From the IMG/VR virus record IMGVR_UViG_3300044970_001522, positions 86,278 to 150,277 of that record: 64,000 nucleotides of DNA; one strand, given 5' to 3'. How positions within the stretch are numbered: position 1 is the stretch's first letter; the number at the start of each line of letters is the position of its first letter. Both the position numbers and the translations under genes were made by a program. A model generated the notes under the pieces. That model did no database searches. It was not told where the DNA came from and was given only the letters and a program-made list of their open reading frames with translations. This document shows, piece by piece, positions 1 through 64,000 of the stretch. This DNA is from a virus (taxonomy: Duplodnaviria > Heunggongvirae > Uroviricota > Caudoviricetes).

Positions 1-70
1 CATAGAAATCCTACTCAGAGTCCTGCTGTCGGGACACACCGTTACTGACGTAACGGGGGAGGAATACGGT

Positions 71-262
71 ATGGACAACGAAGGGCACCTTTGTATGAAA
101 GCAAGCCGGTTCTCCCTTGGATACACACCAAACAAAGACCCAGAGGAAACTTGGCTACAGGTACCTTGTGATGTATCTGAGCTGAAGACAATCGCCGACA
201 GGATTGGCCGTGATACCCTTTGGTTGAAGGCTTGCGAAGTTTCAATGAGATCTCTATTATGA
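71..262 (+). CDS. hypothetical early protein
   Basis: 63-aa ORF; its stop overlaps the next ATG (ATGA at 259-262). Confidence 0.55.
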   Translation: MDNEGHLCMKASRFSLGYTPNKDPEETWLQVPCDVSELKTIADRIGRDTLWLKACEVSMRSLL

Positions 263-513
263 CCCACACCGAAGAGGAGCGAGCTAGACGCGTAAGGCTG
301 TATAAGCTGGCTACAGATAGTGCCAAAACCACTCTGAAAAAGGGAGACAGGCTACGAGTGACCGGGTGCCTTGGCACAAAGCGATGGGTCACATTCGACC
401 ATTGGGACGGATGCTGGATCGTTACCAAGTCTGGAATCGACGACATTCACGCAATAAACGTTGACAGGGTTAACACTGAGAGTGTTGACGTTACTACGAA
501 AGGGGAGAAATGA
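259..513 (+). CDS. hypothetical protein
   Basis: Start moved from the track's 220 to ATG 259 (ATGA overlap); also overlaps the next gene by ATGA. Confidence 0.65.
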   Translation: MTHTEEERARRVRLYKLATDSAKTTLKKGDRLRVTGCLGTKRWVTFDHWDGCWIVTKSGIDDIHAINVDRVNTESVDVTTKGEK

Positions 514-1067
514 GTAACTGCCCAGACTGGCTGAAGCCCTTTCAACGAGAAACAGAAGCGCTGGCTGCTCAAAATGCCGCGTTCAGAGAAGAAACTGAGA
601 GAATGAGGCGAGAAAATGTGGGGAACAAGAGAGCCCTTCAAGCACTCCGAGAGCTTAATCGAAATCCGGACAAAGTCAAACAAATCTTCGAATCCTCTAT
701 AACTAAATCAACAACAGCACCTCTTGACAACCCGAGGCGAACAGGTCGCACTACTCGCCTACTTAAGGAAGCGTATCGCCTTGCTTCCAACGGAAGGGCG
801 GTTTATGTCCTGGCCTGCCGTCACGACTACGCACTTAAAATGGAGTGCGACTTTGACGATATGTACGGAAAGGAAGAGTCCATTAGACTCGGCATAAAGT
901 TCGAGAGTCCGAGTGGGTTACCAAACTTTGACTTCAGAACAATGACACTCGGAGGAGGAGCCCACCCAAACTGCTGTGTTTTGGTTGATCATTACACGAT
1001 TGAGCTCCACTATGCTAGACTTCTCCAGGAACTTCACCGGTTTGACGAACCTACGGACACCAACTAG
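510..1067 (+). CDS. hypothetical protein with P-loop-like segment
   Basis: PRRTGRTT Walker-A-like motif and VLVDH Walker-B-like strand after an N-terminal coiled coil. Confidence 0.55.
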   Translation: MSNCPDWLKPFQRETEALAAQNAAFREETERMRRENVGNKRALQALRELNRNPDKVKQIFESSITKSTTAPLDNPRRTGRTTRLLKEAYRLASNGRAVYVLACRHDYALKMECDFDDMYGKEESIRLGIKFESPSGLPNFDFRTMTLGGGAHPNCCVLVDHYTIELHYARLLQELHRFDEPTDTN

Positions 1068-1118
1068 TAGTCCCCGAAAGAATCCGCAGGGTAAACCTTA
1101 TAGCCCTGACATAACACG

Positions 1119-1523
1119 ATGGATTACTCAGCACCTTTCAACTCAAGAACTGTTGCGGAAAGAATCCGAGACAACAATGCTGTTCTGCAATCGGTAGCTG
1201 AAAATTTCATTCTCGTGTCAAAAGCAGACCTATACGACTCTGAGCAAGCTGCGGCTTTTCTTGAGATTGACTCCGACGAAAGTGTCAGTAACTGGCTTGA
1301 AGGCGGGTACTTTCCCGGTGCTTTTCAGTCTGATGGGAGGTGGTTGTTCCCACTCGCGTCACTCATCAAGGTGAGGGAGCGGTTAGATGAACTTCAGTAC
1401 AATAACAAACATCGGCTTCTAACCCTTGAAACTGAACCCGAGGACTACTGCAAAGTTTGCGGTGGAATCCCTGTTGCTCTGCCAAATAAGTTGGGGGTCC
1501 TAATTAGAAACACAACAATTTAA
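1119..1523 (+). CDS. helix-turn-helix (MerR/excisionase-like) DNA-binding protein
   Basis: YDSEQAAAFLEI...VSNWLEGGYFPGAFQSDGRWLFP is typical of HTH_17-type domains. Confidence 0.65.
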   Translation: MDYSAPFNSRTVAERIRDNNAVLQSVAENFILVSKADLYDSEQAAAFLEIDSDESVSNWLEGGYFPGAFQSDGRWLFPLASLIKVRERLDELQYNNKHRLLTLETEPEDYCKVCGGIPVALPNKLGVLIRNTTI

Positions 1524-1548
1524 CTCAGGCCACACGCGCCAAGACACC

Positions 1549-1737
1549 ATGCAATCCGTTAAACCTCTCGCAAACGAAACCGAGTACGACCTTGCCCTTA
1601 AGGACATCGACCGCTACTGGGACGCTTCGAAGGGTAGCCCCGAGTACAACCGGTTAGAGACCTTGATAATTTTGGTAGAGGAATACGAGGCTAAGCACTG
1701 GCCCATTTCGCCCCCCAGACTTGAATCCAAATCTTGA
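1549..1737 (+). CDS. HigA-type antitoxin N-terminal fragment (no HTH)
   Basis: VKPLANETEYDLALKDIDRYWDASKGSPEYNRLETLIILVEEYEAKHWPI matches the N-terminus of E. coli-type HigA antitoxins, then stops. Confidence 0.7.
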   Translation: MQSVKPLANETEYDLALKDIDRYWDASKGSPEYNRLETLIILVEEYEAKHWPISPPRLESKS

Positions 1738-1879
1738 AGAGTGGTGCAGACTCGACGAAATAAACCAAGGAGAATACCTGCGGGCTGTGGGCGCGAGCCT
1801 GGTCGAACGACTCCAGTTACTGGTGGCGGGTGTCCAAGTCGACCTCGACGAGATCCTATCGCCGGACGAGTCCGACTAG
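1721..1879 (+). CDS. PrlF-like antitoxin C-terminal fragment (52 aa, not in ORF track)
   Basis: TTG start; MNPNLEEWCRLDEINQGEYLRAVGASLVERLQLLVAGVQVDLDEILSPDESD resembles the PrlF/SohA C-terminus (LVxRxQxLVxGVxVDLDxxL). Confidence 0.55.
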   Translation: MNPNLEEWCRLDEINQGEYLRAVGASLVERLQLLVAGVQVDLDEILSPDESD

Positions 1880-1952
1880 GGGGACCTCGCCAGGGAACCT
1901 TTACCTCGACTCCGGTCCAGCATACTAATTCACACCCCTAAACCACTGAAAA

Positions 1953-2546
1953 ATGAGAAACGCCACAATATACACTCTAACGAAGACGGTCGTACCCGTT
2001 TATGACAATGACAAGTACGTTAGGTACGCTCCACTCTTAGACCCTGACGAACTCTTTCGCATTCCTACAGATGACCCCAACAACAAGGTCTTACTCACGA
2101 GGAGAACACTCGTAGAAAATCTCCAGCTTCACGAAGTTGGCATATGCTCAAGTTTACCTCTTCATGATCTTCCTGAGGTTGAACGTTTATACTTAGAGAG
2201 TTACGATGAGGGTCGGAAGTCCGGGATCTACGACCCCTCCTACCTTCACTTATTTGCGATTGAGCCTCAGACCGAGAAGATTTTATCCACCTACATTAAC
2301 TCCAAACTCCGTAATAAGGTGGTTAAGCTTGAAGACACAATATACGACCAAGGGCAGAAACTTTGGACGCTAGGGCGAAACCTTGAGAAGTCCCAGAATG
2401 ATGCTCGTGCCTTAGCAAACTCCCTTAAGGTTACTGAAGGGAGGTTAGAACGGTACAGAAAAGAACCGCTGCTCAAGAGACTATGGATTGCCCTTCGACT
2501 CCGGCAAGACGGTTCTAACTGTGCGACCTTGATGCCACACTTTTAA
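1953..2546 (+). CDS. hypothetical protein with C-terminal coiled coil
   Basis: 197-aa ORF, ATG start. Confidence 0.7.
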   Translation: MRNATIYTLTKTVVPVYDNDKYVRYAPLLDPDELFRIPTDDPNNKVLLTRRTLVENLQLHEVGICSSLPLHDLPEVERLYLESYDEGRKSGIYDPSYLHLFAIEPQTEKILSTYINSKLRNKVVKLEDTIYDQGQKLWTLGRNLEKSQNDARALANSLKVTEGRLERYRKEPLLKRLWIALRLRQDGSNCATLMPHF

Positions 2547-2576
2547 CTCATTTGAGCAAACACCGAAGGTTCTAGT

Positions 2577-2768
2577 ATGGAAGAAACTGACTACAAGACA
2601 GAGTATATGAGAATTTCAACCCTTGTCGGGTCGCAATTCCCAGAATGCGAAGTTACTACGCCAGATATGGTAATACTTTTGATACACGAAAACGACACGT
2701 TGCGTATGGCACTTAATTTACCCACGAGACGTGAGGTTCTTTCCAAACTTGACGAGTTTTACGAATGA
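2577..2768 (+). CDS. hypothetical protein
   Basis: 63-aa ORF filling the gap on the coding strand. Confidence 0.55.
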   Translation: MEETDYKTEYMRISTLVGSQFPECEVTTPDMVILLIHENDTLRMALNLPTRREVLSKLDEFYE

Positions 2769-2783
2769 TTTCCACACAACAAT

Positions 2784-3545
2784 ATGACCGATAAACTGCT
2801 AGATGGCCAGGACCCAGTGAAAGAAGTACGGAACTACACGTTTTCTAGAGACTACGATACTCTGTACGACTTGAGCATGAACCAGTCGGTAGTGTGTGAA
2901 GTTGATTTTCATACAATTCAGAGTGATGGCAGGAAACGAAAGGGCAGAGAAATCTGCTCGACTAAATACCACCCTTTCACGGGAAGTCACTGCGTAGGGG
3001 GCCGAGGAAAAGGTTACATCGACGCCGATAGCCTGGACGACTTTGTGAGCCAGTGTAGAACCTGCAACTTGATTTGGTTCGTTCCTGACCGCTGGGGGGA
3101 CTCCCACCTACAAGAGTCAGTCGGCCAGACCCGGCCAGACCTTGCCGAACAAACTTATAACACAATGACTCAGCACAATTCGATTGAAGTCCCCGACGAA
3201 CTAGTTCATAGTTGGTGGCCTAGCGAGGGGTATTATGAGCGAGATGGTGATCTAAACATCCTCGCCGACAAGGCCGCACAATGGGGCGCCGACCAGGAGC
3301 TTGCTGCTTGCTGCGACTGGTTGCGCCTCCAAGAAGATCCTCAGTTTAGTTCCGACGACGGGTGGGTGGGTAAAGACCAGGAACTTCGTGAAGCACGCAG
3401 GCCCAACGTACCTACACTTAATGAAATCGCCCTGCAATTCATGGGGACCATCGAGAAAGACGGACGGTACCTACCTGAGATTACAAGCACTATTGTAAGA
3501 GCTTTGGTTGAAGGAGGGGAGGCTCTAAAAGAGCTCAATGGCTGA
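2784..3545 (+). CDS. hypothetical two-domain protein
   Basis: 253-aa ORF; C-terminal half has a WGADQELAACCDWL...LREARRP motif typical of small cyanophage ORFs. Confidence 0.7.
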   Translation: MTDKLLDGQDPVKEVRNYTFSRDYDTLYDLSMNQSVVCEVDFHTIQSDGRKRKGREICSTKYHPFTGSHCVGGRGKGYIDADSLDDFVSQCRTCNLIWFVPDRWGDSHLQESVGQTRPDLAEQTYNTMTQHNSIEVPDELVHSWWPSEGYYERDGDLNILADKAAQWGADQELAACCDWLRLQEDPQFSSDDGWVGKDQELREARRPNVPTLNEIALQFMGTIEKDGRYLPEITSTIVRALVEGGEALKELNG

Positions 3546-3774
3546 TAGATTGTACAAACAGGGGTGCCCGTGCTTTTATTGTGTCAAGGAAAGGGCAAAC
3601 GCCACAGCGCAACCTTTGGTTCACCCTATGGCCGTTTGTCCAACTTGCGGCAACAAAAGGTGTCCAAAAGGAACTCACCACTCGTTCAACTGCAGCGGAA
3701 GCAACGAAGCAGGGCAGTTGGGAAGCCGCTACACCTTACCTGGCATTACACACACTGACCTTTCTCCAGCATGA
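3538..3774 (+). CDS. small Cys-rich (Zn-binding) protein
   Basis: CPCFYC and CPTCGNKRCPK motifs; overlaps both neighbours. Confidence 0.65.
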   Translation: MADRLYKQGCPCFYCVKERANATAQPLVHPMAVCPTCGNKRCPKGTHHSFNCSGSNEAGQLGSRYTLPGITHTDLSPA

Positions 3775-3980
3775 CGACGCAAGTACCCGTACCCTTTACC
3801 GAGCGGTACCCTGGACCGGAAGACTGTAGTACAAACGGGGAGTTTTGGGTGTTTTGCCCAGGAATCGGTTGTAGCGATTGTTGGACACTCATGCGGTACG
3901 ACAGCCAGAACTTAGAATCTCGAGAGAAATACGGTCTCACTCATTGGTTGCCATACAACTCAATACCCTGCCCTGTTTAA
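3771..3980 (+). CDS. small protein with THWLP motif (DUF551-like)
   Basis: YGLTHWLPY C-terminal motif. Confidence 0.55.
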   Translation: MTTQVPVPFTERYPGPEDCSTNGEFWVFCPGIGCSDCWTLMRYDSQNLESREKYGLTHWLPYNSIPCPV

Positions 3981-3981
3981 G

Positions 3982-4347
3982 ATGAACTTGCGTGACGCAC
4001 GAGAGAAAGCCTTGCAGATTTCTGCTGAAACTGAGCATGGCTTATTGAAGGATAGAGAAGCTGAGTGTAAGCTCTACAGAGCTGCTCCCGGTGAAACCTT
4101 TGACCCTGTAAGTGTTTCTGACCGTCTACCTAAACTTTCCGATTCTGACGCCGAAGAACTATGTTGGTGGTGGAGAACCGACGCCGACGGGTCAGCAGTT
4201 GAGGGTATGTGGGAAATGCTACAATTTGACTGGCCAGTTAGAAAATATAACCTCTCAGGGAGCGGTTACAACTACACACACTGGCTGCCACACTGGGCCA
4301 TTGTAAATCCTAATGCCTCCTTAGTTAAAGAACATGGCAAACAATAG
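3982..4347 (+). CDS. protein with THWLP motif (DUF551-like)
   Basis: PVSVSDRLP...CWWW...YTHWLPHWA. Confidence 0.6.
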   Translation: MNLRDAREKALQISAETEHGLLKDREAECKLYRAAPGETFDPVSVSDRLPKLSDSDAEELCWWWRTDADGSAVEGMWEMLQFDWPVRKYNLSGSGYNYTHWLPHWAIVNPNASLVKEHGKQ

Positions 4348-4540
4348 ACAATGCTCAACTTGCTTTTACTCGGTCTCAACTCCAGTTGTAGACCCTATAA
4401 TAGCCTCGCTTACTGATCCCAGTAACTACGGCTTAGGAGCGTGGCGAACTTCAACAAAATGCCACATTCAAGGTCCACCCAAAGAAGTTAACGCTGACAT
4501 AGATTGGTGCTTCCAGTGGAGATCCAGAGACCGCATATGA
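4334..4540 (+). CDS. small Cys-containing protein
   Basis: CSTCFY...CH...DWCFQW pattern. Confidence 0.55.
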   Translation: MANNRQCSTCFYSVSTPVVDPIIASLTDPSNYGLGAWRTSTKCHIQGPPKEVNADIDWCFQWRSRDRI

Positions 4541-4849
4541 AAAAAAAAGGCGACAAACTTTACCAGAAAAATCCCAAGCTATACTACCGGCATAGTTAAC
4601 CGTAGACCCCAATGCTCGCCCTACTTGCCGTAACTTACCTGCTTGTGGGCTTTGCAAGGCTCCTTTCCGCACTCCCAGACTACGATCTACCGGTTATCGG
4701 GCACAGGGTGAGAATTTTGGACGTTTGCGGCCATGTTTTACTCTGGCCCTGCCCAGCAACCGCAAAGTTTCTAAGGAAGCTACGCCGTTGACCCGCTGAT
4801 CCGGAACCTGGCTCCGCTCATTTAAACTTGAACACCACTAGACCCTAAG

Positions 4850-5233
4850 ATGAACGAAAAAACACCTCTACAGCAACTCCAAGAATGGCAAGAGCTTTGT
4901 GACCACTTTCGAACCTTGCACACGAAAGGTGTCGCTGCCCCCGAAAACTCACTGAGTGTTGGAGTTGAGGGGTACATAGATCCTCTTTCCAGGGAAACCA
5001 CACTAGAAGCAGGGTGGACCCTAAATGGAAAGAAATTCACACGATCTACAACTTTCTCAACCATTTTATCGGAGTACAGAAACGGGCGGTGTGAGGAGAG
5101 TGCAGAAGCCGTTTCAAGACTCGCCGGACTAATTGCTAAAGATGTCACAAGGGGGCTCGAAGAAGAAATGTACCGTCTTTTGCTGTCGTCTCCCAATTCA
5201 GTCCTACCTCGAAACTTTGCGCCACCGGAATAG
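4850..5233 (+). CDS. hypothetical protein
   Basis: 127-aa ORF, ATG start. Confidence 0.65.
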   Translation: MNEKTPLQQLQEWQELCDHFRTLHTKGVAAPENSLSVGVEGYIDPLSRETTLEAGWTLNGKKFTRSTTFSTILSEYRNGRCEESAEAVSRLAGLIAKDVTRGLEEEMYRLLLSSPNSVLPRNFAPPE

Positions 5234-5281
5234 TCCTGTGTCCTTCCCTGTGTAAAGTACGGTTGACCGTTTGCTTCGAGA

Positions 5282-5322
5282 CGGTTTCCCGCCTTTACTT
5301 CCCTGGTGAAAACCGGCATACT
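5282..5322 (+). promoter_or_regulatory. sigma70-type early promoter with upstream CGG-N4-CCG element
   Basis: CGGTTTCCCG, then TTTACT(5294)-17 nt-CATACT(5317). Confidence 0.6.
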
Positions 5323-5357
5323 TAGTAAAAGATGGCCTAACACGTGGGGGCGAAGCA

Positions 5358-5585
5358 ATGAGCAAAAGCTGTGGATCCTGTGCCTGCTACACCAAGTGGA
5401 AAAAAGATTCCCTTGTGGCAGAAAACGGCGGTAAAGGAGGCGAATTAGCCTCAGGACTGTGTGAGTTTCTCGACGCACGCACAAAGCCCGACTGGGGTCG
5501 CAGCTGCCCGCACTGGGTTGGTAAACGATACGACCGGAACACCTTGAAAAAGCAAACACTGAGCGAAATCAACGAGAATGATTAA
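5358..5585 (+). CDS. small Cys-rich protein
   Basis: CGSCACY...GLCEF...CPHW. Confidence 0.6.
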   Translation: MSKSCGSCACYTKWKKDSLVAENGGKGGELASGLCEFLDARTKPDWGRSCPHWVGKRYDRNTLKKQTLSEINEND

Positions 5586-6093
5586 CCGAACTTTGATAGC
5601 GAGAATCCAGAGCTACTACCCGAACTGGTTCCAGGACACGAATTGGAGTGACGAGGACGTTCTCGATGCCATTACCATAGCAAAGCGTGTTGAGTCCGGA
5701 GAAGAAAAAACATATTCCTTTGAGGAAGCAATGGAAGATCTCGAACTCACCGGGGAACTTGGGTTGGTGACCCGCACCGAGAGGGGATTTGAGGTCATTG
5801 ACTTTCAAGATCTACACAACAAGGAGTGCAGCCTGCAACAAAGCTCCCTTGCCGTTTATTGGGAGCCAGGGACGTCTGCGGTGTGGTTGGGCCAAGGGGA
5901 AGATAGAATGCACCTTGGGGAAGAACAGGTTCAGTCCCTGGTTACTGTTTTGCAAAGGTGGCTGGACACAGGTTCTTTCATTCCCTACCCTACTACAGAA
6001 GTATCACCCCTCTCAAAATTTGCTGGGATCCTTAAGAACATTTTTGGGCTTGCCTTAAGACCACTCAAATCACTTACAAATCGAAACCAATGA
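5578..6093 (+). CDS. fusion: RelB/CopG-type antitoxin C-terminal-like segment plus phage domain of unknown function
   Basis: DEDVLDAITIAKRVESGEEKTYSFEEAMEDLEL followed by TERGFEVIDFQD...CSLQQSSLA...VWLG...RMHL. Confidence 0.55.
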   Translation: MINRTLIARIQSYYPNWFQDTNWSDEDVLDAITIAKRVESGEEKTYSFEEAMEDLELTGELGLVTRTERGFEVIDFQDLHNKECSLQQSSLAVYWEPGTSAVWLGQGEDRMHLGEEQVQSLVTVLQRWLDTGSFIPYPTTEVSPLSKFAGILKNIFGLALRPLKSLTNRNQ

Positions 6094-6383
6094 CTTACAA
6101 TGAGAAGACCCTTTAGTGTATTAAAGAGATTGGGGAGAAGGTTGATCTTAGGTTAGTTCAGGAATTCACCCCTGAGCAAGAGAGCTTTTTAAGGGCCACC
6201 CTGAAACAGGAAACCTTAGCAGCTTTGGACGAGGGATTAGCCCTTGCGGTTCAGATGATAAGGGAATCCCCACCTGGCTTAACTCGTGATCAACTGGCTA
6301 ATTTAATTGAGAACTGTATTGGCGACAAAAGAGCCTTAGAAGTTGTTTTATCCTCACTGGGTCTTTTAACGACCCTAGACTAG
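6090..6383 (+). pseudogene. ORF interrupted by in-frame TAG at codon 9 (6114-6116)
   Basis: ATG overlaps the upstream stop (ATGA); the frame stays open for 88 codons after the TAG, to TAG 6381-6383. Confidence 0.55.
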
Positions 6384-6384
6384 C

Positions 6385-6606
6385 TTGAAACCAAATGGAA
6401 GCTTAATGACACTACACCCTTACAGCTACTATACAAAGCCCGAAGAGTGGCAAACGTGTTACACCAAGCATTCAGCCGACGGGAAGTCCCCGAATCTGTG
6501 TTACGAAGAACTAATTGACACGATTGTAGACCTTTACGACAAACTTGCTAAGCTAGAGGCGAGGCTGGACCAAGAAGACTCTTATAGGTACGAACAAAAT
6601 GACTGA
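6385..6606 (+). CDS. hypothetical protein
   Basis: ORF on coding strand; true start may be an internal ATG. Confidence 0.55.
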   Translation: MKPNGSLMTLHPYSYYTKPEEWQTCYTKHSADGKSPNLCYEELIDTIVDLYDKLAKLEARLDQEDSYRYEQND

Positions 6607-6886
6607 CGACGACAAACTACTTGCTGACTACGACTCCGAAATTCACGGAGAATATACACCCCTGGAACCACTTACTGTTGCATCACTAATTGAGAGTCAC
6701 AGACACTTAAGGCAGAAAAACTTAGAGTGGCACGGGGCGTATAACGAAGCAGGAAGAGAAGGCTATGAGCAAGGTTACTCCTTTGGACTGAAGATGGCAA
6801 CAGAAGCCACGATCATGATCGAAGCCCTTCGCAAAATGACTATTCAGGAACTTGCAAATCTAGTCGGAGACGAGAATGCCTTCTGA
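6599..6886 (+). CDS. hypothetical protein
   Basis: 95-aa ORF overlapping neighbours. Confidence 0.65.
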   Translation: MTDDDKLLADYDSEIHGEYTPLEPLTVASLIESHRHLRQKNLEWHGAYNEAGREGYEQGYSFGLKMATEATIMIEALRKMTIQELANLVGDENAF

Positions 6887-7103
6887 GTCATCTGAGAGCC
6901 TAAGTCCTGAAGCACAGTCAATAGACGATGCTTTTAACGGGTACCATGAGCTGGTGAATCGTCGTGTAAAGATTGCCGCTGTACTCCGCGCAATTGCTGA
7001 GCTGTGCGAGCCCGACCTTGTGTTCGGGTTAAAGACAATTCGCCAGGGGAAACTAATATCTCTTGCCATCGAACTTGAGGGGCCGACGGGTCCCCAAGGC
7101 TAG
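6876..7103 (+). CDS. small LSPEA-motif protein
   Basis: LSPEAQSIDDAF...AAVLRAIAE; paralogue of 7572-7805. Confidence 0.6.
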   Translation: MPSESSESLSPEAQSIDDAFNGYHELVNRRVKIAAVLRAIAELCEPDLVFGLKTIRQGKLISLAIELEGPTGPQG

Positions 7104-7122
7104 AACGAAAACCTATTGATGA

Positions 7123-7494
7123 ATGGTGAAGCAAATGAGTAGCATCCCTGGTCTCACCCTTGAGTCCTACGTAATGTGGAACCATAACCTTGTCGTTATT
7201 AGGTATCTCAGTGCAAACACATCTTTTCAGATTGCTGAAGCACTCGGGATTAACACATATCGGGTGAGCTTGTCCCAGGCGCAATTTGACACGATCCTTG
7301 CCATTTACGAGCCGTACCGTACAATCGTGGAGTATCTGTTGGAAAACTTTGACGATAATCTTTTGTCTTGGACGGACTACGCTGGTGTTTGCTTTAACGG
7401 TGTGACGGACACCATTGGAGACGAGGTGTCAAGGGCCTTACACAATTTTTCTACTGAGAGGGCCATGAAACAACTGCCAGGCAACAATGTTTGA
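7123..7494 (+). CDS. hypothetical protein
   Basis: 123-aa ORF. Confidence 0.6.
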   Translation: MVKQMSSIPGLTLESYVMWNHNLVVIRYLSANTSFQIAEALGINTYRVSLSQAQFDTILAIYEPYRTIVEYLLENFDDNLLSWTDYAGVCFNGVTDTIGDEVSRALHNFSTERAMKQLPGNNV

Positions 7495-7571
7495 AATTTT
7501 GTACTCAACCCTCGGTACTATCGCCGGTTGTTTCTTGCTGTCCATTCTAATTATCACCTTTCTGGGGATGA

Positions 7572-7805
7572 ATGACTAAGCATACACTCAGCCCTGAAGC
7601 CGAAGCCGCATGGAACGCCTACTGCGACGTTGCAGACCGCATCGGAGTTTTTGAAGACACCGGTGAAGCACTAGCTGCTTTTCTTCGAGAACTGATAACG
7701 CAGATTGAATTTAGAGGTGAACTCGGACTAACACCGCTTGGCGCACACGGGCACTACCAAGAGAAGTTGTACGCGATTGCAACTGAGTTGGATGGGCACG
7801 GTTAA
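7572..7805 (+). CDS. small LSPEA-motif protein
   Basis: LSPEAEAAWNAY...ALAAFLREL; paralogue of 6876-7103. Confidence 0.6.
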   Translation: MTKHTLSPEAEAAWNAYCDVADRIGVFEDTGEALAAFLRELITQIEFRGELGLTPLGAHGHYQEKLYAIATELDGHG

Positions 7806-7819
7806 CCGGCTGCTCTGGG

Positions 7820-7861
7820 GCGGTTTACCGCCTTGCCTTTCCGCAAGGAAAGCGGTATAGT
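7820..7861 (+). promoter_or_regulatory. sigma70-type early promoter with hairpin spacer
   Basis: GCGGTTTACCGC, TTGCCT(7833)-17 nt-TATAGT(7856); CTTTCC-GCAA-GGAAAG palindrome at 7837-7852. Confidence 0.75.
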
Positions 7862-7897
7862 TACCTTATACATACTCGCGCAGACTCAACTTTCATT

Positions 7898-8674
7898 ATG
7901 CAACCGGCAGACTTTTACGTTAGAAGTCCAAAGTCCGTGGAGTGGCTCGGGTCTATTTCCTCCGACGGTGGTGTTCTTGAAACTATTTGTCCGGAAATCA
8001 CGTTCGTCACCTCCGCGCACGAGTTCCGGTCCGGAATCAGGCGCATAGCCAAACGGGACGACTTTCACTCTCCTGAAGAGGGTTGGCCCTGGAAATGGGA
8101 AACCAGCGCATCTACCGACTTTTGCTATGTCTTTACGAAGGACCAAGTGGAGGTCTACAAGTTTGGCCGAAAGAGGTCTTTCACCGAAGACGACACCGCC
8201 GTATACTCTAGCCGAAAAGACACTTGGTTCCCGGACATGTCGAGTGCTAAGAGCACGGTTAGCCTCTCCGGCACTAAGACTCCAAAACTAGAGTTTCTTG
8301 AGATATCGGCAGAAGTGAGGTACTGGGAAGACGCGACAGTCAATGAGACGATTGATAAAGAGGGGACACTCATCCCCTTAAGGACCGGTAAATGTTGGAC
8401 TCCAACAATTCGCCTGAAAGACGGTCAGGTGATGGAGTGGCCCTACGGAGTCACCGCCGAAATTTACTACAAAGTGTGCGACCAAGGTGAGTACTGGCTC
8501 AGAGACTCGGAGCACCGCTTATTTAAGTACCGTGGGGATTACGTTCCTGACGAGTACTTGTGCAAAGGTGACGCGGGGTTCGGCGACTACATTATCTTGT
8601 CTATCGACAAAGCCGGTAAAGTTCGAAACTGGTGGCGACCGAAATTCAAGGCGAACGAGTGGGAGGCTGTATGA
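7898..8674 (+). CDS. hypothetical two-domain phage protein
   Basis: 258-aa ORF directly downstream of the promoter. Confidence 0.75.
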   Translation: MQPADFYVRSPKSVEWLGSISSDGGVLETICPEITFVTSAHEFRSGIRRIAKRDDFHSPEEGWPWKWETSASTDFCYVFTKDQVEVYKFGRKRSFTEDDTAVYSSRKDTWFPDMSSAKSTVSLSGTKTPKLEFLEISAEVRYWEDATVNETIDKEGTLIPLRTGKCWTPTIRLKDGQVMEWPYGVTAEIYYKVCDQGEYWLRDSEHRLFKYRGDYVPDEYLCKGDAGFGDYIILSIDKAGKVRNWWRPKFKANEWEAV

Positions 8675-8752
8675 GCGATCCCCCCCGGTATTGAGGAAGA
8701 TTGTCCCATAAAATTTCGCCTAGCATTTTCTAGGTAACACTACTGCAACACA

Positions 8753-9859
8753 ATGAAAACAAAAACCGCAGCAACCGCAGCAACTGTCTTGGCTTTGACT
8801 TTCGCCTTAGCAACCCTGCTCTCGGCAACACCGGCACTCGCAGCGTCAGCCGGACGAATAAGCGGACGGAGCTTTCGCAGTTCGTCTAGCTATAACCGAC
8901 CATCTCGGTCCCCAAGTTATAAGAGTAGCCGCTCCAGCTCTCCAAGCTATAGGGCCTCTCCCTCACCGGTGCTAAGAAGCATCCCTGCACCGGGGCTGAG
9001 TAGAAGTTCAAGCTACTACGGTGGCGGCCCTTCGAGAGCGTACCGAAAAACACTACCCTATAGCAACCCCGGAAACAACAGAACGAACATTATTGTCATG
9101 CCGGACATGACACCGAACGTTTATCCGATTGCTCCTCCACTTTATTCGTCGCAAGTGGCACCAGTGCCGCAAACACCTGTGAGCCCTGCGTTCTTTTTCG
9201 TACTCCTTGCTGTGTTGGGGGCTGGGGGCTTGGCTATCTTTCTGCTGGCTGGGGGTTGGGACGACTTTGTGAGCCCATGGGTGAGTACTCAGCGGGACAA
9301 GCTTAGAAAGACGACCGTGGTGAGGCAGCGAGTGGCCTTGCTCGCCTCTGCAAAGGACCTACAAACAGACCTAATACGACTCGCTCGGCGAGGGGACACG
9401 GACAGTGCTGAGGGTCTCTCGAAGATCCTGCAAGAAACTTCCCTCGCCCTTCTTCGCCACCCCGACAAAGTTGTTTACGCGTGGAGCAGTACTGAGCAGG
9501 TGGCGTCAGGAGAGGCAGAAAGCCGATTCGACCAACTTTCCATGGAAGAACGCTCGAAGGCATCAGAGGAAGTTCTCACGAATGTGGGCGGGAGCATCTC
9601 AGAACGTGGGGTCGAATCCCGAAGGGACGTCAAGGAAAATGAGTATATCCTTGTGAGCGTGCTTGTGGCATCGGACCGAAAGCTGGATCTCAAACTGTCG
9701 GACTCGCACGAGAGCTTAAACGCCAATCTTGTAACCCTTGGTTCAGTCTCTCCTGAGGATCTGATGGCACTGGAAGTTATTTGGCAACCCGAAGACGAGT
9801 TTGATGTTCTGTCAAAGGATGAACTTTTGAGCCTGTATCCTGACTTAAACGTTCTGTAG
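8753..9859 (+). CDS. DUF1517 / FLAP1-like membrane protein
   Basis: Signal peptide ending PALA, GRISGRSF plus Ser/Arg-rich stretch, one TM helix, then LQETSLALLRHP, FDQLSMEERSK, NEYILVSVLVA, LEVIWQP. Confidence 0.8.
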   Translation: MKTKTAATAATVLALTFALATLLSATPALAASAGRISGRSFRSSSSYNRPSRSPSYKSSRSSSPSYRASPSPVLRSIPAPGLSRSSSYYGGGPSRAYRKTLPYSNPGNNRTNIIVMPDMTPNVYPIAPPLYSSQVAPVPQTPVSPAFFFVLLAVLGAGGLAIFLLAGGWDDFVSPWVSTQRDKLRKTTVVRQRVALLASAKDLQTDLIRLARRGDTDSAEGLSKILQETSLALLRHPDKVVYAWSSTEQVASGEAESRFDQLSMEERSKASEEVLTNVGGSISERGVESRRDVKENEYILVSVLVASDRKLDLKLSDSHESLNANLVTLGSVSPEDLMALEVIWQPEDEFDVLSKDELLSLYPDLNVL

Positions 9860-9877
9860 AAATAAAGTGCAAAAGAA

Positions 9878-10153
9878 GTGTCGTACAGGCACTTCCTTAG
9901 TCACTTTAAGAACCCTTATTGTTCACATGTTATAATGACTAACCAAAGAGAACCCACCCAAGAACAAGCGGCTAAATGGCAGTGGGGTGACGAGTTGCTG
10001 GAACGAAAGCTGCCGTCGCCTGAGGAACAAGCCGTAGCTGACGCCGAGCACTCACTGCGAATGGTAGCGGCAGGCCTACAGCTAGAAAAAGCGGATAACC
10101 GCCCTGAGCGGGGCGGTTTAGGCCCTTGCCTTATAGCGACAAAAACGCTATAG
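9878..10153 (+). CDS. hypothetical protein (likely start ATG 9935)
   Basis: ORF on coding strand. Confidence 0.45.
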   Translation: MSYRHFLSHFKNPYCSHVIMTNQREPTQEQAAKWQWGDELLERKLPSPEEQAVADAEHSLRMVAAGLQLEKADNRPERGGLGPCLIATKTL

Positions 10154-10154
10154 T
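10112..10154 (+). promoter_or_regulatory. sigma70-type early promoter with hairpin spacer
   Basis: GGCGGTTTAGGCCC, TTGCCT(10126)-17 nt-TATAGT(10149); TATAGCG...CGCTATA inverted repeat. Confidence 0.7.
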
Positions 10155-10160
10155 AAATGT

Positions 10161-10394
10161 ATGGAAAACTTCCGCGCCATTTGCGCTGCCCTACTCGACG
10201 AGATACCCTACGAGTCCCCCACAACGTGCCTCGCACTTGCAGCGTTGAAAGAGTCGCAGGTGAAGGGACCGACTGAAAAAGACATCTTCAATATCATTTC
10301 TTGGATGATTGACCAGAGAGTTATTGATAACGACTCCGGTGAAATATCTGAGGCGATACAGAGAGTGATTGACTTGTTTAGGGAAACACTGTGA
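10161..10394 (+). CDS. hypothetical protein
   Basis: 77-aa ORF after the promoter; NFRAICAALLDE start typical of small cyanophage ORFs. Confidence 0.6.
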   Translation: MENFRAICAALLDEIPYESPTTCLALAALKESQVKGPTEKDIFNIISWMIDQRVIDNDSGEISEAIQRVIDLFRETL

Positions 10395-11026
10395 AAATCA
10401 GATTTATTGGTGATGTACATGGCAAATGGTCGAAGTATGAGAAGCTAATCAAAGGCTGCGACCGCTCTCTTCAAGTCGGGGACTTCGGTGTGGGTTTCAT
10501 CGACCCGAAGACCGAGAAGCCATACAGCAGCCCACCCTACGACGCGATGTCAAAAGGTGAGCACTTTTTCGTACGGGGAAACCACGACAGTCCCGGTGCC
10601 TGCAAAAGACACCCCTACTGGGTGAAAGACGGGGGATCGGTGTTCGGTCGCGACGACATTTTTTGTGTGGGTGGAGCTTACTCCATCGATAGGGACCGAC
10701 GTACCGAGCGCTACGACTGGTGGCCCGACGAAGAACTGGCTTACGGTGAACTCTGCAATATTATGGACGTGTACGAGCTTGTGAAGCCGAAGGTTGTCGT
10801 CACGCATGAGTGTCCTGACTCTGTAATTTCGTTAGTGTGTCACAAAATAGGAAAGCACAAATTTGACATCCCTTCGGTAACACGAAGGTGTTTCGACAAC
10901 ATGCTCGAGATTCATAAACCGGACCTTTGGATTCATGGCCACTGGCATCTAAATCACCATACGGTGTACAAAGGTGTGGAATTTATTGGTCTTGATGAGC
11001 TATCCTTCCTCGATATGGACGTTTAA
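10391..11026 (+). CDS. calcineurin-like metallophosphoesterase
   Basis: IGDVHG, QVGDFG, VRGNHD, VTHECP, IHGHWH motifs. Confidence 0.9.
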   Translation: MKIRFIGDVHGKWSKYEKLIKGCDRSLQVGDFGVGFIDPKTEKPYSSPPYDAMSKGEHFFVRGNHDSPGACKRHPYWVKDGGSVFGRDDIFCVGGAYSIDRDRRTERYDWWPDEELAYGELCNIMDVYELVKPKVVVTHECPDSVISLVCHKIGKHKFDIPSVTRRCFDNMLEIHKPDLWIHGHWHLNHHTVYKGVEFIGLDELSFLDMDV

Positions 11027-11153
11027 TCAAGCCTCCACTCATAGGGAACGTCGTACGAAGGTCAATTACAAGGAAGCTACACCGCTATACTAAGTTTGTG
11101 GCCCCCTTTCTTTATCCCTATGAGCCTTAAATCAAAACCACCATTAAAGCAAA

Positions 11154-11723
11154 ATGACAACAGTAATTAACCTCTTCGGCGGGTCCGGTTGCGGAAAATC
11201 AACCACAGCTGCGCTCCTCTTCGCCAGAATGAAGCTGGCCGGCATTCACGTTGAACTTGTAAGAGAGTATGTGAAGTACTGGGCGTGGAACGACCGCAAG
11301 GTGCGCGAGTGGGACCAGCTTTACCTCCTTGGTAAGCAAAGCGCGTATGAGAGCATGCTGTACGGCAAAGTTGACTACATTGTTACCGACAGCCCTATAC
11401 TTCTGGCAGGAATCTACCAAGACTACCGGTCTCAAGGCAAAGACACGTACGTAAGTTCCGCCGCTCAATCCTTCATGGCTCACGCAGAGGAAAGGGGTGT
11501 AACGTACAAGAATTTCTTCCTAAATCGCATCAAGCCCTTCGACCCTCGCGGACGTTACGAAACCGAAGACCAAGCCAGATCGGTTGACGATTTTGTCTAC
11601 GACTATCTGTGCAAGTACAGTGGGTTCCGCCCAATTACAATATCTGGACCGGACGAACGCAGGGACACAGAGATTTTGAGCTATCTTGGTGAGCTACATT
11701 TTAAGGAGGCTCCCTCGCTGTGA
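11154..11723 (+). CDS. NadR/Ttd14-like P-loop nucleotide kinase (AAA_28)
   Basis: INLFGGSGCGKSTTA Walker A, ELVREYVK, IVTDSPILL, GRYET. Confidence 0.8.
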   Translation: MTTVINLFGGSGCGKSTTAALLFARMKLAGIHVELVREYVKYWAWNDRKVREWDQLYLLGKQSAYESMLYGKVDYIVTDSPILLAGIYQDYRSQGKDTYVSSAAQSFMAHAEERGVTYKNFFLNRIKPFDPRGRYETEDQARSVDDFVYDYLCKYSGFRPITISGPDERRDTEILSYLGELHFKEAPSL

Positions 11724-11902
11724 CACTAACTTTCCGAGAACTTTTAGAAAGTTTGCAGACTTTTTCTAACGATGACCTGGACAAGGACGCTACTGTGGAG
11801 GTAGACGGGGAATGTTTTGGAGTGTCCCACGTGGGAGTGTCCACAAATCTGGATGACGCACTTGATGAAGGGCACCCCTTTCTTTCAACTGCAACAAGGT
11901 AA
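11720..11902 (+). CDS. hypothetical protein
   Basis: 60-aa ORF, GTGA overlap with upstream stop. Confidence 0.55.
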   Translation: MTLTFRELLESLQTFSNDDLDKDATVEVDGECFGVSHVGVSTNLDDALDEGHPFLSTATR

Positions 11903-11916
11903 AGTGTTGCCTTAGG

Positions 11917-11958
11917 ATGGTTCCCCGGCTTGCTTTGCTGAGGCAAAGCCGCTGTAAT
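11917..11958 (+). promoter_or_regulatory. sigma70-type early promoter with hairpin spacer
   Basis: TTGCTT(11930)-17 nt-TGTAAT(11953); CTTTGC-TGAG-GCAAAG palindrome at 11933-11948. Confidence 0.6.
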
Positions 11959-11981
11959 ACGTTCATAACTCCTGAAAACCA

Positions 11982-12158
11982 ATGTCATACAACCCGGACT
12001 CAGATACCTACCCCTTCAACGACAGCGAGACTCTGTTAAACTTCCTGGACCGTCTTCTACTGGAGTCCGTGTCGTGCGAAGGAGGCCTTGTGCCCCTCAC
12101 TTCTTCTCGGTTTCAACGCCTTTCCAGGCTTGTTGAAGGTGTCTCAATTGACGATTGA
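11982..12158 (+). CDS. PrlF-like antitoxin C-terminal fragment (58 aa, not in ORF track)
   Basis: MSYNPDSDTYPFNDSETLLNFLDRLLLESVSCEGGLVPLTSSRFQRLSRLVEGVSIDD; FLxFL...PL...RL..LVEGV.ID pattern. Confidence 0.55.
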   Translation: MSYNPDSDTYPFNDSETLLNFLDRLLLESVSCEGGLVPLTSSRFQRLSRLVEGVSIDD

Positions 12159-12202
12159 CCTTGACCCCCGTTGGGCGGTGAGCGGTTAGCCCCCTTGCCT
12201 TG

Positions 12203-12244
12203 GGCGGTTTCCCCGTTTGTTTTCCAGAAGGAAAACGCTATAGT
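12203..12244 (+). promoter_or_regulatory. sigma70-type early promoter with hairpin spacer
   Basis: GGCGGTTTCCCCG, TTTGTT(12216)-17 nt-TATAGT(12239); TTTTCC-AGAA-GGAAAA palindrome at 12220-12235. Confidence 0.7.
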
Positions 12245-12268
12245 ATTTACGTGACCTTCGAAGAACCA

Positions 12269-12535
12269 ATGTCATTCAACCCAGACTGGGCTTCACCTCC
12301 AGGGTCTATCGTAAGGGAGTTACGTCTGGAGCGTAGAATTTCTCTTCACGACTTTGCGGGAGAAACAGGGTTAACCGTACCCGAAGTTCTTGAACTTGAG
12401 GAAGGGAACCTTCGCATCGACCCTCATCTAGCGGAGCGCCTTGAGTACGTGTTCGGACAACCAACTGAAAAGTTTTGGCTCACCCTTCAACTAAACTACG
12501 ACAATGACCTTAAAAGAGGAAGAAAGCATGATTGA
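12269..12535 (+). CDS. higA: HigA/VapI-family HTH antitoxin-like protein
   Basis: PDWASPPG...ISLHDFAGETG...LEEGNLRIDPHLAERLEYVFG...FWLTLQLNYD; start set at ATG 12269, downstream of the promoter. Confidence 0.8.
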   Translation: MSFNPDWASPPGSIVRELRLERRISLHDFAGETGLTVPEVLELEEGNLRIDPHLAERLEYVFGQPTEKFWLTLQLNYDNDLKRGRKHD

Positions 12536-12803
12536 GCTACTTGTAACGGAGAACAAAAGTATTGATCCCGCACGATTTTACCGAAACCGAGTTCGTGTCT
12601 TTCTCGATAGAAACTACAACTATGGTATGTGGGTAGACGAAGACAAATTGTTTGACCTTTTGTCGCTGGAGCAGAAAAAACAGTACCTTGTTGACAGATC
12701 CCCTAGTGGATGCAAGTACAATGTTACACGAGAGGTAGCACAGAGGGTTCTTGCAGTGGGGCACACTCACCTCAGTAAGCAGAAACTTCGCCCATGCTTG
12801 TGA
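12504..12803 (+). CDS. hypothetical protein (likely start ATG 12528)
   Basis: ORF on coding strand. Confidence 0.6.
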   Translation: MTLKEEESMIELLVTENKSIDPARFYRNRVRVFLDRNYNYGMWVDEDKLFDLLSLEQKKQYLVDRSPSGCKYNVTREVAQRVLAVGHTHLSKQKLRPCL

Positions 12804-13009
12804 CTCCTCGCAGGGTCGGTGACGCTGCTAGAAAAGTTATTGAGACACTTCGCGAGCTTGGTCTATCCCACTTGTACAAAGAGGACCAAGTTCTGAGAGA
12901 GATGCTGGAAAAGTTTAACAGCAAGGACTCATGGGGTTGGACCTCCCAGACTCTTGCCGATCACTGGCTGCAGAGCAATGGCTTGTGGGATTTGAACGAC
13001 AATAATTAA
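12794..13009 (+). CDS. hypothetical protein
   Basis: 71-aa ORF overlapping upstream gene. Confidence 0.55.
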   Translation: MLVTPRRVGDAARKVIETLRELGLSHLYKEDQVLREMLEKFNSKDSWGWTSQTLADHWLQSNGLWDLNDNN

Positions 13010-13055
13010 TACACCCTTCTTTAACAACCAAATTAGCTCAGCAATTACCCTTGAA

Positions 13056-15077
13056 ATGACAAACACTGTCAATGTAAACCTAGTCCAGCAAATTCAAGAC
13101 GACTACCTTGCCTACTCGCTCAGTGTAATCGTGGGGCGAGCCTTCCCTCGGTACACGGACGGGTGCAAGAGTATCTCTCGGCGCATTGTAACAGCTATGA
13201 AGTGGCTCAACTTGAAGCCAGACGGTCGCTACATGAAAAGCGCCAGGGTAGAGGGGGAGGTTATGGGTAAATTGAGCCCCCACGGCGGAAGCTACAGCTC
13301 TATTGTCACTTTGGCTGCTCCGTGGAATAATATGGCCCCGCTCGTAGACGGGCACGGGAATTGGGGGTCTTCGACAGACTCTGCGGCGTCGTCAAGGTAC
13401 ACAGAGTGCAAGCTCTCCCCTTTTGCCTGGGACTGCCTCCTCGACGACTCAGACACCTGGGAGACCATGCCAAACTACGACGGTACGCTGCAGGAGCCGA
13501 TCGAGTTGAACGCAAAGATCCCTTACGTTTTGCTCAATGGTCAAGAGGGCATTGGCGTGGGATACGCCTGTAAAATCGCCTCTCACAGTCTCCGTTCGAT
13601 TGTTGAAGCAACCAAGCTAGTTTGCAAGGAAGCGATAACGTTTGAGGCACGCGCAGAAAACCTACGAAAAGCACGGGAGGTTCTCTTCCCTGACTTTCCA
13701 ACTGGGACCCAGATTGTAAAAGACGATCAGTTGGAGCAATACTCACTAACAGGTATTGGCAGCATTCGCTGCATGGCGAAGGTTGAGATTGGTACCCAGA
13801 CCCGTAGTGGAAAGGCAAAGGACCGTCCTTCCTTAACCTTTACGAACTTACCGCCAGGAACCAATCCTGAGAAAATCGGTGAGCAAGTGAAAAATGAGGT
13901 TGAGAAGGGAAGGATTGATGGTGTCGCTGAAGTCAATGACCTGTCCGATCTTACGGGGGACTGCGTTCAAATTGTGGCCAAGCCCGGTGTGAGCCCGGAA
14001 AAGCTAAGAGATCAACTTTATGCCTACACCGACCTTGACTCCAAGTTCTCAGCGAGAACCTTAGTTATCGATGGCACGAAGCCCATAGAGCTCTCCCCGG
14101 TGGAAATTGTAGAGAAATGGGTGACATGGAGGTTGGGCAGATTACAAGTTAAATTCGAGAATGAGCTCACTCATCGAGAGGCTCGCCTGGAAATTGTTCA
14201 GGGACTGCTCAAGGCCATTGACAAGATGGACTTGATTATTAAGCGGATTCGTGCGGCAAAGGATAAATCTGAGGCGAAAGTTGCTCTAACGACCGCACCG
14301 CTGAAGTTCTCAGATAAGCAAGCTGAGGCCATTCTAGATATGCGCTTGCGTCAGCTTACGAACCTTGACCAAAACGACCTTATTGTTGAGGATAACTACC
14401 TTCAAGGCCGGATTCAAGAGCTGGTAGAGCTGTCCAGCGACGAAACCAGTGGGACTACCGCGAGACAAGTGTATATGCTCAATGAGCTCACTGAAATAGG
14501 AAAGCGCCACGGAGAGGCTCGCAGAAGCGCCCTCATAGACCCCCCGACTGGCGGTGTGGCCCGTGTTCCTGGGGAAAGCGTGAAGCGTCCTGCAGCCGCT
14601 CCAAAGCCACGGTTCCTGAAGATTGACTCGAAGAAGGGCACTGTTGAGCAGGTGAAAGGGCCACGTGGAGCTCTTGTCGTAGACCCCAAAGACAAGGTTA
14701 TTCTTATGACTGAGGACGGGACACTGAAAAAGGTGTCAGCAACCTTCAAGGGAGTTATCTCAACAGCGTACTCCGCTGTTTGCTTGGCGAAGAAGGAGTC
14801 TGAGGTTTCCTTGAAAAAATACTTAGTTGTGCTCGAACTCGACGGGCAGCTCAAAGCACTGACCCTGAGCGGAGAAGACCTTTGCAAGGTGACGAGTAAA
14901 GGCAAGAGATGGCTACCCGAAGGTTCCACACTGAGGCACTTTGGAGAGGGGGGTTTCACCCTGGACTGGGTTTCAACTCGAAAGAAGGCAATGAAACTCG
15001 ACCTGTCAGTAAAGCTCGGGAAGCCGGGGGGCAAAGGAATTAAAGTCGCAAATATAGATGAGGTGAAACTACCTTAG
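13056..15077 (+). CDS. gyrA: type IIA topoisomerase subunit A (GyrA/ParC-like)
   Basis: YLAYSLSVIVGRAFP..DG.K...RRI, KSARVEGEVMGK.SPHG, AASSRYTE catalytic Tyr, LLNGQEGIGVG, FPDFPTG, QAEAILDMRLRQLT. Confidence 0.92.
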   Translation: MTNTVNVNLVQQIQDDYLAYSLSVIVGRAFPRYTDGCKSISRRIVTAMKWLNLKPDGRYMKSARVEGEVMGKLSPHGGSYSSIVTLAAPWNNMAPLVDGHGNWGSSTDSAASSRYTECKLSPFAWDCLLDDSDTWETMPNYDGTLQEPIELNAKIPYVLLNGQEGIGVGYACKIASHSLRSIVEATKLVCKEAITFEARAENLRKAREVLFPDFPTGTQIVKDDQLEQYSLTGIGSIRCMAKVEIGTQTRSGKAKDRPSLTFTNLPPGTNPEKIGEQVKNEVEKGRIDGVAEVNDLSDLTGDCVQIVAKPGVSPEKLRDQLYAYTDLDSKFSARTLVIDGTKPIELSPVEIVEKWVTWRLGRLQVKFENELTHREARLEIVQGLLKAIDKMDLIIKRIRAAKDKSEAKVALTTAPLKFSDKQAEAILDMRLRQLTNLDQNDLIVEDNYLQGRIQELVELSSDETSGTTARQVYMLNELTEIGKRHGEARRSALIDPPTGGVARVPGESVKRPAAAPKPRFLKIDSKKGTVEQVKGPRGALVVDPKDKVILMTEDGTLKKVSATFKGVISTAYSAVCLAKKESEVSLKKYLVVLELDGQLKALTLSGEDLCKVTSKGKRWLPEGSTLRHFGEGGFTLDWVSTRKKAMKLDLSVKLGKPGGKGIKVANIDEVKLP

Positions 15078-15155
15078 GACGAAAAACGGAGTGAAACCGG
15101 GTAAAATTGGGTACGGGACTTTACGTAGGATCTTGCCCGGCTAAACTCTTAATAG

Positions 15156-15713
15156 TTGAACAGAACCATGACTGTAGTCTATCCGGTTTCCAGGTTACTT
15201 TCAAACCCCCGAATTTTCCTAGCTATCTCAAATCATTTGGGAGGAGTTCTAGATGCAGAGGTACTGAGAGACGTTTTTTACGAACTCCTGGAAGTAGAAA
15301 TTAACGGGTCTCCTGACGAAGAATGTGAGTTTTCCGCAGAAGAGGCGTGCTTTGAAGTTGAGGAGGACGGGCTTGTTTACCATATCTACTTTGACACGGG
15401 TGCGTCGTTCAAACTCGAAGTTACAGAAGACGGTTTCCACCCTCAAATTTCCACCGAGTTTGAGTTGGCGACAGCATCTGCAGTGAACAACCGGCTCATC
15501 TCAGCAATCGAAGACTCCCACCCGGAGCTCAAAGACGATATTTCGTTCGAGCACCCCCCAACACCGGGAAACAGCTTCTTAAGTTCAAAAGACGGGGAAG
15601 GATTCTCCGGTAGTTTTCACCTTCGATCGGACCCCGACAAAAAGTTTTCCTTTACAATAACCTCAGTAGACCCTGAGTCTGACCACTTAGAAGCCAAAAT
15701 CAAACCCCTTTAA
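15156..15713 (+). CDS. acidic hypothetical protein
   Basis: 185-aa ORF preceded by GGGTAAAA at 15099. Confidence 0.7.
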   Translation: MNRTMTVVYPVSRLLSNPRIFLAISNHLGGVLDAEVLRDVFYELLEVEINGSPDEECEFSAEEACFEVEEDGLVYHIYFDTGASFKLEVTEDGFHPQISTEFELATASAVNNRLISAIEDSHPELKDDISFEHPPTPGNSFLSSKDGEGFSGSFHLRSDPDKKFSFTITSVDPESDHLEAKIKPL

Positions 15714-15725
15714 AGCGAAACACCC

Positions 15726-16592
15726 ATGATGGATAACATAGTGTTTGCAACCGATAGCATGAGGTCTTCGGTTTCTTCACTCAAGAAAAAAATATCAAAT
15801 TTCAAGATCAGCATCGAACAACTCAGTTCGGAAGTAGAAAAAATTGATACAAAGTTTGACAAGCTTTTAACACAAACTGAGATATACAAGGCTAAGCTAG
15901 AACGGGAAATGGGTCGCGAGGTGAGGCGTCTTGAGCTTGAACTTACCAAGCTTCGAAAACAAGTGAAAGAGTCACTCCCCCCTGAATCTCCTTTGGAGGA
16001 CGAAACAGAGCTCGGAATAGCGTCAACACTTGCCGTTATCGAGTGCCTTCTGAGGCACATATGCGAAGGGGCAGACGACTTCAGGCTAATGAGCTACTCC
16101 TTCCTCTTCCCGGCTGTGATAGAAAGAGTTGCATCGTCTGACGACCCCGCGTACTTCATGGAAACACTCCCAGAGTCTGCACAAGTTGTGATTGACCGGG
16201 GGAGGCAGTACGTTGCATACCTAAGAGAAGACTGCAAAACTCACGTCACAGATCCCGACGCATGGGAGCAATACATAGACCAAGTTACAGACTGGTGGAG
16301 GAACGACGCTCTTCCTCTGCTTTACGGGCAACGAGACGAACAATGGGACACAGACGTCCCGCTCTCTCTTGTTGAGATTCTAATGTGGCGTGACGAACCG
16401 GGTGAGCGACCCCTACACTTCTCACCTATTTTCGACGCCTACGAAACCTATAAGCTTCACAAAGACGCTGTTTACACAAGCAGCGGTGTTCGAGCTTTCG
16501 ACCTAAAAATGCACAAATTCGACTCCGGAGCCCCCGAGGAAGAAGTGAAGCCCCCAGTCATTCTGACACGACCTGTTTACAGGAAGCCTTAA
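15726..16592 (+). CDS. hypothetical protein with N-terminal coiled coil
   Basis: 288-aa ORF. Confidence 0.75.
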   Translation: MMDNIVFATDSMRSSVSSLKKKISNFKISIEQLSSEVEKIDTKFDKLLTQTEIYKAKLEREMGREVRRLELELTKLRKQVKESLPPESPLEDETELGIASTLAVIECLLRHICEGADDFRLMSYSFLFPAVIERVASSDDPAYFMETLPESAQVVIDRGRQYVAYLREDCKTHVTDPDAWEQYIDQVTDWWRNDALPLLYGQRDEQWDTDVPLSLVEILMWRDEPGERPLHFSPIFDAYETYKLHKDAVYTSSGVRAFDLKMHKFDSGAPEEEVKPPVILTRPVYRKP

Positions 16593-16648
16593 AGCTTCCG
16601 ATACGACAACCCCCCCTACGATAAACTAAATCATAACAATTCAACGAC

Positions 16649-19579
16649 ATGAGAACCAGCGAACTCGGCTACCCTGTCCTGTCTACCCCACTGCACACTA
16701 AGGTTTTCGGCAAACAAAAGGCAGCTTCAATGGGAGTTAAGGCACGTCAAAAGGCCGAGCGACTCTTAAAGCAATTTGGTATATCTGTCCCTGTTGATCA
16801 CCCGGACAACCTGTACGATGGTCCCTTGCCCCTTCCAAGCTTAAGGGGTAGCAATTTACAGGAGCACTTTGAAAACATAGCAACAGAGCAGGTAGGGGTG
16901 TACAAAACCCTTGCGAATTCTCTAGCGGGGTGCAAACTCCCAAAACTCCCTGCAGTTTCCGACTTCGTCTATCAGGCGGGATGGACACGCTATGAGTTTG
17001 TAGACGGAAAGTTTCTTGTAGAGTCCGTACCATGCCCACTCGAAGAAGCTTTCACGTACGACACTGAAACCTTCGTAAAAGCGGGTGCGTTTCCGATTAT
17101 TGGGACGGCGCTAAGTGAAAAAGCGACCTACATTTGGCTCGCGGCAGAGCTTATTGACCCAACCATACCGGAGGAAGAGTGGGACCAACACGATCTCATT
17201 CCCATTGGTGAGAACAGGTTTGTAGCGGGACACAATATTAGCTACGACCGAGTAAGAACACGGGAAGGATACTCACTAAGCCGTAACAAGCCTGAAAACT
17301 TCTACTTTGACACACTCTCCGCGCATATCGGAGTTTCGGGTTTGGCATCAGGTCAACGGTGGTTGTATCTTCTTGCGGCAAAAGACCCCGAAAACCTGAC
17401 TGAAGAGGAAAAGAGAAAACTCAGGTATGCACCAAAGTGGCTAGATGAGGGCTCAACAAACAGCTTGGTGCAATGCTACAACTTTCACGTTTATGAGGTT
17501 CGAAAGTATTTCGGCGATGAGACTGTCCGTCCACTCAACCAAGGGGACAAAAAGATACGAGACATTTTTGTAGACGCTACGCATATCTCGCAAATCACAG
17601 CGGTTCTTGAGAAGGCCGTAGAGTACGCGGTGAGGGATGCATTTTACACAGCGGAGCTTTTTCAGGCTTTGTGGCCGAAGTATCTCGATAGCACTCCCTC
17701 AATGGTGGGCCTTTGCGGCCACTACCACTTAAACGGCTCGGTCGTACCCCTGGTAGAAAACTGGGCTGAGTGGATTCAGAACACAGAAAGAGTGTTCCAT
17801 GAGCACAGCCAGGAAATGACTGAGTTGTGCAGGGAGCTCGTATGGAAGACGTACAACGAGTGGAAGGCTGTCCTCAACAGCGTGGAGGACCCGGAGCGGG
17901 GCCTCGCGAAAGCACAGGAGTGGGCAGAGCAAGACCCTTGGGTGTCTCAGCTTAATTGGGAGCTTTGGAGTAGAAAAGGTAAGTACGCGTGGGTCCCTAC
18001 TTGGGTGCAACCCTTTGTGAAAGATCCGCAACAACACATCGGAGTGAAGTCTCAATTGGCTCACTTGCTGTTGAAGCTCAAATACGAGGGATCACACATT
18101 GTTCAAACCAAAACAGAGGGCTGGTGCTACTACGATGAAACAGGTAGCCTTGTAAAAGTTCCCCACCCCAAAGGAACCGGGGATAATACCGGAGTGTTAC
18201 TCAGCAAGGACTTTGTCCAAGATATGGAAACCGGGAGGCTAAGTAGCGATCTCCCTGAAGCTAAGAGAGCTCTGGAGATTTCAAACGCTATTTCTTACTG
18301 GACTTCTGTTCGTAAGCGGGTGATGGACCGGATCTTCCTCCGCGCTGAAAACCCGCATGGTTCATCCGCCCTGGTGACTCTTCCTGAGATTCTCTGCCAC
18401 GGAACGGTAACTCGCAGAACAGTTGAAAGCTTGATGGCAACCATGTGCTCCACGAAAAACTGGAGAATTGGCACGGAGTTGAAAACACGAGTGCAGGCCC
18501 CCGAAGGCTGGAAAATTGTAAGCGCCGACTACGATGGTCAAGAGCTTCAGATCGCATCCATATACAGCGATACTTGGGAAGGTGGCTTTGTCGGGTGCTC
18601 GCCGATGGGGTACAACGTCCTGTCTGGGTCCAAGGAAAACGGCACTGATCCTCACACCGCTCTTGCTCGTGCTATTCTCCCTGAGATGTATAAGGGGCTT
18701 GTGTGGGACAGGAAGCTAGGAATTTGTTACAGCCATGAGAGTGAACCGTTGAATGTACCAAATTGTGTAAAGGCTGGAGAAAATTGGTTAAGCCCAATTG
18801 AACCCCAGTTGTACAAACTTCTGGCAAAAGCCAGAGACCTGAGCAAGATTGTAGGCTTCGCAACCTTGTACGGAGGTAGCGTAAGAGCCCTAAGCACTCC
18901 AATTCGACGAACTTTTCCTGAGAAAGGGGAGAGAGAAGTTAAGGATTTCGCACTGAAAGCACTGTCATCGAAAAAGGGGGTACTGGTGAACGGAGTGTAT
19001 GAAGGTGGTTCTGACTCCGGCGCATTCAACTTGATGGAGCAAATCTCCATGAAGACAAAGGTTCCTCAGCTGCCTTGCCTTGGTACCAAAATTTCCACTG
19101 CAATGCGACCTGCGGCAGTTGGCACCGAATTTAGGACAGGACGCACAAACTGGGCCATTCAAGCATCGGGTGCCGAAATTCTATCTATAACGCTCACGGC
19201 TGTCGCGTGGCTAGCGGAAGAGTACAAAATCCCCTACCGCTTCATTATCAGCATCCATGATGAACTCCACTTCATGACCCCTGAGAGGTACGCCACTCAG
19301 TTTGCCGTGCTGTTCCAAATCGCCCACCTTTATACCTGGGCGAATTTTCACAGCGCGATGGATATACCGGAGCTTCCACTTAGTCGTGCGTTCTTCTCCT
19401 CAGTAGCAATTGACTCTCGGATTCGTAAATCCCCGAAAGAGTGTACGGTTACACCTTCAAACCCCCACGGTGCGAAAGAACCTAACGGAGTTGAGTACTC
19501 GATGACCGAACTCGGTGAGACTGGGGCTGTAGACAAGCTAAAGACACGATACGAAGCTATTCAAAAAGGACTGATTTGA
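16649..19579 (+). CDS. family A DNA polymerase, mitochondrial Pol-gamma-like, with 3'-5' exonuclease
   Basis: ExoI YDTET, ExoII GHNISYDR, FDTLSAHIGVSGL..GQR, ExoIII YAVRD, GTVTRR..E, motif A ADYDGQEL, motif B RDLSKIVGFATLYG, motif C ISIHDEL. Confidence 0.93.
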   Translation: MRTSELGYPVLSTPLHTKVFGKQKAASMGVKARQKAERLLKQFGISVPVDHPDNLYDGPLPLPSLRGSNLQEHFENIATEQVGVYKTLANSLAGCKLPKLPAVSDFVYQAGWTRYEFVDGKFLVESVPCPLEEAFTYDTETFVKAGAFPIIGTALSEKATYIWLAAELIDPTIPEEEWDQHDLIPIGENRFVAGHNISYDRVRTREGYSLSRNKPENFYFDTLSAHIGVSGLASGQRWLYLLAAKDPENLTEEEKRKLRYAPKWLDEGSTNSLVQCYNFHVYEVRKYFGDETVRPLNQGDKKIRDIFVDATHISQITAVLEKAVEYAVRDAFYTAELFQALWPKYLDSTPSMVGLCGHYHLNGSVVPLVENWAEWIQNTERVFHEHSQEMTELCRELVWKTYNEWKAVLNSVEDPERGLAKAQEWAEQDPWVSQLNWELWSRKGKYAWVPTWVQPFVKDPQQHIGVKSQLAHLLLKLKYEGSHIVQTKTEGWCYYDETGSLVKVPHPKGTGDNTGVLLSKDFVQDMETGRLSSDLPEAKRALEISNAISYWTSVRKRVMDRIFLRAENPHGSSALVTLPEILCHGTVTRRTVESLMATMCSTKNWRIGTELKTRVQAPEGWKIVSADYDGQELQIASIYSDTWEGGFVGCSPMGYNVLSGSKENGTDPHTALARAILPEMYKGLVWDRKLGICYSHESEPLNVPNCVKAGENWLSPIEPQLYKLLAKARDLSKIVGFATLYGGSVRALSTPIRRTFPEKGEREVKDFALKALSSKKGVLVNGVYEGGSDSGAFNLMEQISMKTKVPQLPCLGTKISTAMRPAAVGTEFRTGRTNWAIQASGAEILSITLTAVAWLAEEYKIPYRFIISIHDELHFMTPERYATQFAVLFQIAHLYTWANFHSAMDIPELPLSRAFFSSVAIDSRIRKSPKECTVTPSNPHGAKEPNGVEYSMTELGETGAVDKLKTRYEAIQKGLI

Positions 19580-19785
19580 GACTAACTATGAAAACACCCA
19601 TCAAGATCAAAAAGCCACGAGTTCAATCCGCAGACATATACCCATGCAGAACAAAAGTAGGCATGTACTGGTGGCCGATCCCGTTTGACAAGAACGGAAG
19701 ATTCATCCCGTCGTCTGTGGACTGTTTGTATTCACAAGAGTACTTCTCCCAAGGTGATGCAATTCGCATGCTTCGTTCTCTATAA
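19576..19785 (+). CDS. hypothetical protein
   Basis: ORF after the polymerase; likely start ATG 19588. Confidence 0.55.
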   Translation: MRLTMKTPIKIKKPRVQSADIYPCRTKVGMYWWPIPFDKNGRFIPSSVDCLYSQEYFSQGDAIRMLRSL

Positions 19786-19802
19786 CTAACAAGAGCTTAA
19801 TT

Positions 19803-20786
19803 GTGGGACACTACTTAGAAAAGCTACTAAAGTGGTTGGGGTTTGGTTCTGATAAAAGGGACTCAGTTTGCGCAGATTCGGGTAGCTTTATCGAGTTTTT
19901 AGAAAGCTGTGACGACTTTCTTGAGTGGGTGAATAACCCGACCACGTCTATCGCCGACTTGGAAAACTACGGGAAAGGCACTCACACAACACTTGATAAA
20001 ACTCTAAATTTTCCTCCAAACCCCCGGAAGGGGCAAGTATTCTACTGCCCCACTGACGATAGGACGTATATTTGGATGGAGACTGCGAGAAGCTCAAACT
20101 GGGTCCCCGTACTTGACCAAACTTATATTTCCCCTCCGGTGAGTCTTAGACACGGGTCCGGTGGCGCGGGAGGGAGTGGTGTGGCGACAGAGCTAGCGTA
20201 CACCCCTTGGAATTACTTCGCCCTACCACCCACAAAAGCTGTTACAATTCTGGCGCACGAGAGCGGCGACAGCAACCACCCACCTTCAGGATCCTACATA
20301 GATGGTTCCACATGGGTTCACCCGTCGTCAGAAGAATCCCACCGACTTGTACTTGTGGTGAAAGAGGGTAAATGGCGGCTTACTCATAAGTCAGCCGAAG
20401 AGTTAGAGACCTACTTGCGTTTGTATCCCAACACAAGATTCAACACTTACTTGACCGATGCGCAAATTAGAGATGCTGTGAAGTTACTCCTGCTCAACAC
20501 CCTTGGGAGTTCAGGTATATCGGACTACAACAGTTTAACTAAGCAGTTTGCAATTGGGGATGGAAAAGAGTCCTGGAGTTTACCTTGGGAGTCTTTACAC
20601 GACCTAACCCCTTCTGCTTTTGTTGAGGAGATAGAAAAGACCCGTATAGAGAAGGGGTTAAAAAGGGGGGGGGAGTACGACCACTGGCTGGAGCGACAAC
20701 CACTGACAAAACTCAATTCTCAAGAAGTAAAACAGCAGAAAATGCTCCATAAGCTGAAGAGAAGAGGTGCATTTATCAACCTTTAG
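19803..20786 (+). CDS. hypothetical mosaic protein
   Basis: 327 aa; LNFPPNPRKGQVFY motif resembling cyanophage fibre repeats; internal G9 tract. Confidence 0.65.
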   Translation: MGHYLEKLLKWLGFGSDKRDSVCADSGSFIEFLESCDDFLEWVNNPTTSIADLENYGKGTHTTLDKTLNFPPNPRKGQVFYCPTDDRTYIWMETARSSNWVPVLDQTYISPPVSLRHGSGGAGGSGVATELAYTPWNYFALPPTKAVTILAHESGDSNHPPSGSYIDGSTWVHPSSEESHRLVLVVKEGKWRLTHKSAEELETYLRLYPNTRFNTYLTDAQIRDAVKLLLLNTLGSSGISDYNSLTKQFAIGDGKESWSLPWESLHDLTPSAFVEEIEKTRIEKGLKRGGEYDHWLERQPLTKLNSQEVKQQKMLHKLKRRGAFINL

Positions 20787-21024
20787 CCAACTTTCACACT
20801 CCCCCAACATGCCGTTCCTCCTTCCCCTAGACCCCGACTTTAGGAAAGAAGTCATAGAGAGTTGGATCGAAGACATTTACGATCGTCTAGACTTAGGGAA
20901 CGTGGAAAGTGCGAAGAAAAGTTGGGAAATAGCAAATAATCTTTATCTCTCCCTCCCAGCTGGGCAGGGGGATTTTTTCATTGAGGAAAGGCTCTTAGAA
21001 GCTAGGGTAAAACTAGAGCGGTAA
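20767..21024 (+). CDS. hypothetical protein (likely start at an internal ATG)
   Basis: ORF on coding strand. Confidence 0.55.
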   Translation: MHLSTFSQLSHSPNMPFLLPLDPDFRKEVIESWIEDIYDRLDLGNVESAKKSWEIANNLYLSLPAGQGDFFIEERLLEARVKLER

Positions 21025-21039
21025 AGATACAACATCACC

Positions 21040-21363
21040 ATGCGAACTGTAACTACAGAACCAAACCCACCCGCAGAACCAAACACCCGTCACGATCTTC
21101 TAACCTTTAGCGGAGCCTTGTCGGACGGAAGGCAGATCACAGTTCGTGAAATGACTGGACGAGACCTGCTCTATATCGAGGACGAATTGTCGGCACTCGG
21201 GGAAACACGGCAGAGCTTTCACCTTGTTGAACGACTAAACGTGGGGCCTGAAAAAGTGTCCTTTGACGAAGTTGCAGACATGGGTGCTCGAGACCTGAAG
21301 GTTGTAGTCGGGTTGATTAAACAGGCTAACGGGTCCGACGAAGGAAAGAAAGACCCAAAATAA
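21040..21363 (+). CDS. tail assembly chaperone (G-like)
   Basis: GRQITVREMTGRDL motif; ends in slippery heptamer C CCA AAA directly before TAA. Confidence 0.7.
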   Translation: MRTVTTEPNPPAEPNTRHDLLTFSGALSDGRQITVREMTGRDLLYIEDELSALGETRQSFHLVERLNVGPEKVSFDEVADMGARDLKVVVGLIKQANGSDEGKKDPK

Positions 21364-21785
21364 CCGTTGAGGAACTCGAAGACTTTTCCTTTTTAGTCTC
21401 AGTGGGGCGAAATGAGCCAGTCCATGTTCGGGATATTGTTCCGAAAGACTTTATCTTCGCTAGAGTTCTACAAGATAAGGGTTTAAGTGCCATGGGACTA
21501 CTTGTTAGGTTAATAAAGAACCCTGAAAGTCTTGAGACTTTATCTTCAACAAACTTTCGAGCACTCTACAAGTGGGTCACGGATAATATTCTCAACGAGA
21601 GTATTCTCACTCCGGAAAGTTGGATGGAGATTTCGTTTCACTTGAACAAGCAACGCTGGGACGGCGGAATAGACTGGTTGGACTCTCAACCAATGGCACG
21701 AATAAAGCGCATGATCGAAATAAACCAGAAAGTTGCTGAGCAGCAGCAAGACGAGATCAAAAAGTCAAGGAGAGCAGGCCGCTAA
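21040..21785 (+). CDS. tail assembly chaperone frameshift product (GT-like), -1 shift at 21354-21360
   Basis: The -1 frame is open from the heptamer (ITVEELEDFSFLVSVGRNEPVHVRD...) into ORF 21402-21785, which has only a weak GTG start. Confidence 0.65.
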
Positions 21786-22195
21786 TGTTCAAGTTTAGCC
21801 TAAGAACACCTTTCAGAGGTGAGCCATTCAACCCGAACTGGTGGGAGCCCACAAAACTGGAGTGGGCCCCTGTACTCCTAAACGAAAACAAACCGTACTG
21901 GAAAAACCAGACTGACACGAACGGTCGAGCCTGGCGCCCACTTACAACACAGTACCGTGCTTGGAAAAGACAACGGTACGGCGATCTCCCAATCCTCAGG
22001 GTAACAGGAAAGATGCAGGATACTGCAAAAGTCTTATCTTACCTTAAAAACGATCGCTTTGCGGTCCTTACAACTAGTGTAGGACCCTACCACCAGTTTG
22101 GTACAAAAAACATGGCTGCAAGGCCGTGGATGGGGGTGCCTAAGTCATCTCTCGAAAAACTTTCAGGAATTGCCTGGAAACACATTCTCAATTAA
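21785..22195 (+). CDS. Mu gpG-like virion morphogenesis / tail completion protein
   Basis: GRAWRPL...ILRVTGKM...YHQFGTKNMAARPWMG. Confidence 0.8.
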   Translation: MFKFSLRTPFRGEPFNPNWWEPTKLEWAPVLLNENKPYWKNQTDTNGRAWRPLTTQYRAWKRQRYGDLPILRVTGKMQDTAKVLSYLKNDRFAVLTTSVGPYHQFGTKNMAARPWMGVPKSSLEKLSGIAWKHILN

Positions 22196-22204
22196 CTCAT
22201 AACC

Positions 22205-22618
22205 ATGACAAAGACAAGAGCTAAGGACGACAAGGGACAATTTCTTGGAGACAACCCCGCAACGCCGGACGTAGACGAGGCGTGGGTCGAAGACAAGAGC
22301 GAAGTTGCACCTGCCGAGGGGAACAACGCCGATTCAACCGTTGAGGACAAGGTTGAGAAACCGTCGCAAGAGCCCGCCACGGTGGAGCTTAAGACATCTG
22401 AAACGACCGCAGTGAAAGAAAAGCAGAGCAAGGAGTCCATTGAAGCTTCCGTGCAAGAAAAGCTCTCAAAAAGACTAGACGGTGAAGTAGACCCCTTCAT
22501 CCCGTCGGCACAGCTTCAAAAAGAAGTTAAAGAGATTGCAAGTCAGGAGGGTTTCCAACTCACACGTGGAACCGAAGCTGGTGCGGCTCTCATGGCCCGC
22601 GCACGTAGGTCTGCTTAA
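22205..22618 (+). CDS. acidic hypothetical virion protein
   Basis: RAKDDKGQFLGDNPATPDVDEAW N-terminal motif common in phage structural regions. Confidence 0.6.
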   Translation: MTKTRAKDDKGQFLGDNPATPDVDEAWVEDKSEVAPAEGNNADSTVEDKVEKPSQEPATVELKTSETTAVKEKQSKESIEASVQEKLSKRLDGEVDPFIPSAQLQKEVKEIASQEGFQLTRGTEAGAALMARARRSA

Positions 22619-22620
22619 TC

Positions 22621-22983
22621 GTGAAATCATTTGTCTTCCAACCTGGAATGACCTGGAGAAAGCTAGGGTACGGGTTTCACTCGGACTCCTTGGCTTACCG
22701 AGAAGTTCTAAACTACAACCCCAAGTGGTCTGTCGTTGAGCTTCCCCCTCCAGGGACAGTTCTTCAAGAGGGGGCAAACACAGCAGGGTCAGGGGCATCA
22801 CAGCAGTCCCCAATATTCGGTAGAAGTTCAGGGCAGACATCCTTGGACTTCTACCCCTTTTCAAGCGAAGCAGAATACTTTTTGTCCTTGTCATCCTACA
22901 ATCGGTCTGCCCTTCGTGAAGTGAGCAGGTTGAACGGGTGGTCACTCGATAGCTCCGAAGTTGTTACCGGACAGGTAGGGTAA
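22621..22983 (+). CDS. LysM-like baseplate/tail protein X-like protein
   Basis: FQPGMTWRKLG...YREVLNYNP pattern; located in tail module. Confidence 0.5.
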   Translation: MKSFVFQPGMTWRKLGYGFHSDSLAYREVLNYNPKWSVVELPPPGTVLQEGANTAGSGASQQSPIFGRSSGQTSLDFYPFSSEAEYFLSLSSYNRSALREVSRLNGWSLDSSEVVTGQVG

Positions 22984-23081
22984 AACCTCTAGGTATACAC
23001 CCTAAACCTTTGGCCTACGGGCACCACCGCCGGACTTATCCTCGCCGGCACAAAGGTAAGGAAAAGGAGGAATCTACCCAA

Positions 23082-26000
23082 ATGGCAACTTTTTCTTTCG
23101 GCACCGGTATCGTCCCCGGAGCACCAGGTACATATATCAACGAGCGTGTTGGAAATGTAGCTTCCGCAGGTATTGCCTCGTTCAACACAACTTACATGTT
23201 GGTTGAAACTGAGGAAGACGTCACTGTCGCACGTTTCCCCTTCAACACACCAGTTCCAGTATCTTCACTGACCGACTACAAAGCCTTGGTAGGGAAAGTT
23301 CCCGAAACTCGTATTCCCCTCCTTAGCTACAACTGTGTGAATGCATTCTTTTTGAATGCGCAAGTTGGCGATCTTCGAGTCGTTCGTGTTGGAACTCCAA
23401 ACCAGATTGTAGAAATAGAGATTCTTCCGTCGGGCTCCGAGATTAGTAGCACCGGCCTTCCATCTACCCTTAAAGCTGGCGACGTAGTTTATGCTCAGCT
23501 TATTTTAAACGGGTTGAAGCTTGTTGCTGGAGACGGCTCAAACGGATACACATCCGAAGGGGAATGGCTCGGCGTGCCAACAGTAATTCCTGTTGATTAC
23601 ATTTCCGGTGACAAGGTCAATAACCGCAAAATTTCTGCCGCAATTTCAAGCTCAATCGCCGCAGCTATTCAAAGTAACCCAAGTGTAAGCAGTGCCATAT
23701 TCGTTCGTGACTCGGGCCTCGCAAACGATTTGCTCCCTTCCTCAAACTCGGAAAGCGGCTACGTAACAATTGCAGCAGCCACCTACGACGGGAGTGTTTC
23801 CGTAGTAACCGAGCAACTGCCAGTTGGAGCGCAAAAGGTCTTAATGCAGACCGCGTACAGTATTCAAAATGTCGTTGGCCTTCAAAACAATCTTGAGCGA
23901 GTTCCTCAGGATTACGTTCAGTGTATTAACACTGCCTTTGACGGACAAGCAAACCAAGGGTACCTTGTAACTCCCACCGCGTACGCTCAGTTCGACGCCG
24001 AAGGCCGGTCCCTAGTTGGAGCAGCAGCTGCCGCACACTGCCAGGACAACAACTTTAAGTGGATGGCCGCAGCAGACCCAGGCTCCTTCCTTGTTACCGA
24101 CGTAAACAAGTACAAAGAGTACACTCCGCATCAGCCCGCAGAAGACCTTGTAACCGACAACCTATACCTGGTTGATAACGCCATCTATCAGTGGAAGGGT
24201 GAAGAAGTAACATACGACCGTCTAAAACACCAGACCCTAGTTCCCGGCTACGACCCTAAGGTTGCTGTTCAGTCGTCAGTGGAGGGAGTAGCGGAGGGCG
24301 AAACTGTTGGCCTCCTAGACTTAGCCAAGTTCACAGTCACATCCTCTGCCTCTCTAGCCAACCGGGGAGTCTTCGCCCTGGGGTCAAACACAGTTTGGCC
24401 GGTAGACTACCAGATTCAACGAGTAACATTGAGTGGCCTTGGCGCGGATTTTCTGCCCCTACTTCCACTTGGAGAAACCTCAACTGAGGTGTACTTCGTA
24501 GCACCCCCACTTTCCAGTGCCCAATACGGAACGTACCCTTCAGACGGACAAGTACAATACGTTTATATCGCACAAACTTCTACTCAAGCTGTGTCAATTC
24601 TGGCTGAAGTTACAGCCTTGGGGGGTACCAGTGCTGCATTAAACGCACCTCTAACTCCCTCCGGAGCATTCAGTGTTGCATCCCCAACTTCAAGTACAGC
24701 TCAAGCGACTTATACCACACCCCAGTGGGATTTACCTGTAACTATTGAGGGTCAGACCTCAAACTTGATTCACAATCTGACTGGTGCTCCTGCTTTTGTG
24801 AACACTCTCCACTTACCTGGAAGCTTACAGAACACCACCGATGACTACCGCTTATCCTTTGTAAGCCGCTCACTATTCAACCCTTCAACTGTGCTTTCCT
24901 CAAGCACTGTCCCAGGATACACCGGTGCCGTTTCCTTCGGAGTAACCTCTCACAAATTAGTTAACGGACAGAAACTTTTCTTTACTAAGCCCATTCTGGC
25001 AGGCACTGCAACCCTTTTTAAGGCGACAGTTAGAAACAATCTACAAGCTTATTATGTCAAGGTAATTGACCCCGATAAGTTTGTACTTGCAACTTCTAGC
25101 TCCAACTACCTTGCAGGTTCTTACGTTCCCTATCCTGTTGGGATGGTAAGCATTTCCACGAGTCCCACCATCCTATACACTTCGGTCCTAGGCGGCGGGT
25201 TAACTACTGTAAACCTCTCAGAGTTGAGCGTTGTTCCGTTGGTTCGAGGGAGAAAGTACGGACTGGCTTCAGGTACAATCGCAGACCGTGCGTACGATCA
25301 CAACTTGCTCACGGCGAACGACGATCCAACTGTATCCCTGTACCTGAACTCAAGTCCCTTAGTTATTGGGTCGGAGCACGTCTACCCGTACGGTGAAACT
25401 GCTAACGCGGGGTGGCTACCCTCTTTAGAACTTGTGGGGCCTGGGGAAACCTCAACGAGTGTTGAGAACTTTCTTTGCACCCCCACTGTGGACCAAAACT
25501 TCTCCTCGGAAGCACACATCGTCCCTGTGATCGATCCGATCTTCGGAGGAAACTTCAGCGCAAGTACCACTGTTGTCCTCGGAACGCTTACTTCTGTAAC
25601 GCCATACGTCACCGCTTGTGGTCTCCTCGTTGACAGCACTGGAGTTGCAATTCAAGCAGCTCTCTCAAAATTGAGCGGAGTTTATTTTAACGTTACGGTT
25701 GCACCGGCGAACTCCGTTGCTCCTGACGGAGTTACACGAGTCGTTGTCGGGGACAGGTTGGCGGTTACATTTGACGGCTCATCCTACAGTTGGGTTGTTG
25801 TGCCGGCGAACACCCTTGGCGGTGACTTGAGCACAGTTTCCACTGTTTGTTACGGTTCACAAGTTGAATTTGCCCTCACTCCTGAACAAACACCAAGCGC
25901 AAATCTGTGGAGATTCGAGACCATCACGTCTACCGAAATTATCGACGAAGCACTTCGTGGTGTTGGATTTGCAGGCGAACCCCAAGCTGTGTTTGTGGAA

Positions 26001-26735
26001 GCGGGTGTTGACAATGTCAACAGACTATTCGAGGACAGCCAGCGCTACTTCAATGCCTTTGGCTTCATCGCTTTCTACGGCCCATACGTGGAGAACTCGG
26101 CAGGACAATTTGTTCCCCCCTCTCCGTATGTGACCGGGATCGCAGCTCGCCGTTACCGCTCCGAAGGGTTCCAGTTCCCACCTGCAGGTACCAAGTATCA
26201 ACTCGCAGACGCTGCTGGCGTTCAAATTTCTGTAAACTCGGCTCAGCAAAACTTGCTCAACCCTGACGGCTGCAATGTTCTTCGTTCCTTGCCAGGGTAC
26301 CCTAACACTGCGGTGTTCGTCTGGGGTGGACGCACTCGAATCAACAAGGCAGTTGCGGATCAGCGTAAGTTTCAATTTGTGAACACTCGTGTGATTCAGA
26401 ATGTTGTTTACGGTTCTCTTCGCAATGCTTTCGACAACCAGATCTTCTCGGTTGTTGACGGGTTTGGTATTGTGTTCAACCAAATTGTTTCCATTGGGAA
26501 CAGCGTTCTGAGCCAGCTTTACCTCTCCGGTGCACTCTTCGGTGCGAGACCCTCGGACGCATTCCAAGTGATTTGTGACGAGCGCATTAACAGCGGAGAC
26601 AACCTCGAGAACGGTGTTGTGTTTGTGAAGGTGTTTGACACCCCCGTACCAACACTGGAAAGAATCGAGGTTGATCTTATTCGCGTCTCTGTTGGCCAAA
26701 TGAACAGAGAACTTGATTCTCAGGGCCTAGGTTGA
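23082..26735 (+). CDS. contractile tail sheath protein with large insertion domains (1217 aa)
   Basis: APGTYINE N-terminus; C-terminal VPPSPYVTG, VFVWGGRT, FVNTRVI, AFQVICDERIN, PVPTLERI; start at ATG 23082 after GGAGG RBS. Confidence 0.9.
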   Translation: MATFSFGTGIVPGAPGTYINERVGNVASAGIASFNTTYMLVETEEDVTVARFPFNTPVPVSSLTDYKALVGKVPETRIPLLSYNCVNAFFLNAQVGDLRVVRVGTPNQIVEIEILPSGSEISSTGLPSTLKAGDVVYAQLILNGLKLVAGDGSNGYTSEGEWLGVPTVIPVDYISGDKVNNRKISAAISSSIAAAIQSNPSVSSAIFVRDSGLANDLLPSSNSESGYVTIAAATYDGSVSVVTEQLPVGAQKVLMQTAYSIQNVVGLQNNLERVPQDYVQCINTAFDGQANQGYLVTPTAYAQFDAEGRSLVGAAAAAHCQDNNFKWMAAADPGSFLVTDVNKYKEYTPHQPAEDLVTDNLYLVDNAIYQWKGEEVTYDRLKHQTLVPGYDPKVAVQSSVEGVAEGETVGLLDLAKFTVTSSASLANRGVFALGSNTVWPVDYQIQRVTLSGLGADFLPLLPLGETSTEVYFVAPPLSSAQYGTYPSDGQVQYVYIAQTSTQAVSILAEVTALGGTSAALNAPLTPSGAFSVASPTSSTAQATYTTPQWDLPVTIEGQTSNLIHNLTGAPAFVNTLHLPGSLQNTTDDYRLSFVSRSLFNPSTVLSSSTVPGYTGAVSFGVTSHKLVNGQKLFFTKPILAGTATLFKATVRNNLQAYYVKVIDPDKFVLATSSSNYLAGSYVPYPVGMVSISTSPTILYTSVLGGGLTTVNLSELSVVPLVRGRKYGLASGTIADRAYDHNLLTANDDPTVSLYLNSSPLVIGSEHVYPYGETANAGWLPSLELVGPGETSTSVENFLCTPTVDQNFSSEAHIVPVIDPIFGGNFSASTTVVLGTLTSVTPYVTACGLLVDSTGVAIQAALSKLSGVYFNVTVAPANSVAPDGVTRVVVGDRLAVTFDGSSYSWVVVPANTLGGDLSTVSTVCYGSQVEFALTPEQTPSANLWRFETITSTEIIDEALRGVGFAGEPQAVFVEAGVDNVNRLFEDSQRYFNAFGFIAFYGPYVENSAGQFVPPSPYVTGIAARRYRSEGFQFPPAGTKYQLADAAGVQISVNSAQQNLLNPDGCNVLRSLPGYPNTAVFVWGGRTRINKAVADQRKFQFVNTRVIQNVVYGSLRNAFDNQIFSVVDGFGIVFNQIVSIGNSVLSQLYLSGALFGARPSDAFQVICDERINSGDNLENGVVFVKVFDTPVPTLERIEVDLIRVSVGQMNRELDSQGLG

Positions 26736-27019
26736 AAATGAGTGAGTTAACAAACAAGGAAGTAAATCTACAGATTCCTGACTCACTCTTCCTTTCCCTT
26801 ACAAGAAAAGCAAAACAGCAGGGTGTCTCAATTGAGGCACTCTGTGTTTCTTTACTTGAGGGGGAGCAAGTTTTCGTAGAGCCATCCCTCTACCCCTCGA
26901 TGGGTAATGGGGACTTGCGAACGGAAATTCAAAAGCTTATGCAAAGCTCCCTGCCGAAAGACGAGGTGAACAAGCGAGTGCGGAAGTTGGAAGCACAACT
27001 CTTAAGGCTAATACGATGA
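26732..27019 (+). CDS. ribbon-helix-helix (CopG/HicB-like) protein
   Basis: VNLQIPDSLFLSLTRKAKQQGVSIEAL. Confidence 0.6.
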   Translation: MKMSELTNKEVNLQIPDSLFLSLTRKAKQQGVSIEALCVSLLEGEQVFVEPSLYPSMGNGDLRTEIQKLMQSSLPKDEVNKRVRKLEAQLLRLIR

Positions 27020-27393
27020 CGGTACCGCAAACTTTATCACCCTTAGTACGAGGCTTGTCTTACCCGTTGAGGGTGTTGAACGGAAATTTAGCCACAAGTA
27101 CGGACTATGACTTGAAGACGCAGGAAATTCGAAGTGTCGTTGAAACGAGGTTCTTTGAGCGAGTAATGAGGGCGGACTACGGCGTCGGAGACCACACCCT
27201 CGACATAATCGACCCCGGACAAATTAACTCAGAGTTTCAAAATTCGATACAAACCCATGTGTCCGGGTTGTCGTCCCTCGTCGTGAAAGGGGACTGGATC
27301 ACCTCGGGAGAGGACGGAATATACAAAGTGTACATAATTTATCAAGTCAACGGGATACCTCAACCGCCGCTCGAATTCTCCCTCGGAAACTAA
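27016..27393 (+). CDS. baseplate wedge protein, GPW/gp25 family
   Basis: GLSYPL...QEIRSVVETRFFERVMRADYG. Confidence 0.85.
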   Translation: MTVPQTLSPLVRGLSYPLRVLNGNLATSTDYDLKTQEIRSVVETRFFERVMRADYGVGDHTLDIIDPGQINSEFQNSIQTHVSGLSSLVVKGDWITSGEDGIYKVYIIYQVNGIPQPPLEFSLGN

Positions 27394-27454
27394 GCGGGTA
27401 AAACCTATACAGGAAATAAATGCCGAAACCAAACACGTGTGAAAAGAGGTAACT

Positions 27455-28954
27455 TTGGCAAATAGGTTTAAGACAGCTCCGGTACCGAAGGGGGAGATCT
27501 CAAGTTATACGAGCGACCCTTATAACTTATCCAGTATTTACATGTTTGGGAGCTCTTCTCCCTTTACTGGATCCGGAAATAGCATCGTTCGACCAAGTGA
27601 CGACCTTCTCATCCAGAAGGGAGGGAACCGTGCGCTTTCCGTCTATCAGCGGCTTTTCTTTGACGAGCACGTACAAAGTTCGTTCTCAAAGTTAGTTCAA
27701 GAGGTTGTATCGAGACCGTGGTACGTTGAGGAATACAGCTCAAAGCCTGGCGATACTGCAGTAAGGGACTTCGTAGCAGAAATCCTCGAAGAACTACCCT
27801 TAGACGAGATATATAAGGGACTTGCTGAAGCCCTTATCGTGGGGTTTAGTGTTGGCGAAATAATGTGGAAGAAATCAAAACGCGGGGTAATACCCTTTGA
27901 CATAAGAATTAGAGACCAGCGCCGATTTGTTTTCCAAGAAGCGGAAGACTCACAAACGGGCTTCACAATGAGGTGCTTAACCTTTAATCGTATGTTTGAG
28001 GGGGTTGAGCTCCCTGCTCGAAAATTCGTCGTAAATCGCTACTGGACTCAGCACAACGGGGACCCATACGGAACTTCGCTAGGGCGAGTTCTGTATCCCT
28101 TAGTAAAGTTTCGGAGAAGAGCCCTAGAGTCCTACGTTCTTTACGGGGACCGGTATGCGACACCCACAGCTGTTGCGACCGCACCCCTAAGCGCGTCCTC
28201 TGCCGAAATTGACACGATCTATGACCACATCTCAAACTTATCTCAGGAAACTGCGCTAATTTTGCCGGATGGGTACAAGCTTGAGTTTGTCAACCCGAGC
28301 GGAACTCCGGATGTGTTTAAGGGACTGATTGACTATATCGACAAGGAAATTAGCCTCATACTTTGCGGGGAAAACGAGGCTGGGCAAGCTGAGTCTGGAT
28401 CCAGAGCTTCTTCACAGGTTGCAAACGTTGTTCGAGTTGTGAAGGCAGCGGAAATTTCCGAAGCGATCTCTCACACTTTGACTCGCACTCTGGTACGATG
28501 GATTGTAGACCTTAACTTCGGTGTAGACGTTGCAGCGCCAACCCTCACAAGGGAGTTTCGAATTGAGGAGTCTTCCCTCACTGCCACCGACCTGGGTTCC
28601 CTTATCGACAAGGGGTACAAACCGCGTAGGGAGTGGGTTGAGAGGCATTTTCGTATTGAGCTTGAAGACGAAGCTCCTGAGTTCACGACGAAAGAGGAAG
28701 AAGGGAATACCACCTATAGCCCTGACGAGGACGAGGACCTTTACGGATCTATTTTTGGTGCTGACGGGGAGTACCCCGAAGGAAGTCCGGAGGACGAGCC
28801 GGAGGGTGGCGACGAGCCAAAGCCGAAGGAAGAACCATCCGGTGAGCAAACCACGTACAACCCTGAAGAAGATGGAAACCTTTACGACTCAGTGTTCGGG
28901 AATGACTTAGAACCCACTGAAGAGGGCAAAAAGAAGGGTAAAAAACGTATATGA
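27455..28954 (+). CDS. portal protein, Mu gp29/DUF935 family
   Basis: ALIVGFSVGEIMW, NGDPYGTSLGR, YGDRYATP, IDYIDKEISLILCGE; acidic C-terminal tail; TTG start. Confidence 0.9.
   Translation: MANRFKTAPVPKGEISSYTSDPYNLSSIYMFGSSSPFTGSGNSIVRPSDDLLIQKGGNRALSVYQRLFFDEHVQSSFSKLVQEVVSRPWYVEEYSSKPGDTAVRDFVAEILEELPLDEIYKGLAEALIVGFSVGEIMWKKSKRGVIPFDIRIRDQRRFVFQEAEDSQTGFTMRCLTFNRMFEGVELPARKFVVNRYWTQHNGDPYGTSLGRVLYPLVKFRRRALESYVLYGDRYATPTAVATAPLSASSAEIDTIYDHISNLSQETALILPDGYKLEFVNPSGTPDVFKGLIDYIDKEISLILCGENEAGQAESGSRASSQVANVVRVVKAAEISEAISHTLTRTLVRWIVDLNFGVDVAAPTLTREFRIEESSLTATDLGSLIDKGYKPRREWVERHFRIELEDEAPEFTTKEEEGNTTYSPDEDEDLYGSIFGADGEYPEGSPEDEPEGGDEPKPKEEPSGEQTTYNPEEDGNLYDSVFGNDLEPTEEGKKKGKKRI
28708..28900 (+). 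repeat. duplicated peptide in portal C-terminus
   Basis: TTYSPDEDEDLYGSIFG and TTYNPEEDGNLYDSVFG. Confidence 0.75.
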
Positions 28955-31530
28955 GTACAACGAGTAGCAAAGTGTTTTCAAAACGTGTTCATGTTTTTAC
29001 GGCGGGACCCCAGGTTTCTGCTCAGGGCGTGGAAAGGAACTTCACACCTCAAGACCTTCAGCAAGTTGTTGATTCCTACGACCCCCAAACACATGAGGCA
29101 CCCCTTGTTATTGGTCATACTGGGGACAACGACAGTGTTCCTTCTTTTGGGTGGGTCAAAAAGTTGGTCAGAAGCGGAGAGAAGCTATACGCAGACGTTG
29201 ACTTCACTGACACTGCTAAAGATTTAGTGAAAAAAGGGCATTACCGCAAAGTCTCCATATCCTTCTACTCTCCGAACTCTCCAATTAACCCGCATGAGGG
29301 ACAGTGGAGCGTTCGGCACTTGGCACTTTTGGGAGCGTCGCCCCCTGCGGTTAAGGGCCTGGAGCCTTTCTCGTTCTCTGAGGAAGGTAACGGAGTGTTC
29401 AACTTCGCTTCAGCTCTATCTCCAGAAGACATCTTTGACGACGAGCTTGGTCCCACACTTCTTGTTGAGCGAAGCCCGTTAGAAATCCTAAAGGAAAAGC
29501 TTGAGGAAATTCGTGGAGACATGAGTTCTTCTCTTCAAGAGCTACAAGAAAACCAAGACGATCAGACTGAAACAGACGTCGATTCGACACAAACTACAAA
29601 TTCGGCGGATGAAAGTACCGCCCCCGAAAACCCTAACCAGCAATTTTCCGAAATGAAAAAGAAAATGGGGCGTGAAGGAGCTGAAGTCTCCGAATCCGCT
29701 CAAAGTCTAGCAAACATGGAAGACAAATTTCCAGAAGAGAAGTTCGACGAAGGAGTCTCTCGCAAAGTTGCGAAAGGGGCTCACGGCCACCACGTACAAG
29801 TTGTGGAAGAGGTTTTTGAAGAGGGCGATGAAGAACTCTCGGACGAGCACCGTGAGATTCCCGCTGCTTTCAAGAAAAATATCGCTAAGATGAAAGCTAA
29901 GCACAAAGCCCACGATGAGGACGGGGAAGATGATGAAGACGAACTTTCCGAGGAACACGGAGAAGTTCCTGCTGCTTTCAAGAAAAATATCGCTAAGATG
30001 AAGGCCAAGACAGCGAAGGTGGAAGAATCCGACGAGGAAGACTCTGAGGGCGACTACGCTGAGGTAGGGTTTAAGAAAACTGCGAACAGGCAGGCATCGT
30101 TTGGAAAACGTGCTGAGAAGGATCCAGGGGATCCAGCTGGTCGTTCTAAAACAGCACGGTCATCCGACGATAGCTACGGGGACCGTCAGTCGGTTGGACA
30201 AGGGGGTGAGGAAGACCGCGAAGGTTTGACTTCAGACGTGGCGCAAGACACGGACCGTTTAAACACTGCTAAGGACGGTGACCAGGAGCAAGACCGAGAA
30301 GAGCTGGCGAAGGCACTCGACGGTGAAGGGGACGAAGATTCCCGTTGGGCTGACCAACCTGAGGGTCGCCGCCGTTCAATGGAAGACGACCAGTACAACG
30401 ATGGTGAGTACGGACTTCCAGGAAGAAACAAGCCGGGAACCTCCGATGGAAACGACCCCCACGGTCGCGATGGCGGGCCAACTTCAGTTTCTGAGGACTC
30501 TGAGGAAGAGCCCGACACCGAGGACATTGCTGTGCCACTTCAGAGCACCAAGGGCAACAAAGTTTCTCGCGTTCTTCACCAAACCTCCGGACAAAAGAGG
30601 GCGTCTGTCAAAGGTAAGGAAATTGCGGATCACAGCGAAGAGTCCGACGGTGTTACACGAACTGCGAAAAAGGCAGGTGTTTCGGCGGGGAACGACCCCC
30701 ACGGTCGCGAAGACGGACCCACAAACTTCCCTGACCGCTCTGAGGAAGAGCCGGACGACCTCGACATTGCTGTCGACCTAGAAAGTGTCGTTGGTAGTCG
30801 CAAAGTTCGTGTGCTGCGTCAGCGATCGGGTGAAAAGCCTTCGATTGACCACGCCGAAGAAGACGATCTTGACATGGAAGAGTGTGGGACTTCCAGGAAA
30901 GTTTCTCGCAAGTTTGCAGAACGCGATCCAATGACTCGAACCGGAAAGGGCTCGACTTACGGGCAAAAGCGTCCCGTTATGGAAGAGGATGACGATGAGG
31001 AGATGTACGATGAGGACGACGATTTCTCTGAAACTGACGACTTTTGTGGAATGGGGTCAATGGGCCAGGCTAAGCCTATGGGTTATCCCACCCAAATGTT
31101 CGAAGAGTTCCAACGTGAGCTGGAAAATCTTAAGAACGAAAATTCTCGCCTGAGGAAAGAGTACCAGGAGCACCAAACCAACTCCCGTAAGCAACGCATC
31201 GCCGACTTTGTCGACAGCCTCTACACCGAAGGAAAGATGACTGACGGAGTAATTCCTCAGAGAGACCTTCAAAACTACTGCGAAGGTCTTGAGTTCGGTA
31301 CACTTGACTTCGCAGAAGGCGAAACACCAACAACCAAGTTGTTTGCGCTTCTTGAGCGTTTGCCCAACATGGTTCACTTCGGGGAAGTTGTCGCCGAGGG
31401 GCGTTTCAGCGACCCTGAAGATGACGAAGATCTAGACCCCCATTCTCGTGCAATGAAGATGGTTCAGGCCGGAGAGTGCGATTACGTTGAGGCAATCAAG
31501 CGTTCCATTCCTTGGGGAGGTCGGGGCTGA
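28951..31530 (+). CDS. Mu gpI-like prohead protease fused to a long acidic scaffold region
   Basis: HVFTAG, PLVIGH, FGWVKKL, YRKVSISFY, RHLALLGASPPAVKGL; C-terminal coiled coil. Confidence 0.88.
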   Translation: MSTTSSKVFSKRVHVFTAGPQVSAQGVERNFTPQDLQQVVDSYDPQTHEAPLVIGHTGDNDSVPSFGWVKKLVRSGEKLYADVDFTDTAKDLVKKGHYRKVSISFYSPNSPINPHEGQWSVRHLALLGASPPAVKGLEPFSFSEEGNGVFNFASALSPEDIFDDELGPTLLVERSPLEILKEKLEEIRGDMSSSLQELQENQDDQTETDVDSTQTTNSADESTAPENPNQQFSEMKKKMGREGAEVSESAQSLANMEDKFPEEKFDEGVSRKVAKGAHGHHVQVVEEVFEEGDEELSDEHREIPAAFKKNIAKMKAKHKAHDEDGEDDEDELSEEHGEVPAAFKKNIAKMKAKTAKVEESDEEDSEGDYAEVGFKKTANRQASFGKRAEKDPGDPAGRSKTARSSDDSYGDRQSVGQGGEEDREGLTSDVAQDTDRLNTAKDGDQEQDREELAKALDGEGDEDSRWADQPEGRRRSMEDDQYNDGEYGLPGRNKPGTSDGNDPHGRDGGPTSVSEDSEEEPDTEDIAVPLQSTKGNKVSRVLHQTSGQKRASVKGKEIADHSEESDGVTRTAKKAGVSAGNDPHGREDGPTNFPDRSEEEPDDLDIAVDLESVVGSRKVRVLRQRSGEKPSIDHAEEDDLDMEECGTSRKVSRKFAERDPMTRTGKGSTYGQKRPVMEEDDDEEMYDEDDDFSETDDFCGMGSMGQAKPMGYPTQMFEEFQRELENLKNENSRLRKEYQEHQTNSRKQRIADFVDSLYTEGKMTDGVIPQRDLQNYCEGLEFGTLDFAEGETPTTKLFALLERLPNMVHFGEVVAEGRFSDPEDDEDLDPHSRAMKMVQAGECDYVEAIKRSIPWGGRG
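29860..30008 (+). repeat. direct repeat in scaffold encoding PAAFKKNIAKMKAK twice
   Basis: gctgctttcaagaaaaatatcgctaagatgaa occurs twice. Confidence 0.9.
30436..30780 (+). repeat. duplicated scaffold peptide GNDPHGR..GPT....SEEEPD..DIAV
   Basis: aacgacccccacggtcgcga occurs near 30452 and 30691. Confidence 0.85.
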
Positions 31531-31562
31531 TAGCTCCGATACTGCTGCCCGGAGATTAAGCT

Positions 31563-32270
31563 ATGGACCTTCTAACTTTGGTCGGGCAGGTAACAAAAAA
31601 GCGAGCGGACTACTTCTCTCAAGCCGAGGTCTTAGCTCGCAAAGCGAAAACACAAGAGAAGCTGGAAAGTCTCATGACGGACCAGTCGAAAGTTCTTGTG
31701 AAGGCTTTGCGAGACAAGGATATTCGCTGGGAGGAGTACTCTCGAACTTTGATTGATAAGACACTGTCTGCAGCCCTCGCTGCCGTTCACCTAGGGGCAG
31801 GAAAAGCCTCGCCACAAGCAAAAGTCGAACGGGCATGGGGCACTGTAACCGGGCAAATGCTCCCACCTTTGTTAGAATTCTTGAGCCAAACCGAACTAGC
31901 ACTAAACGACGGATCCCTAATGCTCGGCGACGACCGCATAAATTTCTCGGAAATTGATCTTGAAGATATGTACGAAGGGGGCGAAGAGGTACTTCCACCG
32001 AAGCCGAAAATGTCTTGGCTGAGCCTTGTTACCAGAGTCGTTCGCTACCTTGCAAACCCTTCCTACTCATTTTTCAACCTTGGTGACTCCTACGTGAAAC
32101 AAGAGCAGGGTTACCGGGAGATGCGACGAGTGCCAGTGTTGGACAGGAGAACTTGTCCTGACTGCATAAAGTTTGGGGAGAAGGGGTGGCAGCCCTTTGG
32201 AACCCTGCCGATGCCGGGGCAAGAGTGCCGGTGCTACGATCGCTGCCGCTGCCGAATCGACTACCGTTGA
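31563..32270 (+). CDS. head morphogenesis protein (Mu gpF / SPP1 gp7-like)
   Basis: DRRTCPDC...PMPGQECRCYDRCRCRIDY C-terminus. Confidence 0.75.
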   Translation: MDLLTLVGQVTKKRADYFSQAEVLARKAKTQEKLESLMTDQSKVLVKALRDKDIRWEEYSRTLIDKTLSAALAAVHLGAGKASPQAKVERAWGTVTGQMLPPLLEFLSQTELALNDGSLMLGDDRINFSEIDLEDMYEGGEEVLPPKPKMSWLSLVTRVVRYLANPSYSFFNLGDSYVKQEQGYREMRRVPVLDRRTCPDCIKFGEKGWQPFGTLPMPGQECRCYDRCRCRIDYR

Positions 32271-32394
32271 CTTTTAAACGAACCCACCATGGTTCAAACT
32301 AAGGTGAAGCAGGGTAAAACCTGAATAACTAAGCTAGGTGAAAAACAAGTCCTAGAGGAAACAACAAAACCAATAACCCTTTGAAAATATCAAA

Positions 32395-32868
32395 ATGTCT
32401 TTGAACATCGCACCAGTTTACGGTAAGCAATTCATTCGTTACGCGGAGACTTTCACCGCTGCTACTGACAACCAAGGTGGAACGGCTGGAGTCGTTGAAA
32501 TTCCTGAGTTTGCAGTTGTTGCTTACGCAACCTATGCCGGAGCAAACAAAGTTTGCGCCCCTGGCAACCTAACCGCGTTTGATGGGAAGATTGTAGGTGT
32601 GAACCAGGCCTACATTCCCACAGCCCTGTCTCAACCTCGCACCGCTCGTCAAGCTTCTGTGGCCACCAGTGGCTCCTTGCTTGTTGAAGTGAGTGCCAGC
32701 GCCGTGGCCCCCTTCGTACTCAACGCCCAGCTTTCAGTTGGTGCTGACGGCAAGGCGCTACCCACTGCGAATACCGGGACCAACGTCACTCTTGACGGTA
32801 CTATCCCGCTCATTCGTGAAATCGTGCGAATCGGCGGTCGCACTGTCTTGCTGGTTTCATTCGCCTGA
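32395..32868 (+). CDS. head decoration/cement protein (DUF2190-like)
   Basis: Small beta-rich protein directly before the major capsid gene; VATSGSLLVE...LSVGADGKA. Confidence 0.65.
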   Translation: MSLNIAPVYGKQFIRYAETFTAATDNQGGTAGVVEIPEFAVVAYATYAGANKVCAPGNLTAFDGKIVGVNQAYIPTALSQPRTARQASVATSGSLLVEVSASAVAPFVLNAQLSVGADGKALPTANTGTNVTLDGTIPLIREIVRIGGRTVLLVSFA

Positions 32869-32903
32869 GAAAAGCTGACGCATTTCGGTGCGTTTTCACT
32901 AAG

Positions 32904-32934
32904 AGCCTTCAACTTTCGAGTTGGGGGCTTTTTT
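32904..32934 (+). terminator. intrinsic terminator
   Basis: AGCCTTCAAC-TTTCGA-GTTGGGGGCT stem then T run. Confidence 0.7.
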
Positions 32935-33042
32935 CGTGAAAAAGAAGGGTATAACTACAGTGACCCCAAAGTTTTAGGACTCGCGGGTCGGATTGCTTCG
33001 GCAATCTTTGAAGTCAACTTTACACACAAGGAAACATCTATT

Positions 33043-35848
33043 ATGATGAATCATAAAGGTTCCACTCAGAGGTGACTCTGATTGAAAATCGGGTGAATTG
33101 CTGGGACACCTTAGTTTTGCTTTTGCAAAACAGGCAATCAGCAGCCAAGGCCCCTAGGGATAGGGGCAAGGTTCAACGACTAGGATAAGTAATCTAGAAC
33201 AGAAGAAAGTCCCAAGAGCGCCCGACTCTTTGCTCAGGCAAAGATGATGATATAGTCTGAACTTTACAGAAATGTAGAGAAGTAAAGGATAAAGAGCCTT
33301 TACGATAACAAGTTGCTACAACAGACCTATGCAGGGGTCGATCCCATTTTTTAGAGTGGCTTTGTTTTAACAAAGAAAATCCGGTGAATTGCTGGGACAC
33401 CTTAGTTTTGCTTTTGCAAAATAGGCAATCAGCAGCCAAGTTTACTTAGGGTCTTTACTAGCTATAGTAGAGTTAGGTAAAAAGGTTCAACGACTAGAAG
33501 ATGACTGACCCAAGAATAACTCTTCCACGAGCGCCGGGACTCACTAGTTACAGACAACTAAACAGATACTTTTTCTTCTTAGAAAAATTCGGTTCCCTCG
33601 AAAAGTTTAAATGCTGTCACGAACACCACATCCACCCAACTAAAATGGGAGGAAGTGATGCCAAAGTGAACTTAATTTACCTTACACCCAGGGCCCATTA
33701 CATCGCCCATCAGCTCCTCTTTAGAGCATTTACGGGAAACCAACAAGCCCAACGGGCTGCTTGGCTTATGTCCCACACGATTGACGAAGCTTTCGTCAAT
33801 TCTAGGGTGTATGAGTTTCTAAAAAATAACTACATTTTTTCTGAAGAGACCCGTAATAAACTTTCTGAAGCAGGTAGGAATAGGAAACTTAGTTTCGAGT
33901 CCAGAGAAAAAATCTCTAACTCAAACAAAGAAACCTACAGAAACACCTCTAAAGAAGTTCTACTAGAGAGAATTGAAAGGATGAGGGAGACTAAGAGAGG
34001 TACCCCGTGGAATGAGAGTCATAGAAACTCTATCCCCCCTTCTCTTCCTAGGGGGAGAGATCACTGGAGACTAAAAGATAGTCCATTATGGGGTGTATCC
34101 GATGAAATACTCAAAGTATGGCTAGAGAATGGTAAACCATCTTATGTTATGCTTTGTAGATTGTTAGGAATCCCCAAAACTAAATCTGTTATGTCTGTAA
34201 TAAAGAGTATGATATAGTCTGAACTCTTTGGAAACAAGGAGAAGTAGAGGATAAAGAGCCTTTACGATAACAAATGTCTTACAACCCTTGCACAAGGTTT
34301 TATGCTTCCGTCAACAAATATTGCGAATTTTATCGCACCGGTTGTTGACACTCCTACCAGAGCTGGGAGAATTCTCAGATTTGGGAAGGAACAGTTTGCT
34401 ATAAACGATTTCCGTCGTGCTTACGGAACTAACATCCCATACGTCCAAAGCCGCTACGACTCTGAGCCTTATGCTCTAGAGCAGGAAGTGGTCGCCTGGG
34501 AATTGCCTGAAGAGGTTGAATCAATAGCCTCCATCAGTTGAGAAACTGAAAGAAAAACTGGGTGAATTGCTGGGAAGCCTACGGCTTCAAACGAGAGTTT
34601 GAAACTATGGTAATCAGCAGCGAAGCGTTTTCGGGAGAAAACGAACGTTCAACGACTAACAGCATACCACTAGAACAGTGATGAAGCTGACAAGAGCGCC
34701 TAGCACCCTAACAAGGGTGAAGATATAGTCTGAACTTTCTGGAAACAGAAAGAAGTAAGGGATAAAGAGCCTTTACGATAACAGTATTGAATTGAAAACG
34801 CTGGCGAGGGTTGTTTGGCTCTTGCTGTGGCAGCTTAACCACAAATTAACTGGGTGAATTGCTGGGATCCCTGAATTTCCATTAAAGAAACAGGCAATCA
34901 GCAGCCAAGTTTACTACGTCGAGAAATCATTATGATTTCTGTGGTGAAAAGGTTCAACGACTAGACGATGAGTTTCGACAACAATAACTCGTCCACGAGC
35001 GCCCAGCCCTTTGCTTAGCAAAGGTGAAGATATAGTCTGAACTTTCTGGAAACAGAAAGAAGTAAAGGATAAAGAGCCTTTACGATAACAATTTGCCTGC
35101 ACAAGTAGATCTTCGCGCAATCGAAACCAGGAATGCAATGTCCAGATTGATGAACAGCTACGAGTACACCGTTGCTCAAGCTGTTTCCGTCACCGCGACT
35201 TACAACCCTTACGAGCCCTATAACGGAACCGCAGGTTCCCAGACCGGACTCGGTTTCACAACCTGGACAAACTTCAAGACAGCTTACGGCTCCGTTGCTG
35301 GAGACGCCGCCTGGTCTGGTGCTACTTCTAACCCAATTGAAGACATTCTAACCCTCAAGCGTGCAGTCGCCAACCAAATCGGTATCCGTCCAAACTCCGC
35401 AGTCGTCGGTTCTTCCGTGTTTGACCTCTTGCTGACCAACGAGAAGATCCTTGATCGTACCAAGTACACATCTGCAGACAGCGTCGACACTGACGTCATT
35501 GCTCGCTACTTCGGTCTTGAGCGTGGCCTACGTGTTGCCGAAGGTCGTTACTTAGCGCAAGATGGAACCCTACAGCCGGTATTCCCAGCTAACGGTATCC
35601 TTCTGTTCTACAGCCCTAACGGTCCTTCTGATTCCATCATGCCTGCTGGTGGTGCGAATGCTGCGACTCCTGCCTTCTCTTACACATATCAGCTCACAGG
35701 CACCCCCGCCGTCCGTCCCGAATACTACATTCGTGAACGTCGCGTTGTGCGTGCTGAAATCACAATTGAACGTGTGGTTAACCTGGTTGGCCTCGGCGCA
35801 ACTGGTCTTATCGGTTCTGGCGCTATGATCACCAACATCCTATCCTGA
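33043..35848 (+). CDS. major capsid protein, spliced: join(33043-33051,33316-33347,34277-34516,34790-34811,35096-35848), 351 aa
   Basis: Joined exons total 1056 nt with no internal stop: MMNLQQTYAGVDPILTTLAQGFMLPSTNIANFIAPVVDTPTRAGRILRFGKEQF...ELPEEVIENAGEGPAQVDLRAIETRN...; Mu-like/cyanobacterial prophage capsid signature and canonical position. Confidence 0.88.
33052..33315 (+). ncRNA. group I intron 1 (264 nt, IA-like)
   Basis: 5' exon ends in U, with GAAU/GUUC P1; GAATTGCTGGGA, AATCAGCAGCC, TTCAACGACTAG, GATATAGTC core; P3 CGGGTG/CGCCCG; terminal G. Confidence 0.9.
33348..34276 (+). mobile_element. group I intron 2 (929 nt) with homing endonuclease in the P8 loop
   Basis: P1 CCAU/GUGG, same core motifs, P3 CCGGTG/CGCCGG, terminal G at 34276. 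Confidence 0.92.
33501..34217 (+). CDS. HNH homing endonuclease with NUMOD3-like DNA-binding repeats
   Basis: HEHHIHPTKMGGSDAKVNLIYLTPRAHYIAHQLL; SEETRNKLSEA / SFESREKISNS repeats; AT-rich. Confidence 0.9.
   Translation: MTDPRITLPRAPGLTSYRQLNRYFFFLEKFGSLEKFKCCHEHHIHPTKMGGSDAKVNLIYLTPRAHYIAHQLLFRAFTGNQQAQRAAWLMSHTIDEAFVNSRVYEFLKNNYIFSEETRNKLSEAGRNRKLSFESREKISNSNKETYRNTSKEVLLERIERMRETKRGTPWNESHRNSIPPSLPRGRDHWRLKDSPLWGVSDEILKVWLENGKPSYVMLCRLLGIPKTKSVMSVIKSMI
34517..34789 (+). ncRNA. group I intron 3 (273 nt)
   Basis: P1 GAGGU/GCCUC, P3 CTGGGTG/CGCCTAG, P8 CACCCT-AACA-AGGGTG, AAGATATAGTC, terminal G. Confidence 0.92.
34812..35095 (+). ncRNA. group I intron 4 (284 nt)
   Basis: P1 GAGGGU/GCUCUU, P3 CTGGGTG/CGCCCAG, P8 CCTTTGC-TTA-GCAAAGG, AAGATATAGTC, terminal G. 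Confidence 0.92.
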
Positions 35849-35876
35849 TAAGGGAAGGTACTAAGGAGGTGACCCA

Positions 35877-36320
35877 ATGGCTATTCTCAGACCGATTACA
35901 AAGTCTCAGTACGAAGTTAGCTTCGTAGCTCCTGACGGACCCACACTAATCGCCACGTTTACAAAATTCAGCGGAATCAAGGATTCCTCAAGTAGCAGTG
36001 ACTACGCCAATGGTACTGGTAACCGTATTTACAAAGTTGTAGGCCCCAAAAAGGTAGACAACATCTCCCTTTCTGCTCCGTACGATCCCACGATCTTCAA
36101 GCAGTTGGAAATTTACTGGTTGCAGTATAATTGCAGAGAAATCACAGTTACAGTCACTCCGAAAGACTGTGTTGGAAACGGATCAGCCCCTGCTGGCGGC
36201 CAATACACTTGCTACGGATGTCAGTTCATGTCTCTTAATACCGCCGATGTTGACCGTGAAAGCGGCAATGTTCAGGAAATTGAGATTCAACTAACCGTGA
36301 ACTCTTGGGACCGAACCTGA
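35877..36320 (+). CDS. tail tube protein (T4 gp19-like fold)
   Basis: FTKFSGI...NISLSAPYD...ADVDRESGNVQEIEIQLTV. Confidence 0.75.
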   Translation: MAILRPITKSQYEVSFVAPDGPTLIATFTKFSGIKDSSSSSDYANGTGNRIYKVVGPKKVDNISLSAPYDPTIFKQLEIYWLQYNCREITVTVTPKDCVGNGSAPAGGQYTCYGCQFMSLNTADVDRESGNVQEIEIQLTVNSWDRT

Positions 36321-36331
36321 TTCTCAACTCG

Positions 36332-36358
36332 AAAAGCCCCCTAACCGGGGCTTTTTTT
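36332..36358 (+). terminator. intrinsic terminator after tail tube gene
   Basis: AGCCCC-CTAACC-GGGGCT then T7. Confidence 0.85.
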
Positions 36359-36406
36359 GTGCCTACAAGAGGGTAAAACCTCTGTAAGAACGAACCTTAA
36401 GAAGAA

Positions 36407-36883
36407 ATGGCCAAAACTCTGTTTTCAAGTGGCGTTGTCGTAACAAGCGAGTGGCTAAATGGTGCAAGGAACATTGTTTTCGACGGCCAAGACCTTGACT
36501 GGCACTACGACCCCTTGGGTCTCGACGACCTTGAAAAAACAGGGCCTACAGGCTTAGACAGCCGCTACGTCACACTAACCACTGAGCAACCCACGTTGTC
36601 TGGCACCGGTCAACTTCTGTCTGGTATTCCGGTTTCCGGTTCAAAAGTTGTCACAGGGTACTGGGGATTCGGCTTTGACCCTGCTTCAAACCCCACACTC
36701 ACTCAGGACTATAACAAAGCTCCGAGAAGTTTTCTAACCAACCTTAAGTATAGCAACGCCAACGGCATCAACCCTTCCTCGGCTAGCCAGAAATTCGCAG
36801 CGTTAGCAGACGCAGACTTGGTAACGAAAAAAGTATTGTCCGACCAGCTCGACGCTCTTGTGGTGGATAACGGTACATACTGA
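36407..36883 (+). CDS. putative tail/baseplate structural protein
   Basis: KTLFSSGVVVTSEWLNG start; GGGTAAAA upstream; located in tail module. Confidence 0.6.
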   Translation: MAKTLFSSGVVVTSEWLNGARNIVFDGQDLDWHYDPLGLDDLEKTGPTGLDSRYVTLTTEQPTLSGTGQLLSGIPVSGSKVVTGYWGFGFDPASNPTLTQDYNKAPRSFLTNLKYSNANGINPSSASQKFAALADADLVTKKVLSDQLDALVVDNGTY

Positions 36884-36896
36884 ACGGAGAATCTAA

Positions 36897-39722
36897 ATGC
36901 CACGTTATTCACCGCTACCGTCGGTTTCCATTGACCCGCGCAATGAAGCTGACTTGGTCCAAGCAGCGGCTCAAACCGTTTACGAAGCGTCCAACAAAAC
37001 CCTTAACGACTTCAGTGCGGGAAACCCCCTAGCAGTCCTCCTTGAGGGGCAAGCTTTTGCTCAGGGGGAATTCTTGTACTGGGCCAACCAGCTCCCTGAC
37101 AAAATCCTCATCGAGTGGATCGGACCCTTTTTGGGGGCCATGAGAAGGCTTGGGACAACCTCAACAGCTGAGCTGGTAATTTCGGTCCCGCCAACAAAGA
37201 GCTCCACGGTTATTCCCGCAGGGTCCCTATTCTCTACGAACCCTCAGCTAACAGCAGGAGAAAGCTACGAGTTTGTTACAAGCTCCGACCTGGTGATTCC
37301 GCCTGGGGACCTCACCGGCAAAGTCCCCGTTTACTCTAAGTTTGTTGGCGCCGCCTACAATGTTCCCGCAAACTCAATCACCGGAACTTCCAACACAGGG
37401 ACACTCAACTTATCCGCAACAAACCCTCAACCGTCTGTCGGCGGAAGTGACGTCGAGACTTTTCAGGAAGTTCAGGAAAGGTTCTTCACTCTAATTCGCA
37501 GGAGAAACCCCGTCAGTGGGTCCGACTGGCAAGATTTTTTCACTGACTTATATGGCATAGGCACTTTGACATCTGTCCAGCCGAACCGCTCCAGCTTCTA
37601 CGGATACAACTACACACAAGACTACCTTCGCCCCAATGGGCAGGTGTCTTTTTTCGTGCTTGGGCCGAACGGTCAAGAACTTACAACTCAGCAACTGTCG
37701 CTGGGCCAAAACGCGGTAAATTTCTCTGTCCCGATTGAGAATCAAGGGCACCTATTCCCCATTACGCTAAGCCAAGTTCAGTACAACTTAACCGTTGAAG
37801 TGGACTCCAACGGGACTTTCGGGTCGAACTTTAAGGAGTCTGCACTCAATTTTCGAGACCGTCTCTTCTCAGTCTTAACTCCTGGGCAGGTTTTTCCTGC
37901 GAACGTGACTCCGACTGTGAGCGACATTGACGCAGCGTTCTACGCAACTTTCGACACGAACACAAGATTCAAAGATCCATCTGTAAAAGTATCGACCGCT
38001 TACAACACTCCGAACTCTCTCAATAAGGACGCGTCGGTATACACAAACATTTACGATTTTTCCGCGTCTGACAACCTGCTGGAAGAGGGCAACCTTATAC
38101 TCATTAATAACCCTGCACCGACTTTCTACCCGGTAGAGTCAAACTTTACACCCTACTCTTCAAACAAGAAGGATCAGACGATATACGGCAACCTTACGCT
38201 TAAACAGATTAGACCGCTAACCTCCGGGTCCTACTTCCTTGGTGACATAGTGTATCACGACGGCTCCGGTGATCCGGCCCAGCAAGGGTTGCACATCGTC
38301 CTAGAAAACTTAAGCATCGGTTCTTCTTCCACCGTTTCTTCTTACATTTTGAACGGGAAGATTTCCGCAGTGAAAACCTTTTCACCGTGGGTGGTTGGTA
38401 ACTCATACACCTACTCGTCTGGGGGTACAATAGACCCCGAAATTGTGGAGTATGACTACTCCCTAGGGGAGTTCGTTCCTCAAAGTCCCTCTGCAGTACC
38501 CCTAGGTAGTCGCACCGGGGGATTCGCCTGGCTGGTCTCAAAAAACTTCACTCTCAGCCCTTCTACCAACGATATTACTGGTGCTCAGGCAGAGTTTTTA
38601 GTCGGGCTTCCCGTGGTTCCTGCTCAGCTCACTGAAGGGTTGTCCTATGCCCAAGGAACGTGGGTTTCCACTCCCCAAGTGGGGGGAGGGCCCAATCCCG
38701 TTGTTGACCCTTACTACAACTACGTTGACTTAACAAAAGGCGCAATTGTGAAGTACGCCCGTGTAAATGCTGGTTTTACCTATAGTCCAAATCAGCTATC
38801 TGTTAAGGAGTACTTTAGTAATCTTGTTGATTCGGGAATCCTATCTGAGACTCTCGTTTTCGACGGGAACGGTGGATTACCTTTGTACAAGTATAAAGCT
38901 CGGTTCAAGCCAGGGCAGTACCTGTTGTATAAGGAAACTTCCTCTTCGCCAGCCACTTACTACGTTGCGTCTTCGCACTTCACCCCCAGTAGCACCAACA
39001 TACAAGATTTGCTTAGCGAGGGTTTGGTTTACAACCTTGCCCCCAACCCTGCACTTCAGACTCAATTGGCTTCCGAGCTAACAAACAACCCACTCCTGCG
39101 AAAATTTGACAGAATGTTCACCTTTTTTCAGGGTGATCGCACGTTCTTTCGAGAAGGTTCCGATGTGCAATCCTACACCGCCACCTCCGCAGTCACCCCC
39201 TTATTCGACTTTAGCATATACCTAAGTAACGGCGTGTTCGTAAAGTCTGAGGAATTCGGCCCATCCCTTCTCCCCGTAGACGACTACATTCCTTACTTCA
39301 ACCCTGCTTACCTAAATGCCACGGAAGACACGATCTTGAGTGAAGACGGTCGGAACTATTACAGAGTCATGAAGTCATTCACACCCCAGAAAACAGTAAC
39401 GAACTGGTCCGGCTTACCCGCCGACAACACTGCGAGGTACGAAGAGTACGCGGGCAACTTACTACGGTACGTAGTTTCCTATCGCTGTGAAGAGCCGGTG
39501 CTGTCCCAGTACGGTGTGGAAACATCTTCGATTAAGCTTGGATCCTGCCAAATAACTGTTGTTCCTCGGAACTCCGGAAGGAACTTTAGCTCGTCACCAA
39601 GTTTAACATACGTGTGGGAAAACACCTCAACCTTGAGTCAAATTCCCGACTTATCCTGGTACACGGGAACAACTTTTGCACTTAGCCCGCCGAACTACGG
39701 AGAGGGGACGTTAGCGCTATGA
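36897..39722 (+). CDS. baseplate J-like protein with long C-terminal extension
   Basis: LNDFSAGNPLAVLLEG, VIPAGSLFST, SVGGSDVETF...RRRNPVS..DW. Confidence 0.85.
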   Translation: MPRYSPLPSVSIDPRNEADLVQAAAQTVYEASNKTLNDFSAGNPLAVLLEGQAFAQGEFLYWANQLPDKILIEWIGPFLGAMRRLGTTSTAELVISVPPTKSSTVIPAGSLFSTNPQLTAGESYEFVTSSDLVIPPGDLTGKVPVYSKFVGAAYNVPANSITGTSNTGTLNLSATNPQPSVGGSDVETFQEVQERFFTLIRRRNPVSGSDWQDFFTDLYGIGTLTSVQPNRSSFYGYNYTQDYLRPNGQVSFFVLGPNGQELTTQQLSLGQNAVNFSVPIENQGHLFPITLSQVQYNLTVEVDSNGTFGSNFKESALNFRDRLFSVLTPGQVFPANVTPTVSDIDAAFYATFDTNTRFKDPSVKVSTAYNTPNSLNKDASVYTNIYDFSASDNLLEEGNLILINNPAPTFYPVESNFTPYSSNKKDQTIYGNLTLKQIRPLTSGSYFLGDIVYHDGSGDPAQQGLHIVLENLSIGSSSTVSSYILNGKISAVKTFSPWVVGNSYTYSSGGTIDPEIVEYDYSLGEFVPQSPSAVPLGSRTGGFAWLVSKNFTLSPSTNDITGAQAEFLVGLPVVPAQLTEGLSYAQGTWVSTPQVGGGPNPVVDPYYNYVDLTKGAIVKYARVNAGFTYSPNQLSVKEYFSNLVDSGILSETLVFDGNGGLPLYKYKARFKPGQYLLYKETSSSPATYYVASSHFTPSSTNIQDLLSEGLVYNLAPNPALQTQLASELTNNPLLRKFDRMFTFFQGDRTFFREGSDVQSYTATSAVTPLFDFSIYLSNGVFVKSEEFGPSLLPVDDYIPYFNPAYLNATEDTILSEDGRNYYRVMKSFTPQKTVTNWSGLPADNTARYEEYAGNLLRYVVSYRCEEPVLSQYGVETSSIKLGSCQITVVPRNSGRNFSSSPSLTYVWENTSTLSQIPDLSWYTGTTFALSPPNYGEGTLAL

Positions 39723-40993
39723 GTCAAAATCTGGTCGCATTGAACGGGGGGACTGCGCAAATTGAAACATCTTCCACTTTCGAGCAGGGTGTGAACCTTT
39801 CCCCCCAGTACGTGGATGCGCTTAAACTCAACCCGCACCCCACTGAGTGGGTTGAAAACGGGAGGCCAATCTACGCACGTTTACCGTCGGCTTCGCAGCT
39901 TTACAAACTGGACTTCGGACTCGACGACGAGTTTGCCTACACTTACCTTCCCGTGGGCGATGGCCGCACGGGAACAGGGTCGCTTCAGGTTCAGTCTTCC
40001 GGGGAGAACAAGTTCCTGACAGTTCAGTCCGGAGTTGTGGTTTGGAAGTATGGGAGCTTAACGGTTGACCCTGCGATTATAAGCTTGGAAGAAATGGAAA
40101 TGGTAAGTACGAAGTATCTTCTGGCCTACCAACTTTATTACGACGACTCACCCTTTGTCGCTGAGTACTCTGCCAATAAATTTTCCTTATCTGGATACGA
40201 CATAAGAGTAGAAAGTAGCACAGATGCTGTGCCAGGGTGGAGGTACAGTCCCGCTTTTGCTTTCACAGACCTTGAGTCTCAAGCGTGGAGAAACTTTGAC
40301 GGTGTGTTTCCGTCTTACACTGGACAACCGTACTTGTCGTGGCAAAGTCCGCATCCCGCCGCTTACACCGAAATTGAACTACGGTGCCCTGGCGGCTCTT
40401 CGGTAACTGGCTCAGCGTCGCTCTATGTGTCGTCCAGCTCCCCTGCAAGCGACGACGATCTCTACAGCTCAAACCCGGTTTGGGTCTTACAAGGTTCTTC
40501 TGACGTTGCGTCCGACGTTAACGGGCAGTACTTCAAATTTTCAATCCCGGAACCCTCGTACAACCGTGGGTGGAAAGTAGTATGGACGGATACCAAAGTG
40601 GCGATCAATCGGGTGCTTGTGAGTGGTACCCTGTCCTTGCTTAGAAAGCCCGCAGCAGCAACCTCCGTCATCAACCTAGTTGCTTATCCTGAAAACAGCG
40701 TACCGAAAACCGTTAGGAACAGCACAGGAAAGGAAGTACCTGTCACTCTGTGCAAACTGGCCTACGTGAGTATTGACGGGGCTTACCGTGTTGAAAAGAT
40801 CACAGACCTGAGAGAGGTGGTTCACACAGACCACCAGCCCCTGGCTGATTGGCTTACACGTGCCCTGGATACAAATCTTATCAGCCTGTTCTCACAGGTG
40901 AAAGGGTACTCTTCTGTGTGGATGAGCCCGCAAAACTGCATGAGACATGAGTACGCCACTTTGCAGAACAATCTTGTAGCAGTGAAGGAGTGA
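39719..40993 (+). CDS. putative baseplate/tail structural protein
   Basis: 424-aa beta-rich ORF translationally coupled to baseplate J. Confidence 0.6.
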   Translation: MSQNLVALNGGTAQIETSSTFEQGVNLSPQYVDALKLNPHPTEWVENGRPIYARLPSASQLYKLDFGLDDEFAYTYLPVGDGRTGTGSLQVQSSGENKFLTVQSGVVVWKYGSLTVDPAIISLEEMEMVSTKYLLAYQLYYDDSPFVAEYSANKFSLSGYDIRVESSTDAVPGWRYSPAFAFTDLESQAWRNFDGVFPSYTGQPYLSWQSPHPAAYTEIELRCPGGSSVTGSASLYVSSSSPASDDDLYSSNPVWVLQGSSDVASDVNGQYFKFSIPEPSYNRGWKVVWTDTKVAINRVLVSGTLSLLRKPAAATSVINLVAYPENSVPKTVRNSTGKEVPVTLCKLAYVSIDGAYRVEKITDLREVVHTDHQPLADWLTRALDTNLISLFSQVKGYSSVWMSPQNCMRHEYATLQNNLVAVKE

Positions 40994-40994
40994 A

Positions 40995-43052
40995 ATGACC
41001 GACTTAAACCCCTCGTTCAGTATTAGTGACTTTGAGGACTACGGAACCACAAACCTTTACCTGACCGCCGAGCAACTCAACTCAGTGGCTCTAACCGAGA
41101 GCCGCGTAAACGACCAACTTGACTGGCTCGCTCAGCTTTTGGGCTGGAGCGGTCCTGAATACTGGGCCAACCTAGCCTCGACAGTCTCCCAAAAGCGAAA
41201 CCTTTTGACGGGGTCCTTTGGTGTGTACGACGGGTACATTCACCCGGAAGTTGTCGAAGTTCACAACTGGGACGGCACAGTAATTATAAAGGCAGACCCA
41301 CGATTACAGGCGGGCCAGACCTTTTACTTGGGGGACTTTTCGTACCTTTTGGCGGATGTGTCCCAAGACGGCACCAACTATGTCCTAACCTTCGAAGGTT
41401 TGGGAGAGCAGTTCTTCACTGATCTCTCGGAAAATAAGCAGCTTAAGGTGATAGCTCCTGGCGCTCTGCCCAGCCCATTCTTTCGCCCCGAGCCTGGCTC
41501 GACCGCCGACGCTTCCTTCCTCTGCGAAGTCCAGGGGTCCGACCTTGTCCTGTTCCCGAAGTACAACACAGCGAGGACAATACCTTACAAGTTTAACACA
41601 TTTTTAGCGGGTGCACGGTACTTTTTCAGCCTCCCTGTAACTTTCACCACCTCTTCAGTATCAATTGACCCGACCTACGACTTTTCGAGGGAGAGTTGGT
41701 ACCTTGATATTCCCTCAGATCTTTCCTCTAACGGGGTCGGGCTCGAAGGAGAGCTAACGTACGAAAGTTCCACCTTGCGAGTGAGGGTATCCCCTTGGTC
41801 AAACCCTTCTGACTGGGCCACTCGAGAAAAGATCGATAACTTTTACGGAGTATGGTCGAACAAAGGTGGAAGGTTGCCCTTTAACTTTGTTTTTGATGCC
41901 CTAGGTATCCACGGGTTTGACGAAAGGGTCTCTGTCCATACGAGCGCTGTCGACAAGTACGTAAGTTTTTCCGATGTCTTGGCTTACATAGAAAGTGAGA
42001 ACGGTGGGCCAGTTCCTGACTTCGGGAGCTTTGGCGCAGCTGTAATTCACTGTGACGGAGAGAGGGTCTTTGAAGGAGTTTCTCACGTCTCCGACAACTT
42101 TCAGTTTCTGTACGATATTGACTCCCCATCTCAAACTTTCCGCTTTGTTTACACAGGTTCTGTGGGAGAGCCCGTAATAAGCATATCTGACTCTCTAGCA
42201 TCCAGTTTCAACTGCAAAATATCCAACCTCGTACTCAGTGGCCGCACTCACTACATGTCTCCGAATGTGGAAGATAGCGGGACCCTCTTAAGGCCATGGA
42301 AAAGTGAAGCTTTGCAGGTAATTAGCTCTCCAAGCGAACTTGAGCTTCTTCGGAGCCCTAACTCTCTTCGGGCCGACACAAACCACGGGCCCAGTGACCC
42401 GAACTGGGAGCGGTACTTTGTGCGCCTTCCACCTGAGTATGGAAGAAACGATAGTACATGGCAAAAGGTAAACCTTGTGTGCAAGAATTTCGGGTACTGG
42501 GGCTCGTCGCTCAACCCTGAGAAAATGTCGTGCCCCCCGGAACAGTCAGAGCCGCTCGTGTACGAACAAGTGGTTTTGTACGGTGGTGAAAAAGGGTTGA
42601 TACCGTTTTTGTACTCGGAACCTTACCTGTTCTCAGACATTTTGTACGGCCAAGGGACGTCGGACGACTACGACAATTCGGATATTGCCCCTGGTTTTGA
42701 CACTCCCTACGACGACTTTGATGAGGCCGAGCTTGTGAGCTACGACCTTCTTCATAATCGCACAGTAAACACATCCTTGCCTGGGGAGACTTACGGTGAC
42801 TGGGACGGGGAGTACTTACGCTCGCCTTCCTCTGAGAACTTACGTGGCTTTCTTGTCAACGACCTCAAGGAAGAAACACTCGAAGTCGTTCCAGCACCAT
42901 TGTGGGACGCGAGCATTTATAAGTATCCGCCAGTCTGCAAAGATGGGGGTGCCTCGTCAACTGTCGACGCGAACCACTACAAAGTGGGGTACTCACTATT
43001 TGCAGCCGATCTGTCTGCGTCAGAAGAAGGCGTTTTCGACTTTGAGACTTGA
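40995..43052 (+). CDS. putative baseplate/tail structural protein
   Basis: 685-aa ORF; LDWLAQLLGW motif reminiscent of tail protein I / baseplate wedge. Confidence 0.6.
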   Translation: MTDLNPSFSISDFEDYGTTNLYLTAEQLNSVALTESRVNDQLDWLAQLLGWSGPEYWANLASTVSQKRNLLTGSFGVYDGYIHPEVVEVHNWDGTVIIKADPRLQAGQTFYLGDFSYLLADVSQDGTNYVLTFEGLGEQFFTDLSENKQLKVIAPGALPSPFFRPEPGSTADASFLCEVQGSDLVLFPKYNTARTIPYKFNTFLAGARYFFSLPVTFTTSSVSIDPTYDFSRESWYLDIPSDLSSNGVGLEGELTYESSTLRVRVSPWSNPSDWATREKIDNFYGVWSNKGGRLPFNFVFDALGIHGFDERVSVHTSAVDKYVSFSDVLAYIESENGGPVPDFGSFGAAVIHCDGERVFEGVSHVSDNFQFLYDIDSPSQTFRFVYTGSVGEPVISISDSLASSFNCKISNLVLSGRTHYMSPNVEDSGTLLRPWKSEALQVISSPSELELLRSPNSLRADTNHGPSDPNWERYFVRLPPEYGRNDSTWQKVNLVCKNFGYWGSSLNPEKMSCPPEQSEPLVYEQVVLYGGEKGLIPFLYSEPYLFSDILYGQGTSDDYDNSDIAPGFDTPYDDFDEAELVSYDLLHNRTVNTSLPGETYGDWDGEYLRSPSSENLRGFLVNDLKEETLEVVPAPLWDASIYKYPPVCKDGGASSTVDANHYKVGYSLFAADLSASEEGVFDFET

Positions 43053-43082
43053 CGGGTAAAAACTCTTAGCTACCTCACTGAA

Positions 43083-43358
43083 ATGACCACACGAAGAAAA
43101 AGTACTCCCGACACAGAAACAGTTCCCCCAGATAACACCGAGGAGACAACCACTGTGACAACTGCACCTGAACACCCTATCGAGGAACTAGGCGAGTCTC
43201 ACCTGGAGCCTCACCAGGAAATCCCTCAGGAGGACCACCCTGAAGCAAGCTCTGAGGCGCCCCCTGTGAAAGAAGCAGAGGCGGCACTACGACCACCCGC
43301 ACTCGCTAAGCGACTACCGTCAAAAAACACTCCGAAGTTTTCCCTCAAGATACGGTAA
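43083..43358 (+). CDS. small acidic/Pro-rich hypothetical protein
   Basis: Preceded by GGGTAAAA. Confidence 0.55.
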   Translation: MTTRRKSTPDTETVPPDNTEETTTVTTAPEHPIEELGESHLEPHQEIPQEDHPEASSEAPPVKEAEAALRPPALAKRLPSKNTPKFSLKIR

Positions 43359-43361
43359 ACT

Positions 43362-44558
43362 ATGGCCCAAAGCCTGAGAAACATTCCATGGATTCGACAA
43401 CAGGCCGAGATGGCGAAAGCCATCGAAGCCAACGCGAGGTACGCCGGGTCACCCAGGGGAACTGTTCGTGGAACGATAATTAGTGTTGAGGACCCTGAAG
43501 ACTTGGGAAGAGTCAAGGTGCTGTTCGACGCCATGAACCCTCAGGACATTCCTTCAGTCGAAGGTGCTGGGGAGTTTTCTCTACCAAGACCAGGAGAGTC
43601 AAGCAACTTGTCACACTGGCTCGATGTTTCCCCGGCTTTCAAGGGAAAGCAGCCGAAGACACTCGAAGGAAAGAGAGTGAATATTTCTCTGAGCAACGGG
43701 GAGTACCACTATGCAGTTTTGCAAGACGTACTGTACGACCCTCAGAATTTAACCGACGGCTCTCAGCAAGCTCTACAGATTCCGAGCAACAGCACAATGA
43801 CTCGGCTGCCGATATACGAAGCTGGCGGTCTGCCCCCGGCATGCAAGGAGAACCACGGTTGCACTGTTGTTGAAGAAAACGGTCCAATGAACTCAGATTG
43901 GGTGTGTATTTGTCTGAAGAGAGACGGACAGTACATTTGGGTAAGGCACGCAGATTTGGCGCACGGGCACGCAGGCGGAAACGATGTTACATCGCAGGTT
44001 GACTCTGCTGGAAATCGTCTCAGCCCTGGACAAATGGCTGCAACATACGACCACGTCTTTGTTACAAGTCATCAGGAAATGAAAAAAGAGGGGCGAACCG
44101 GGTACTCTACTGCTCCTGCGGGAAACCCTTGGGGATCTGCTGCAGCGTGGGCACCGCCCCCGATGAGCACGATACAAGCGTTCAAGTTTGTGGAAGGGCC
44201 TTTGTTCAGCCAAGACACTGCCCTTAGCTTTGCACGAAATTCTGGGTTTATCGATAATATTACCGGGTCGTTCATAACCACCTACAACCCTGAAATTCTT
44301 GCTGCAGTCGAGAGTGTCCCAGGGTCGAATTTTACGAAGACAGCGATTCAGCAAGCACAAAAAGTTCTAAACTTCTCAGAAGTTCTTAGAAAAGTCATAG
44401 CAGACCCCACCGACTTTGTGAAAAATGCGGCAGAGAAGTCGCTGCCGTCCTATGTTCCGGGTGCCACCAAGTTTGTCATCTCGACGCTTCAGAACCCTGC
44501 GGCAACAATAAAAACTGTTTTCTCTAAGCTACCCTCCTTACCAAACCCATTCAAATGA
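43362..44558 (+). CDS. baseplate spike/hub protein (gpV/gp5 OB-fold-like)
   Basis: RGTIISVEDPEDLGRVKVLF OB-fold start. Confidence 0.75.
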   Translation: MAQSLRNIPWIRQQAEMAKAIEANARYAGSPRGTVRGTIISVEDPEDLGRVKVLFDAMNPQDIPSVEGAGEFSLPRPGESSNLSHWLDVSPAFKGKQPKTLEGKRVNISLSNGEYHYAVLQDVLYDPQNLTDGSQQALQIPSNSTMTRLPIYEAGGLPPACKENHGCTVVEENGPMNSDWVCICLKRDGQYIWVRHADLAHGHAGGNDVTSQVDSAGNRLSPGQMAATYDHVFVTSHQEMKKEGRTGYSTAPAGNPWGSAAAWAPPPMSTIQAFKFVEGPLFSQDTALSFARNSGFIDNITGSFITTYNPEILAAVESVPGSNFTKTAIQQAQKVLNFSEVLRKVIADPTDFVKNAAEKSLPSYVPGATKFVISTLQNPAATIKTVFSKLPSLPNPFK

Positions 44559-44926
44559 CTTTCACCGAGGATTACGACCCAGGCTTTGTCAACTCTCCGG
44601 GGTTCGGCCAGAGTGCTACAAACCCATTGGCACCAGTGTTCTACAAATCCCTCGGAGTCGTTGAGAACCTTTGCGTGTATGACTCTATTTACGCGGCCAA
44701 CTCTGTAAGTGCCCACGTTTCTTTCTCCATCGGGAAAAGCTTCCTGAGTCAGGAAAGATTCTTTGTTGCGGTACCCACAACTTTTCTTGAGCCGGTAACT
44801 TGCGAACAGGACCTGAGAGTCGAGGCGATAACCAACACGGACCGACTCATTGTGGACGGAAAGGAGTACCGAGACCGGGTAATTGTGGGGAGAAATGGAA
44901 CTTTTCATGCATTGGTGAGGGTCTAA
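44555..44926 (+). CDS. hypothetical structural protein
   Basis: ATGA overlap with the spike gene. Confidence 0.6.
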   Translation: MTFTEDYDPGFVNSPGFGQSATNPLAPVFYKSLGVVENLCVYDSIYAANSVSAHVSFSIGKSFLSQERFFVAVPTTFLEPVTCEQDLRVEAITNTDRLIVDGKEYRDRVIVGRNGTFHALVRV

Positions 44927-45336
44927 TGGCAGTACGTCGTCCTTCTGTCTATCGCCAAGGGGGATTTATCTTTCAGGACTTCTTGTACTTTCAGGACGGG
45001 GCAAGTGAGCTGCGGTATGTCCTAGGAAAGTATGATGGGGAGCCCTACGAGTCCGTTGCTCAAACTTTCGATTACCCCGCACCAGGTTTAAGGGGAGGGA
45101 GCATAGTATCCCGAATAGACTACACAGTGAGCGGTAAGTTGCTCACGATTGACAGTTGGGAAGTCAACTGGAGAGATGAGTGGCCTCTTCGACTGGCCTT
45201 TCAGTTCCTTGCAAATTGTCTGTACTCCGCAGCTCGAGGGTACTCGGTACGAGTCCATAAGGATGTCTACTCGTTCTGGGTGTCCGAGAATCTCTTTCCC
45301 GTGTCAAACGATCCGAAAGATTTCCTGCTGCGTTGA
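44926..45336 (+). CDS. hypothetical protein (start ATG 44926 within track ORF 44800-45336)
   Basis: MAVRRPSVYRQGGFIFQDF..., coupled to the upstream stop. Confidence 0.6.
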   Translation: MAVRRPSVYRQGGFIFQDFLYFQDGASELRYVLGKYDGEPYESVAQTFDYPAPGLRGGSIVSRIDYTVSGKLLTIDSWEVNWRDEWPLRLAFQFLANCLYSAARGYSVRVHKDVYSFWVSENLFPVSNDPKDFLLR

Positions 45337-45414
45337 CTACCTAGACCTGGTCCGCAAAGGGTAAAATAAAAAGACGGGGTGAAAACACTCCCTGAAATTT
45401 TCACAACATCAGAC

Positions 45415-45617
45415 ATGAATAAACTCGACCACTGTTACCTCGAAGCCCTTTCTGAAGCACTAAAAGGTAACCTTGGAGAGGCTTTAGAACTCCGCAATGA
45501 AGCGGATGCGTTAGCATCCGAAGGTTTCTCCTTCTCTGAAAATTACGGGAACAAATACCCATTCATTGAAGAGGCTGTAAATACCCTGATTAATTCGTAC
45601 GAATTCACACGCTGCGT
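45415..45617 (+). repeat. about 200-nt dispersed repeat, copy 1 (copy 2 at 59004-59206)
   Basis: ctcgaccactgttacctcgaagccctttctgaagcact...gctttagaactccgcaatgaagcggatgcgttagcatccgaaggtttctccttctctga is shared nearly verbatim. Confidence 0.92.
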
Positions 45618-46026
45618 GAAACCGTCCGGTGAAGCGTACGGAACAGCGGGGCAGTGCAGAAAAGGAACTGAAGAAGCTAAACCGGTAAAGGCGACTTCTC
45701 CCGCCAGGCGAACCAAGGTAGAAAGAGACATGGCTGCCCAAGCCACTCTCAAAAGACTCGCAGCCAAAGGTCCGGATACTTCCGAAAGAAAGCAGGGTGA
45801 CAGGGTAGTGGTCAGTAAGGGGTCTGAGTTCAAGGCTGTTCTACACCCCGAGCACCAAACTGCCCTTGGAAAGTTAAAGGAGGGGGAAAGGTTCAAATTT
45901 GAGGACGAAAGTGGCACCCATTGGTCGGCGACACGGTCCGGAAATAGTATACGCTTAGAGGGGGGAGATACAAGGCATGGCAGCAAACCTTACAAAATGT
46001 CAATGGGTAGGGACAAACTGATGTGA
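45415..46026 (+). CDS. putative head-internal protein, paralogue of 59004-59990
   Basis: Shared N-terminal leader plus RCVKPSGEAYGTAGQCRKG module, basic C-terminus. Confidence 0.7.
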   Translation: MNKLDHCYLEALSEALKGNLGEALELRNEADALASEGFSFSENYGNKYPFIEEAVNTLINSYEFTRCVKPSGEAYGTAGQCRKGTEEAKPVKATSPARRTKVERDMAAQATLKRLAAKGPDTSERKQGDRVVVSKGSEFKAVLHPEHQTALGKLKEGERFKFEDESGTHWSATRSGNSIRLEGGDTRHGSKPYKMSMGRDKLM

Positions 46027-46094
46027 GGTAGCTTTCGTGGGGCTCCTGCTTTTCTTGGGCAGCAGGGTAAAACCTTGTACAAGGGAAGAGCCGA

Positions 46095-47174
46095 ATGTCA
46101 GTTCCGCAGATAAAGGAGGCCATACTCTCAGCACCAAGTACGGTTGTCCTATACTTCGATAGCCCACTTGACACTCGGGTCAGTGTCCCCATAAGTTCTT
46201 TCACTGTGAACTACGGCCAGTACGGAGTAGAGACATTCGTGTACTCCTCGGACACAATGGTATCCCTTGGGCTAGACAGCTGCTTGTCTGCGTGGGACGA
46301 GGTATTTGTTTCCTACGAGCCTCCCGTCGCCTTAGCCTCTTGCATGAGGGGGCCAGTTCCCTCCACAGCTAGTGATGTTGTAAAGAAAAGAAACGCAGTA
46401 CGAGGCTTTTACCGAGTTTCGGTCCGAAACACGCTCACACCGAGCGAACAAACGGAAAGCTCTCGCAAGGGTTCCAACCTTGGGCAGACTATTGGCGGTT
46501 ACGGCTATCCGCATCAAGATCGCTCAGGTGTTTTAACGCCAAACAGGTCCGACCCACGAAGTGCGTCGCCCGACGACTTCATTATCGCGTACGGACTCAA
46601 AGAGGCCATACAACTTACGAACATTGACGACGCGAGTGCAAACTCGGTGAATGTTGCCAAGATGCGAATGGCAATCGAGGATGCAAACGCTCTCATAGAC
46701 TCATACATTGAGCAGTCAGGGAAAGCGGGAAAGGTGCTAATTACGAGCAATCGTCGGCGAACAGCACTGATTATAGCCCGATACTACCTGGATAATGTCC
46801 GGCGAAGAGAAGATGTTTTCAAGGATTACACCGAAGCACTAAAACAACTCGACGCTGAACGAGAAATGACTTCGGTTCGTGCGGGCCACGGTGACTCAGC
46901 TATTGACACCAAGGCAGGAATCATGCGCTCCTGGCGTGTCCCGCAGCGGTACAACGGGGTTTCGGGAAAAGGTTTCGGAGGGTGGAATACGGACATGGCG
47001 GGAGACCAGGCTCCGGACTTTCGTGCTGGTTTCGGGGCAACGGGGCAAAACAACTCTGAAACTAACTGGATCTCAGCACGAAACTACGAAGACTTAGGTG
47101 GGACTCCACAAATTACAGAGCCGAACGACGCAGGCGGCTATCGCGTTAACGGCTCTGATACGATCTACCCTTAA
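46095..47174 (+). CDS. head-tail adaptor (Mu gp36/DUF1320-like) with N-terminal SwmB-like Ig domain
   Basis: VVLYFDSPLD...SSFTV N-domain; AIEDANALIDSYI...IARYYL...DYTEALKQL. Confidence 0.75.
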   Translation: MSVPQIKEAILSAPSTVVLYFDSPLDTRVSVPISSFTVNYGQYGVETFVYSSDTMVSLGLDSCLSAWDEVFVSYEPPVALASCMRGPVPSTASDVVKKRNAVRGFYRVSVRNTLTPSEQTESSRKGSNLGQTIGGYGYPHQDRSGVLTPNRSDPRSASPDDFIIAYGLKEAIQLTNIDDASANSVNVAKMRMAIEDANALIDSYIEQSGKAGKVLITSNRRRTALIIARYYLDNVRRREDVFKDYTEALKQLDAEREMTSVRAGHGDSAIDTKAGIMRSWRVPQRYNGVSGKGFGGWNTDMAGDQAPDFRAGFGATGQNNSETNWISARNYEDLGGTPQITEPNDAGGYRVNGSDTIYP

Positions 47175-47186
47175 ATCCTAACCTAA

Positions 47187-48410
47187 ATGGAACTGAATAC
47201 AATAACTAAAATAGAGCAATTCCTCTGCGACTCTCTTATTGCATCCCCCCTCATACCAATTGGGGTTAATGTATTGCGTTTGGCTGACGCGGTTGAGAAT
47301 GAGGGCGTTGTAACTCAGACGAACAACATTGTTGTGCGCTACGAAAGCTCAACAAGCAATGTTAAGAACCGAGTGCCTTTCATATACGAAGACACTCTCA
47401 ATTTTGAGCTTAACTTTTCGTGCCAAAACTACCTGACGAGCTCAGGACACGACTTTGCCACGCAACTCCTCATGGGCGCAAAGATCACACTATCGGGGAG
47501 TGCCCCTTCGGGTGCTTACGTGCAAGTTTTGGAACCTTTTCGATGCTCTACGTCCCAGTTCACAGGCTTAAGCCCGGAGTCCCAGTACACCTACACTCAA
47601 AACTGGTCCGTAACTATCGAGGAAACCCTACCATACATAGCACTCGACCCCTGTGTTCAACGCGGTGACTGCCGCCAAATTTTCCCCACTCGAAATGTCC
47701 TGACTTCTTTACCCTTAGCCGGTGTTCTCGATGAAGCAACGGGGTGTATTTATGTGCCATGGTACCCTGAGACGAACCCCCTAGATGCCGCACTCACAGA
47801 TGCACTCGGAGTGCAGTGGAGTGAGGAACTCACGCAGTCAGGGGATTGGGTCTATGTTCGCAGCCCGAGTGAAGTATTCCTCGAAGATCCTTTAAGTCAG
47901 CCGATCTACTTGCTAAGTAATAAGAATTTCACGGCGGACGGTCGCCTGGTTGTAACAATTTGGAACGCCACAACAAAGCAGCCCATAAAGGAAGTTTTCT
48001 ACGTTAACTCCGGGAAAAAGCTTGCTCGTTACGCTGTGGATCTTTGGAGGAACACGGTTTCTGGCGCAGCCAAGGGGGAAATAGACCCACTAAGTGTGAA
48101 GGATGCGTCGTGGTCGTCGGGACTCACCTACGGGGAGTTCGCAATTGTGAGGGGGGCGAACCGAACCCTGTACTCAGACCCCCTAGATCCGAACGGCAAG
48201 ACGCAAACTTTGATGGGTGGAACACTCGTCGGTGTAAAACCCGACACGTTTATTCAAACACCGCAGGGACGGTTCTACTTTGTAGCCCAGTCTCCGCAGG
48301 GTAAAGGTTGGTTGATACAAGATTCCTTCGAGCTTGCGTCGATTAATTCCTTGTGGAAACTCGGCTGCATTCCTTGTGAGGGTGGGCCAAATCCCCCAAG
48401 TCTCTGTTAA
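47187..48410 (+). CDS. tail terminator / Mu gp37-like protein with C-terminal extension
   Basis: Follows the adaptor; IEQFLCDSL...NFELNFSCQNYL. Confidence 0.5.
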   Translation: MELNTITKIEQFLCDSLIASPLIPIGVNVLRLADAVENEGVVTQTNNIVVRYESSTSNVKNRVPFIYEDTLNFELNFSCQNYLTSSGHDFATQLLMGAKITLSGSAPSGAYVQVLEPFRCSTSQFTGLSPESQYTYTQNWSVTIEETLPYIALDPCVQRGDCRQIFPTRNVLTSLPLAGVLDEATGCIYVPWYPETNPLDAALTDALGVQWSEELTQSGDWVYVRSPSEVFLEDPLSQPIYLLSNKNFTADGRLVVTIWNATTKQPIKEVFYVNSGKKLARYAVDLWRNTVSGAAKGEIDPLSVKDASWSSGLTYGEFAIVRGANRTLYSDPLDPNGKTQTLMGGTLVGVKPDTFIQTPQGRFYFVAQSPQGKGWLIQDSFELASINSLWKLGCIPCEGGPNPPSLC

Positions 48411-48412
48411 GT

Positions 48413-48565
48413 ATGGCAACTCCCGCACAACTCTGGGCACAGTACGACGTTGCTGTTAAGTCCAACAATTCGGCCTTGGCGCAGGCCATCCTTAAACAAT
48501 TGCAAAACTTCCGGAGTTATCCCACTTCAAACACCGGGTGCTCACGATGCAGAAAAACACTATGA
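48413..48565 (+). CDS. 50-aa hypothetical protein (not in ORF track)
   Basis: MATPAQLWAQYD...GCSRCRKTL; stop overlaps next ATG (ATGA). Confidence 0.55.
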   Translation: MATPAQLWAQYDVAVKSNNSALAQAILKQLQNFRSYPTSNTGCSRCRKTL

Positions 48566-48855
48566 CAACAACTTCGAACGACAAAATTCTGAGGCAGAAA
48601 GAGACCCTTGCCGCAGCAGCATTGCAGGTTGCTGAAGACGCTCTTGAGCTACTTCAAGACCACTTAGAGGAATGCAGCACTCGAGATCTTGTGACCGTGT
48701 TTAACTCGGCTGTGAAAGCGCACCGCGAGATTGTGTCGGATATTGTGAGTTTGACCGAAACAGAGAGTAAGGGGGAACAAGATCTAGCCAAAGAGTACGG
48801 ACCGACCGTTGAAAAGTTACTAAACAAGCTAAAGCCTAAAAGTCAAAAAGAATGA
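48562..48855 (+). CDS. putative terminase small subunit
   Basis: Helical 97-aa protein coupled by ATGA to TerL. Confidence 0.55.
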   Translation: MTTTSNDKILRQKETLAAAALQVAEDALELLQDHLEECSTRDLVTVFNSAVKAHREIVSDIVSLTETESKGEQDLAKEYGPTVEKLLNKLKPKSQKE

Positions 48856-50642
48856 GCTATAACCGACCCGTAATAACGCACGTGTCTCAACTTGACGAGT
48901 ACTCGTCTTGGCGAGACTACCAAAGGGGCTTAAGGGAGCTCGTCCTTCTTGAGGCACCGCGCTCGGTGGTTTCTGAGTACCGCTATCAGGCTGCTCGAGA
49001 ATGCTTTCTTGCCTTCTGCGATATAATGAAGGCAGGCGACCTTAACGTGTCCGAGTTTCACGAGATTATAGGATCTGGCTTTGAGGACCTGGCAAATAGG
49101 AGGTACAAGAGACTAATCGTTTCTTGCCCCCCTCGCTCAGGGAAGTCGATGCTGGCGACTATGTTCTTGGCATGGTTGCTGGGCAGGGACCAAAAGACAC
49201 AGCATGTTATAGCTTCTTACGGAGCTTCGCTGTCTTTCAAGTTCCACAGGGAAACTGTCCAGATGCTGAAGTCAAAGGAGTTTAAAAGAATATTCCCCGA
49301 GTGGATGGGGTTCAGCCCGGAATCGAAATACGATATGATTGGCGGGGGGTACATCCTTGCAACGTCTGTGGGTGGAGTCCTAACTGGCTTTACAGCGGGT
49401 ACAACGGACATGGAGAGCCCTGGCGTGGGGGCAATGGTGATAGACGACCCTTTAAAATCATCGGACTCGAAGCAGGCGCTAGACAACCTTGAGTCATGGT
49501 GGCAGGAGCAGGCGTCTACCCGAAGAACCAACCACTTTTGCCAAATGGTGATCGCGACTCGCTTCCACGAAAAAGACCTTCACGGGGTCTTAATGGACGG
49601 GGACGGTTTTCTAGACCTAGACGGGAACGGAGTAGACTGGGTAGCTGATGACGGGGATTTCGGATGGAGGTGGATAAACATAGCCGGGCTCTGTGAGGAC
49701 CCTGACAATGACCCTCTAGGTAGAGAGATGGGGGAGAGCCACTGGCCCGACAACCCCGCTTTCTCTGTTCCGATGCTTGAGTCCCAGAAAAAGATAATGG
49801 GTAGCTTTAAGTTCGCAGCACTGTACCAAGGGGTTCCTGTATCGGCTGAGGGGCAGATTGTAAAGAGTAGCTGGGTTAAGGTTATAGAGGAGAAAGACTG
49901 CCCCCCCTTGGACGTTGTATGGTTTGGAGTTGACTGCGCTTTCTCCGAGCGAGAGAAAGCTGATGAGAGCGCAATATGCGTCGCTGGTGTAAACACACGT
50001 AACCCCGACGTTGTATACATTCGTGAGATTGTTAAAGGAAAGTGGGGTTTTCCCGACTTAATTGAATCGGTAAAGCAGCATTACGCTTTGTACAGCGCAA
50101 AAGTTCTATGCATTGAGAAAGCTGCATCAGGGCACTCCCTCATTCAAATGCTGAAGCGAGAGGCTAAGATACCTATCGAGGAAATGAGGCCGCTGAAGTC
50201 AAAAACGACTCGCCTCCAGGCAGTCTGCCCTTTACTCGAAAACCACCGCGTTATACTGGTGCGGGGCCTATGGACCGATGCTTTCATAAAAGAACTAACG
50301 TCTTTCCCGTACGTTCGACACGACGATAGTACTGACGCCATGGTATGGGCGCTAACTTATTACTCGCTCAAAATTGACTCCGTTGACCGGGGTATACAAG
50401 ACTCGATCATTCAGAGTCGAAAATGGGCTGGTGCCCTACGCAGACCAATGTTTCGGGATGGTCACTCTTACGGTGGGCTTTTCGAAGAGCGAAGTGTTTC
50501 GGTCGGGGGCCGAAGAGCTCCCCGCAGTATGGGCTTCAACGACCCTGATCCTCAGTCTGCCGAGGTACCTGATAGGGGTATTTTCCGAGGTGGCCGCAGC
50601 CGGGGTCTTCGAAGTGGATCCGGCTACGACCTTTTTAATTAA
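48852..50642 (+). CDS. terL: terminase large subunit
   Basis: CPPRSGKS Walker A, VIDDP Walker B, IATRFHEKDL, ALYQG.P, FGVDCA, ADESA, HDDSTDA nuclease residues. Confidence 0.93.
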   Translation: MSYNRPVITHVSQLDEYSSWRDYQRGLRELVLLEAPRSVVSEYRYQAARECFLAFCDIMKAGDLNVSEFHEIIGSGFEDLANRRYKRLIVSCPPRSGKSMLATMFLAWLLGRDQKTQHVIASYGASLSFKFHRETVQMLKSKEFKRIFPEWMGFSPESKYDMIGGGYILATSVGGVLTGFTAGTTDMESPGVGAMVIDDPLKSSDSKQALDNLESWWQEQASTRRTNHFCQMVIATRFHEKDLHGVLMDGDGFLDLDGNGVDWVADDGDFGWRWINIAGLCEDPDNDPLGREMGESHWPDNPAFSVPMLESQKKIMGSFKFAALYQGVPVSAEGQIVKSSWVKVIEEKDCPPLDVVWFGVDCAFSEREKADESAICVAGVNTRNPDVVYIREIVKGKWGFPDLIESVKQHYALYSAKVLCIEKAASGHSLIQMLKREAKIPIEEMRPLKSKTTRLQAVCPLLENHRVILVRGLWTDAFIKELTSFPYVRHDDSTDAMVWALTYYSLKIDSVDRGIQDSIIQSRKWAGALRRPMFRDGHSYGGLFEERSVSVGGRRAPRSMGFNDPDPQSAEVPDRGIFRGGRSRGLRSGSGYDLFN

Positions 50643-50675
50643 CTCTATACAAGACAACACAAACACAACCACAGG

Positions 50676-52094
50676 ATGTCACTTAAACACCAAAAATTAA
50701 CGCACGCTTCCCAATTAGCGGAGCACTCAAGCTGGAGGAGCTACCAAAGAAAACTCCTTGAGCTGAAACTTGAAGGGTTACCTCGAGAAGCGTTCGCCAA
50801 GGAAAGTGCGAAAAGTAGCTTTCTTGCTTTCTGCGATCTTGTTTCCGATGCAGGAGGCTTCTCACTCGAAAGTGCGCCGCTCGACGCAAAGGCGTACGAA
50901 GTGGTGGGTTCCGCATTTGAGGATATTGCCGAGGGAAGGTACCCGGTTCTCCTCGTGTCGATGCCACCGCGCACAGGGAAAACCACTCTAGGGGTTCACT
51001 TGCTGTCCTGGCTGCTTAGCAAAGACCCCATGGCTAGCCACTTTGTAACCTCGTACACACAGGATCTTGCCGCGTCGGTAGTTCACAAGACTAAGCATAT
51101 GGTTCAGTCCTCCCCGTTCCGGACGTACTCCTCTGTGGTTCCCCCGCTTGCATCGTTTCATGTTTTACCAGTCTCCTTTGGGGGGTATGTGTTGCGGGGC
51201 TATTACGGTAGCTTATACGAAACGCCAGGCGTATGGCTAATCGATGACTGCCACAACGGCGTGTCGGACGGAAGTGTCAACAAGAAACAGATACGCGAAA
51301 TAGAAGACCATTGCGTAGGCAAGAGTGCCACAGTCGTTCTCGGGTCTCGATTAGGCGAGGGAGACATTTTCAGCTACTTTCTGGAAAAGTACGGAGTCTT
51401 TGACCCAGTCTCAAATCCGAAAGGAGCCGTTCACATTAACTTGTCCGCCATCATTGAGAGCGAAGAAGAAGCCAAGGCTGACATCCTCGGCAGGAAACCT
51501 GGACAGAGCATCAATGATGCTAACACCACATTTAGCCCAAAGAATCTACAGGACTTGCGGAAAACAATGGGGGATGTAAAGTTCTCGTGGTTGTACAAAG
51601 GGGTGCTCTCCACTGGGTTCGGAGTCTGCTCCGAGGTACCCCCTCTAGATAAGGTCATTATCTCTATTGACCCCTCTTGCTCGCCAGGCAACGCGGATAT
51701 GACTGGGATTTGTGTGGCTGGATCCACGAAGGAAAAGGACTGTGTGTACGTTCTCGACGCGTACCAGGCCAACTGGGACTTGGAGACTGTTGGCGTAATT
51801 GTTTCTCTAGCCGCTAAAGCCTACGGTGTTACAGAAGTTGTTATCGAGTCGTCCATGGCGAGTGAACACTGGAGTCAGTACCTACAGAAGCTAGGCCTAC
51901 CTGTTCGAGTGAGCAAGGAGAGAGTGGTGGCTAAGGCACTTGCGATCAATCTAATGGTAAAGTCGGGGAAAGTAGCATCCAACTCAGATATACACAACGT
52001 GTTGTTTAAAAGTTGGGAGTGCATTGGATCGTACTCAGATATAATGGACGCTATTTTGGTTAGCTTCATGGAACTACTTCCACCTTCTGTTTAA
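50676..52094 (+). CDS. second, diverged terminase large subunit paralogue
   Basis: N-terminus parallels TerL1 (THASQLAEHSSWRSYQR vs THVSQLDEYSSWRDYQR); MPPRTGKT, LIDD, ISIDPS, ADMTG, DIMDA. Confidence 0.8.
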   Translation: MSLKHQKLTHASQLAEHSSWRSYQRKLLELKLEGLPREAFAKESAKSSFLAFCDLVSDAGGFSLESAPLDAKAYEVVGSAFEDIAEGRYPVLLVSMPPRTGKTTLGVHLLSWLLSKDPMASHFVTSYTQDLAASVVHKTKHMVQSSPFRTYSSVVPPLASFHVLPVSFGGYVLRGYYGSLYETPGVWLIDDCHNGVSDGSVNKKQIREIEDHCVGKSATVVLGSRLGEGDIFSYFLEKYGVFDPVSNPKGAVHINLSAIIESEEEAKADILGRKPGQSINDANTTFSPKNLQDLRKTMGDVKFSWLYKGVLSTGFGVCSEVPPLDKVIISIDPSCSPGNADMTGICVAGSTKEKDCVYVLDAYQANWDLETVGVIVSLAAKAYGVTEVVIESSMASEHWSQYLQKLGLPVRVSKERVVAKALAINLMVKSGKVASNSDIHNVLFKSWECIGSYSDIMDAILVSFMELLPPSV

Positions 52095-52156
52095 TTCCGG
52101 TGTAGATTGCGATTCGCAACCGCACAAAAAGTTGCTGTTGTTTCTCAACAGTTAAA

Positions 52157-52360
52157 ATGGCTATTTCACCAACGGATAAAAACACTGCAATAATGCAGGA
52201 GCTGCACGGGACTCGTTGTCTCATCACAAGTCCTTCCTCGGACAAGTACCTTGACCAAGCTAAGAAAAGACCCCAGTGTGTGATCCCAGAAGACTCCTAC
52301 TCTCGGTGGTGTGGCGGGGCCGACGGTTTTGATCTATTCGTAGAAAGGGTTCACGAGTGA
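52157..52360 (+). CDS. hypothetical protein
   Basis: 67-aa ORF. Confidence 0.6.
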   Translation: MAISPTDKNTAIMQELHGTRCLITSPSSDKYLDQAKKRPQCVIPEDSYSRWCGGADGFDLFVERVHE

Positions 52361-52535
52361 GTTGAACGCCACACTTCAGTCAAAAAAAGGGGGGGGGCCA
52401 GCGGGTAAAGTCACTCGTAGGGTTTCCCTTTCACAATAAGCTCTACCAAACGTTTCGAAGAGGGAGAAGGATTATGTAGTCCTGGTTATCAACGAAGAAT
52501 ACAAGCTATCCACTGTTGTCAAATCCTCTTATACC

Positions 52536-53258
52536 ATGTTGAAAAGTCGAGACAAGCGCAAGTCACGTCGCGCTGAAACAGCTCAAACGGTCGAACGTTC
52601 CTACGGCAGGGGTATGGATGTCATACCCTTCTACTCAAAGTCTGACCGCCAAGAAGATCTTTGGACTTCCTTAAACAAAAATACAGTCACCATAGCTATT
52701 GGACCCTCCGGAGTTGGAAAAACTCTTGTGGCTCTTTGGTGGGGTTTGACTGAGATTTCAAAGGGTAATATACAGAAAGTTTACTACATTCGAAGTGATG
52801 TAGGATGCTCTCATCAAAGAAGTAGGGGTGCCTTGCCTGGAACGCTTGAGGAAAAGATGAAACCTCTTGTTGGGCCAGTATACGACAATTTGGTTGTAAT
52901 GACTAAGAGTAGGGGGGCTGCTGACTACTTGGTTGATAAGAAAATTGTAGAGCCCACTCTTCTAGAGGACTTACGGGGAAGATCGCTAAATGAGTGTCTG
53001 ATTCTTTTTGATGAGGCTCAGAACTCTATGCCCGAAAACGTCAAAACCGTCATTAGTAGGGTTGGAAAAGATTCAAAAGTTATCATTACAGGGGACACTA
53101 GACAAATTGACCTCGATGTGTTTAAACCTGAAAACGGACTCTTAGACTGCTACCATCGACTTTCCTCCATTCGGGGTGTAGGGAGAGTTAAGTTTGAAAG
53201 GGAAGATATTGTAAGAAATGGGATTATAGCGGAAATCCTGGAGGCTTACGAGGCTTAG
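52536..53258 (+). CDS. phoH: PhoH-family ATPase
   Basis: IGPSGVGKT, LPGTLEEK, LRGRSL, DEAQN, ITGDTRQIDL, DIVR. Confidence 0.93.
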   Translation: MLKSRDKRKSRRAETAQTVERSYGRGMDVIPFYSKSDRQEDLWTSLNKNTVTIAIGPSGVGKTLVALWWGLTEISKGNIQKVYYIRSDVGCSHQRSRGALPGTLEEKMKPLVGPVYDNLVVMTKSRGAADYLVDKKIVEPTLLEDLRGRSLNECLILFDEAQNSMPENVKTVISRVGKDSKVIITGDTRQIDLDVFKPENGLLDCYHRLSSIRGVGRVKFEREDIVRNGIIAEILEAYEA

Positions 53259-53294
53259 TAATTCGTACCTTAGCTAGGTAACACGACTGAGACA

Positions 53295-53319
53295 AGGGGC
53301 CGAAAGGCCCCTCTTTTTT
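53295..53319 (+). terminator. intrinsic terminator after phoH
   Basis: AGGGGCC-GAAA-GGCCCCT then T run. Confidence 0.85.
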
Positions 53320-53410
53320 CGGGGCAGGTTGAGGGTAAAATTCATCATAGCCAGCAAAACAATAGCACCGTGATTTGTGCCCCGCCAAAGCCCAGCCCTG
53401 AGGCAAAACC

Positions 53411-53746
53411 ATGAGGAGAGACACTCGCTTCCCTCGCCCCGACCGCTTGGCCTTAGAACAAAGCCTGCCACCTGGCTCCCTCAGCCACCCTCAATCCTAC
53501 GGGGTATGGTCCGTTTTCTTGCAGTGTGACGACCCCTCAGATGTTGCACACAAGTTTCGTTCCTACCGCGACAGCAACCTGTGCACAATCCCCCGCGAAC
53601 AACTCCGAGCAATGCGAGACACTTTGATTCTTGGTATGAGAGAGTCGAACAAAGCATCAGCAAAACCACTCAAGGAAAAGCAAAAGGGCCGGCATTACGC
53701 CGACTACAATAAAGAATGGGTGGAAAAGCCCCGTAATGGAGCCTAA
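53411..53746 (+). CDS. hypothetical late protein
   Basis: GGGTAAAA at 53333 upstream. Confidence 0.65.
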   Translation: MRRDTRFPRPDRLALEQSLPPGSLSHPQSYGVWSVFLQCDDPSDVAHKFRSYRDSNLCTIPREQLRAMRDTLILGMRESNKASAKPLKEKQKGRHYADYNKEWVEKPRNGA

Positions 53747-53748
53747 CT

Positions 53749-54114
53749 GTGCTAAAGACCAAGGACAAAATTGAGAAGCTGTACCGCGTACCTTGCGGTC
53801 CGATGGACATATCCGCCAACGCTATCTGCCGCCGATCACTTCGAGATCACTTCGACAAATTGCTGGACCGTTTGACCGTTGAGGTTAACCCAAATCCTGC
53901 TGCCCCGGCGAAGCTACAAAGCGACCTTGAAGTTACCGCAGATGGACGACTTATTGAAAAGTCTGAAGAGACCCAAGAAGAACGCAAGAGAAAGCTTATC
54001 GAGGAAGGAAAGTTCCGCGCCGATGTCCAGTCCGAGATCAAAAAATACCGAGAGAACCTCCAAGGTAACGGGAAATTGCTGCAGGATGTTTCAGGCAAGT
54101 ACGAATCGATCTAA
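53749..54114 (+). CDS. hypothetical late protein
   Basis: 121-aa ORF. Confidence 0.6.
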   Translation: MLKTKDKIEKLYRVPCGPMDISANAICRRSLRDHFDKLLDRLTVEVNPNPAAPAKLQSDLEVTADGRLIEKSEETQEERKRKLIEEGKFRADVQSEIKKYRENLQGNGKLLQDVSGKYESI

Positions 54115-54155
54115 GGTAGGCGGAGGGTAAAGTTTAGCAGTCCACAAACCATACA

Positions 54156-54755
54156 ATGTCCAACAGAATCAACGGTGACTTTGACTCTGACTCAATTGAG
54201 GCGTTCAGAGCCGCCTACGCAGCGCAGATCCTCGAGCCAGAAGACCAAGAGACAGATAAATACACGGGCCTTCCCACTAACCTAGTTCTAAACACTTCGC
54301 CATGGATTCAGCACACTGGTCTGTGGAAGGCGAACGACGGGTCAAATAAGGACTTTCAAGCAAATCAAGTTCTTGTACCGGGAGTTGAAGAGCCTGGGGA
54401 AGAGCTCTCCGATGAAGAGCTTGAAGAGCTTATTGACCAGCTTCTTGCAGAGGGCGACGATCTTTCTGAGGGCTCACTCGAAGAGGACGACTACGACGAT
54501 GACGCTTACTTTGACATAGGGGAAGAGGGGGAGCCGGAGCTTACCGACGACGAAGTAGAACGGTTAATTGACGAGCTCTTGAGCGAAGAATCCGAGCTGG
54601 ATGAGTCGGACGAACTGGAAGAACTGGAAGACGACTATGACGAAGAGCTATCTGACGAAGATATTGACCGCATAGTGGACGAACTCTTGAGCGAAAGCGA
54701 AGACGAACTCTTCGAAGACGACCTTGACTCTGACCTTGACTCTGACCTTGACTAA
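54156..54755 (+). CDS. highly acidic repeat protein (putative head-internal)
   Basis: Three ELxDE(E/D)xxxxxDxLLxE repeats; ends in tandem gaccttgactct units at 54720-54752. Confidence 0.7.
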   Translation: MSNRINGDFDSDSIEAFRAAYAAQILEPEDQETDKYTGLPTNLVLNTSPWIQHTGLWKANDGSNKDFQANQVLVPGVEEPGEELSDEELEELIDQLLAEGDDLSEGSLEEDDYDDDAYFDIGEEGEPELTDDEVERLIDELLSEESELDESDELEELEDDYDEELSDEDIDRIVDELLSESEDELFEDDLDSDLDSDLD

Positions 54756-54767
54756 GGGGAACAATCA

Positions 54768-55448
54768 GTGGGCAACCCTAGGAAAAAATGCACAGCAGGA
54801 AAGTCTTGCTCGGCAACTTGCATAAGCAAGGGTTTTAAGTGCGAGAAAAAGTTGCCGGCGTCAGTGAGCGACAGTCTCACACGTAACAGTGAAAAGTTGC
54901 TGCACCTTGGGGAGCATGTTGGGGCCAACGTAACTTCCTGGAAAGTTGGGAAAGTTGTTGGCCCCCTGGTATCAAAGTACCTAGAAACTCGCTACGGCAT
55001 ACCCCCAGAAACCACAGAAAAGTTATCAGAGACTATTATTCAAGCGGTGGTTGCCACGGGACTTCACTCTCGACATTTAAGGTCGAGTGAGGACTTTGTA
55101 AGGGACCTGCTCACAGAAGCTTCTGCCGCGTTCCTGGGAAAAAGTGCCCACTCGGGTGTGGACAGTTTTCTAACCAGCCAGGAAAGTCGTGAGATCGTCC
55201 AACAAGCTTTGCCCCTACTTGCAGGAAAGTTCACTGGTATTGGAGCGGCGTTTGCAGGGTCAAAACTTCCCAAAGTGGCCCAAATTTCGGGCGCCATATC
55301 ACGAAAGTACAACTCCGACCTTTTGAAGCTTCAGAAGCTTTTTAGAAGCTCTGAGGAGTCCTTTTCTGAGCAGACCGACCAAGCAACCTCAGCTAAGTTT
55401 CTCGGAGACCTTTCTCTTCTCTCGGTTTTACTGTCCTTGAACGGGTAA
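54768..55448 (+). CDS. putative virion cargo protein with N-terminal Cys module
   Basis: KKCTAGKSCSATCISKGFKC shared with 59987 ORF; helical amphipathic body. Confidence 0.65.
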   Translation: MGNPRKKCTAGKSCSATCISKGFKCEKKLPASVSDSLTRNSEKLLHLGEHVGANVTSWKVGKVVGPLVSKYLETRYGIPPETTEKLSETIIQAVVATGLHSRHLRSSEDFVRDLLTEASAAFLGKSAHSGVDSFLTSQESREIVQQALPLLAGKFTGIGAAFAGSKLPKVAQISGAISRKYNSDLLKLQKLFRSSEESFSEQTDQATSAKFLGDLSLLSVLLSLNG

Positions 55449-55465
55449 AACTGTTTACTGGCAAA

Positions 55466-55792
55466 GTGAGCATGACCCAATTCAACGAGAGAGCTCTACT
55501 TATTCGAGCATTAGCGGGTATCTTCCTGGTTCAATTTATAATTGTAGGGTATCAAACGTGGTCCTGCCAATCCTATGCAGAACGTGACAAAGACTCCACA
55601 AAAGTAACCCTCATCTGTAACAATGCGACCAACACATTTAACGAGACCGGGAAGCTAGCACTCACTACAATTTTAGCACTTTTGGTCCCTTCTTCAGGGC
55701 AAAATGTTTCAGAAATAATTTCAACTGTGCGAGGGGGCCGCAAGCGCAAGACCAAACAAGATGACAACCTGGACGAAGAAAGTAAGGTCTAA
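55466..55792 (+). CDS. small two-TM membrane protein (holin/spanin-like candidate)
   Basis: Two hydrophobic helices, basic C-terminus. Confidence 0.5.
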   Translation: MSMTQFNERALLIRALAGIFLVQFIIVGYQTWSCQSYAERDKDSTKVTLICNNATNTFNETGKLALTTILALLVPSSGQNVSEIISTVRGGRKRKTKQDDNLDEESKV

Positions 55793-55872
55793 GGTTCCCG
55801 TGGATAAGTAAACCCCGGAGTCCGTTTCTAAGCGAAAAAGAGGGTAAAGTTTAGTATCAACGTAAGACCCCT

Positions 55873-56667
55873 ATGTACGGTGCTAACTTAGACTTTTCGT
55901 CTGTAACCCTGCCGGGAGTTGGCGGTTCCATGAACGCGGCTACAGCTATTTCCACAGATAAACTCGAGGAAATGAACCGCACAGGAAAAAAGTGGCGAAC
56001 CGACAAAGACGGTAATATGTCTTTTCATAACGAAGCTCTCTTGGACGCCAATAAGGCTAGCCGCCTGAAAAAAGAAAACTTGGTTAATCGCGATCGAGAC
56101 GCTCACGCGGACGGGCAAGCTGCCATGAAAGAGATTTTCGGTCGCAAGCGGGCGAGAATGGAGACATTTCGAGAAATAAAGAGAAAAGAGTATAACTTTG
56201 CCGATGACACTGAGCTAATGTCTATGCCTCAGCCCTTCTCACAAGCTACTTGCAAAGGAGTGGGCAAATGCAAGTGTGACTCTTGCAAAGCAGCAGCGAA
56301 AAGCGACGCAGACTTTCGAGAGTGGTCCGCGAGTAAAAGGCAGAAGTTGCAGTCCGGAGAGGAGCGGGGAGAGTTTGCTGGGCCCGGTATGTCCTTTCCC
56401 GTCGCAAGCGCTCAAGATGTGTCAGCAGCGTGGTCTTCCGTGGGCAGGGCAGCGAACCCTCGCAAAATTATGTCAGAGATTATTCGCATTGCTAAGAAGT
56501 ACGGCTGGGAGTCGGGTCTCCCTCAAACGGTGAAAGATCGAATGGGACAAGGGGAGTCAGGCTTGCCTTCCCCGGACTTCAGCGAAGAGGCTCCGAGTGC
56601 AAGAAGGAGCTCAAGGAAAGCAGCTAGAGCAGCGGTCGAAGCTGGCCAGTCAAGGTTGCCGGAGTAA
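55873..56667 (+). CDS. putative head-internal protein
   Basis: CKGVGKCKCDSC and FAGPGMSFPVASAQDVSAAW...RIAKKYGW head-associated domain. Confidence 0.65.
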   Translation: MYGANLDFSSVTLPGVGGSMNAATAISTDKLEEMNRTGKKWRTDKDGNMSFHNEALLDANKASRLKKENLVNRDRDAHADGQAAMKEIFGRKRARMETFREIKRKEYNFADDTELMSMPQPFSQATCKGVGKCKCDSCKAAAKSDADFREWSASKRQKLQSGEERGEFAGPGMSFPVASAQDVSAAWSSVGRAANPRKIMSEIIRIAKKYGWESGLPQTVKDRMGQGESGLPSPDFSEEAPSARRSSRKAARAAVEAGQSRLPE

Positions 56668-56669
56668 AC

Positions 56670-57041
56670 ATGGGACTTTTTGAAATACCACTCATAATCT
56701 GCGGCTGGATTTTCACAGCTGGTCTTGCAGGTGTCGGTGGCACCTTTGTGATTCAAGGTAAGAACGAAAAAAGAGTTCAGTACCTGAGGAACAACGCAGA
56801 CCAAAAGATAGAACGTCTTATTGAGGAGAACGACAAAAGAATTAACGCTCTGATTGCAGCGAATACCGTTCAAAACGAGAATGTCCTTTCCCACATTAAG
56901 AATGTTGAGAAAGCCCTTAACGACATGAGAGCGGAACTTCCTGAGAAGTACACACTGAAGACAGACCACAACCGTCTTGTCGACAAGGTGGAAGAGCTTT
57001 CTATGCAGTTTTACAGGCATAGAGAGAACGCTAATAGCTAG
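56670..57041 (+). CDS. single-TM coiled-coil protein (lysis-related candidate)
   Basis: N-terminal hydrophobic helix then coiled coil. Confidence 0.55.
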   Translation: MGLFEIPLIICGWIFTAGLAGVGGTFVIQGKNEKRVQYLRNNADQKIERLIEENDKRINALIAANTVQNENVLSHIKNVEKALNDMRAELPEKYTLKTDHNRLVDKVEELSMQFYRHRENANS

Positions 57042-57073
57042 GGGTAAAGTTAGGTAGTTAACCACTTACAGAA

Positions 57074-57454
57074 ATGAGTCACTGGGGATCCTTCTCACCG
57101 GAAGCTTACAGAGCTTACAAGTACGGGGTTGAAAACCCCAGCAACTTCATGGGAGTTGCTCCAGCATTTGAGAAAGAGCCAGGGAGGGACCCTGACACCT
57201 TCTTTATGGGTGAGGACGACGAGGATGACTACGACTCCGACTCTGAATACGAAGACGCTGCCGAAGACGACAGGGAAGTCGAACCGAACGGCAGCATGGC
57301 CATTTCTCAGTTGCGATCTATGAGGGACAATATTGAAACTATACTGGAACTGGTTGGGCCTTACACGAATCTGAGTCCGTGGATGGCGGCAAAGTTGGCT
57401 GAGGCTGAGAACAGCATGACTTCGGTTGCCGATGCGTTGCAATACGAAGATTGA
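57074..57454 (+). CDS. acidic hypothetical late protein
   Basis: WGSFSPEAY leader; GGGTAAAG upstream. Confidence 0.65.
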   Translation: MSHWGSFSPEAYRAYKYGVENPSNFMGVAPAFEKEPGRDPDTFFMGEDDEDDYDSDSEYEDAAEDDREVEPNGSMAISQLRSMRDNIETILELVGPYTNLSPWMAAKLAEAENSMTSVADALQYED

Positions 57455-57458
57455 GACA

Positions 57459-57800
57459 ATGTGGGGATCCTTTGACAATTCATCCTACGCTTCTTTTCGA
57501 GAGGCTGCACTGGAAAAGTATGCAGAACAGATAGATAAAAGCTCTCTTGACTGTAACGACCCTCGTGCCACTCCCGGACACCCTACAAAGTCGCACATTG
57601 TGAAAGCTTGTTACCCCGGTGCCCCTAAAGGAGGAAAGTTGCTACGATTTGGGCAACAGGGGGTGAAAGGGTCGCCGAAAAAGGAGGGAGAGTCAGAGTC
57701 GTACAAGGCTAGACGGCAGTCATTTAAAGCGAGGCATGCTGCTAATATTGCGAAGGGGAAGTCTTCTGGTAGTTATTGGGCCAATTTGGAAAAATGGTAA
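57459..57800 (+). CDS. conserved basic phage protein
   Basis: WGSFDNSSY leader; TPGHPTKSHIV...RFGQQGVKGSPKKEGES...RRQSFKARH...YWAN.EKW family widespread in marine phages. Confidence 0.75.
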   Translation: MWGSFDNSSYASFREAALEKYAEQIDKSSLDCNDPRATPGHPTKSHIVKACYPGAPKGGKLLRFGQQGVKGSPKKEGESESYKARRQSFKARHAANIAKGKSSGSYWANLEKW

Positions 57801-57930
57801 GTTAAACTAAAGAATTTTCCCTGGACACTTTGGGGGGAATGTAGTTTCTGTAGAGGTGATCCAATGCGACAAAGTTACCGTCAACCCTGTAATGTGGCGC
57901 AGGGTAAAACAACTTAGTTGAGCCAAGGGA

Positions 57931-58428
57931 ATGACAGGAGACTTTAGCGTACCCAACGTAGATCACCTCACAGAAGGAGTGCATTACCATGTTGTAGACT
58001 GGGACTTTGCGGCGTGTGAATCCGATGAGAAGATGGTATTCGGTTTATGTAGAAAAGTCGGGGGAACCGGGGACAAAGACTTCGACTCATCGAAAAGAAG
58101 CAAGCAAGAAGAGCAGCTAAGCAACGAAGCTCAGAAACAAGGTGCCGGGGCGTCAACAAAAGAGCAAGCGTCCGCAGCCAATAAAAAGGCTTTTACGGTT
58201 GAGGGGAAGAAGTTCGGCTGGGCCATCAAGGGCGGTAAACCGGTAATTGTAGCCTGGGGATCTGTTGCAGGAGAGGCGAAGGTGCCATCCGCAAAGCAGC
58301 CATCCCAGCCACAATCCCCCGCAGTGCAAACAAACAGGATTGAAGGGCTTAAGAAAGCCTTAGCGAGTCAAACCACTGAGAGTGGGCGCCAGGCCATACA
58401 GAATCAAATTCGTCAGCTTGGCGGCTAG
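57931..58428 (+). CDS. putative head-internal basic protein
   Basis: DFAACE...KMVFGLCRK module, GGGTAAAA upstream. Confidence 0.65.
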   Translation: MTGDFSVPNVDHLTEGVHYHVVDWDFAACESDEKMVFGLCRKVGGTGDKDFDSSKRSKQEEQLSNEAQKQGAGASTKEQASAANKKAFTVEGKKFGWAIKGGKPVIVAWGSVAGEAKVPSAKQPSQPQSPAVQTNRIEGLKKALASQTTESGRQAIQNQIRQLGG

Positions 58429-58491
58429 ACCCACAGTAGTGAAGGGTAAAGTTATGTACAACAAGAATCTCTTTTCGCAAGAAGGGAACCC

Positions 58492-58926
58492 ATGAATCCT
58501 AACTTCCCTGAGAACGAACTTCGGCTTGAAGGTTTCTCCCACACTCCAACGGACTACTACCGAGGAACTGTGATGGAGCCCTCAGTTACATCTACACTCC
58601 GCCCCAGCTTCGGGGAGTACGGCGCTATGGGCGAGCGGCACGAAGCGATATCGAAAGCAATTGCTGACTTGGGCTTTGCCATGAAACTCTCTCGACAGCG
58701 TGGAGCGTTTCAAGAACTTCAAAGGCAGATGGCTGCGACAAAGAAACTTGTGAAAGAGCGCGAGGCAATTGACGGCAAAATGGCAACGCTTGACCTGGCT
58801 CGAAAGAACACTGACGACCACAATATCGCTGCCGGTATGGAGACTTCCTACTCAGAGCGGATTGACTCTGTGAGTACCCGTATTAGCCGTCTTCAAGAGC
58901 TGCTATCCAACTTTAGCGACTTTTAG
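58492..58926 (+). CDS. hypothetical coiled-coil late protein
   Basis: GGGTAAAG upstream; YSE and NFSDF motifs. Confidence 0.65.
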   Translation: MNPNFPENELRLEGFSHTPTDYYRGTVMEPSVTSTLRPSFGEYGAMGERHEAISKAIADLGFAMKLSRQRGAFQELQRQMAATKKLVKEREAIDGKMATLDLARKNTDDHNIAAGMETSYSERIDSVSTRISRLQELLSNFSDF

Positions 58927-59003
58927 TCCTTATACTTGCCCTAAGGAAACCAACCGTTAAACGATAAGATGTACTCGCTTCCACAATTTTCTCAACGTCG
59001 GCC

Positions 59004-59990
59004 ATGAACGAACTCGACCACTGTTACCTCGAAGCCCTTTCTGAAGCACTGAGAGGTAACCTTAGAGAGGCTTTAGAACTCCGCAATGAAGCGGATGCGT
59101 TAGCATCCGAAGGTTTCTCCTTCTCTGAGGACTACGGGAGTAAATACCCATTCATTGAAGAGGCTGTGAACACTTTACTTGATTCGTACGAATTCACTCG
59201 ATGCGTCCGAGCCGACGGCTCGGCCTATGGTACCCGAGGTAAGTGCAAGAAAGGCACAGAGGCTGGAGCGGCTGACCAGAGGGGTGTAGGTAAGAAGGGT
59301 TCCACGAAGGAAAGAAAGGTAGCACGACTTTACGAAGCCCTTAAAGAAAAGAAACTTACGAGTAACGCGACCTGGCGATTAATGCGTCAGGTGCTTGACA
59401 CTCCCGAGGTTAAAAGCCAGTTTTCAAGTCTAGAAAAGAAAGGCGACGTGGAAGGGGCGAGAGCCCTTTACTCCAAGATTGAAGCTGAAGCTGCGAAAAA
59501 AGCGAATGCAAAGGAAGGGAGACTGGCCAAGGGCGACAGTAGGACACATGCCAGTGCGGACAGGGCTCGTGCGTCAGAGAAAGCAGAAAGCAGAAAGAGT
59601 CCGATGAAGTTAGGTAAAGAACAGCCACAGGCCGGGAAAGACATATCACCACGAAGAAGAAAAACTACGGCAGAGTATAAAGCAGTCGCGGTACAACTAT
59701 TTAATCTCCATAAAAATGCCCGGAGAAAAGCGCGAGAAGCGGAACAAGAGCTAAAAAGTGTTGAAAAAGAAACCAAAGGCGACAATAGTCGTGAAGCGAG
59801 GCTAAAACGCTCTACTGCAGAGAAAGCTTTTATGAAGGCAGACTCTAACGAAGAAAGAGCTTTGAAGGCCGCAGTCAAAGCAAACTCGTCCTATGTGAAA
59901 TTACACCGGAAGGACGAACTAGTCAAGATGAGTCCCCAACAAAAAGCCGCTGAAAAGGAGATTGATAAAATAATACAGGAACGTGGTTGA
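59004..59990 (+). CDS. putative head-internal Lys/Arg-rich protein, paralogue of 45415-46026
   Basis: Same leader plus RCVRADGSAYGTRGKCKKG, different C-terminal domain. Confidence 0.7.
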   Translation: MNELDHCYLEALSEALRGNLREALELRNEADALASEGFSFSEDYGSKYPFIEEAVNTLLDSYEFTRCVRADGSAYGTRGKCKKGTEAGAADQRGVGKKGSTKERKVARLYEALKEKKLTSNATWRLMRQVLDTPEVKSQFSSLEKKGDVEGARALYSKIEAEAAKKANAKEGRLAKGDSRTHASADRARASEKAESRKSPMKLGKEQPQAGKDISPRRRKTTAEYKAVAVQLFNLHKNARRKAREAEQELKSVEKETKGDNSREARLKRSTAEKAFMKADSNEERALKAAVKANSSYVKLHRKDELVKMSPQQKAAEKEIDKIIQERG

Positions 59991-61258
59991 GCCTAATGAG
60001 ACGCTGCACCAAGGGAAAGAGCTGTGGAGGTACCTGCATTAGCCGCGAGACTAAGTGCAGAGCCTCCTTGACCCATAAACTATCCCACCAAGTAGAAAAC
60101 TTACAGGGGTCATTAGCAGGCAAAGTTGCTAAGAACGGCGAAACAAACCCGCTGGTCAAGGACCTTATTGAGGCGTTAGCGTCCAACTCAAAGGTCAGGG
60201 TAGGTAATGACTTCCCCTCGTTAAAGCGGGAGGCAGAGCGCCAGCTTGCTGAGCTGCGCAGTAAAGAGTATATGACGGACGAGGAAATAAATAGGGCCAC
60301 GAAAGTTGAAAAGGCACTCTTTGACACATGGGCCAAGCACACCAGGGCGGATCGCCCAGCTATTCAAGAACGTCAAAATGCACTCGAATTCGACTCCGAG
60401 TTTACACCAACCCTAAAGTTAGGGGGTAGCTACGACTGGAAACAGTCGTACGAATCAGGATCAAAGGGGTTAGGATCAGGTTTGTACGGAGCGGTAATTG
60501 CATCCAAACCACCCCCGTCAGTAGTCGTGAAAAGAGGGGAGGTGGGGGAAAATGAAGTGAGAATTCTTGAGAAATTAAGTGGAAAGGATATAACCCCCAA
60601 GCTAATCTCGGCTGAGATGAATAAGTCTGCTGAGTTCAACAACGCTGGGTACTACCCTGGAAGAATAGCAATGTCTCGTGTAAAGGGTAAGCCAGCCGAA
60701 GACTTTGACTCTTACGAAAGCCCAGTTGGAAACACAACTGTGGGTGACTCTTACTACGCTCTACGAAAGAAGCTCCATGAGCAAGGTGTTGCCCATAATG
60801 ACGCCCACGTAGGAAACGTAATTATCGATGACAAGGGAAAAGCCCGTTTTGTTGACTTCGGTGTTTCACAGGACGACCCTCGTGCCGCCCTCTCAGAGGC
60901 CATCGGAGTTTTGTCGGTGAGGTACTTACTGCCCCCTGGTGCAATGCTCAGAAAGCCACTCAATGAAAACTCAGGGGATTATCAGGCACGAGACAACAAG
61001 CAGTTTTACTTGCCACCATCCGCTACAGTTACTCCGAAGGGAACTACCCCCCAAACGAACCTCGGGAAGATTATACGTAACCGAATCAAAGTTTACTCCG
61101 AGATGGAAAAGCTTGGTCTTAACAAAGACGATATTGCTGAAGTGGTGACCCACAGTTTAGACCAACCGCTCAGCTCTTACAATAAAGGTGCCTGGGGTAA
61201 GATCAGCAAAGACGACGCTGCAAGGCTTATTTCCATACTTTACGAAGGGGTTAGTTAA
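59987..61258 (+). CDS. Ser/Thr-type protein kinase with N-terminal Cys module
   Basis: GLGSGLYGAV glycine loop, VVVK lysine, ENEVRILEKL alphaC, HNDAHVGNV catalytic loop, VDFG. Confidence 0.85.
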   Translation: MSLMRRCTKGKSCGGTCISRETKCRASLTHKLSHQVENLQGSLAGKVAKNGETNPLVKDLIEALASNSKVRVGNDFPSLKREAERQLAELRSKEYMTDEEINRATKVEKALFDTWAKHTRADRPAIQERQNALEFDSEFTPTLKLGGSYDWKQSYESGSKGLGSGLYGAVIASKPPPSVVVKRGEVGENEVRILEKLSGKDITPKLISAEMNKSAEFNNAGYYPGRIAMSRVKGKPAEDFDSYESPVGNTTVGDSYYALRKKLHEQGVAHNDAHVGNVIIDDKGKARFVDFGVSQDDPRAALSEAIGVLSVRYLLPPGAMLRKPLNENSGDYQARDNKQFYLPPSATVTPKGTTPQTNLGKIIRNRIKVYSEMEKLGLNKDDIAEVVTHSLDQPLSSYNKGAWGKISKDDAARLISILYEGVS

Positions 61259-61419
61259 TGGACAAAGACCAAAAGTACCTCGACCTCATGTCACTCTACA
61301 AAAGGGTAAGGAGAAACCCAAGCGAAAGAGATCGTGCTCGGGATATTTTAAACACAGCTATGAAACTTGGGAAACGCGGAGTAAGCCCTGAAGCAAAAGA
61401 GGCAGCGAGGTACATCTAA
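61258..61419 (+). CDS. 53-aa hypothetical protein (not in ORF track)
   Basis: MDKDQKYLDLMSLYKRVRRNP...EAARYI; ATG overlaps the kinase stop. Confidence 0.55.
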   Translation: MDKDQKYLDLMSLYKRVRRNPSERDRARDILNTAMKLGKRGVSPEAKEAARYI

Positions 61420-61469
61420 GGGGGTAAAAGTAGGGGTGCCTCTGCACACAGTCTTAAGCTCTTTAGCAA

Positions 61470-64000
61470 ATGCCAGCCAAAGCCAAACGAATAGTTCTGA
61501 AGCGTTCTTCAATCGCCGGAAAGAGACCGAGTGCGTCTCACCTTCCGCCAGGCGAAGTGGGTCTAAACACAAACAGCGAAGAACCAGGGCTTTTCTTCTC
61601 AGTTACCGACGGTCAAGTAATTAAAGTTGGGCCCCCCTCAGTTCTACCCCTTCCTCCTACGAACCTCCCGGAAAAGGGTGAGTTGTGGTTCGACACCGAG
61701 GACGGCACACTCAATGTAGGGGACGCAACGAGTCAGTGGCGCACGGTGTCCGCTCCTTTCCTCGGTGGTGGGGGGAGCATAGTGTTTGTTGCTCCCGAGT
61801 TTAAGTACTCTACTGACTCGCTCAGGAATGACGGCCAAGCCCTGCCGTTTCAGACTTTGTCCCGAGCAATACTTGAGCTTTCAAAGATATACATAAGCCG
61901 CGTTTTAGCTGGTTTCTCCACTTCGAACGAAAGCAATCGCTACACAATCCTCCTGTCTTCCTCCATAGTAACAGCCAACAATGGCCCCGGTGTTAGCCTC
62001 GACGATTTCACTGTAAATTTCTCGTCGGCAACCAACAAAGTTACAACGGCACAACTACAACAGTTTAACCCTTTAAGCGGTGGGATTATCGTCCCATTCG
62101 GTATATCCATCATCGGGCTCGACTTGAAAAAGTGCGTGGTCTCCCCCGCATTTGTTCCGTCATATTTCAACCCGGCATTTCCTGCAGCTTACCAAGGAAT
62201 TGACCAACCCCTCAGCTCAATTTTCAAGTGCGGCGGAAACGCTCTCGCCGAGTCGTTCTCCGTTGTTGACAAGTTGTCATCAAGAACGGTTATTTCAATC
62301 ACAGAGGAAAATGGACTAGCGGTTTTCGCCTCCGAGAGATCACACGGACATTTCTTCAATGATGTGGTCTCCGTGAGCTTCGAGCCAACTGTTGACCAGA
62401 GCACCGGGACTTTCACTGCAGGGACCTACTATGTTGTTCCCCTTGATACCTACCGTTTTCACCTATCTTTCGGATCTCAGACGGAGACCCCCGCTGCGGA
62501 GTACATCCCTTTCTCATCCTTACCGACATTCAGCGACAAAACAACACCGAAGCTTCGGGTGGAAAACACTTTAAAGTCTGCCCACAGGTTAAAGGTGTTT
62601 GAAAACGCAACTCTGCTTGAGATTGGGGAGTACTTTACGAAAGTTCAGAAAGCCTTTCCCGACTTCTTTGGTGGAAAAGTTACAAAGGGAATGTCTCTCG
62701 TAAATAGCGGAGACTACACAATCGTGGGCCCGGTTGGAACCTACCCCAACAACGAGGACTCAAACACTACGAGAAACTCATCTTTCTACGCAAAAGACAT
62801 TGTACTCAGGTCTGACTATGGCATGAACTGGGGAGACTTCGACGGGGAGACTGTTTCTGGATTTAAGTCAGTAATTGTAAACTCCTGCACAGCGGTATCG
62901 CTGCAGAACGATCCGTGTGTGTACGAAATTTACACAACCCTCGTAAACCCGGCCACGAAGCTACCAGAGCAAAAGTGGTGGAACTTAACTGAGGCAAAGT
63001 TTCTGTCAACCCCTGTAGAGCTTCGCCCCTCTTCTCTATCAAATGTTCCAGAGAAAGATCAGCTTTCATTGTTAAACTCCACTCCCGTAAATAACATACG
63101 GTATTACTACAAGAGCCTCACAGAGCCAGGCGGCAAAAGCATAGGAATTGTAGACATCGAAAGGGACTTTCGACACTTCGGGTTCCGCGTCAGGAATGGG
63201 GCTCACGGTCAGTTTCAATCTGTGTACAGTATCGGCCCTGCAATTGGGGTCTGGGCGCTCAACGGCGGAACCTGCAGCCTAACAAATAGCACGACGAACT
63301 TTGGCTCGGTCGCGTTTAAGTCTGAGGGTTTCCTTGGAATCAACACAATCGGAGGTGCAAAACCGAACGGAAAAGGATTCGTTCTTGAAGGGGTTCAAAG
63401 GCCATTGGCCCTGCTTAAGTCTCAGGTAGAGAACCCAGACAATAAGAGAATACTTTCCCTTGGGGGAAAGATTAAGGCGATTTACATTGACCCCGAGGAC
63501 CCGAACACGCAAATACTAGAGCTGAGCTCAGACTTTTCCCCGTGTCACTTACTTCCTTACTCCTTAGGGCCGGGGACAGCACTCTGGGTTGAAACTGAGT
63601 CCTGTACCTACCGTGGATTTTTCGCCACAGACGGCGGACCCACAGTTGTCACCGGGCTTGGCGACCCTGTAAACTTTGCCAAGATTCGCTTAAGGTCCTC
63701 GGATAGTACAATACCAAACGACGAGGGACTACTACCCATTCTCGGTGTTCCGTACATTCGTAGGTTCACTGACCCGAGACAAGACTTTGAGCGGTCGTAC
63801 AGCTTATACGTGAGGAACACCCTTCCGAACGCTATCGCCCCCCAAGTTGGATCGGTACTAAGGTTAAACCAAACCAGCCAACAACAGGGTTCAATTTCGC
63901 TAAGACCGAATGTTCAATTTGACCCAGGAATTCTAGGGGGTTGGGGAAGACTATTCACAGTTGATGCTACGGAGACAGGTGGACAAGGGTCTTCTCCACA
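61470..64000 (+). CDS. large tail-fibre-like virion protein, 3' truncated by the window edge
   Basis: MPAKAKRIVLKRSSIAGKRPSASHLPPGEVGLN...GELWFDT, later FKSVIVNSCTAVSLQND; frame appears open to the end (spot-checked, not every codon). Confidence 0.75.
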   Translation, partial: MPAKAKRIVLKRSSIAGKRPSASHLPPGEVGLNTNSEEPGLFFSVTDGQVIKVGPPSVLPLPPTNLPEKGELWFDTEDGTLNVGDATSQWRTVSAPFLGGGGSIVFVAPEFKYSTDSLRNDGQALPFQTLSRAILELSKIYISRVLAGFSTSNESNRYTILLSSSIVTANNGPGVSLDDFTVNFSSATNKVTTAQLQQFNPLSGGIIVPFGISIIGLDLKKCVVSPAFVPSYFNPAFPAAYQGIDQPLSSIFKCGGNALAESFSVVDKLSSRTVISITEENGLAVFASERSHGHFFNDVVSVSFEPTVDQSTGTFTAGTYYVVPLDTYRFHLSFGSQTETPAAEYIPFSSLPTFSDKTTPKLRVENTLKSAHRLKVFENATLLEIGEYFTKVQKAFPDFFGGKVTKGMSLVNSGDYTIVGPVGTYPNNEDSNTTRNSSFYAKDIVLRSDYGMNWGDFDGETVSGFKSVIVNSCTAVSLQNDPCVYEIYTTLVNPATKLPEQKWWNLTEAKFLSTPVELRPSSLSNVPEKDQLSLLNSTPVNNIRYYYKSLTEPGGKSIGIVDIERDFRHFGFRVRNGAHGQFQSVYSIGPAIGVWALNGGTCSLTNSTTNFGSVAFKSEGFLGINTIGGAKPNGKGFVLEGVQRPLALLKSQVENPDNKRILSLGGKIKAIYIDPEDPNTQILELSSDFSPCHLLPYSLGPGTALWVETESCTYRGFFATDGGPTVVTGLGDPVNFAKIRLRSSDSTIPNDEGLLPILGVPYIRRFTDPRQDFERSYSLYVRNTLPNAIAPQVGSVLRLNQTSQQQGSISLRPNVQFDPGILGGWGRLFTVDATETGGQGSSP

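Follow-up and report, generated by a model that had tools for sequence, protein, structure and literature searches.

Type II antitoxins generally hold their toxins with the part of the protein that lies outside the DNA-binding domain. In the HigBA complex of E. coli, HigA uses a pair of N-terminal helices to wrap HigB and carries its HTH at the C-terminus (PMC7984235). A HigB-like protein recurs in the defence system PD-lambda-2, where it is accompanied by a HigA-like HTH-peptidase and the product of a third gene; component B of this system is toxic and is neutralized by component A (PMC9519451). Antitoxins are also found on the phage side: T4-like phages carry DarG-like antitoxin enzymes that act against DarTG1 (PMC11825919), a Vibrio cholerae phage carries an antitoxin mimic (10.1101/2023.12.14.571748), and the cyanophage S-CREM1 has three toxin-less antitoxin genes (YefM, TacA and MazE), for which a decoy role was put forward, there as here as a proposal only, its Synechococcus hosts having toxin–antitoxin pairs (PMC9964418).

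The DNA considered here comes from a large freshwater phage, a cyanophage that appears to be of the lytic type. The window, a stretch of 64,000 nucleotides, is contained in a 189.9-kb record (G000; 67% complete), and a 277-kb relative (G001; 98% complete) served as the comparison genome. The window contains four antitoxin-derived genes, all on the + strand, once the ORFs 1549–1737 and 1721–1879 are merged into one, and a fifth antitoxin-part gene of the phage is situated beyond it. Judged from their sequences, the balance tips slightly towards these four genes having been assembled from pieces of host type II antitoxins and serving as decoys against host toxins; the phage probably disarms host suicide toxins with such pieces. 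The direct evidence comprises homology to antitoxins, missing DNA-binding or peptidase parts, gene conservation, purifying selection, a phage without toxins and a likely host clade with matching toxin–antitoxin pairs. The preliminary description had listed five antitoxin-like ORFs: all are present where it placed them, profile checks and alignments bear out a similarity to HigA, PrlF and RelB-like antitoxins, and four of the five family resemblances are backed in this way, but the five ORFs represent only four genes.

A chimera of HigA and PrlF modules

The first gene (1549–1879) joins the N-domain of a YgjM/COG5499-type HigA (1549–1719) to a PrlF-like C-terminal tail (1721–1879), although in this genome it is read as two overlapping frames, 1549–1737 and 1721–1879. 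These had been taken for two separate antitoxin fragments, an interpretation that we reject. Alignment of the DNA with that of relatives reveals one extra, frameshifting C within a C6 homopolymer at 1711–1716 (CCCCCC, versus CCCCC in L005 and L007, and CCTCC in L004), which sits exactly at the junction of both modules (S-P-P-D), and the TTG ‘start’ of 1721–1879 is an internal Leu codon in the intact gene. Indeed, the relatives have intact single ORFs of 87–109 aa (L004:4001-4270, L005 and L007:4001-4327, and P0008). With the frameshift, at most the HigA-derived half would be made here; a truncated 62-aa product is recorded from four contigs, from the NCBI, JGI and Logan sources. A comparison of the intact genes of L005 and L007 gives a pN/pS of 0.20, which indicates purifying selection.

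The N-terminal module (as 1549–1737) matches phrog_10398 (2.4e-13) and the N-terminus of the PADLOC profile PD-Lambda-2_B (positions 1–58 of 402; 1.2e-7), in common with every library-profile match in this study at a score under the curated family cut-off. The profile of its family retrieves E. coli and Shigella HigA (5IFG_B and 5YCL_A; ~5e-9) with the N-domain within the alignment, and matches 3362 representative clusters. In an AF2 model of the chimera, the two-helix hairpin of the HigA N-domain is present (helices 10–23 and 31–50; pLDDT >94) and is followed by a long helix (60–91; pLDDT ~60); the top Foldseek rows for this model are HigA chains of HigBA complexes, albeit not at a significant level. 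The HTH that lies downstream in cellular HigA was not found by profile search in either the 62-aa product or the intact 87–109-aa forms, in which the PPD linker leads into a PrlF-like tail instead.

The tail matches PF15937 (PrlF_antitoxin) over positions 65–99 of 99, at 7.4e-6 here and 2.2e-6 in the intact P0008, with scores of 26.5–28.2 bits against a cut-off of 32, and it matches NF007429 at 3.2e-6, again under the curated cut-off. With an HMM built on the C-terminal half of picocyanobacterial PrlF, it ranks first among 4611 six-frame segments of the genome (1.1e-9). Additionally, BLASTP aligns P0008 to a Synechococcus PrlF with 21/56 identities (E=3e-7), and, read by eye, 16 of the last 26 residues of the tail are identical to picocyanobacterial PrlF. 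The AbrB/SpoVT-type N-terminal DNA-binding domain, which occupies positions 1 to ~60 of the PrlF profile, is unmatched. As one polypeptide with modules of two unrelated antitoxin families, the intact chimera could neutralize two toxin families at once.

The stand-alone PrlF-like, RelB-like and HTH genes

A second PrlF-like gene (11982–12158) encodes a stand-alone peptide of 58 aa, which runs collinearly with PrlF over the C-terminal half of the latter. No Pfam, NCBIfam, PHROG or PADLOC profile matches it. By BLASTP, it aligns gaplessly to residues 49–95 of a Synechococcus PrlF (15/47 identities; E=1e-5), and to these residues alone, such that the AbrB-type DNA-binding domain is missing. Its Smith–Waterman score against PrlF (z=6.3) is reached by none of 1000 shuffles, whereas six control ORFs give z<=0.5, and with the C-half HMM it ranks second of the 4611 segments, yet with an E of 0.56. 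Both phage peptides share the conserved acidic C-terminal end of PrlF, LV-G-V-VDLD. The gene is preceded by a promoter-like leader (11903–11981), which is paralogous to that of the next gene (12187–12268); the two are 81% identical, the identity running into the first six codons (MSYNPD versus MSFNPD). The latter is a repeat element of the phage lineage, and the stretch 12180–12255 occurs a further eight times in G001.

These observations bear on whether the genes are decaying relics, i.e. pieces of host toxin–antitoxin loci gained by illegitimate recombination and now drifting without function. The frameshifted chimera, its truncated product in several sources and the variable length of its tail would fit such decay, as would the lack of the 58-aa gene in the more distant relative L026. 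However, most relatives have intact ORFs with pN/pS of 0.14–0.41, the 58-aa ORF is retained in L022 with substitutions that fall mainly in codon positions 1 and 3, two of the genes have promoter-like leaders of their own, and retention has repeatedly been confined to the halves that do not include the DNA-binding domain. We, therefore, regard drift without function as quite improbable. The antitoxin-derived genes are kept across several contigs of the phage lineage.

The third gene (5578–6093) encodes a 171-aa protein in which an N-terminal segment that resembles a RelB-like RHH antitoxin is fused to a phrog_3849 domain. The resemblance is strongest over the C-terminal half of the RelB-like family (approximately nucleotides 5647–5757): residues 26–57 match positions 37–68 of 70 of NF048017 (RelB_like; 1.3e-3, 18.9 bits, against a cut-off of 50), and the pattern ED..A..R...G.E.TYS....L.L of the C-terminal half of this family (NF048017/DUF6290) is matched. 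Smith–Waterman alignment of residues 5–60 with 22 picocyanobacterial RelB-like proteins scores 71 (z=9.4; reached in 0 of 1000 shuffles). The N-terminal ribbon of the RHH DNA-binding domain is missing: the profile match covers positions 37–68 only, and the Smith–Waterman alignment begins at host residue 15, past the ribbon strand. The phrog_3849 domain (residues 65–134; 6.1e-15) is small and widespread in phages, and is found alone in proteins of 94–140 aa; the RelB-like extension is seen on it in this phage lineage only. The pN/pS of the gene is 0.20, again indicating purifying selection.

The fourth gene (12269–12535), situated directly downstream of the 58-aa PrlF-like gene and conserved in both L022 and L026, encodes an 88-aa HigA/VapI-type HTH protein, which matches TIGR02607 (HigA) at 5.2e-8 and 32.6 bits, against a cut-off of 47.7, and contains a complete HTH_3 domain. 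Residues 2–85 are 41% identical to L157:670-1812 (HTH_3 plus Peptidase_M78), such that the phage protein is the counterpart of the N-terminal HTH in a 380-aa host HTH–M78-peptidase protein, the peptidase part having gone. The preliminary description had most DNA-binding domains trimmed away. This applies to three of the four genes, in which the non-DNA-binding half is the matched part; in the HigA-type gene it is the peptidase that has gone and the HTH that remains, so such trimming is no general rule. Where it does occur, we infer that it may serve to neutralize toxins while leaving host promoters unrepressed.

Given its HTH, the HigA-type gene could be a mere regulator. In this case, the protein would act, as an Xre-type regulator, on promoters of the phage or the host, and the helical pieces encoded elsewhere would be dimerization or linker parts unrelated to toxins. 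The complete HTH_3 domain, behind a promoter-like element repeated in the genome, agrees with this, as do the fusion of the RelB-like segment to an unrelated, common phage domain and the wide variety of C-terminal parts to which the HigA N-domain is joined in metagenomic proteins. On the other hand, one phage carries three different non-DNA-binding antitoxin modules with their best matches in the host-clade antitoxins searched, and the fragments lack exactly those parts that a regulator needs. Furthermore, none of the 20 other ORFs in the region has a toxin–antitoxin-related NCBIfam match at E<=0.05, which implies that the antitoxin resemblances exceed chance. Ordinary regulators and scaffolds are, in our judgement, an unlikely explanation for the set.

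Toxin searches in the phage and in its likely hosts

As the preliminary description had stated, there is no cognate toxin in the window, and this extends to the remainder of the 189.9-kb record and to the near-complete relative. In the 67%-complete G000 and the 98%-complete G001, from which the absence is read, there are no matches to HigB (PF09907), YhaV (PF11663), ParE/RelE (PF05016) or HigB-like (PF05015), and tblastn and phmmer searches with the host toxins as queries found nothing in the phage. Phage-borne toxin–antitoxin or addiction modules would thus need toxins of unrecognized families, for which ORF 12504–12803 and the C-terminal domain of 5578–6093 are the candidates. The former begins before the HigA-type gene ends, and the two are conserved as a pair; neither this ORF nor the phrog_3849 domain has a known function. 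Nevertheless, neither resembles any toxin family in sequence or features, a structure model of 5578–6093 matches no toxin fold, and the phrog_3849 domain mostly occurs alone, without an antitoxin-like part. Such modules also fit plasmids and prophages better than an apparently lytic-type, large cyanophage, and we hold this explanation to be very improbable.

In a broad genome scan, the best matches to the HigA N-domain are the N-domains of HigA from the freshwater picocyanobacteria Cyanobium, Vulcanococcus and Synechococcus (58–63% identity, against <=56% elsewhere). For the PrlF, RelB-like and HigA-type HTH sequences, the cellular search was made within the picocyanobacterial order alone, and a closest relationship to picocyanobacteria is, therefore, shown for the HigA N-domain only. 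Within the 201 genomes of this order, PrlF is above the cut-off in 13 and RelB-like proteins in 24. Picocyanobacterial genomes encode complete pairs for each family: HigA with a PF09907 HigB_toxin (L031), PrlF with YhaV (L107), and a RelB-like antitoxin with a ParE/RelE-family toxin whose gene overlaps that of the antitoxin (L128). Matching toxins, therefore, exist in freshwater picocyanobacteria, the clade with the closest relatives of the HigA N-domain, which we take as the likely host clade.

The HigA N-domain, the two PrlF C-terminal halves and the RelB-like segment are presumed, by analogy, to be the toxin-gripping parts of their parent antitoxins. For PrlF and this RelB-like family, the assignment follows from the general type II architecture, as no solved relative is detectable by sequence. 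HigB, YhaV and RelE/ParE are ribosome-dependent mRNases. Phage takeover would shut off host gene expression, the labile host antitoxins would then decay, and the toxins so released would abort the infection through their mRNase action. Phage proteins expressed from the phage's own promoter-like elements could bind the freed toxins, allowing translation to continue. Toxin binding, the timing of expression and the gain to the phage are all three what we infer.

Blocking antitoxin decay is another described phage route against toxin release, as in the case of T7 Gp4.5 and Lon. The phage proteins might accordingly be protease decoys or modulators, their antitoxin tails being Lon/Clp substrates that in excess would spare the host antitoxins or alter Lon activity; indeed, Lon is reportedly activated by the prlF1 allele as well as by ectopically expressed PrlF (PMC5408214). 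Activation of Lon would, however, free toxins, contrary to the interest of the phage, and the HigA N-domain is a confidently modelled, folded hairpin, unlike a degron-type tail. We deem this explanation highly improbable.

Comparison with described systems

With toxin-binding decoys as the favoured reading, one reference is HigA of E. coli K-12 (YgjM; 5IFG, 6KML and 6JQ4), whose partner is a PF09907 HigB. The phage N-domain is homologous to the helices that wrap this toxin, whereas the C-terminal HTH is replaced by a PrlF-like tail and higB is lacking. Relative to PrlF–YhaV (PF15937/PF11663), the phage has two peptides that follow the C-terminal half of PrlF collinearly, its LV-G-V-VDLD end included, at scores under the Pfam cut-off for the family, but both the AbrB/SpoVT-type N-domain and YhaV are missing. 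With regard to PD-lambda-2, there is a match between the phage N-domain and residues 1–58 of PD-lambda-2_B, and a similarly built picocyanobacterial HTH-M78 peptidase protein has an HTH that the phage HTH protein matches, but the phage has only these small N-terminal pieces, with neither a peptidase nor a toxin-like partner. Since B is itself toxic and A neutralizes it, the effect of a decoy on a PD-lambda-2-like system is unpredictable.

Like the DarG-like proteins and the Vibrio mimic, the phage genes encode antitoxin homologues or mimics without a toxin, of a kind used against host toxin–antitoxin defence. However, DarG-like proteins are enzymes that reverse the modification made by the toxin, whereas the putative binders described here are short modules from type II antitoxins whose toxins are ribosome-dependent mRNases; they have lost DNA-binding domains and, in one instance, are fused as a chimera. 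S-CREM1, too, is a cyanophage with several antitoxin families and no toxins. Its genes (YefM, TacA and MazE) are annotated plainly as antitoxins, and trimming is not reported for them; the present phage draws on the HigA, PrlF and RelB-like families, combines two of them in one gene and, in three of its four genes, retains only that half of the antitoxin which does not bind DNA. Overall, we conclude that toxin-less phage antitoxins are a known means of counter-defence, and that this phage probably represents it in a trimmed and chimeric form.

The chimeric HigA-PrlF gene

The window corresponds to bases 86278-150277 of a 189.9-kb IMG/VR virus record. Every long ORF lies on the + strand, and the antitoxin-derived genes sit within a run of ~32 small + strand genes; megablast of this region against the phage collection gave no match. 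The preliminary description counted five ORFs resembling the toxin-binding parts of type II antitoxins, an observation that holds in part: there are four genes rather than five, one of them being frameshifted in this genome. ORFs 1549-1737 and 1721-1879 (both +), which overlap in different frames, are parts of one gene, and both are conserved in six related phage contigs as a single ORF, of 89 aa in L003, L004 and L006, and of 109 aa in L005, L007 and L008; other database forms of the intact chimera span 87-109 aa. The split is due to an extra C in the C-run at 1711-1716: the DNA alignment has CCCCCC in the window versus CCCCC in L005 and L007 and CCTCC in L004, and the apparent TTG start of ORF 1721-1879 is an internal Leu codon in the intact gene. 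The truncated 62-aa product is on record from four contigs (sources: NCBI, JGI and Logan), so the additional base is probably present in the reads and not an assembler slip.

The window gene is, moreover, a mosaic: the N-domain is of the L004 type (96% identity) and the DNA of the tail is identical to L005, which places the recombination junction at the C-run. On this one run, the module boundary (S-P-P-D) coincides with the mosaic switch and with the extra C. Host HigA (ISPPEP) and host PrlF (VSPEPDD) carry a similar Pro-rich linker at the matching point, and this linker might have aided the original fusion. Purifying selection acts on the chimera, with pN/pS of 0.14 in the N-domain, 0.41 in the tail and 0.20 overall, a result to be set beside the alternative, which has some support, that the antitoxin-derived genes are neutral relics. 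Directly upstream, gene 1119-1523 encodes an HTH_17 (MerR/excisionase-like) protein; a 153-aa database protein, P0003, joins part of this product to the chimera in a single frame.

Over residues 1-57, the chimera is similar to phrog_10398 (2.4e-13) and to the N-terminal 58 residues of PADLOC PD-Lambda-2_B (1.2e-7). The phage-family profile matches 3362 representative clusters; many of the listed matches carry on into an Xre HTH, with HTH_3 detected in 13 of the 79 that were sampled, and these sequences read like the 115-150-aa HigA of COG5499. A broader profile matches the HigA proteins of E. coli and Shigella (5IFG_B and 5YCL_A) at ~5e-9, with an alignment that spans the N-domain; among the PDB sequence searches, HigA was reached by this profile only, and those with single sequences of either half or with the narrow family profile gave nothing meaningful. 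The AlphaFold2 model is a two-helix hairpin (pLDDT >94), and the top rows of a Foldseek search with the chimera model are HigA chains of HigBA complexes, at a non-significant E of ~0.7. In the E. coli complex, two HigA helices wrap HigB, and the HTH lies at the HigA C-terminus (PMC7984235).

A genome scan with the narrow N-domain alignment found no match; in the broad scan, made with a 12-sequence alignment, the closest cellular copies are from Cyanobium, Vulcanococcus and freshwater Synechococcus, which are 58-63% identical across residues 1-57, identities in other phyla being <=56%. Synechococcus sp. HJ21-Hayes has a 98-aa HigB_toxin gene (L031:1196-1492; PF09907, 110 bits) followed by a full 152-aa HigA. 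The 230-aa metagenomic protein P0010 is built entirely from the HigA N-domain, repeated four times in tandem.

The tail aligns with the final 35 positions of PrlF_antitoxin, at 7.4e-6 here and 2.2e-6 in the intact database form P0008, and of NF007429; since it covers just a third of the profile, it scores below both cut-offs. An HMM built from the C-terminal halves of 12 host PrlF proteins recovers the tail at 1.1e-9, rank 1 of the 4611 six-frame segments of the whole record. BLASTP aligns P0008 with Synechococcus PrlF (21/56 identities, E=3e-7), and by eye 16 of the last 26 residues of the tail are identical to several host PrlF sequences. Of the 201 genomes searched from the picocyanobacterial order, 13 encode a full PrlF; in Synechococcus sp. 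CS-1328, the gene after it encodes YhaV (L107:935-1438, minus strand; 195 bits). Outside the phage cluster, no PrlF-like tail occurs in any of the 149 best representative relatives of the N-domain, and the idea that the whole build was taken from bacteria fails at all 16 full-length-matching bacterial loci, which encode ordinary HigA with its HTH; within the set searched, the chimera is therefore confined to the phage lineage. The tails of three metagenomic HigA-N proteins (P0019, P0022 and P0054), considered as other antitoxin tails, have no NCBIfam support.

The remaining antitoxin-derived genes

ORF 11982-12158, described at the outset as a second PrlF-like peptide, is matched by no library profile. 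Its alignment with residues 49-95 of Synechococcus PrlF is collinear and ungapped (15/47 identities, E=1e-5). Against the 12 host PrlF proteins it reaches a Smith-Waterman score of 59, whereas shuffles average 29 and do not exceed 50 (z=6.3, 0/1000), six control ORFs giving z<=0.5; with the PrlF C-half HMM it ranks 2 of 4611, but at E=0.56. BLASTP finds no alignment between this peptide and the chimera tail, so their kinship is visible only via host PrlF. The related contig L022 keeps the ORF, its changes falling chiefly at codon positions 1 and 3; the more distant L026 lacks it and has the flanking genes side by side. The leader (11903-11981) and first six codons are paralogous to those of ORF 12269-12535, and the ORF looks like a recent addition to the sub-lineage. 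A promoter-like element upstream of the latter, HigA-type gene (12180-12255) recurs upstream of the PrlF-like peptide gene (11903-11981), and the 277-kb relative contains it at 8 more sites; it does not match simple sigma-70 spacing.

ORF 12269-12535 matches TIGR02607 HigA (5.2e-8, sub-cut-off) and HTH_3. The best matches to it in picocyanobacteria, at 41% identity across residues 2-85, come from the N-terminal HTH of ~380-aa proteins with a Peptidase_M78 domain; the phage protein has the HTH and lacks the peptidase, and the explanation that it is a plain regulator has some support. An indel in the alignment with L026 makes the pN/pS figure for this ORF unreliable. The host build of HTH plus Peptidase_M78 resembles component B of PD-lambda-2 (PMC9519451). 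At one picocyanobacterial locus (L157; genome G011, contig 22), a 108-aa ORF, which is not recognised as HigB by Pfam or NCBIfam, occupies the toxin-gene position directly upstream of a 380-aa HTH plus M78-peptidase gene, and a large adjoining ORF reads by eye like a type I restriction-modification methylase; the arrangement is PD-lambda-2-like, and the locus may lie in a defence island. In the phage, a conserved ORF without family (12504-12803; 91-99 aa) overlaps the end of the HigA-type gene; a protein atlas search with it returned only weak leads (DUF3440), none toxin-like.

In ORF 5578-6093, residues 26-57 are similar to NF048017 RelB_like over its C-terminal half (1.3e-3); 24 of the 201 genomes from the picocyanobacterial order have members of this family above the cut-off. 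Residues 5-60 score 71 against 22 host sequences (z=9.4, 0/1000 shuffles), the alignment beginning at host residue 15, past the ribbon strand. At one locus within this order (L128), a 78-aa antitoxin gene overlaps an 88-aa ParE/RelE-family toxin gene (1245-1511, minus strand). The remainder of the phage protein consists of the small phrog_3849 domain (6.1e-15), which mostly stands alone in 94-140-aa proteins; the RelB-like extension occurs only in this phage lineage. The AF2 model is confident for the phrog_3849 domain only; Foldseek of the model gave no fold match, and neither this search nor a protein atlas search with the C-domain returned anything interpretable or toxin-like.

A fifth antitoxin-derived gene lies outside the window, at G000:C1:179236-179484 (+; L166:437-685), and encodes 83 aa. 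Its last 34 residues align with the C-half of host RelB-like proteins (SW 84, z=11.3, 0/1000 shuffles), and with the host RelB-like HMM it ranks 1 of 4611 (E=0.01); it has no NCBIfam match. The gene is 95% conserved in the 277-kb relative and, in the 189.9-kb record, stands between speD-like and hli-like genes, both identified by eye from translations only.

Missing toxins and likely targets

The preliminary description saw no cognate toxin in the window, and the same holds well beyond it: PF05015 HigB-like, PF09907 HigB_toxin, PF11663 YhaV and PF05016 ParE/RelE were found neither in the 189.9-kb record, with an estimated completeness of 67%, nor in the 277-kb relative, which is 98% complete. 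E. coli control genomes gave only sub-cut-off signals for PF09907 and PF11663, and for both families the six-frame search may have reduced sensitivity; direct searches with host toxin sequences (tblastn and phmmer) were therefore added, and found no match. None of the 20 other ORFs of the region has a toxin-antitoxin-related NCBIfam match at E<=0.05. The view that the genes belong to phage toxin-antitoxin modules with unrecognised toxins has some support.

The phage genes are trimmed and orphan homologues of antitoxins, for which matching toxin-antitoxin pairs exist in the likely host clade. They are most economically read as toxin-less derivatives of host antitoxins that are kept by selection and would bind host toxins. 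The original proposal of minimal antitoxin mimics directed against host toxins is supported in part, as regards homology, trimming and orphan state; binding and benefit are what we infer. Host antitoxins would decay during infection, and the phage proteins would then bind the HigB, YhaV and RelE/ParE toxins in their place. That the peptides act instead as decoys for proteases also has some support. For PrlF and the RelB-like proteins, toxin binding is assigned to the C-terminal half from the way type II antitoxins are generally organised, as no structurally solved relative could be detected.

A bolder, and rather unlikely, extension of the toxin-binding reading is that the genes form a modular, broad-spectrum anti-toxin-antitoxin toolkit, in which bare toxin-holding modules would have been cut from host antitoxins and recombined into decoys, instead of single antitoxins being captured. 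One polypeptide, comprising the HigA N-domain and the PrlF tail, would neutralise both HigB and YhaV, which belong to unrelated families of toxin; other modules would have been grafted onto either end of unrelated phage domains; and the position of the module junction on a slippery C-run could allow the second head to be switched off.

Toxin-antitoxin systems are abundant in freshwater picocyanobacteria, and the retention in one phage of several trimmed, toxin-less modules that match antitoxins of the host clade is indirect evidence that HigB, YhaV and RelE/ParE matter against cyanophages in nature. The finding supplies concrete pairs of toxin and antitoxin module; minimal toxin-binding peptides are of use in mapping toxin-antitoxin interfaces, and the chimera with its two modules would illustrate compactly how a counter-defence protein is assembled from host parts.

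Orphan antitoxins of phages have been published, in the form of DarG-like enzymes that act against DarTG1 (PMC11825919), as has an antitoxin mimic of a V. cholerae phage. For the three antitoxin genes of cyanophage S-CREM1, the same decoy idea was left as a proposal (PMC9964418). We found no published report of phage-borne type II antitoxin modules in trimmed or chimeric form. Counter-defence by orphan antitoxins is, then, a known phage strategy, and it is the trimmed, chimeric form that is new here.

Follow-up and report, generated by a model that had tools for sequence, protein, structure and literature searches.

How does a phage make its most abundant virion protein from a gene of which open reading frame finding recovers a fragment only? 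The question is raised by a locus on the forward strand (33043-35848) of the 64,000-nucleotide stretch of viral DNA analysed here, hereafter the window. It comes from an uncultured freshwater (lake water) phage of ~280 kb that is probably a cyanophage. At this locus, the mechanical list of open reading frames contains only a TTG-started fragment of 251 aa (35093-35848), as the original prediction had pointed out. According to that prediction, the locus is a major capsid gene made of five exons and interrupted by four group I introns, so that four splicing events are needed to obtain the protein. We found no description of this freshwater phage lineage in the literature.

Cutting out the four proposed intervals (Table 1) leaves exons of 9, 32, 240, 22 and 753 nt, i.e. 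1056 nt that form, once ligated, an open frame of 351 aa. Two codons are split, at the junctions located after nt 41 (AT-T) and nt 281 (GT-A) of the coding sequence, and the frame is restored at both. The same five exon blocks were delivered by an independent spliced-alignment script. These boundaries, the length of the frame and the split codons all agree with what had been predicted. Scans for promoters (6 promoter-like sites for a shuffled expectation of 4.3) and for terminators (8 terminator-like sites for a shuffled expectation of 4.0) gave counts that do not stand above expectation.

Table 1. Predicted features of the capsid locus (positions in the window)
Feature	Position	Strand	Basis
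Shine-Dalgarno-like AAGGA	33028..33032	+	10 nt 5' of ATG; read from sequence
Exon 1, 9 nt, ATGATGAAT, MMN	33043..33051	+	MMNL start also in S-CBWM1 and 56 uninterrupted relatives
Intron 1, 264 nt, ORF-less, after CDS nt 9, phase 0	33052..33315	+	RF00028 33038-33279, 91.0 bits
Exon 2, 32-nt micro-exon	33316..33347	+	Ligated frame, homologue alignment, spliced-alignment script
Intron 2, 929 nt, after CDS nt 41, phase 2; ORF in P8 splits ribozyme	33348..34276	+	RF00028, two halves
Putative HNH-type homing endonuclease in intron 2, 238 aa	33501..34217	+	phrog_655, phrog_12434, NUMOD3
Exon 3, 240 nt	34277..34516	+	tblastn, S-CBWM1 MCP residues 14-94: 78% identity, E 5e-40
Intron 3, 273 nt, ORF-less, after CDS nt 281, phase 2	34517..34789	+	RF00028 34507-34752, 107.2 bits
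Exon 4, 22-nt micro-exon	34790..34811	+	Ligated frame, homologue alignment, spliced-alignment script
Intron 4, 284 nt, after CDS nt 303, phase 0	34812..35095	+	RF00028 34784-35059, 91.2 bits
Exon 5, 753 nt including stop; C-terminal 250 aa of capsid protein	35096..35848	+	Phage_cap_E, phrog_1005, S-CBWM1 identity

Uninterrupted homologues, proposed along with the prediction as a means to check the junctions, support all four of them. The spliced protein aligns without any gap over MMN-LQQ, DPI-LTT, EEV-IEN and GEG-PAQ with the 341-aa major head protein of Synechococcus phage S-CBWM1, whose gene is uninterrupted (61.6% identity; 36% to capsid proteins of the S-TIM5 group). It is also colinear with the products of 56 uninterrupted genes of 350/351 codons from IMG/VR relatives. 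Furthermore, residues 1-130 from seven uninterrupted relatives are those of the spliced product save for single substitutions. The protein matches the Pfam family Phage_cap_E (PF03864; 37.8 bits for a cut-off of 22.9, E 1.5e-9) and phrog_1005 'major head protein' (E 5.3e-31). Judging from these sequence comparisons, the spliced product is the full-length major capsid protein. A single-sequence AlphaFold2 model of the uninterrupted capsid protein of one relative (L015) had a mean pLDDT of 30 and was unusable, both for mapping the intron sites onto the fold and for judging whether this fold is HK97-like. No other capsid gene was found in the record that contains the window (G000, a third of the genome missing) nor in a 98%-complete relative (G001). 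Since both have a single capsid gene, no virion could be produced without four splicing events, as originally proposed.

The nature of the four intervening elements was assessed using the Rfam covariance model RF00028 (gathering score of 50 bits). This search, suggested with the original prediction, finds all four above the gathering score. Intron 2 is recognised in two halves, one 5' of the ORF (33338-33547, 50.7 bits) and one following it (34037-34241, 32.8 bits), these low scores resulting from the splitting of the ribozyme by the ORF. All four introns are immediately preceded by a T and have a G as last base, and the pairings P3 to P9 are present in the cmscan alignments. The order of the motifs P7 (CAACGACTA), P3' (GAGCGCC) and P7' (GATATAGTC) is kept in all of the 53 introns examined. 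An insert of 32-35 nt of the P7.1/P7.2 type lies between P7 and P3' in each of the four introns. When pairing was counted on a gap-free alignment of five equal-length inserts, it formed two stacked helices with 86.7% of cells paired and compensatory changes at five of nine pairs, versus none in all slid controls. This explicit counting replaced an approach combining MAFFT and RNAalifold on inserts of mixed lengths, which misaligned them and predicted no pairs. The intron cores show 79-85% identity, over conserved blocks, with introns of phages from Staphylococcus, Streptococcus thermophilus, Bacillus and Clostridium. Hence the U-G P1 (see below), the P3/P7 core pairings, the IA-like insert and the terminal G that had been read from the letters were all recovered. 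On this evidence from primary and predicted secondary structure, the four elements are authentic group I introns, which their P7-P3' insert assigns to subgroup IA.

A P1 helix whose U.G wobble falls on the splice site is found at the 5' end of each intron: GAAU/GUUC for intron 1, CCAU/GUGG for intron 2, GAGGU/GCCUC for intron 3 and UGGCGAGGGU/GCUCUUGCUG for intron 4. Their lengths are 4, 4, 5 and 10 bp, respectively, and the 4-bp P1 of introns 1 and 2 taken alone is not above chance since 45% of mismatched exon/intron pairings reach 4 bp. In addition, intron 3 has a P10 (AUUGA/UCAAU). Among relatives, the P1 of site 281 (sites are numbered by the last nucleotide of the coding sequence before the intron) covaries with the exon (GAGGT/GCCTC versus GAAGT/GCTTC). 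Two different P1s of 9-10 bp occur at site 303, exon and guide changing together, and P10 also covaries (ATTGA/TCAAT versus ATCGA/TCGAT).

Since the source is a metagenomic contig, the locus might be dead or chimeric, with introns that no longer splice in what would be a defective phage, or with pieces of different strains joined by the assembler. Near-identical blocks shared among introns can indeed confuse assemblers, and Logan contigs from one DNA run (X1) break at the intron repeats. However, two other assemblies (L016 and L017) have these four introns arranged in this order, with 99.9% identity, and 71-97% of the words of the window are present in fourteen lake DNA runs from 2016 to 2024. 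Moreover, the exons are intact and encode a protein matching that of relatives, conservation of the cores, P1 and P10 is accompanied by compensatory changes, and neither of the two genomes mentioned above has a second capsid gene. We therefore consider a dead or chimeric locus very improbable.

Environmental RNA gives a direct view of the first junction. In a lake metatranscriptome (run X16), one assembled contig, with a shorter side of 28 nt, joins position 33051 exactly to 33316. In another RNA run (X15), exon 1 is linked, within a contig, to exon 2 from a sister strain, and DNA run X1 contains no exon 1-exon 2 joint. Splicing at junction 1 is seen as one exact RNA joint; given its short side and its origin in assembled contigs, a DNA variant devoid of intron 1 might also account for it, and metatranscriptome libraries can contain DNA as well. 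The coverage by RNA contigs from three metatranscriptomes stops short of exon 3 and of junctions 2-4, and we infer in vivo splicing of introns 2-4. Three other joints (33111>33423, 34611>34896 and a back-joint at 33499) were rejected as splicing events, as they belong to related mosaic introns of sister strains. The contig depth of exon 5 relative to intron 2 was unusable as a measure of expression.

The best explanation of the locus, which we hold with high confidence, is that the sole capsid gene of this phage is interrupted by four self-splicing IA introns that are mobile selfish elements. Each intron would be excised from the pre-mRNA by the usual guanosine-initiated transesterification in two steps, the 5' splice site being marked by P1 and its U.G, the 3' site by the terminal G, and the next exon being aligned by P10. 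Ligation of the five exons (9+32+240+22+753 nt) would then give the 351-aa capsid protein. The first in-frame stops are found at nt 22, 5, 23 and 25 of introns 1-4, respectively; lying 5-25 nt into each intron, they would halt ribosomes ahead of the catalytic cores.

The distribution of the introns in the lineage is highly variable. Of the 80 closest relatives, 16 have introns in their capsid gene; the number per gene ranges from 0 to 11, and close relatives have differing intron sets. None of the 13 insertion sites lies beyond nt 356 of the gene. At sites 75 and 356 the exon bases vary, and the junctions there were placed by translation and by the rule of a T before the intron and a G at its end. 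A 1157-nt intron at site 93 of L009 was dropped, its 5' end being spurious. In the two genomes G000 and G001, group I matches lie almost all inside the capsid gene. This hot spot, extending across the lineage, speaks for selfish mobile elements rather than a designed requirement. It also bears on a regulatory role, in which the introns would act as a timer or switch delaying or gating capsid synthesis. With an exon 1 of three codons, translation initiation and P1 formation could compete; the P1 of intron 1 is at most 20 nt away from the start codon, and four splicing events are required for the full-length protein. But the same protein is obtained from an uninterrupted gene in 56 related phages, and a built-in regulator would be conserved in place, whereas intron sets vary among close relatives. 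Such a role therefore appears improbable.

Several observations indicate that the introns, viewed as selfish mobile elements, move or have recently moved. At the site of intron 1 (site 9), relatives carry a version of 895-899 nt that bears an endonuclease gene; conversely, at the site of intron 2 (site 41), one relative (L049) harbors an ORF-less version of 263 nt. Intron 4 is an ORF-deleted derivative that has kept the first 13 codons of the lost endonuclease gene. It is 99% (nt 1-195) and 100% (nt 216-284) identical to an endonuclease-bearing intron of 867 nt from L016/L017; in intron 4, a 20-nt P8 hairpin stands in place of the 603-nt ORF body of the latter. The intron of site 9 and the site-93 intron of L014 are 90.6% identical over nt 7-262 and both follow GAAT-C. 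Furthermore, the segment 32305-35006 of the window is 99.9% identical to that of L017, versus 95.4-95.9% for its flanks. These endonuclease-plus and -minus versions, the presence of one intron at two sites and this 99.9% block within ~95% flanks argue for active mobility. When 35 unique intron cores were placed in a maximum-likelihood tree, they grouped only partly by site; the tree was set aside as unreliable, the introns being mosaic, and pairwise block identities were used instead.

Intron 2 carries the coding sequence of a protein that is, by family, an HNH/NUMOD3 homing endonuclease, with a predicted endonuclease activity. It matches phrog_655 'homing endonuclease' (E 6.6e-28), phrog_12434 'HNH endonuclease' (E 1.4e-5) and Pfam NUMOD3 (E 2e-5), while the Pfam HNH domain gave no match at E 0.01. 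A His...Asn...His series (CCHEHHIHP...VNL...AHYIAH) can be read from the translation. The start codon lies inside the P7.1-type insert and the TAG stop inside the conserved GAUAUAGUC (P7') motif. A phmmer search of the endonuclease against all PDB chains gave no match at E <= 1; with no sequence relation found there to the solved I-HmuI family, membership in the nicking endonucleases of the I-HmuI / I-TwoI type was not retained. A likeness to that type may serve as a lead. Paralogues of the protein (27-45% identity) are encoded by introns of relatives at sites 9, 93, 281 and 303.

Introns 1, 3 and 4 would be counterparts, devoid of an ORF, of introns in which related phages still carry paralogous HNH endonucleases. 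The intron family would have spread by homing and by recombination between copies, and would have moved at least once to a new site sharing a short P1 target. This spread is limited to the first third of the gene, which is nearly invariant. Retargeting through a shared P1 match of 4-6 nt possibly led from site 9 to site 93, and possibly also concerned sites 36 and 318. Going further, the first 356 nt of the capsid gene may tentatively be regarded as an active proliferation arena (at least 13 sites, up to 11 introns) in which introns retarget via such matches and HNH endonucleases perhaps serve as weapons. To our knowledge, no higher intron density than this maximum of 11 in a 1-kb gene has been reported for a phage gene.

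The weapon component can be considered on its own: the HNH endonucleases would cut the intron-less capsid alleles of co-infecting relatives, and the many sites would reflect an arms race between strains. For instance, an intron endonuclease of the jumbo phage PhiPA3 impairs a co-infecting competitor (PMC11620839). In the lineage studied here, diverged paralogous HNH endonucleases occur at five sites, intron-plus and intron-minus alleles coexist within the same metagenomes (L013 with L031; L026 with L080), and the 99.9% intron block within flanks of ~95.5% resembles a recent sweep. However, each of these points is equally expected from plain homing, and three of the four introns no longer have an endonuclease, as expected under the neutral gain-loss cycle of selfish homing elements. 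Competition by cutting thus seems rather unlikely, and it would supplement the self-splicing mobile introns proposed above without excluding them.

These data have practical and biological consequences. Since gene callers miss the capsid gene and give a 251-aa fragment, surveys of freshwater phages based on marker genes require an annotation that takes introns into account. Four ribozyme reactions, joining exons as short as 9, 22 and 32 nt, would be required for this jumbo phage to obtain the protein that is most abundant in its virion. Moreover, a single 1-kb gene offers a rare natural series, with 0-11 introns, forms with and without endonuclease, one intron at two sites and a recently transferred block. 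This series gives access to the route to new sites, to the homing gain-loss cycle and to a possible role of intron endonucleases in competition between phages. If proliferation arena and weapons both proved true, the ectopic transposition of introns and the competition between phages that introns mediate could be measured directly in this natural setting.

The introns described here are mobile genetic parasites present at unusual density and not a new mechanism. The IA introns of T4 (td, nrdB and nrdD) and of the SPO1 type carry homing endonuclease ORFs in peripheral loops, have early in-frame stops and home into intron-less alleles. They belong to the same ribozyme class but are found as one per gene, whereas here the endonuclease ORF begins and ends inside core elements. 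The gene orf142 of Staphylococcus phage Twort reportedly contains three group I introns and is similar in having several related self-splicing IA-type introns in one phage gene; here, in contrast, there are four, in a capsid gene of a freshwater jumbo phage, and the set is strongly polymorphic among relatives. In fungal mitochondria, cox1 is likewise a single conserved gene in which many mobile group I introns accumulate, their presence being polymorphic, but it is organellar and has much longer exons and introns, while the present case is viral. Capsid genes can also be interrupted: a cluster J mycobacteriophage is reported to have a group I intron in its capsid gene, one per gene, whose splicing, demonstrated by experiment, is needed for the capsid protein (Pope et al. 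2013, PMC3706429). The original prediction overstated the novelty of four introns in a phage capsid gene, since the MCP gene of a crAss-like phage belonging to group Zeta (cMAG OLRF01000054) is in five fragments separated by four insertions (Yutin et al. 2021, PMC7886860). These are phages of gut Bacteroidetes whose insertions were recognised via endonuclease domains and not ribozyme models (PMC7886860), whereas four ribozymes, three of them ORF-less, are identified here, with exons down to 9 nt and 13 sites in 356 nt. Intron-rich phage genomes are also already known: the Jug jumbo phages of the gut have ~18.5 group I introns per genome, including in terL, nrdD and polymerase genes (PMC12880540). 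In these jumbo phages, many group I introns and HNH endonucleases break up essential genes (PMC12880540), a feature shared with the present case; their introns are spread genome-wide, whereas group I matches are here almost entirely in one gene. What is new is an intron hot spot shared by a whole lineage, in 16 of 80 relatives, at 13 sites and with 0-11 introns per capsid gene.

The Rfam group I model (RF00028, gathering cut-off 50 bits) matched the capsid gene at each of the four introns of the original prediction, and beyond these four matches no gathering-level Rfam score was found anywhere in the 64-kb window. The 3' half of intron 2 (P8-P9) lies behind an ORF, at 34037-34241, and scores 32.8 bits with the same model. 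Removal of the introns leaves exons of 9, 32, 240, 22 and 753 nt, i.e. 1056 nt with an open frame of 351 aa, in which codons are split at the junctions after CDS nt 41 and 281. Identical exon blocks were obtained from a purpose-written spliced-alignment script. As foreseen, ORF callers are blind to the full gene, the mechanical ORF list containing only a 251-aa fragment (35093-35848). The observation of a four-intron capsid gene is confirmed and its first interpretation is supported.

Introns and related features of the capsid gene (removed intervals are those of the original prediction; site n, intron placed after CDS nt n of the spliced gene)
Feature	Interval	Strand	RF00028 match	Bits	Remarks
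Intron 1	33052-33315	+	33038-33279	91.0	site 9
Intron 2	33348-34276	+	33338-33547	50.7	site 41; match to 5' half only
Intron 2 ORF	33501-34217				238 aa; homing endonuclease by PHROG and Pfam matches
Intron 3	34517-34789	+	34507-34752	107.2	site 281
Intron 4	34812-35095	+	34784-35059	91.2	site 303
Genes of relatives L016 and L017					sites 9, 41, 281, 303 and a fifth at 356
Gene of relative L014					sites 9, 36, 75, 93, 318
Gene of relative L049 (IMGVR_UViG_3300027763_000031)	L049:2671-5999				eleven introns; shortest exons 8, 10, 15 nt

An IMG/VR scan gave 296 relatives, the best 80 of which were examined. The capsid gene is uninterrupted and full-length (350 or 351 aa) in 56 of these 80. The first 130 residues of seven uninterrupted genes equal the spliced product except for single substitutions, and 113 of 120 N-terminal columns are invariant in an alignment of 57 genes. 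The major head protein of Synechococcus phage S-CBWM1, also uninterrupted (341 aa, L001:3492-4517), aligns with the spliced protein with zero gaps over all four junctions, the counterparts of which read MMNLNE, EPILTT, EEVIQN and GEGPAQ. The predicted exon/intron boundaries are fixed by these intron-less homologues. Furthermore, the spliced protein matches Pfam Phage_cap_E (37.8 bits, cut-off 22.9) and phrog_1005 'major head protein' (5.3e-31), and shares 61.6% identity with the annotated capsid protein of S-CBWM1 and 36% with those of the S-TIM5 group. These Pfam, PHROG and homology lines indicate that the spliced product is a capsid protein, as first proposed. No second such capsid gene was found in the whole record containing the window or in the 98%-complete record of a near relative (G001). 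Upstream of the capsid module, an 859-aa ORF (28951-31530) is very acidic and of low complexity in its middle part and contains internal repeats (…PAAFKKNIAKMKAK… and …GNDPHGR.GGPT…, each twice); it may encode a scaffold or prohead-protease fusion.

All four introns follow a T, end with G and have the predicted U.G-ended P1 helix at the 5' splice site: GAAU/GUUC (intron 1), CCAU/GUGG (intron 2), GAGGU/GCCUC (intron 3) and the 10-bp UGGCGAGGGU/GCUCUUGCUG (intron 4). A 4-bp P1 alone is not above chance: mismatched combinations of exon and intron reach this length in 45% of cases. In intron 3, a P10 helix of 5 bp (AUUGA/UCAAU) is present as well. Among relatives, exon and guide change together at site 281 (GAGGT/GCCTC to GAAGT/GCTTC), two different P1 helices of 9-10 bp occur at site 303, and both strands of P10 are altered at sites 93 and 281. 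The order P7, P3', P7' is canonical in 53 of 53 introns examined. The IA-like insert expected between P7 and P3' is present; its 32-35 nt form two stacked helices, with compensatory changes in 5 of 9 pairs and 0 in every slid control. Nearly all introns have in common a GATAACA tail and a 3'-terminal hairpin whose stem covaries and whose loop (ATAAAGAG) is constant. Read-through from the upstream exon meets a stop at intron nt 22, 5, 23 and 25 (introns 1-4), such early stops being usual in phage introns. Since the two P1 strands of intron 1 fit within the same 35 nt (33028-33062) as the start codon and its ribosome-binding site, P1 folding and initiating ribosomes may interfere with each other.

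For the intron 2 ORF, matches were obtained to phrog_655 'homing endonuclease' (6.6e-28), to an HNH PHROG (1.4e-5) and to Pfam NUMOD3. Its start codon is located inside the P7.1-type insert, P3' encodes its first residues (…PRAPG) and its TAG stop codon lies within the conserved GATATAGTC of P7'. An assignment to I-HmuI was dropped, since no relative was detectable among solved structures.

For RNA, assembled contigs only were compared. A 167-nt contig from lake metatranscriptome X16 joins 33051 exactly to 33316 and then runs from exon 2 into intron 2; intron 1 is gone and intron 2 retained. In metatranscriptome X15, a contig links exon 1 with the exon 2 of an L014-type strain. In contigs from DNA run X1, the introns are in place and no exon joints were found. 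The X16 joint has 28 nt on its shorter side, and junction 1 is the one that the RNA contigs cover; in vivo splicing is therefore weakly shown at junction 1 and we infer it at the other three.

Group I introns interrupt the capsid gene in 16 of the 80 closest loci (best 80 of 296 relatives); in the 14 loci that were scanned, 46 Rfam matches reach the gathering cut-off. By spliced alignment, the introns fall at 13 sites (CDS nt 9, 36, 41, 75, 93, 150, 160, 192, 273, 281, 303, 318 and 356), none of them beyond the gene's first third; no gene in the sample has introns at both 36 and 41. The relatives whose capsid gene lacks introns are more distant (~79% nt identity in exon 5). Every one of the closest relatives has introns, in differing sets: for instance, L010, whose exon 5 is 98.9% identical to that of the window, has none at 281 and 303. 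In the whole records, group I matches fall almost exclusively in the capsid gene, the only two outside it in the related records being G003:C1:55191-55419 (record of L008, 51.9 bits) and a weak one at G001:C1:248642-248804 (277-kb record, 30.9 bits).

The eleven-intron gene of L049 still gives an open spliced frame of 351 aa; chimeric assembly, through the short exons that are shared, could account for part of it. Its site-93 intron (L049:3292-3568) ends with A instead of G, and the 3' hairpin and the tail GATAACA seen in the other introns are both missing; this intron is perhaps defective or uses an unusual 3' splice site. At sites 36 and 318, intron-bearing alleles (L010/L012/L014) read GTGGAT just before the site, whereas the window reads GTCGAT and GTAGAT (33316-33347 and 35096-35110 compared). 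These differences in P1-forming bases are synonymous and could have arisen by co-conversion, or could be variants of the target site that make the window's allele a poor target.

Several features point to mobility. One HNH endonuclease family occurs in introns at sites 9, 41, 93, 281 and 303 of different phages, with 27-45% identity between sites. Intron 4 of the window corresponds to the 867-nt intron of L016 with the 603-nt ORF body swapped for a 20-nt P8 hairpin, the first 13 codons of the lost ORF being still present; endonuclease-bearing versions of intron 1 (895-899 nt) likewise exist. The site-9 intron of the window and the site-93 intron of L014 are 90.6% identical over nt 7-262, both sites read GAAT/C (slash, insertion point), and only the six P10-forming first intron bases differ; this likeness is probably due to an ectopic move. 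Since introns 1 and 2 have a 66-nt block in common (97% identity), the introns are mosaics. Moreover, identity to L017 is 99.9% in window 32305-35006 and 95.4-95.9% in both flanks, as would be expected after recent transfer of an intron-laden segment. The same metagenomes yield both intron-plus and intron-minus alleles. L016 and L017 have an extra 140-aa gene (L017:2177-2626) that is absent from window 32271-32305. Its N-terminus (MAILKPVVESQ) resembles that of a tail-tube-like ORF at window 35877-36320 (MAILRPITKSQ), of which it may be a paralogue.

The window corresponds to bases 86278-150277 of a linear 189.9-kb IMG/VR virus record with an estimated completeness of 67%. Since the near relative G001 (record of L017) is 277 kb at 98% completeness, the virus is a jumbo phage of ~280 kb. 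The stretch is present in at least 14 DNA metagenomes of lake water (2016-2024) and in 6 lake metatranscriptomes. No paper describing the freshwater phage lineage that carries this capsid gene was found in literature searches.

Introns in the capsid gene are known in Cluster J mycobacteriophages (PMC3706429), and the capsid gene of a crAss-like Zeta-group phage was published as five fragments (PMC7886860). Genomes of Jug phages hold 18.5 group I introns on average, and their splicing is visible in metatranscriptomes (PMC12880540), and an intron endonuclease of PhiPA3 is active in phage-phage competition (PMC11620839). The mechanism is not new, and the interest lies in the intron density and the population-level series around the gene. 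As ribozymes, the window introns are of an ordinary phage IA type; over conserved blocks, their cores are 79-85% identical to introns of Streptococcus, Staphylococcus, Bacillus and Clostridium phages.
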